A stretch of DNA of 24,817 nucleotides from Cyanobacteria bacterium P01_D01_bin.156 (GTDB lineage: Bacteria; Cyanobacteriota; Cyanobacteriia; Phormidesmidales; Phormidesmidaceae). The notes beneath the pieces were generated by a model that was not told the DNA's origin, did not search any database, and worked only from the letters and a program-made list of their open reading frames with translations. This document shows, piece after piece, positions 1-24,817 of this stretch. Every line of letters begins with the position of its first letter. Within the stretch, counting starts at the first letter, position 1. The position numbers and the translations under genes were made by a program. Where the stretch lies: the NCBI GenBank assembly GCA_039024555.1, contig JBCCQQ010000078.1:1-24817 (forward strand), read 5' to 3'.

Positions 1-266
1 GGTGTTTGACTGATCTCTATTGCTTGCTGTCGTGCAGCTGTTAACTCAGTTACGGCTGACAACACCCGTTCAAAATACAGTTGCCCCGCTTCTGTCGGCT
101 GTAACTTCCGTGTGCTGCGCTGGAATAAACGAATATCTAAGTCTCGCTCTAGCTTTGCAATAGCTCGCGACACTGACGATGGATCAATATTGCGATTACG
201 AGCCACCGCTGCAAAGCTGTGCTGTTGCATTACATCAATAAATAGCTCCAGTGCGGATAAATCCAT
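1..266 (-). CDS. LysR-family transcriptional regulator (N-terminal part, runs off the window)
   Basis: Manual translation from ATG at 266: MDLSALELFIDVMQQHSFAAVARNRNIDPSSVSRAIAKLERDLDIRLFQRSTRKLQPTEAGQLYFERV, a classic LysR HTH. Not in the ORF track because it is truncated. Confidence 0.93.
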   Translation of the reverse strand, partial: MDLSALELFIDVMQQHSFAAVARNRNIDPSSVSRAIAKLERDLDIRLFQRSTRKLQPTEAGQLYFERVLSAVTELTAARQQAIEISQT

Positions 267-285
267 TCGTGCGTAAATCGCATGA
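267..285. promoter_or_regulatory. Probable LysR operator (T-N11-A dyad)
   Basis: TCGTGCG-taaat-CGCATGA imperfect dyad (T270/A282) abutting the LysR start in a divergent intergenic region; possible -10 TAGGAT at 329-334 for the dehydrogenase. Confidence 0.55.
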
Positions 286-358
286 GTCTATTGATATTTT
301 AAGTGTTTATTGTGGCTTTTGTCATGGATAGGATGCGGATAGTTTATTACCCCCTACC

Positions 359-1225
359 ATGACTGACATTGCATTTTTAGGAATGGGTGCCATGGGTACC
401 CGCATTGCGACTCACCTCGTAAACGTTGGACATTCTCTCCATGTGTGGAATCGCACGGCAGAGCGATGTCAGCCTCTAGTGGGAAAAGGTGCAACGGCTT
501 ACGATTCTCCCAAAGCTGCAGCCCAAGCAGCTGAGGTGGTTATTTCCATGTTGGCAGACGACGAAGCATCGTACCAGGTATGGCTAAATGAGACTACGGG
601 AGCAATGTATGGCTTGCAAGATGGAGCCATTGCATTGGAATACAGTACCCTCACACCAGGGTGGGCGAAGGAATTAGCGGGGGTAATGCAAAATTATAAG
701 CATCCGTTTCTTGCTGCCCCCATCATCGGTTCCCGCCCCCAAGCCGAAGCCGGTCAGCTCATCCAATTAGTCGGGGGTGATATTGCCACATTGGACATTG
801 TAAAACCGATTCTTTCCTCATATACTGCAGCGATTCACCCTGTAGGAGATGCTGCCGCCAGTATGGCCCTTAAACTAGCTGTCAATACCCTCTTTGGCAT
901 CCAGGTTGCAGCACTAGGTGAGATTCTTGGGATGCTCCAAAAAACAGATATCACGTCCAAAATGGCCATTGAATGGTTAAACCGAATGCCTGTTACTAGC
1001 CCTGCGCTTAAAGGTATTGGTGGACTTATTGCCTCACAGAACTATGCGCCGCTATTTCCGATCGATCTGGTAGAAAAAGATTTTCGCTATGCAGAAAATT
1101 GGGCTGAAAACGTATCTCAAAAAGTACCCACCGTTACATCTGTACGAAGCATTTATAAACAAGCTCAGCAGGCAGGACTAGGGGCAGATAATATTAACGG
1201 TGTCGCTAAACTATATTTGAGCTAA
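359..1225 (+). CDS. NAD(P)-dependent beta-hydroxyacid dehydrogenase (3-hydroxyisobutyrate dehydrogenase/6PGD-like family)
   Basis: FLGMGAMG Rossmann motif, VWNRT, APIIGS, catalytic Lys in ALKLAVN, KDF motif; 288 aa. Confidence 0.9.
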   Translation: MTDIAFLGMGAMGTRIATHLVNVGHSLHVWNRTAERCQPLVGKGATAYDSPKAAAQAAEVVISMLADDEASYQVWLNETTGAMYGLQDGAIALEYSTLTPGWAKELAGVMQNYKHPFLAAPIIGSRPQAEAGQLIQLVGGDIATLDIVKPILSSYTAAIHPVGDAAASMALKLAVNTLFGIQVAALGEILGMLQKTDITSKMAIEWLNRMPVTSPALKGIGGLIASQNYAPLFPIDLVEKDFRYAENWAENVSQKVPTVTSVRSIYKQAQQAGLGADNINGVAKLYLS

Positions 1226-1279
1226 TATTTCCTGAAAGACTTTTCTCAACAGGTTTTGAGTAGGCAATGACTACCATTG

Positions 1280-1323
1280 CTGATCTAGATATAATTCTCT
1301 TTATAGGGGCATGTCTAGATCAG
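1280..1323. terminator. Stem-loop after the dehydrogenase (possible terminator or 3' stabiliser)
   Basis: CTGATCTAGA (1280-1289) pairs with TCTAGATCAG (1314-1323), extendable inward with G-U pairs. Confidence 0.5.
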
Positions 1324-1415
1324 TAACTCATATCTGAATTAAGAATTTCTGACTTTTTTCAAACTTTTTACACCAAAGGTCATTATGTAACTGTACCGTT
1401 GTCCTACCTTACAAA

Positions 1416-1943
1416 ATGACCATGGCCTATGTCTGTGAAATTAGCCCTAACCATCATATCTATTTAGACAATCAGGGAAATCAAACCATTGTTACCACTG
1501 TGCTCAGTATGCCAGGGCAACAGCAACAGACCAGTACTGGCATGACCACAGGCACTTGGACAGCATTGCCAAAAATCTACCAAACCACTACGGGTATTAT
1601 CTTAAAACTGTTCTCTGAGGAAGGAGAAACTTGTGTTCACGTTCAGAATAACAGCATTAGCTTGATGGTGAATGTGCCTTCTGTGGCGGAAGCACAACAG
1701 TTATCTGTACAGCAAGCAACAACTGTACAGTCATCTAATGTTATGCCGCCAATGCCGCCAATGGGCAATATGCAAATGACAATGCAACCGATGGAAATGC
1801 GTATGGGTAATATGGAGCTCAAGATGGATTCTGCTGCTAATGCACCACAACCTGAGACAGCACGGAATTTTTGCAGCCAGTGTGGCAGCAAGGTAGCTCC
1901 AGAAGATCGGTTTTGCTCCAACTGTGGTCACGCTCTGGGTTAA
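1416..1943 (+). CDS. Zinc-ribbon domain protein with Met/Pro-rich linker
   Basis: C-terminal FCSQCG..FCSNCG (two CxxC); Met-rich stretch MPPMPPMGNMQMTMQPMEMRMGNMELKM. Confidence 0.85.
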   Translation: MTMAYVCEISPNHHIYLDNQGNQTIVTTVLSMPGQQQQTSTGMTTGTWTALPKIYQTTTGIILKLFSEEGETCVHVQNNSISLMVNVPSVAEAQQLSVQQATTVQSSNVMPPMPPMGNMQMTMQPMEMRMGNMELKMDSAANAPQPETARNFCSQCGSKVAPEDRFCSNCGHALG

Positions 1944-1965
1944 TGAGCACGTTCTATAGTTAGAA

Positions 1966-2013
1966 AACTAACCCTATTCCTAAAGACAGATCTTTGATCG
2001 AATAGGGTTAGTT
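1966..2013 (+). terminator. Hairpin after the zinc-ribbon gene
   Basis: Perfect 14-bp arms AACTAACCCTATTC / GAATAGGGTTAGTT plus inner AAAGA/TCTTT, 22 nt after the stop. Confidence 0.65.
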
Positions 2014-2046
2014 AGCTTGTTAATCACATATTAATTTTTGGTCGAA

Positions 2047-2062
2047 TGTATGGAGATTTACA
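2047..2062. promoter_or_regulatory. NtcA-type binding site upstream of the ATP-grasp operon
   Basis: TGTA-tggagatt-TACA matches the extended NtcA consensus TGTA-N8-TACA, about 130 nt upstream of the GTG at 2192. No perfect TAN3T at the canonical 22-nt spacing. Confidence 0.6.
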
Positions 2063-2191
2063 ATTTCCAGCACTAATAACAGTTAAGCAATATTTTATAC
2101 CTTGTTCATTTCGTAAAATCAGAGCTTTCCTTTAGAAAGCCTTCTACTACAGCTTGGACAGGGTTTAGAACACACTTTAGGACGGTGATCA

Positions 2192-3628
2192 GTGTTTAAC
2201 ACCTACGACCCCGGCGATTTTTACGATGAGCTTTTTATTAGTCGTGGTGTGCCTCGACCAGAAGCCGAACTGTTGGTAAAGCGTATTAGTGATATTTCCA
2301 TTGATGAGCTAACGTTACGGCAGCAGATGGCTCAAAATATGTTGTTTAAGTTAGGGGTAACGTTTAACGTCTATAGTGACAACCAAGGAACAGAGCGTAT
2401 ATTTCCATTTGATCTTGTGCCCCGAGTAGTTCCCAGCAATGAGTGGGCATGGCTAGAACGTGGATTAAAACAGCGTATTCAGGCACTGAACTGTTTTTTA
2501 GGTGATATTTATAACGATCAAAAGATCATTGCAGATGGGATTATCTCCCGAGAGGTGATTGAGTCGGCAACGGGATTTTTGAAGCCTTGTGTAGGGTTGA
2601 AGCCCCCAAAAGGAATTTGGTGTCACATTACAGGTACCGATCTGGTGAGAGATCGTGAGGGTCATTGGTATGTTCTTGAGGACAATCTTCGTTGTCCATC
2701 TGGCGTATCCTACGTGCTCGAGAATAGACGAGTCATGAAGGGGGCGTTTCCAGCGCTGTTTGAGGCCCTTAATATTAATCCGGTGGATGCTTATCCGAGT
2801 CAGCTGTTAGCGTCTCTGCTACACCTAGCACCCGATGGTGTGCCAGACCCTCAGGTGGTACTACTGTCTCCAGGAATTTACAATTCCGCCTATTTTGAGC
2901 ATTCGTTTTTAGCTCAGCAAATGGGGATTGAACTGGTGGAAGGGCGAGATCTGGTAATTGCGGATGGCTATCTGCAAATGAAGACCACCAAAGGTCTCCA
3001 GCGGGTAGATGTCGTCTATCGACGGATTGATGATGATTTTCTGGATCCGCTTACATTTCGGGCTGATTCCCTACTTGGGGTGCCAGGATTAATGGATGTG
3101 TATCGTCAGGGACGGGTTGCGATCGCAAATGCTCCTGGTACAGGGGTGGCTGACGATAAAATGATTTACAGCTACGTCCCTGAGATGATCCGCTACTATC
3201 TTGGTGAAGAACAGATTATCCCCAATGTCCCGACCTATCTTTGCGAAAATCCCCAACAAAAAGACTACGTTCTCAGTCATTTAGATGAGCTAGTGGTCAA
3301 AGCAACCAATGCTTCTGGCGGGTATGGCATGCTGGTGGGTCCCCATGCAACTGAGCCAGAACGAGCGACCTTTGCAAAACAGATTAAAGCTAACCCAAGG
3401 GAATACATTGCTCAGCCAACCTTATGTCTCTCGCGGGTACCTACATTGATTGACAGCGAATTTCAAGGCTGTCATGTAGATTTGCGACCCTTTATTTTGA
3501 ATGGAGAAGACATTTATGTAAATCCTGGCGGCCTAACACGAGTTGCCCTAAAGAAAGGCTCCCTGGTGGTTAACTCATCCCAAGGTGGCGGTAGTAAGGA
3601 TACATGGGTGGTTGCGGCAACAAGCTGA
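2192..3628 (+). CDS. Circularly permuted type 2 ATP-grasp protein
   Basis: VLEDNLRCPSGVSY, YRRIDDDFLDP, NAPGTGVADDK, HVDLRPF, GGLTRVAL..GSLVVNSSQGGGSKDTWV signature motifs. Confidence 0.93.
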   Translation: MFNTYDPGDFYDELFISRGVPRPEAELLVKRISDISIDELTLRQQMAQNMLFKLGVTFNVYSDNQGTERIFPFDLVPRVVPSNEWAWLERGLKQRIQALNCFLGDIYNDQKIIADGIISREVIESATGFLKPCVGLKPPKGIWCHITGTDLVRDREGHWYVLEDNLRCPSGVSYVLENRRVMKGAFPALFEALNINPVDAYPSQLLASLLHLAPDGVPDPQVVLLSPGIYNSAYFEHSFLAQQMGIELVEGRDLVIADGYLQMKTTKGLQRVDVVYRRIDDDFLDPLTFRADSLLGVPGLMDVYRQGRVAIANAPGTGVADDKMIYSYVPEMIRYYLGEEQIIPNVPTYLCENPQQKDYVLSHLDELVVKATNASGGYGMLVGPHATEPERATFAKQIKANPREYIAQPTLCLSRVPTLIDSEFQGCHVDLRPFILNGEDIYVNPGGLTRVALKKGSLVVNSSQGGGSKDTWVVAATS

Positions 3629-3676
3629 CCCACTTCTCATGGCCATTATGCAAATCATATTTTAGTGAGTCATACC

Positions 3677-4627
3677 ATGCTAAGTCGTGTTGCCGATTCA
3701 ATTTACTGGATTAATCGCTATGTCGAACGGGCAGAAAATGTGTCTCGTTTTGTTGAAGTTAATTTGCACCTCTTGCTAGATACGCCTGTGGGCACTACGC
3801 AGCAGTGGGAGCCTTTGGTGATTACCACAGGAGATCAGGACATCTTTCAAGAACGCTACGGTGAAGCAACTGCCGAGAATGTGCTCAATTTTCTCACCTT
3901 TGACTCGGGCTATTCCAACTCCATTCGCTCCTGTGTCAAACTAGCAAGGGAAAATGCCCGCTCTGTTCGAGAGATTATTTCATCGGAGATGTGGGAACAG
4001 CTCAATGAATTTTATCTGCAGGTGGAAGAGGCTGCTAGGTCTGACGATATGACTCAGCTCTATACCTTTTATCCTGAGGTAAAAAAGGCAAGTCATATGT
4101 TTGCTGGGCTGATGGATGCCACCATGTCCCACAATGAAGGTTGGCACTTTGGTCAACTAGGGCGCTTCCTTGAGCGAGCCGACAAGACAGCGCGCATTTT
4201 GGATGTAAAGTACTTTATTTTGCTGCCATCGGTGACTGCTGTGGGAAGCCCCCTAGACAATTTGCAGTGGAGTGCGTTGTTGCGTTCCGCCAGTGCTTAT
4301 GAGATGTATCGTAAATGTCAGCACATGATCCATCCAAGCGGTGTGGTGGAATTTTTGGTATTGCATCCAGAATTTCCCCGCTCAATTCGCTGCTGTATTT
4401 TGCAGGCGGAACAATCATTAAATAAAATTTCGGGGTCTCCTGGCGGTAGCTGGCGATTAAGCAGCGAAAGACGGTTGGGCAAGCTACGATCTCATCTCGA
4501 ATACATTACCCTAGAGGAGGTTTTTCAAGTAGGTCTCCACGAGTTTCTTGATAATATTCAAGACGATCTCAATCAGGTCGGTAGCGCCATCACTGAAAAT
4601 TTCTTTGCACTGCAGGTTTCTGGGTAG
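3677..4627 (+). CDS. Alpha-E domain protein (DUF403)
   Basis: MLSRVADSIYWINRYVERAEN and a second LGRFLERAD repeat, ARENARSVR, FPRSI. Start placed at ATG 3677 (ORF track starts at GTG 3665). Confidence 0.92.
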   Translation: MLSRVADSIYWINRYVERAENVSRFVEVNLHLLLDTPVGTTQQWEPLVITTGDQDIFQERYGEATAENVLNFLTFDSGYSNSIRSCVKLARENARSVREIISSEMWEQLNEFYLQVEEAARSDDMTQLYTFYPEVKKASHMFAGLMDATMSHNEGWHFGQLGRFLERADKTARILDVKYFILLPSVTAVGSPLDNLQWSALLRSASAYEMYRKCQHMIHPSGVVEFLVLHPEFPRSIRCCILQAEQSLNKISGSPGGSWRLSSERRLGKLRSHLEYITLEEVFQVGLHEFLDNIQDDLNQVGSAITENFFALQVSG

Positions 4628-4636
4628 TAACAATTT

Positions 4637-5494
4637 ATGCGCTATCGTATTATCCACCAAACTCGATATGACTATGCTGAACCCGTTCGACTGGGAACAC
4701 ATATAATCCGACTGCAGCCTCGGGTAGACGGTAGTCAGCGGCTTCACTACTTTACTTGCGAGATCGCCCCAACACCCCGAAAGTCAATTGATTGGCTCGA
4801 CCTAGAAGGGACTGTCTGTCGTCAGGTGTGGTTTTCGAATACTGATATCAACACGTTGACCATTGCCACTCAGTGCGAGGTAGAAACCTTAAGAACAAAT
4901 CCTTTTGACTATCTGTCTCCCGACTGGGCTATTGCCGCCCCCGTAGACTATCCTCAGTCTACACAGCAGCTAGTTGCCCCTTATTTGACTACGTCTTATG
5001 CCGATAGCCCTGCTGTTATTGACTGGGCACAGCAACAGCTGCATCAAGCTGACAGTAATGTGGGCATGTTTTTGACCCGCCTTACCCAAACGATTTATCA
5101 GACCTGTACCTACGAACACCGTCACCAAGGGCCGCCATGGCCGCCGGGTGTGGTCTTGGCCGAACAACAGGGTACCTGTCGTGATTTTACGGTTTTATTT
5201 ATGGCAGCCTGTCGAGCCGTGGGCCTGGCCGCTCGCTTTGTAAGTGGCTATCAGCGGGGTGCTCAAGACCAAACTAGCCATGACTTACATGCATGGCCAG
5301 AGGTCTATGTGCCGGGAGGAGGATGGCGTGGTTTTGACCCCACACTGGGGTTAGCTGTGGCGGACGACCATATTTCATTGGCAGCGGCTAGGGAACCGGC
5401 TCAGGCAGCTGCGGTAACCGGCACACTGCAACCAGGGCATTTGAGCCAGAGTCGTCTGAACGCTGACATTCAGTTAACTGTGCTGAACAGTTAG
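4637..5494 (+). CDS. Transglutaminase-family protein
   Basis: N-terminal YRIIHQTRYDY; catalytic triad in GTCRDF (Cys), HAWPE (His), FDPT (Asp); ARFVSGY. Confidence 0.92.
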   Translation: MRYRIIHQTRYDYAEPVRLGTHIIRLQPRVDGSQRLHYFTCEIAPTPRKSIDWLDLEGTVCRQVWFSNTDINTLTIATQCEVETLRTNPFDYLSPDWAIAAPVDYPQSTQQLVAPYLTTSYADSPAVIDWAQQQLHQADSNVGMFLTRLTQTIYQTCTYEHRHQGPPWPPGVVLAEQQGTCRDFTVLFMAACRAVGLAARFVSGYQRGAQDQTSHDLHAWPEVYVPGGGWRGFDPTLGLAVADDHISLAAAREPAQAAAVTGTLQPGHLSQSRLNADIQLTVLNS

Positions 5495-5551
5495 GGGGCA
5501 AAAAATCAGGTTCCAGAGGGGATAGGTGAATAGGCACGGGTATTGCCAGTT

Positions 5552-6319
5552 CTATTCAAGGGAAAAATCAGGCTCGGCTTCAACCGATACTCGATTCCAT
5601 TTTAGAGTGGGCATATTGTTGGTCGCTTCTCGTAGAGCGCCTTCCCAATACTTACGAATGGTCGCCAGGTACGGATCGCTGGACTGGAGCTGCACACGAT
5701 GGCGAATTTCAAAGCTATCGGCTTCGTAAAGCACCATGTTAATTGGGGGACCCACAGAAATATTGGAACGCATGGTGGAGTCAATAGAGAGTAAAGCGCA
5801 TTTTGCGATCGCATCCAGTGACGATTCATGGGTCAGGGTACGGTCCAATATCGGTTTGCCATACTTAGTCTCACCAATCTGTAGAAAGGGGGTCTCCGGT
5901 GTAGTCTTGATGCAATTGCCCTGGCTATAAATCAGAAATATTTCAGGGGATTCTCCCGGTAGCTGTCCTCCCACTAAAAAATTGCACTGAAACTTAATAC
6001 CGTCTTGATCTAGCCAATGACGATCTTCATCCTGAATCTTGCGAATTTCATGGCCAATATACCGAGCAATGCCATACATGGTAGGGATAGTGTGCAGCGA
6101 ATCCTTGGCACCATTTTTAATATCCTGCCCCAGCCGATGCACAACAGCTTGAGTGACCGATAAATTACCCGATACACAGGCTATCACCACCCGTTCGCCA
6201 GGAATTGAGAAGTCAAATAGTTTCTGATAGGACGAAATATAGTCTACCCCCGCATTGGTACGAGAGTCAGCAGCTAAGACAAGTCCCTCTTTTACTGAAA
6301 TTCCCAAACAATAGGTCAT
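5552..6319 (-). CDS. Proteasome-type Ntn protease (Anbu family)
   Basis: MTYCLGI..GLVLAADSRTNAGVD with N-terminal Thr nucleophile, QIGETKYGKPILDR, SIDSTMRSNISVGPP. ATG at 6319 follows an AAGGAG RBS. Confidence 0.93.
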   Translation of the reverse strand: MTYCLGISVKEGLVLAADSRTNAGVDYISSYQKLFDFSIPGERVVIACVSGNLSVTQAVVHRLGQDIKNGAKDSLHTIPTMYGIARYIGHEIRKIQDEDRHWLDQDGIKFQCNFLVGGQLPGESPEIFLIYSQGNCIKTTPETPFLQIGETKYGKPILDRTLTHESSLDAIAKCALLSIDSTMRSNISVGPPINMVLYEADSFEIRHRVQLQSSDPYLATIRKYWEGALREATNNMPTLKWNRVSVEAEPDFSLE

Positions 6320-6609
6320 CACCCCAGACTCCTTCCTTCTGCAATTAACCCATATTACGTATGGGGTACAGTCTACGCGAACTCCTATGGTTTGTGATTA
6401 TTTATACGAATCTATCTGGTTTAGTACCCCAACCACCTATTTTTGTTCATTACCTTCTCCACCTGCGGGGGTAGGCGTAGAATCCCAATCTTCCACCATG
6501 TGCGATCTCGTAACACTCAGTTCCTGATATAGCTGGTATTTTCTAGCGATAACTCCAAACATTAAAATAGCTGCTTAAAATTGAAACGTCACATATAACG
6601 CACATCGTT

Positions 6610-6912
6610 ATGAAACTGGTGCTCAAGGCATTGATTCGTGGTTATCAGATCCTAATTTCGCCACTACTGCCCGCCACCTGTCGGTACACTCCCAACTGTT
6701 CTAGCTATGCACTAACGGCCATAGACCGCTTTGGGCCATGGCGTGGTGGCTGGCTGGCCATTAACCGGATTGTTCGCTGTAATCCCTGGCATGAAGGCGG
6801 TTATGACCCAGTACCCATGGTGGGAAAAACTGATCTCAGTAGCTTGATTGACAGATCAGATGCATCAGCCAAAGACGACGCTAAAGATACGCCATCTTCA
6901 CACCAGCACTAA
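6610..6912 (+). CDS. yidD: Membrane protein insertion efficiency factor YidD
   Basis: [33 protein letters not shown]. Confidence 0.93.
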
Positions 6913-6919
6913 TTTTTGG

Positions 6920-7010
6920 GGCGTTGCTGATCCTCGGGATGGTTTTATCTTTCAAATCCAAGCATCCGGCAAGTTCTAAGGCTCGTTTCATCCCCTAAAT
7001 CAGCAACGGT
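6920..7010 (+). mobile_element. 91-bp MITE-like element, copy 1
   Basis: Imperfect 22-bp terminal inverted repeats GGCGTTGCTGAT.../...ATCAGCAACGGT; flanks ATTTTTGG / ATTTTTTG (7/8 match); aligns with three other copies. Confidence 0.85.
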
Positions 7011-7102
7011 ATTTTTTGCAGTCATAGCTATAGTCTTAGACAGATACCATTTAACAAATTCTCTCCATTAACGAGTACAACTGTGGATTTCCAACTCCTG
7101 CT

Positions 7103-7435
7103 ATGAAACGAGTGAATCTTAGTAAGCTAGACGATCAGGGCGTTTCCCACAACGCTGCCATCCGAAAAAAAGTCATGCTTCAGCCAGGGGAGATTCCTCA
7201 CCTGACTAACTTTTCCCAAGCTGTATTTGCCCCAGGACAAATCGCTCCGGGCCATGCCCACGACGCCATGCATGAGGTATTTTTTGTATCGGCAGGGACC
7301 GGCACCATGACGGTTAATGGTACTGCTCAGGCTTTGTCTCCAGGAGTCTGCATTTGGGTAGAACCCGGCGATATCCATGAGGTTGCCAATACTGGGACAG
7401 CCCCACTGGTGTTAACCTATTTTGGAATTGTCTAA
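7103..7435 (+). CDS. Cupin domain protein
   Basis: Cupin motifs PGHAHDAMHEVFFVSAGTG and PGVCIWVEPGDIHEVAN; TAA directly abuts the tadA ATG. Confidence 0.9.
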   Translation: MKRVNLSKLDDQGVSHNAAIRKKVMLQPGEIPHLTNFSQAVFAPGQIAPGHAHDAMHEVFFVSAGTGTMTVNGTAQALSPGVCIWVEPGDIHEVANTGTAPLVLTYFGIV

Positions 7436-7933
7436 ATGCCCTACGATGTGCCACCGCCGCCGCTGGACAATCCGATTTACTTGAACCATCGTCATTGGAT
7501 GTTGCAAGCATTGGAACTAGCCGAACAAGCAGGAAACGCAGGAGACGTTCCCGTAGGTGCTGTTATTGTTGGCCCGGACGATCAGCTAATTGCCCAGGCT
7601 GCCAACAAACGTGAGCAAGCCCATGACCCAACGGCCCACGCAGAAATCTTAGCCCTACGCAAAGCCGGACAGCAGTTGAAAAACTGGCATCTCAATGACT
7701 GTCGCCTATATGTCACCCTAGAGCCTTGCCCCATGTGTGCCGGTGCAATTGTGAACGCACGGCTGGGTTTACTAGTGTACGGTGCTGATGATTCAAAAAC
7801 AGGTGCCATCCGTTCTGTTCTAAATGTGCCAGATGGACCAGCGTCTAACCATCATCTGAAAGTGCAGGGGGGAATTCTCGCATCGTCTTGTCAGCAACAG
7901 TTACAAAACTGGTTTCGTCAGAGACGGCAGTGA
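7436..7933 (+). CDS. tadA: tRNA adenosine(34) deaminase TadA
   Basis: DVPVGAV, DPTAHAEILALR, LYVTLEPCPMCAGA, KTGA, NH and C-terminal WFRQRR. Confidence 0.93.
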   Translation: MPYDVPPPPLDNPIYLNHRHWMLQALELAEQAGNAGDVPVGAVIVGPDDQLIAQAANKREQAHDPTAHAEILALRKAGQQLKNWHLNDCRLYVTLEPCPMCAGAIVNARLGLLVYGADDSKTGAIRSVLNVPDGPASNHHLKVQGGILASSCQQQLQNWFRQRRQ

Positions 7934-8070
7934 AACTGTCCTGCTCTATGGCTTAACAACACCAACCATAGGTTTATGGTATGTATACAAATACGGGCGT
8001 ATCGTTAATTACATAGAACGATATTCAGTATCCGTATTGGGTGTGTTCTTCATTTTCCTGAGCATCGCTA

Positions 8071-8808
8071 ATGGCCCTTAGTCCACAATTTTCGCTGCAT
8101 CGCCCTTTGAAAACTGCCATGGTTTACACACCCTGTCAGTCAAAGCTATCTCCTTGGCTGGCTCCATTAGCCTACAGAGTTGGCGAGAACCTACTGCTGC
8201 CAAACTTTTTTAAGACCATTCGGATTATTGGTCAGGAAAATATTCCCACCACAGGGCCTGTGGTATTTGCCCCCACCCACCGCTCCCGATGGGACGCTTT
8301 ATTAGTAGGCTTGGTCGGTCATCAAGCCACAGATCGCTATCTACGATTTATGGTGACTGCTGATGAATGTGTAGGCTTGCAAGGCTGGGCCATTAAACGC
8401 CTAGGTGGATTTCCCGTGGATGTGAGGCGACCTGCGATCGCAACGCTGCGTCATGGAGTACAGCTATTACAAAACCAGCAAACCCTAGTCATTTTTCCAG
8501 AGGGTGATATCTTTCGCCAAAAACAGGTGCAACGGCTTAAGCCAGGTCTAGCCCGGTTAGCTCTGCAGGCAGAACAATCCACTCCAAACCTAGGTGTCAA
8601 AATACTGCCCATATATCTCGACTACGATAATCCTAGACCCAACCTAGGTAGCAGTGTTGAGGTACGCATTGGTCAACCACTCGAAGCTAATAGTTATCTT
8701 GCATCTGGCTCACCTAAGCAACAAGCCATGGAATTAACCACAGACCTCAAGCACGCGCTTGATTGCTTAGAAACTCCGGCCAAAACTCCCATAAGATTAG
8801 CCGCCTAG
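8071..8808 (+). CDS. Lysophospholipid (1-acyl-sn-glycerol-3-phosphate) acyltransferase family protein
   Basis: HRSRWD (HX4D), GGFPVD, IFPEGD. The true start may be the second Met. Confidence 0.88.
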   Translation: MALSPQFSLHRPLKTAMVYTPCQSKLSPWLAPLAYRVGENLLLPNFFKTIRIIGQENIPTTGPVVFAPTHRSRWDALLVGLVGHQATDRYLRFMVTADECVGLQGWAIKRLGGFPVDVRRPAIATLRHGVQLLQNQQTLVIFPEGDIFRQKQVQRLKPGLARLALQAEQSTPNLGVKILPIYLDYDNPRPNLGSSVEVRIGQPLEANSYLASGSPKQQAMELTTDLKHALDCLETPAKTPIRLAA

Positions 8809-8822
8809 GGCAGTCTTCGCAT

Positions 8823-9464
8823 TCATGAAGGATTCTCAGCTACTGCTAGCTTCAAACCCAGGGTAATCAAAATTGAGCCCAGCAATCGATCTAGCCATGT
8901 GGCAAGATACTGATTGCGCCGAAAAATATGGGTTAAGTGGGCGGCAGCGAAGACAAAAATAGTCTCTACAACTATAGCGACTAAAATCACCAGAAATCCC
9001 AGACCAATAATTTGAGCAGAGGTATGTCCCAGCTCTGAACGAACAAATTGGGGTAAAAAGGCCATAAAAAAGATGGCCACTTTAGGATTGAGAATATCCA
9101 CTAACATTCCTTGCTTAAAAGCATCCCATGTGGAAGTTGTGGCATGTTCCTGGGTAGTAGCCATATCAGGTATATCAAAGCTTGCCCCTTTAGAAACCAG
9201 AGCTTTAATACCCAGAAATATCAAATAGGCAGCACCGATATACTTAACAACAGAAAATGCTAAAGCGGACGTAGCTAAAATTGCAGATAGCCCCAGAGCC
9301 GCTGCTATGACATGGACAAAGGCCCCCGCACACACTCCCAACGATGAGGCAATGCCAACTTTAGCCCCCTGAGCAATAGTCCGAGAGAGGACATAAATCA
9401 GATCTGGGCCTGGTGCAAGATTCAGGGCTAATGCAGCAGAGAAAAAAAGTAGCCAGTAAGTCAT
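8823..9464 (-). CDS. LysE/RhtB family translocator
   Basis: APGPD, KYIGAAYLIFLG, LNPKVAIFFMAFLPQFV. Start placed at ATG 9464 behind GAAGGG. Confidence 0.92.
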   Translation of the reverse strand: MTYWLLFFSAALALNLAPGPDLIYVLSRTIAQGAKVGIASSLGVCAGAFVHVIAAALGLSAILATSALAFSVVKYIGAAYLIFLGIKALVSKGASFDIPDMATTQEHATTSTWDAFKQGMLVDILNPKVAIFFMAFLPQFVRSELGHTSAQIIGLGFLVILVAIVVETIFVFAAAHLTHIFRRNQYLATWLDRLLGSILITLGLKLAVAENPS

Positions 9465-9553
9465 AGAGTTACCCTTCACATAGAAAAGAGCCGCTGGTTA
9501 TGGCTGACGTTGCCACTAGATCGGTTCTTTAATGCCAGAGTAGCGCAGTTGCC

Positions 9554-9618
9554 CCAAAAAGTTTGCCACCAAGGTCTCTTAGTAACTAACTAGAGACACT
9601 TGGTGGCAAACTTTTTGG
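9554..9618 (-). terminator. Long hairpin immediately downstream of the metalloprotease gene
   Basis: Perfect 20-bp arms CCAAAAAGTTTGCCACCAAG / CTTGGTGGCAAACTTTTTGG plus inner GTCTC/GAGAC; A5/T5 at the base; 13 nt from the stop. Confidence 0.75.
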
Positions 9619-9631
9619 TGTTTAAAGGAAC

Positions 9632-12600
9632 CTAGACGTAGCTAAATGCCTGACTGGTTAGATCTAGAGTCGTTGTGTTGTTGAATACTGCAATCAAATC
9701 GCTTCCACCAGCAGAACCTGGATTGGAAAGATAAAGATAAATATCACGCCCTTGAGTCTGCTGCGTATAGCTGACAGAACCTAACAGTTGAACCTGATCG
9801 ACAGCGGCATCGAAGTCAGTGATCGTTGCATAGTCGGCATCCCCTTGGGTGCCATAGTAAACCTGATCAGCATCAGCCAATATAAACACATCAGCACCTG
9901 AACCACCGGTCAACGTATCTTTTTCCGAGTACCCTACAGCAACTTCATCGGTTCCATTAAGCGTATCGTTACCAAGACCGCCGTAAAGTTGGTCATCTCC
10001 TGCCCCACCTCGCAGAATATCGTTAGAGACCTCTACTTGAATAAAATCAACATAGTCAAATCGAGTAAACTCTTCACCCTCAGAAAGACCGACAATTTCC
10101 AAGGTATCCAACTGGCTAATTGCTACACCTTTTGCAACCACACGACTAACTGCATTACTAATGCCTGCAGCATTACTGCCCAAGTCTTGATCCAGTACCC
10201 AGCTATCGAGTTCTTGGCTATTCAGCTTAACAGTTAACTCACCGTTACCGTCATTTTCGTCAAAGTAGCCAACGACAATATCGTAATAGCCTGTTTCTCC
10301 CATAAATACATGATTGGCTGTGTAATTGTTGTTAATGCCATAGGCCTTAACTAGAGCATCTCCCGATGCTATATCTCTTTCTTCAACTTGATAGTCACCA
10401 GAAATTGTCATAGTCTCTGCTTCAATTCGAGTGACTCCTGTCGGAATTGGTTCACTAGATGTTTCCACCTGAATAAACTCCACATAGTCAAATCGAGCAA
10501 ATTCATCTCCCTCAGAGAGACCTGTGATTTCAAGAGTATCCAGCTGGTTAATTGCTACACCTTTTGCAACCACACGGCTGACTGCATTGTTCGCACCAGC
10601 AGCATCGCTACCCAATTGCTGATCAAGCGCCCAACTATCCAGCTCTTGATTACCAAGTTTTACACTCAATTGAGCCCGTCCATCATTTTCATCAAAATAG
10701 CCAACCACAATATCGTAATAGCCCGTTTCCCCGGTAAATGTATGACTGGCCGTGTAACTCTTGTTGTCAGTACCAGAGGCTCTAACTAAATTACCTTTCG
10801 ATGCGACAGAGGTTTCTATAACCTCATAGTCACCAGAAAGTTCCATGGTCTCTGCTTCAATTCGGGTAGTGTCTCCAGGCAATGTAGGTGTTGAGAGAAG
10901 ATTACTATATTCTTCCACCTGAACAAACTCTACATAGTCGAATCGAGCAAATTCATCCCCTTCGGAAAGTCCTGTAATTTCAAGAACATCTAGTTGATTA
11001 ATTGCTACACCTTCAGCAACAGTGCGATTAACTAGATTAAACGTATGTGCAACATTGCTACCAAACGTTTTATCAAACACCCAGCTATCTAGCTCTTGAT
11101 CACCCAGCTTGACACTTAATTGAGCCCGACCATCATTCTCATCAAAATAGCCAACAACAATATTATAGTAGCCTGTTTCTCCGGTAAATGTATGACTGGC
11201 TGTATAACTCTTGTTGTCAGCACCAGAGGCTCTGACTAAACTTCCGCCCGATGCAACGGATGTATTTATAACTTCATAATCACCGGAATGCCTCATGGTT
11301 TCCGCTTCAATTCGGGTGGTCTCTCCTACTAGTCTAGATATTGTATTCGGATCCCTTAAAGTTTGGATTGCCGCATGTTCACTGTTAATTTCCAAACCAG
11401 GAATATTGTCACCATACAAAATATCGTCACCAGCTTCCCCATCTAGAACATCATTACCGGCGCCACCCACTAAGAGATCATTTTCATCTCCTCCCTCAAG
11501 GAGGTCATCTTGGCGACCACCGAGTAAGATATCCTGACCTTGATCGCCTTTCAGAACATCTTTGCCATCGCCACCTTTTAGGAGGTCGTCACCAGTACCA
11601 CCAGAAATAATGTCGTCGCCCGTCTCACCCAAAAGAATATCTGCGTCACCTTCGCCAGCCAAGAAATCATCCCCAGCCCCTCCATACAGAAAGTCATTAC
11701 CTTGAGCACCAAACAGAATATCGTTTCCGGCATCTCCCAGGAGAATATCGTTTTCTTCTTTTCCATCAATCAAATCTTCACCTATGGAACCATGGAGTAA
11801 ATCCTGAGTTTGCTGACCAGCTATAATCTTGTCAGAGTCTCCCTTAGTAAGGACATTTACAGTCTCATTAGATGAATCAGGAGACGTGTCTCCTCCTGCA
11901 GTTCCTGCGTCATTGAGATTTTGCTCAACCTCTTGCCACCAGCTAGCATAGCCCAGTTCAAACGCTTGCCACCAGCTAGCATACCCTAAATTGAGCATAC
12001 CGGTTTCAAATTCTTGCCACCAGCTGGCATAGCCCAACTCAAGCACTTGTTCTTCAAATATCTGCCACCAACTGGCATAGCCCAATTCAAGCACTTGCCC
12101 TTCAAACGCTTGCCACCAGCTGGCATAGCCTAGCTCAAGCAACCCGGCTTCAAATTCTTGCCACCAGCTGGCATAGCCTAAGGCTAACATCTGTTGTTCA
12201 AAAATATACCACCAGCTGCCATAGGAAACTTCTAGCATTTGTGGCTCGAACTGTTGCCACCAGCTGGCATAACCCAGATTGAGTGCATCTGTTGCCATAT
12301 CAGTTTCAAACTGTTGCCACCAGCTGGCATAGCCCAATTCAAGTACTTGACTTTCAAACGCCTGCCACCAGCTGGCATAGCCTAGCTCAGACATGGGTTG
12401 GTCAAACGCTTGCCACCAGCTGGCATAGCCTAGATTGAGCAGATCAGTTTCAAACTGTTGCCACCAGCTGGCATAGCCTAGCTCAACCATTTGATCCTTA
12501 AAGGCTTGCCACCAGCTGGCATAGCCCAAAGTGTACCAATCTTGCCCACTAGCAATAGCGGCTTCAACAGCCTCTACACCCACCTGAAAATCTTGGCTGA

Positions 12601-13573
12601 TGGTGGCTATGGCCTGGTCATAAAGACTGTTTAAATCTAGTTCTGCTTGGTGGGCATCATAGTCGACATCCCATCCTAGAGCGTCAAATGACTGTAAATC
12701 GAGCAGGGAAATATTTGTTCTTTCCTGGTACCCCAAGGTAGGATCCATAATCCCTAGTGCGTTTTGATAACGCTGCCAGTGACTTGCCTGATATTCGTCG
12801 CCTTCTTCAAATTCGGCCAGAGTTGTTGAGCCACCATCTAAGGAGAAGTATGTTGCTTTTCCAACCGTTAAATCACCAATGCTCCCGTCAGGGCTCTCGA
12901 TATTGACACTGGCATCGCTATAGCGCAGAAGATCAAGAGCAGTAAAACCTTCAGTGCGGACCTCCCCAGAATGTAGTTCAAAGGTTTTCATTAACCCATC
13001 TAAGCCACTGACAAAACCTAGACTATGACCTATCTCATGGAGAGCCATAGTCAAAAAATCTAAGGTGTCTGACGGAGCGTCTGATGCTCTTGTAAAGTCA
13101 TAGTTCCAGGCATAACTGTTATTAACCACCAAATATCCGTCTAAGGCAGCTGGCTTCTCAAGAACATCTTGGTCCCATGTATTACCATTGCTTAACCCAA
13201 GCGCTTTATCCATCCCTAGAGCTTTAGCTTGGGCACGGGTCACCATCAAGGTAGTATTGCCATCTACTAGCTGACCATCTATTAAAAAATCTACCGTATT
13301 ACCCTGCTGGAGAGCATTGAGAACAGAACCATCAGCCTCAGACGTGGCATCTAGTTTAAGATACTCTTGATATGTTCCATAGTGAACTTCGTGAAATAGT
13401 GGAACAGCTCCACCAACGGCCTTATTATTATTCAACGAATCAGCAGAGCTGACGTGAAGGTTGATTGTGGTATCGTCAGTCAGAAATTTTGACCAGATTG
13501 AAGCAGCTATTTGAAAGCCAACACGCTGCTCTAGAGTGACATTAAGGTCGTGGGTAAGCTTTATTTGGACCAT
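9632..13573 (-). CDS. Large secreted zinc metalloprotease (HExxHxLGF, NF038122-like) with Trp-rich repeat array, RTX Ca-binding repeats and three CBM-like domains
   Basis: HEIGHSLGF (HEIGH at 13025-13039), ASHW..GIMDP (probable third ligand and Met-turn), 13 LGYASWWQ-type repeats, GGxGxD nonapeptides, three RIEAETM..DENDG domains, RTX-type C-terminus, no obvious Sec signal. Confidence 0.88.
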   Translation of the reverse strand: MVQIKLTHDLNVTLEQRVGFQIAASIWSKFLTDDTTINLHVSSADSLNNNKAVGGAVPLFHEVHYGTYQEYLKLDATSEADGSVLNALQQGNTVDFLIDGQLVDGNTTLMVTRAQAKALGMDKALGLSNGNTWDQDVLEKPAALDGYLVVNNSYAWNYDFTRASDAPSDTLDFLTMALHEIGHSLGFVSGLDGLMKTFELHSGEVRTEGFTALDLLRYSDASVNIESPDGSIGDLTVGKATYFSLDGGSTTLAEFEEGDEYQASHWQRYQNALGIMDPTLGYQERTNISLLDLQSFDALGWDVDYDAHQAELDLNSLYDQAIATISQDFQVGVEAVEAAIASGQDWYTLGYASWWQAFKDQMVELGYASWWQQFETDLLNLGYASWWQAFDQPMSELGYASWWQAFESQVLELGYASWWQQFETDMATDALNLGYASWWQQFEPQMLEVSYGSWWYIFEQQMLALGYASWWQEFEAGLLELGYASWWQAFEGQVLELGYASWWQIFEEQVLELGYASWWQEFETGMLNLGYASWWQAFELGYASWWQEVEQNLNDAGTAGGDTSPDSSNETVNVLTKGDSDKIIAGQQTQDLLHGSIGEDLIDGKEENDILLGDAGNDILFGAQGNDFLYGGAGDDFLAGEGDADILLGETGDDIISGGTGDDLLKGGDGKDVLKGDQGQDILLGGRQDDLLEGGDENDLLVGGAGNDVLDGEAGDDILYGDNIPGLEINSEHAAIQTLRDPNTISRLVGETTRIEAETMRHSGDYEVINTSVASGGSLVRASGADNKSYTASHTFTGETGYYNIVVGYFDENDGRAQLSVKLGDQELDSWVFDKTFGSNVAHTFNLVNRTVAEGVAINQLDVLEITGLSEGDEFARFDYVEFVQVEEYSNLLSTPTLPGDTTRIEAETMELSGDYEVIETSVASKGNLVRASGTDNKSYTASHTFTGETGYYDIVVGYFDENDGRAQLSVKLGNQELDSWALDQQLGSDAAGANNAVSRVVAKGVAINQLDTLEITGLSEGDEFARFDYVEFIQVETSSEPIPTGVTRIEAETMTISGDYQVEERDIASGDALVKAYGINNNYTANHVFMGETGYYDIVVGYFDENDGNGELTVKLNSQELDSWVLDQDLGSNAAGISNAVSRVVAKGVAISQLDTLEIVGLSEGEEFTRFDYVDFIQVEVSNDILRGGAGDDQLYGGLGNDTLNGTDEVAVGYSEKDTLTGGSGADVFILADADQVYYGTQGDADYATITDFDAAVDQVQLLGSVSYTQQTQGRDIYLYLSNPGSAGGSDLIAVFNNTTTLDLTSQAFSYV
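10035..11317 (-). repeat. Three tandem ~400-bp domain copies (CBM6/CBM35-like)
   Basis: Units at about 10035-10432, 10468-10867 and 10918-11317 share TRIEAETM, TGYYxIVVGYFDENDG, QELDSW, RFDYVxF and long identical DNA stretches. Confidence 0.85.
11933..12529 (-). repeat. In-frame array of 13 LGYASWWQ-type repeats (48-nt period)
   Basis: Plus-strand core TTGCCACCAGCTGGCATAGCC; start-to-start spacings are one of 33 nt, ten of 48 nt and one of 60 nt, all multiples of 3. Confidence 0.97.
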
Positions 13574-13654
13574 GATTCTTTTTGACTTTCAAAGGGAGAT
13601 GCAGTTCAACAACCTATGATCTTTCCTATAGAAAGAAACATTACGAAGCAGTCA

Positions 13655-13713
13655 CTTCAATGTTGTTATCCATACAATTACATCGTGTAATTGTATGGAT
13701 AACAACATTGAAG
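13655..13713. repeat. Perfect 28-bp inverted repeat with 3-nt loop
   Basis: CTTCAATGTTGTTATCCATACAATTACA-tcg-TGTAATTGTATGGATAACAACATTGAAG. Confidence 0.97.
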
Positions 13714-14146
13714 AATGACAGAGAGACTATCTTGATGTTGTCTAGAATTGATCAGAACAGTTCAAAGATAAGCAGCAGCGATCTCCATGTCAGGAGTCTT
13801 TTCAGAAAGTTTTATTGAGCTTTAAAAACGAACATATCGTCAGTAGTTTGGCGGAATTTGTTTGTCCCTGTCTATTTAACAGACTCAGTATATTCAGGGA
13901 GACTAGAGGGTATTACGCAGGCTTGACATGCACTATTACCGATATGGGCATAACCAAATGTGCAGTTACAATCATGGCTTTACCCGTGCATTGATAGCGT
14001 TAAGAATACTCAGGTCACAAAAGACTTAAAGGAATTGGTTGATTCCGACAATTTACCGTTATTCCAAGACTCTAAATTGGGATAACCAAGCAACCCTATT
14101 AATTTAGTTCTATCCGTAACATTACCTAACCATCGCTAAATGGTTG

Positions 14147-14237
14147 GCCGTTGCTGATTGAGGGGATGACACGATCTGCAGAACTGACCAGTTGTCTGGA
14201 TATGACAGATACAACCATCTCGAGGATGAGCAACGCC
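14147..14237 (-). mobile_element. 91-bp MITE-like element, copy 2
   Basis: GCCGTTGCTGATTGAGGGGATG...GAGGATGAGCAACGCC; ungapped match to the reverse complement of copy 1 (about 18 mismatches by hand). No clear target duplication. Confidence 0.85.
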
Positions 14238-14377
14238 AGTTTTATTTATAGTTTTTAGATCTTGCACTCTGAAAGGTTATTACTGAGAGTTCCATTTCCT
14301 AGAGTAGTAACGGTATTTACGTAAGCTTGGTCGCAGACAGGAACGTACAAAAGAAGCAACTAAGTGAATCTACTTAA

Positions 14378-14713
14378 CTAATCCAGTGGCAAGATAGGAT
14401 CTCCTGCGGAAGACCATGGAGTATCCTGTCCTTTATCTAAATCAACTTCAATTTCCAAAAGGGATTCTAGCTGTTGCTTGAGTTGCTGCAACCACCCAGA
14501 TTCCTTTTCGAGCAAGGCATCAGACTCAGATTTTGATAGGATATTGATGGGGAGATCATGCTCTATTGAGTAACCTACATGTTGAGGGGAGGTCGTTTCT
14601 TCCTCAAACAAAATATTGATGACTTCCAATTCAACGCATTTGAGATCCTCTACGGAGAACATCATCAGATAGGGGGTAACTATAGTAAATTTCGGAGAAA
14701 ATTTAGATTTCAT
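14378..14713 (-). CDS. Hypothetical acidic protein (true start possibly the MMFS Met near 14666)
   Basis: 111-codon ORF in an otherwise empty interval, E/D/L-rich with a likely amphipathic helix; no family recognised. Confidence 0.55.
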   Translation of the reverse strand: MKSKFSPKFTIVTPYLMMFSVEDLKCVELEVINILFEEETTSPQHVGYSIEHDLPINILSKSESDALLEKESGWLQQLKQQLESLLEIEVDLDKGQDTPWSSAGDPILPLD

Positions 14714-14989
14714 ATTTACTAACTATCTAAGGTAGATGCAACAAAATTACTGTTGCAGTCATCCATGACAGAAACAATCCGGAAAAGTTCATATTTATTC
14801 AGATTTTATCTCAAGTTTACTCAGGTTCATAGCAGATTTATCTTTTGTCCACTTGAATTGGACAGCAATCTGACCAATGTTTGTACTAGGCTGTATTGAA
14901 TAAAACCCTCTCTAGTAATGCATTCTAGGAGTATTGACGTTGTAGATTCTCCATGTAAAACTACAACTCTTAACTATGTCGTTAAAGGA

Positions 14990-15028
14990 AAATAAGGAAA
15001 ATATTGATGCTGAAATTTCAATATTTCC
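14990..15028 (-). terminator. Possible AT-rich terminator after mfd
   Basis: AAATATTGA (14999-15007) / TCAATATTT (15018-15026) stem followed by a T-rich tract on the minus strand, about 60 nt past the mfd stop. Confidence 0.4.
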
Positions 15029-15089
15029 AAAACTCATTTTCCAAGAATGTTTTTAACATCACAGAGAGTTTTACGGGTAAATACTGAAT

Positions 15090-18000
15090 TCAAGATACAC
15101 CACTTCCTGCTAAGGCTGGCTCGTTTAAGGCTCCCCTCATGTGCCCCAACCACTCAATTAAATTCTCCAGCTGTTTATCTGGCTTCATTACCCCCAGTCC
15201 CCGCACTGTGACTTTACCTGAAGCATAAATAAAGCGTGATTTTAAGTGTCCTGGAACTTTCTCATGGAGCAGTTTCCAGGCCGGGGATTCCATGGGGGTT
15301 TCCAGTACTACATGCTGTTTACCCTCTGGTCTAATCTTGGCAAATCCCAAAGGCTTGGCTATTTGTTTTAGCTCCAACATTTTTACTAATTGCTCTACAG
15401 CCGGAGGAATAGCCCCAAACCGATCGTTCAAGTCCGTAACAATTTGCATGAGTTCTCGCTTTGTATCTGCTGCCACTAGGGAGCGATATACGCTCATTTT
15501 TTGATCTGTGTCCTCAATGTAATTGTTGGGAATAAACGCTGTTAGTTTTAGATCTAACTGAGTTTCATCCACTTGGGGAATTTCTTGACCACGAGTTTCA
15601 GCAATGGCTTCCTGAAGCATGTCCATGTATAAATCAAAGCCAATCACTTCCATCTGTCCTGACTGCTGGACTCCTAACAAGTTACCAATGCCGCGAATTT
15701 CCATATCTCGCATTGCCAACTGATAACCGGACCCTAGCTGGGTAAACTCTTGGATAGCGCGCAGACGTTTACGAGCTTTGTCAGAAAGTTTATCCTGGCG
15801 CGGGAAGAACAACCAAGCGTGAGCCTGAATTCCGGAGCGACCGACACGCCCTCGAAGTTGATACAGTTGAGATAGCCCAAACTTTTGGGAATCTTCGATC
15901 AAAATGGTATTTACTCGAGGAATATCTAGACCGGACTCAATAATGGTGGTACATACCATTAGATCTGCTTCACCATTGCTAAAGGCCAGCATGGTGGCTT
16001 CTAGTTCTCCTTCTGGCATTTGTCCATGGGCCACGGCTAGGCGAATAGAGGGAATCATTTCTCGGATGCGAGCAGCAGTCTCTTCAATCCCTTCCACCCG
16101 AGGTACTACATAAAATACCTGTCCTCCACGATCGAGCTCCTGACGAATGGCGGCTCGCACTTTTTCAGGATCGTAGGGGGCTAGGTGAGTCATGATAGGT
16201 CGCCGAGATGGAGGGGGCGTAGTGATAAGGCTCATCTCCCGTACGCCGGAAAGCGACATGTATAGTGTGCGGGGAATGGGGGTGGCACTCAACGTGAGGA
16301 CATCCACCTGGGTTTTCATGGCTTTAATTTTCTCTTTTTGGTTTACCCCAAATCGCTGTTCTTCATCTACAACTAACAGCCCTAAATCGTTAAACTTGAC
16401 AGCCTTGCCCAATAATTGATGGGTGCCAACGACGATATCTAGCTCGCCTGTGGCCAAACGCTGGATAATATCTTTTCGTTCATTAGCAGTTCTAAATCGA
16501 TTGAGCAGCCCTACTTGGATCGGATAAGGAGCAAATCGTTCCTTAATGGTGTGGTAGTGCTGCTGGGTCAAAATTGTCGTGGGGGCTAGCATAGCTACCT
16601 GCTTACCAGCGATAATGGCTTTAAAAATAGAGCGAATAGCTACTTCTGTTTTACCAAAGCCTACATCTCCACACACCAGACGATCCATGGGACGAGGGCT
16701 TTCCATATCCCGCTTGACATCCTGGGTGGCTTTGAGTTGGTCTGGGGTTGGCTGGTAGGGAAAAGAGTCTTCTAATTCCTGTTGCCAGGGCATATCAGGA
16801 GGATAGGTAAACCCTTCTAGCTCAGAACGCTGGGCATATAATTTGAGTAAATCTACAGCCACTTTTTGAATGGCTTTTCTAGCACGGGTTTTGGTCTTTT
16901 CCCATGCTTTTCCACTCATTTTATTGAGTGCGGGTTTTTTCTCTGCTGAAGCTCGAAATCTTGACAGGGAGGCCATTTGGTCAGCCGCCACCCGCAATAA
17001 TCCATCAGCATATTTGATGACCAGATATTCTCTAGTTTCTGCATCTAAGGTAAGACTTTCTAATTTTAGAAATTGTCCAATGCCGTGATTACGGTGAACG
17101 ACATAATCATTGGGCCGGAGCTTGTTAGGATCTACCTTTTTTGATGCGGCCCGACGACGTTTGCGGACATAGCTGGGGGTGGCCAGGGTGTGCTGACCAA
17201 AAAACTCTCGATCAGTAACAATACCAATACGGAACGTTGGTAAGATAAAGCCTTCTAGCTCAGCCAGACCAGAATACTTTACACCGACGGGAACATATTG
17301 GTTGTGGAGCTTTTCAATGGCCGGATAGTCTTTGGGGTTAGGAATAAACTGGGCTGGGCAGTCGTGCTCCTGTAGCAGGGCCACTGAACGACTGGGTTGA
17401 GCCGAGATTAACCAAATCTGGTGTTTGCGATCGCACTCCCCTCGTACGGTTTCAGCCAGTTTCCCAAACTGGTGAGGAATTGCTGGCACTGGGCGACTAG
17501 AAAGATTCAGCCCCTCACCTTCCTCGGAAATTTCCGATAGCAATACCCGAGCGAACAAGGATAAATCCTCTGATACTTCATCAAAGGGACGGTGGAGTCT
17601 AGGCAGCTCCTCACCAGGTAGCTGAATCTCGTCACTACTACCCAGAGTGTCGTTGACCTCGTGCCAATAATCATCCACCTGGTCATACCAACGACCACTG
17701 TGAGACCGACACTGATCTGGTTCATCAATGGCAATTAGCGTATCTTCAGGCAAATAATCCAGCAGTGAGGCTGGCTGGTCAAAAGCAATACCCAGAAACC
17801 GCCGTAGACCCTCTACCCGCTGTCCATTCTCATACGCTTCTTGGGCTTCCGACGCCATCAGATCCATGAGTACGCCCTTTTCGTCTAATTTCGACGCAAT
17901 TAGCGGGCTAAAATCCGTCGTTGTTAATAGTAGAGTGGAAACCTTATCCAACGATCGTTGGTTGGCTGGATCAAACTCCCGTAGTCGTTCCAGTTCATCT

Positions 18001-18599
18001 CCAAACAGTTCTAGTCGTACCGGCAGTTCCGCCGATACCGGAAACACATCGATAATGTCTCCACGCTGGCTCCACTGACCTTCCGTTTCCACTGTGGGGA
18101 CTTTTTCGTACCCTAAGGTGGCCAAAGTGCGGGCCAATTGCTTTAAATTCAGCTCCATTCCCTGCTCTAACTGTAGGCAGTAAGGCTTAAATGCCTCAAT
18201 AGGAGGTAAATGGGGCTGCAGTGCCCGTTCCGTTGCCACAATGACACTGGGCTGTTCGGTATCTTTTAATAGATCTGCCAACACCTGCAGCTGTCCCCAC
18301 GTCATCTCTGACTCTTGATCAAAGGGATCGTAGGGAGATGCCTCTGACGTAGGATACAGGGATACCCGAGGCCAACCCATGGCTTCTAGTTGAGCAGTCC
18401 AGCGTCCGGCTTCTTCTAGGGTAGCCGTTAGCACAAGCATAGGCCGTTGCTGCGCCTGAGCAAGGGCAGACGCCACTAACCCCTTTGGCAAACGGGGCAA
18501 CCCATTGAGCACTAAGTGCTGCTGCTTATCCAGTTTGGTGAGTAATTCTTGAGTTAATGCAGCCTTGCTTAAAGCACGGGTAACGGACGAAAAAGCCAT
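15090..18599 (-). CDS. mfd: Transcription-repair coupling factor Mfd
   Basis: UvrB-homology [67 protein letters not shown]. Start placed at ATG 18599. Confidence 0.98.
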
Positions 18600-18891
18600 G
18601 AAAGCAGTCAAGATGGGTTACAGCATCTATAGATTGTAGAACCTGATTTGTAGAACAGGAACAAAGTCTAGACTGGTTTAATAGCCACATGGGGTTCAAG
18701 CCCTAGACCCCATCGAATATTTACGAATTTCCACTCTCCTCAAGTTTTTGAAAACAAGAGCACACTGGTGAATAGCAATACTCGATAGATCCTTACATAG
18801 ATGTAATTCTTAGCAATTTTGATAGTGCATTAGCCCACCTGGCTGACTGATAATTATTGTGATAGCAACAGTCTTCTAGAGAATCACTTCT

Positions 18892-18982
18892 GCTGTTGCT
18901 GCTTGAGGGGATGAAACGATCTGTAGAACTGACCACTTACCTGGATATGACAGATACAACTATCCCCAGGATTAGCAATGCC
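18892..18982 (-). mobile_element. 91-bp MITE-like element, copy 3, with perfect 8-bp target-site duplication
   Basis: Flanked by TCACTTCT at both 18884-18891 and 18983-18990; about 12 mismatches to copy 2. Confidence 0.9.
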
Positions 18983-19062
18983 TCACTTCTTTTTGCTTTA
19001 AGTCTGACGTACTGTCTAACGTTGCTATCAAACACTGACACACAAATAAGGGGTTACTAACC

Positions 19063-19209
19063 ATGGCTCAACGTTCTAGCGATCGCAATACCAGTAATCT
19101 GTGGGGACTTCTCTCAAACCATGAACAAACCATGGCCAGATTTGCCCATCCCTCAATGCGGCAAATCATGTTTCAACAACGTCGCATCAGCGATGTTCGA
19201 CGTCGCTAG
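19063..19209 (+). CDS. Candidate 48-aa small protein
   Basis: MAQRSSDRNTSNLWGLLSNHEQTMARFAHPSMRQIMFQQRRISDVRRR; AAGGGG about 9 nt upstream; hairpin 30 nt downstream; contains a HIP1 site. Confidence 0.5.
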   Translation: MAQRSSDRNTSNLWGLLSNHEQTMARFAHPSMRQIMFQQRRISDVRRR

Positions 19210-19227
19210 ACCGCCGCGACACTATGT

Positions 19228-19265
19228 AAATAAATAAAACCCCTGGGGCTGACGGACCTCAGGGG
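19228..19265 (-). terminator. Intrinsic terminator of rpsD (possibly bidirectional)
   Basis: Minus strand CCCCTGAGG-tccgtcag-CCCCAGGGG-TTTTATTTATTT. Confidence 0.75.
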
Positions 19266-19427
19266 CTTATGGAAATAACTAAACTAGCGCGGTAAGAGCA
19301 ACCAGCTGACTTGGAGGAATAGTTTGACTAGGACCTATATTTTCTAGTAGCCCCAACCAGTAGTCAGCATTGCCCAGTCAGAATATGGGAAATAATCCCA
19401 AAATATTCATGTAGAGCGACAAAAGGT

Positions 19428-20036
19428 CTACGCTTTACGGGAGTAGTACTCAACCACGAGTAGCTCATTGATATTTAGAGCCACCCACTCACGTTCAATA
19501 ATGCTGTTAACTTTGGCTTCGAGCTTACTCTTATCAAACTCTAGATGGGTGGGGATATTAGCCAAGCCCGGAAATTCCAGGTTAGCCTCCACTAGCTTTT
19601 TCGAAACGTCCTTACCACGAACACCGATAACATCACCCGGACGGCACTGATAGCTAGCAATGCTAACAACCCGACCATTAACGGTAATGTGACCGTGGTT
19701 CACGACTTGACGAGCAGCAGGAATGGTTGGCCCCATGCCCAAGCGAAATATAGTGTTATCCAAGCGCATCTCTAACTGCTGCAGGATTACCTGACCAGTA
19801 GAACCACCAGCACGACGCGCCTTTTTCACGTAGCGTAGCAGTTGCTTCTCAGATACACCGTAGTTGTAGCGAAGCTTTTGCTTCTCTTCTAAACGAATGC
19901 AATATTCAGATTTTTTCTTCCGCGCCTGGCCGTGCTGACCAGGAGGATAAGCCTTTCGAGCCACTTTCCGGGTTAGTCCGGGTAGTTCACCCAAGCGACG
20001 AGTGATGCGGAGGCGAGGACCTCTATATCGCGCCAT
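19428..20036 (-). CDS. rpsD: 30S ribosomal protein S4
   Basis: [61 protein letters not shown]. Confidence 0.99.
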
Positions 20037-20076
20037 GTGCGTTTAGTCTCCTAATATAGGAATATTCCGGCCCCCT

Positions 20077-20082
20077 ATTATA
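20077..20082 (-). promoter_or_regulatory. Probable -10 box of rpsD
   Basis: Perfect TATAAT on the minus strand, 40 nt upstream of the start codon; no clear -35. Confidence 0.55.
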
Positions 20083-20264
20083 CGGGATGGCGGCAACGAA
20101 CGCTACAGAAATTTATTTTGTGCGGCGTCTTAGTCATATAAACCGGTGATAGGAGCCACACAAAGGTCAGTAAGCAGTAAACGATTGAACTCTTCCAGAT
20201 ACATTTGTAGGCAATTTCCCTAAACCCTAGAGTTTTTTGGGAACACTAATACAATAATAAAATA

Positions 20265-20356
20265 GGCTTTGCTGCTCCTTGGGATGGATTTTAGCTGTCA
20301 CATCTAGGTAACTGATAAGTTCTACAGCTCGTTTCATTCCCTAAAGCAACAACGGC
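20265..20356 (+). mobile_element. 92-bp MITE-like element, copy 4
   Basis: GGCTTTGCTGCTCCTTGGGATGG...CATTCCCTAAAGCAACAACGGC aligns to copy 1 with one inserted base; flanks ATAAAATA / AGAAAATA (7/8). Confidence 0.82.
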
Positions 20357-20408
20357 AGAAAATAAGCCCTGGTCTATCCCTGAAAATTACGTTGCTTGGA
20401 AAAACAGC

Positions 20409-21023
20409 ATGGTCCACGATTTAGACCTAATTTGTACCTTCCTGGACAAGTCTCTGAACAAAGAGCCTGTAATTATCACGAGTAATTACTTAAGAGCCCA
20501 CACTATTTGTGACAACAACCAACTATTTGTCAAAAATGAAGGACTACTAGCATCAATTCATCTAACCCAGGAACCCAACTGCTTTCTGGTCAAGCTACGT
20601 TCACCCTACTGGCAATTAGTCAATAAAATTCTCCTTGAAAAAGGATTTGTTCCTAATGAGAGTGAGGGCAACACTGAATTCTATAATTATGAGTACAGTG
20701 AGATTCCTCCAGCCTACGAAATCAACTGCACAAGCCCCAATGAACTGTGGCGTAAATGGTGGACCCAGAGACATCAAAAAAGTGCATCCATATGGAACCT
20801 AGATTTTTTAATTCGGACCCGCAGTAAATGGTATCCAGTCCGAGATATTCAAGTTCTTAACCACTCAATCTTTATTCAAACCCTGGGTAAAAAGATTCGT
20901 TTGACTGAAAATGATGTCGCTGTATGGTTACAGAAAGCCCGAAATCAAATGAAATCTCAGCGTAAGTCGTCTGTTGCTAAACCTGCTAAACCACAGCCAA
21001 GATACCTAGTTAATGAGTGTTAG
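20409..21023 (+). CDS. Hypothetical protein
   Basis: 204-aa ORF with globular composition and aromatic motifs (LWRKWW, WYPVRDI); function not recognised. Confidence 0.75.
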   Translation: MVHDLDLICTFLDKSLNKEPVIITSNYLRAHTICDNNQLFVKNEGLLASIHLTQEPNCFLVKLRSPYWQLVNKILLEKGFVPNESEGNTEFYNYEYSEIPPAYEINCTSPNELWRKWWTQRHQKSASIWNLDFLIRTRSKWYPVRDIQVLNHSIFIQTLGKKIRLTENDVAVWLQKARNQMKSQRKSSVAKPAKPQPRYLVNEC

Positions 21024-21155
21024 CCTCTTTAAATGTTTAGGGCTTGTTAAGATTAAAATCATGGCCTTGTTCATTTAAATCCTGGTTTAACAAGCTTTTC
21101 AGGCTTAAACCGTGAAGTAGTTTCTTAACAACTCCTTAGACCAACAGATGTTTGG

Positions 21156-21197
21156 TTACTGCAGACTAAATTTTCCACTAAATTTAGTCTGCAGTAA
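21156..21197. repeat. Perfect 18-bp inverted repeat overlapping the AlkC-like stop codon
   Basis: TTACTGCAGACTAAATTT-tccact-AAATTTAGTCTGCAGTAA. Confidence 0.93.
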
Positions 21198-22320
21198 TCA
21201 GATCAAAGGTTAGCGAACCCATCTCTTGACCATTTATTAAAAGAACTATTTTGTGTTCTCCTAACTGAAGACGTCGAGTAGTCATCAGCCGCATTGGATG
21301 ATTTTTTGTTAGCAGGACCTCTTCATCTACCGACAAATCTAGCTGCTTGATTTTAAATACTTTTTGCGGGGGCTTGCGATTATCGCTAGCAAAAATCATG
21401 CGATAGTCGATTACTAACCTTTGAGATTTGTGGGAACAAACTTTTAACGAAAACTGAAATGCTTCACCAATTTTGACTTGGGAAGTAGTAGTTGCAAATT
21501 GGGTGATCGAGATGTCGGGTTGGGTACTAAAGCCCAGTAGTTCTAATGCTTCTGGATGGCCTTTTTTGATTAGTGTGCGCAGAGCATGGTTAATGATAAA
21601 TAACATTTCCCGCTCAGTTTGTTGTTGGCTATTTTGCCACCGCTGTAGCGTTTCAATTACTAAACTGGCATCAACCTTGCTAATGTCATTGATATGGTTG
21701 GCCACTGAGCGAGTCACGTATCGAGTAGGATCCGCATACAAAGCATTCAACAGGGGTAATGGCTTTTTATAATCACTGGTTAGTTTTTGTGACCAAGACA
21801 ACTTGGGTCTAGTGCCTTCAGTTGCTAAGCGACGCACATGATAATTCTCGTCGTGAGCACAGGCAGTCAAAAAATTAAACGTTTCCTCAGGAAATGTGTT
21901 GATAAAGTAACGGATGGCATCCTCTGCAGAGAACCGTTTGGTGATCTCCTTAAGGGCAGCTAGGGAGCTGTCAAGATAGTCTTTCTTACAGCCATAGAGA
22001 GCAACAAATAACGACAGTGGCGCAAAAATAAAATCACCAAAATCATCGTCTGTTTTATGGGGATCAAGTTCCGGGGGCAGTGCCTGTAGAAGAATCGTTA
22101 ATGCCTGAGAATAGTCCTTGGGTAAATGCGAGTGTAAGCATTGGGTAATGTGGGTAATACGCTCCTTTAGCTCCAGATTGGGAAAAGCTTCAACCACAGC
22201 TGTATGAAAGGTGGGCTGATCAAATTCAGGAAACGCTTGGGTAATTAATCCACCCAGATATTCCACTTTTTCTGGATTAAACAGCTGATCTTTTAGAGAA
22301 AAAGATGTTTTTGCTTTCAT
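21184..22320 (-). CDS. DNA alkylation repair glycosylase, AlkC-like (HEAT-like repeats plus C-terminal Ig-like domain)
   Basis: LELKERI, TKRFSAEDAIRYF, HVRRLATEGTRPKLSW, YVTRSVANHINDISK, KVFK and TTRR in the C-terminal domain. Confidence 0.85.
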   Translation of the reverse strand: MKAKTSFSLKDQLFNPEKVEYLGGLITQAFPEFDQPTFHTAVVEAFPNLELKERITHITQCLHSHLPKDYSQALTILLQALPPELDPHKTDDDFGDFIFAPLSLFVALYGCKKDYLDSSLAALKEITKRFSAEDAIRYFINTFPEETFNFLTACAHDENYHVRRLATEGTRPKLSWSQKLTSDYKKPLPLLNALYADPTRYVTRSVANHINDISKVDASLVIETLQRWQNSQQQTEREMLFIINHALRTLIKKGHPEALELLGFSTQPDISITQFATTTSQVKIGEAFQFSLKVCSHKSQRLVIDYRMIFASDNRKPPQKVFKIKQLDLSVDEEVLLTKNHPMRLMTTRRLQLGEHKIVLLINGQEMGSLTFDLITAD

Positions 22321-22362
22321 TAATGTAGGTTCCCCTGACTATAAAAACTCAACAATTAGCCG

Positions 22363-23073
22363 CTAAAGAGAATATCCCAGAAACCATTCATACCCTTGTT
22401 TAAAGGCAGCTTTTCCATTCGTTTCAACAATACTGCCATGGCCTGGAATTACCCGATCAAAATTCCAGGCTAAAATCTGGCGCACAGAGCCCGCCAAGCT
22501 GACCTTATCGCGGGTGCCCTTTTCTAAGCGGGTAGGTTGTAACTTGTTGTAGCCTCCCAACAAACGAGTGCCTAAACGAATAGAAAGACTACTGTTTTTA
22601 TCAAAGTTAAAGGCCGTATCCGTGAGAATTAACGTACGGCTGGATCGATGGAGAAAAACCGTCTCATTTGCCATGGCAATACCCTGGGGAGGCATGATGG
22701 TCGCAAATCTTTTAAAGGGCAAATAGTCTAATTCATTATCAAAGCTACCAGGCTGATTGACTAACGCATCCAACTTTAGATTAGGGCACTTTTCTGCTAG
22801 GCCCTCCACACCCCAAACAGTCGCTTCAGGGTATATGGCTTGGGCCTTGTCCAAAAACATGTAGTGAAACAGATTGGGCGCAATAATATGCCGCACCGTA
22901 CCCAACGCATTCAGCTGCTGACAGTCAGTATCCTCAAGGGCAATAGGGGAAATGAGAATTAGCTCATTGCTACTCAGGCGCACAATTGTCATGCGGGTGG
23001 TTATTGCCAAACCGATGAAACGTAGGGGCTGGGTTGCAGACCATAGGTTATCGGCAATAGATGTAAGGGACAT
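22363..23073 (-). CDS. DUF4336-like protein (metallo-beta-lactamase-like fold)
   Basis: RMTIVRL..LISP, HIIAPNLFH, ETVFLHRSSRTLILTD, WNFDRVIPGHG. Confidence 0.85.
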   Translation of the reverse strand: MSLTSIADNLWSATQPLRFIGLAITTRMTIVRLSSNELILISPIALEDTDCQQLNALGTVRHIIAPNLFHYMFLDKAQAIYPEATVWGVEGLAEKCPNLKLDALVNQPGSFDNELDYLPFKRFATIMPPQGIAMANETVFLHRSSRTLILTDTAFNFDKNSSLSIRLGTRLLGGYNKLQPTRLEKGTRDKVSLAGSVRQILAWNFDRVIPGHGSIVETNGKAAFKQGYEWFLGYSL

Positions 23074-23208
23074 AGCTATGGTTAATGCGCTTTAGATATG
23101 CACCAGAATCGCATATGCGGGGGGATATATAAAAACTTCTCAATAGTCTGATTTTCAACAATTTATCAGCTGTATACTCACCCTTAGTCCCCGTGTGCAG
23201 CTATTCCC

Positions 23209-24678
23209 ATGAACCCCTTCCAGGATGCTTTTATTTCCTATGGTCGTGCCGATAGTAAGCAATTTGCCCAGGAACTTAGCAAACGCCTCAAAAAGCTGGG
23301 CTACACGGTTTGGTTTGACGTTAACGATATTCCGCTAGGGGTGGATTACCAAAAGCAAATCGATGACGGCATTGAGAAGGCGGATAACCTTTTGTATCTG
23401 ATTTCGCCCCATTCAGTGAACTCAGAGTACTGCAATCTGGAAATTGAGCTGGCGCTAAAGCACAAGAAACGGATTATCCCGTTGCTGCATGTGGAGGAGA
23501 TCAGCTACGAAATCTGGCAATCTCGTAATCCTGGGGGTACACAGGAGCAATGGGAAGTCTATAAGGCCGCAGGCAAGCATTGCCATTTCACCAATATGCA
23601 CCCGTCAATTCGTAAGATTAACTGGGTCTATTTTCGTGAAGGCATCGATGACTTTGAGCAGTCTTTTCAGGGATTATTGGAACTGTTCGGTCGAGAAAAA
23701 GACTATGTGCATCAGCATACGGTGCTGCTGAACGATGCGTTGGAGTGGGAGCGTAACCAGAAACAAACCCGCTATTTACTCACTGGAGAAGATAAGCAAA
23801 ACGCAGAAGAATGGCTAGCGCAGCGATTTAAAGACAGTCAGCCGCCGGTAATTTCCACGGACTTACACTATGAGTACATTACCGAGAGTATCAAAAACGG
23901 CGACAACCTGATGACCCAGGTATTTTTGTCCCATGCAGAGGAAGATGCTAAGACCACTGACCAGGTGCGACGCACCCTGATGCGGGCAGGGATTACCACC
24001 TGGACCTATCGGTCTGATATTGAATTTGGCAGTGATTTTGAGGCGGCACTAAAGCGAGGTGTAGAAGAAACTGACAATGTGTTGTACTTGATGTCTCGTA
24101 ACTCCCTTGCCAGTAAATATTGCCAGCAGGAGATTGATCTAGCAGTTCAGCTGAATAAGCGGCTAATCATTATGCTAGCTGGGGCGGTGGATGAGACAGA
24201 GATTCCAGTTGCGTTTAGGAATCTCCAGTACATTGACCTAACCGATAACGAGACTGAGGAAGATTACCTCAAAGATGAGGACGATCTGCTGCGGGTGCTC
24301 AAGCAGGATGCCAACTATTTTAATGAGCACAAAGTGTTGCTGACCAAAGCGATGAAGTGGGAGCGGCAGCAGCGGAACCCGTGTGTTTTGTTGCAGGGGT
24401 ATGAGTTGCAGCATGCTCAGGCTTGGCAAGAGGTTGCCCAGGCTAGGGATGCTAATGGCCCCACCGATATTCAGACGGAGTTTATTGAGGCAAGCAAAAA
24501 CCAAACAGCGGCGGTGTCGCCAGATGTGTTTATTTCCTATTCTCGGGCAGATTCTGACTTTGCGCGGAAGTTGAATAATGCTTTGCAGCGACAGCGTAAA
24601 CGTACCTGGTTTGATCAGGAGAGTATTGCCTCGGGAGCGGATTTTAAGCAGGAGATTTGTAAGGGGATTGAGAGTTGA
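23209..24678 (+). pseudogene. Multi-TIR-domain protein, truncated in its third TIR by an IS insertion
   Basis: TIR starts DAFISYGRAD, QVFLSHAEED and DVFISYSRAD. The third stops at GIES; the TGA is formed at the IS junction. Confidence 0.82.
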
Positions 24679-24817
24679 ATGGCGCTGACTTAAGGTTGTT
24701 ATCAAGCGGCGGTAAGCTTTTGTTTGAGGCGTGCGCGGGGTTCATTCATCAAAGGGAACGCCTTGGGTCGCCGCTTGCGTTTTCTCGGTTCATGTCTGTC
24801 AGGACGAAGCGGGACAA
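24677..24817 (-). mobile_element. IS4-family insertion sequence, right end
   Basis: Terminal repeat-like GAATGGCGCTGACTTAAG at 24677-24694; minus-strand frame 24702-24815 reads VPLRPDRHEPRKRKRRPKAFPLMNEPRARLKQKLTAA*, typical of the basic C-terminus of IS4 transposases. Confidence 0.8.

Follow-up and report, generated by a model that had tools for sequence, protein, structure and literature searches.

Introduction

Cyanobactin precursors of the PatE type are cyanobacterial proteins in which hypervariable cores lie between conserved flanks, several per precursor. They are short and stand alone, and are served by separate subtilisin-like proteases and often by cyclodehydratases. Strain-typed peptide pheromones, for their part, are familiar from Gram-positive bacteria and fungi, and in Gram-positive peptide quorum sensing (Agr, ComC, Phr) strain-specific short peptides vary with their receptor. 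The protein described here is encoded on a 24,817-nt stretch of DNA (the window: contig JBCCQQ010000078.1 of Cyanobacteria bacterium P01_D01_bin.156, its full length). Unlike cyanobactin precursors, it is a 1313-aa fusion whose cores are uniform within the protein, and no cyanobactin-type subtilisin-like protease was found among the 11 neighbouring window ORFs scanned or, by eye, among the others. It also differs from Agr, ComC and Phr, which have small precursors and separate processing enzymes.

Two eukaryotic systems come closer in layout. In yeast alpha-factor, a pheromone, and in the dikaritins, several cores sit on one precursor and are released by proteolysis, according to the available part of PMC9233826. 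In contrast to alpha-factor and the Kex2-processed dikaritins, the window array has no dibasic sites, its spacers are acidic, and its candidate protease is a metzincin fused to the array. The fused burpitide precursors of plants, as the accessible sections of PMC11253845 describe them, carry multiple cores on the chain of the enzyme that acts on them. There, however, the BURP domain is a copper cyclase and release falls to other proteases, whereas a Pfam scan detects no BURP domain in the window protein.

In the full-text literature searched, whose coverage mostly stops short of subscription journals and supplements, we found no description of a cyanobacterial precursor joined to its processing enzyme in one secreted protein. 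We conclude that the array system is real and is undescribed in that literature. As to its function, we see about an even chance that it makes a self-processing, multi-copy, strain-specific peptide signal that is read by a trans-envelope CHASE2 pathway, with cleavage, release and sensing as its putative steps.

A Metalloprotease with Thirteen Cores

The gene (9632..13573, minus strand, as are all features below) encodes an NF038122 metalloprotease with RTX repeats. In order, its domains are the NF038122 metalloprotease, a helical extension, the 13-core array, RTX repeats, three domains of about 150 aa and an RTX tail. The protease domain (metallo_LGF; aa 15-302, 12668..13531) scores 247 bits against a curated NF038122 cut-off of 80. 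Its HEIGH zinc motif (H179, E180, H183; 13025..13039) is invariant in a 107-row alignment, and Ser occupies the position of the third His in most metzincins. In the leishmanolysin arrangement the third zinc ligand is distant. H265 (in SHW) and M276 (12746..12781) lie downstream and are at least 90% conserved across the same alignment, which fits that arrangement; we infer that H265 is the third zinc ligand and that M276 belongs to the predicted Met-turn.

The modelled fold points the same way. An AlphaFold2 model of aa 1-558 from 107 sequences has a pLDDT of 91-98 over aa 1-340, and its best structural match is leishmanolysin (GP63; 1lml) at Z 12.1, rmsd 3.9 and 189 aligned residues, with MMPs ranking behind. 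A Foldseek search with the 558-aa model returned nothing at E 0.001, and the PDB sequence search gave weak MMP/karilysin motif matches only. As modelled, the window protein is an NF038122 member and a leishmanolysin-type metzincin, a predicted zinc protease. It has HExxH, a conserved His at a distance and a candidate Met-turn in common with the leishmanolysin and MMP-type metzincins (best fold matches at Z 12.1 and 11.9), but only 14% identity, and we know of no variable-core cassette among them. The NF038122 model itself covers the protease only, so that the leader/core/follower cassette, the arrays and their gene context fall outside it; the accession is absent from the full-text literature searched.

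Behind the protease, the helical extension (aa 305-348, 12530..12661; helices at pLDDT 80-98) ends in W-Y-T directly before core 1 and replaces the leader seen in single-core relatives. The array follows (aa 349-547, 11933..12529). An initial annotation made from the window alone had described 12 copies of LGYASWWQ and one of VSYGSWWY here, and it read them correctly: there are ten 16-aa units, one of 20 aa and one of 11 aa before the last core, the 21-nt core is identical in seven copies, and the other five canonical copies differ from it synonymously only. Its eight-residue unit did not stand. Inside LGY arrays of the family, four core pairs abut without a spacer (in P0003, twice in P0267 and in P0268), which fixes the unit at seven residues and leaves Q as part of the spacer. 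The array therefore comprises 12 copies of LGYASWW and one VSYGSWW, the latter being core 7 (12209..12229).

Tandem Repeats Finder describes the array as a 48-nt period in 11.6 copies (score 246). Among its nine canonical 16-aa units, pN is 0 and pS 0.41 in the cores, as against 0.36 and 0.70 in the spacers. Much of the core pS is held by the first Leu codon, and since core pS falls below spacer pS, some homogenisation at the DNA level is also indicated. The spacers are acidic, with the pattern Q-x-F-E(-x-x-x-L-E), and the 199 residues of the array include one Lys and no Arg, for a net charge of -24; the core LGYASWW is neutral. Eight listed pieces from contigs of run X1 cover the array without a mismatch and leave only 17 bases (12432-12448) uncovered, a tiling that is not independent confirmation, as X1 may be the source data.

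NCBIfam, Pfam and the ESM Atlas gave no match to the array, and none of the refuting results named in the initial annotation came up. Searched alone against proteins of 118-377 aa, the array matched none of 4693 candidates at E 0.001, and the Atlas feature search gave no usable match; neither result implies absence. The structure prediction proposed in the initial annotation yielded no confident compact solenoid. Within the model of aa 1-558, the array is helical, but its pLDDT of 43-80 gives no confident compact fold.

Next come calcium-binding RTX repeats (approx. aa 574-723, 11405..11854), where the initial annotation had placed an RTX domain. PF00353 matches six stretches in the protein, and an NCBIfam scan finds RTX-family stretches from aa 574 onward. 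The repeats suggest predicted type I export, which we propose from them together with the absence, by eye, of an N-terminal signal peptide; in the AlphaFold2 model the chain begins at the first strand of the protease. Three domains of about 150 aa (10031..11323) each start T-R-I-E-A-E, share 67-81% mutual identity and recur at a 450-nt period. They have no Pfam match and nothing below E 0.09 in the PDB sequence search, and are presumably carbohydrate-binding-like. Further RTX repeats and a tail, recognised from the sequence, close the protein (9635..10021), and a similar tail occurs on contig C140 of the same genome. Promoter and terminator scans gave no score above that of shuffled sequence.

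A Cassette Common to the Family

By sequence comparison, the window array is an expanded form of a cassette common to cyanobacterial NF038122 proteins. The cassette consists of a conserved helix ending in S-x-[VI]-Y-[EDN], a hypervariable Gly/Trp core and then Q. Its leader, preceded by a helical extension, has the consensus D-[VI]-x-x-M-[IVL]-x-x-S-x-[VI]-Y-[EDN], and its follower, which begins with Q, frequently contains F-S-T-L-D. Of 279 distinct tails, 225 could be assigned an anchor, 172 of them leader-type. The 145 cores of up to 30 aa comprise 138 distinct sequences with a median of 13 aa, 22% Gly and 17% Trp, although a few extracted cores are visibly wrong. Some cores in the family are polybasic, acidic or Cys-bearing. 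An aromatic residue before the closing Q was built into the extraction rule, so its frequencies are partly circular.

The family is patchily distributed. Matches above the NF038122 cut-off occur in 9 of 301 genomes sampled across the phylum, 66 of 401 across the class and 34 of 151 across the family, and one genome may hold up to 11. In cassette-less relatives, mostly from outside the cyanobacteria, the protease runs straight into a PEP-CTERM tail; a length rule, which swept in a few truncated tails too, assigned 61 of 340 distinct tails to this type. Of the 225 cassette proteins, a set pre-filtered for the downstream His and Met, 223 keep HExxH and the other two are N-terminal fragments. Further, three full-length relatives without HExxH also lack the cassette. 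Cassette-less relatives, however, mostly retain the catalytic motif, which means that an intact active site does not by itself point to the cassette as the substrate.

In a model of the single-core relative P0042 (pTM 0.86), the leader helix (pLDDT 96-97) and the core block (81) are ordered on the protease domain, and the follower forms a strand. Covariation of leader or follower with the protease stayed at noise rank, at an Neff of only 114. The ordered leader and follower could mean that the cassette acts as an autoinhibitor or as bait, with the protease blocked until another protease cuts the variable loop. The Gly/Ser/Arg-rich variable loops do resemble bait, and no N-terminal propeptide precedes the first strand in the array-clade proteases inspected. 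A single cleft needs a single inhibitor, however, and not 13 selected copies, and a core can be common to distant proteases of one genome yet differ between close orthologues. We therefore regard a bait segment as very doubtful.

Cores Held in Common by Paralogues

The sharing just mentioned crosses a deep division within the family, as the PEP-CTERM and RTX clades separate with a support of 100. In genome G762, for example, LGYSQWW occurs in members of both clades. In the genome of the window, LGYAGWW/LGYGGWW on contig C72 stands beside LGYASWW in the window array, and in G425 the cores of the two clades are IGYGQLF and LGYG[AE]L[FW]. Across clades, core identity is 0.72 for the 15 same-genome pairs and 0.52 for the 155 other pairs, a comparison confined to LGY-like cores and to three genomes. 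Codons are mostly mixed among the copies of a given core. That distant proteases share a core and close orthologues differ places the constraint on the core outside the active site of its own protease. Additional core classes, unrelated to these, are present in genomes such as G644, G662 and G425.

An array-type paralogue begins at the end of contig C53 of the window genome, behind two genes that we take to be FecR-like and one CHASE2 gene that is presumably cyclase-like. We considered whether C53 and C72 carry one broken gene and rejected this, as the C53 fragment is 71% like an array-type gene.

Multiplication and Switching of Cores

The evolution of core number was reconstructed on a FastTree phylogeny of 114 hand-picked protease domains (five of the 119 chosen rows were skipped). 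LGY arrays fall on one side of a branch with a support of 97, and cassette-less proteins on one side of another with a support of 99. Multi-core forms other than LGY arrays need 15 changes, at least six of which are forced by well-supported branches. As read from this tree, multi-core forms arose repeatedly.

The boundaries of these duplications are informative. Nine of ten directly abutting duplications, several of them kin, stop just before Q, eight of these at the closing Q of the core run, and spacer-separated duplicates copy the residues preceding the core anew (P0175, P0195). In LGY arrays, unit lengths are mostly 7, 11, 16 or 21 aa. The initial annotation's proposal of a multi-core precursor accordingly gains strong comparative support, from the family cassette, the repeated multiplication of cores, the Q-bounded duplications, the abutting cores and the intact catalytic motifs; release of the cores stays at the level of a proposal.

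The cores may instead remain uncut and serve a secreted or surface protein as a multivalent identity tag, to which a TPS adhesin or another receptor binds, with the protease acting on some other target or merely shedding the cassette. Such a tag would explain the uniformity of cores, their sharing among paralogues and the gene neighbourhood equally well. Moreover, the spacers show position-specific conservation and form helices in the model, beyond the needs of a simple spacer, and the model of P0042 has the single core ordered on the domain. Processing gives the better fit to abutting cores and to units of 7 to 21 residues, to duplications that recopy the residues before the core, and to the presence of an intact fused protease in 34 of 34 proteins matched by the array alone. 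An uncut tag thus seems unlikely to us, though it deserves serious weight.

The sequence of the core also switches. The initial annotation had looked to homologues for variation in the core, and the 34 array proteins indeed have 24 majority cores, with a core identity of 0.90 within and 0.53 between proteins; several arrays (P0002, P0003, L146) are mixed. Four orthologues (P0259-P0262) share the same 13 units, and their spacers are 0.75-0.79 identical by position as against 0.41-0.48 off position. Core positions 4-5, in contrast to these spacers inherited by position, differ across most of each orthologue array: AS in the window protein, GS in P0259 and P0261, mostly GG/GS in P0262 and mostly SR in P0260. 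Variant core 7 of the window keeps the G-S found in most or all copies of P0259 and P0261.

Such array-wide switching of two core positions is unexpected for a scaffold, and the family also has single-core and abutting forms. A structural role for the array, as a Trp-rich helical repeat for membrane binding or self-assembly, consequently seems highly improbable to us. The regular 16-aa length of 274 of about 330 units, the helical model and a modest hydrophobic moment (0.32) would suit such a repeat; the pLDDT of the array would not.

Genes Near the Cassette

Pfam scans of the loci of relatives identify TPS secretion-domain proteins, ShlB, TPR-CHAT proteins, DUF928 proteins and CHASE2 kinases as neighbours, and their genes frequently form a single run with that of the protease. 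Few-core loci have a TPS or ShlB gene within 2.5 kb in 32 of 41 cases and array loci in 5 of 19, as against none of the 9 cassette-less loci; six positive loci supplied marker sequences, and excluding them leaves 28 of 37 and 3 of 17 for the first two classes. The loci, classed by eye, come from 60 stretches favouring long contigs and multi-copy genomes, 11 earlier stretches and the window, with L124 (truncated), L151 (frame break), L139 (duplicate) and L001 (short contig) omitted. Fisher's p of 0.0005 for the neighbourhood is overstated, as the loci were hand-chosen and hand-classed and kin are non-independent. Background proximity of TPS/ShlB genes in the window genome is 3.9% within 4 kb. 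The adjacent TPS genes do not form one clade, needing 8 changes on a quick tree. Component-wise identities of 14 locus pairs did not single out a module gene that tracks the core. The full-text literature searched holds no description of an NF038122-TPS/CHAT/DUF928/CHASE2 neighbourhood, which supplements could nevertheless list.

No gene of this module accompanies the window gene anywhere on the 24.8-kb contig. Nor is a TPS or ShlB gene adjacent at 14 of 19 array loci, several of which are cut by contig ends. The window genome holds about 22 TPS, 34 CHAT, 11 DUF928 and 16-18 CHASE2 loci, and with so many candidates we assign no cognate receptor.

A layout of comparable kind is known from Sinorhizobium, where, in the available parts of PMC13001267 and PMC7529298, CHASE2 cyclases respond to a protein signal via an outer-membrane receptor. 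In that system (NsrA-CyaK/CyaD), again going by those parts, the signal is a host ribosomal protein, whereas here it would be self-made. The putative outer component here is a TPS adhesin, with TPR-CHAT and DUF928.

The initial annotation saw no tailoring enzymes nearby. An ATP-grasp/alpha-E/transglutaminase/proteasome-like operon does lie 3.3 kb from the array gene, which corrects that statement in part; it has no match beside the cassette-bearing relatives at 11 other loci, and was rejected as a tailor of the cores. The one transglutaminase match among those 11 loci is in the cassette-less L036.

The cores might also be cut out and act, linear or cyclic, as antimicrobial, anti-grazer or surface-active peptides. 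They are Trp-rich and in some lineages strongly cationic, a multi-copy layout means yield, and most array genes lack receptor-like neighbours. Yet one core common to distant paralogues is not expected of a toxin library, nor is adjacency to signalling modules. The window core, moreover, is neutral, and the compared loci show no conserved immunity-like or tailoring neighbour. We consider a released toxin or surfactant quite improbable. The initial annotation had left signal, toxin and surfactant side by side; gene context and the cores common to paralogues favour a signal.

A Possible Peptide Signal

We propose the following sequence of events for a self-processed signal. The protein would be exported by the predicted type I route, after which the attached leishmanolysin-type zinc protease would cleave on both sides of each core, releasing about 12 copies of LGYASWW per protein. 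The fused protease is thus the presumed cutter, and the product would be linear, not cyclic. Candidate cut sites are V-L-E|L, A-F-E|L, W-Y-T|L, W-W|Q and W-W|L, all of which have a bulky hydrophobic residue in the second position ahead of the cut; in the family, the position behind it varies greatly (W, G, L, M, Q, R). The initial annotation had favoured LGYASWWQ(x), cut before F, and we prefer to read the product as LGYASWW, cut before L and Q. The calculated [M+H]+ is 882.41 for linear LGYASWW, 864.40 for its head-to-tail cyclic form and 1010.47 for LGYASWWQ. The peptide may then be sensed via a TPS-adhesin/TPR-CHAT/DUF928/CHASE2 pathway encoded elsewhere in the genome, of which the neighbouring module of relatives would be the putative receptor chain. 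With many cores on one chain, each secreted protein would deliver a larger dose, as in yeast alpha-factor.

More broadly, we speculate that the family forms an undescribed cyanobacterial peptide identity system, in which metzincins release their own hypervariable peptides to be read by a TPS/TPR-CHAT/DUF928/CHASE2 relay; we hold this tentatively, at somewhat less than even confidence. Its fuller form, advanced with similar reserve, has the metzincins secreted or PEP-CTERM-anchored, their cores common to the paralogues of a genome and amplified up to 13-17-fold in RTX-fused arrays. If true, this would supply a class of ligand for the orphan, abundant TPS/CHAT/DUF928/CHASE2 modules, of which the window genome alone has 16-18 CHASE2 genes, and a means by which cells in mats and biofilms might recognise kin or sense their density. 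The cores, well over a hundred in number, would also make up a natural library, and the peptides predicted from them are short enough to be synthesised. Among cultured strains, Leptolyngbya sp. PCC 7376 (by its source name) encodes two array proteins, P0003 and P0268.

Paralogues elsewhere in the genome

The genome that carries the metalloprotease gene holds relatives of it on further contigs. Two PEP-CTERM paralogues with two cores apiece stand in tandem on contig C72 (130-2537), and their second core reads LGYGGWW or LGYAGWW. On contig C53 (39181-43831), two genes that we take to be FecR-like and one that we take to be cyclase-like, with CHASE2, precede the start of an array-type paralogue, whose first 77 codons lie at the contig end. 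The end of an array-type gene, an EAL gene and a TPS gene together make up contig C140 (1-3857), the entire length of which is 98.9% identical to positions 13681-17537 of L002, the locus of a relative, reflecting either a transfer of recent date or carry-over during binning. A further TPS gene, 187 bases from the end of contig C76 (23256-25634), is about 68% like the TPS gene adjoining the array gene of locus L139.

Variation among relatives

Matches to NF038122 number eleven in genome G425 and eight in genome G723, and most arrays in both have LGYGELW as their core. Six loci (L142, L144, L145, L147, L149 and L152) form a subfamily whose proteins carry a lengthy helical insertion; their very aromatic cores are located after S-G-P-A-N-P-I, and TPS and CHAT genes adjoin every member. 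In five relatives (P0032, P0129, P0150, P0171 and P0236), a second core-like copy follows the follower instead of preceding it. In three cassette-less paralogues (L157:8131-9381, L158:10097-11491 and L167:8856-10490), Q-G-I-G stands where the zinc motif would be; an intact copy adjoins two of these paralogues.

Among the neighbouring DUF928 genes of loci L037-L181, most encode an N-terminal G-G-[AS/T]-[SR]-R loop, and no match between this loop and the cognate core was observed. The loop bears a loose likeness to G-R-R-x-G-G cores.

The protease gene and its surroundings

Within the protease gene, three repeated domains of about 150 amino acids (window 10031-11323) found no match in Pfam or by PDB sequence search; similar domains are present again in relatives. 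Parts of the array (window 11971-12426) are also fitted by further contigs of sequencing run X1, which are probably related arrays from other organisms.

A 111-amino-acid ORF (window 14378-14713) without a match in Pfam or NCBIfam lies upstream of the gene for the protease. Genes for a circularly permuted ATP-grasp, an alpha-E, a transglutaminase-like and a proteasome-subunit-like protein (window 2192-6322) presumably constitute an Anbu-type operon, and among the 11 other loci compared none of them was matched next to a cassette-bearing relative. Close to the contig end, a protein with three TIR_2 stretches is encoded (window 23209-24678).
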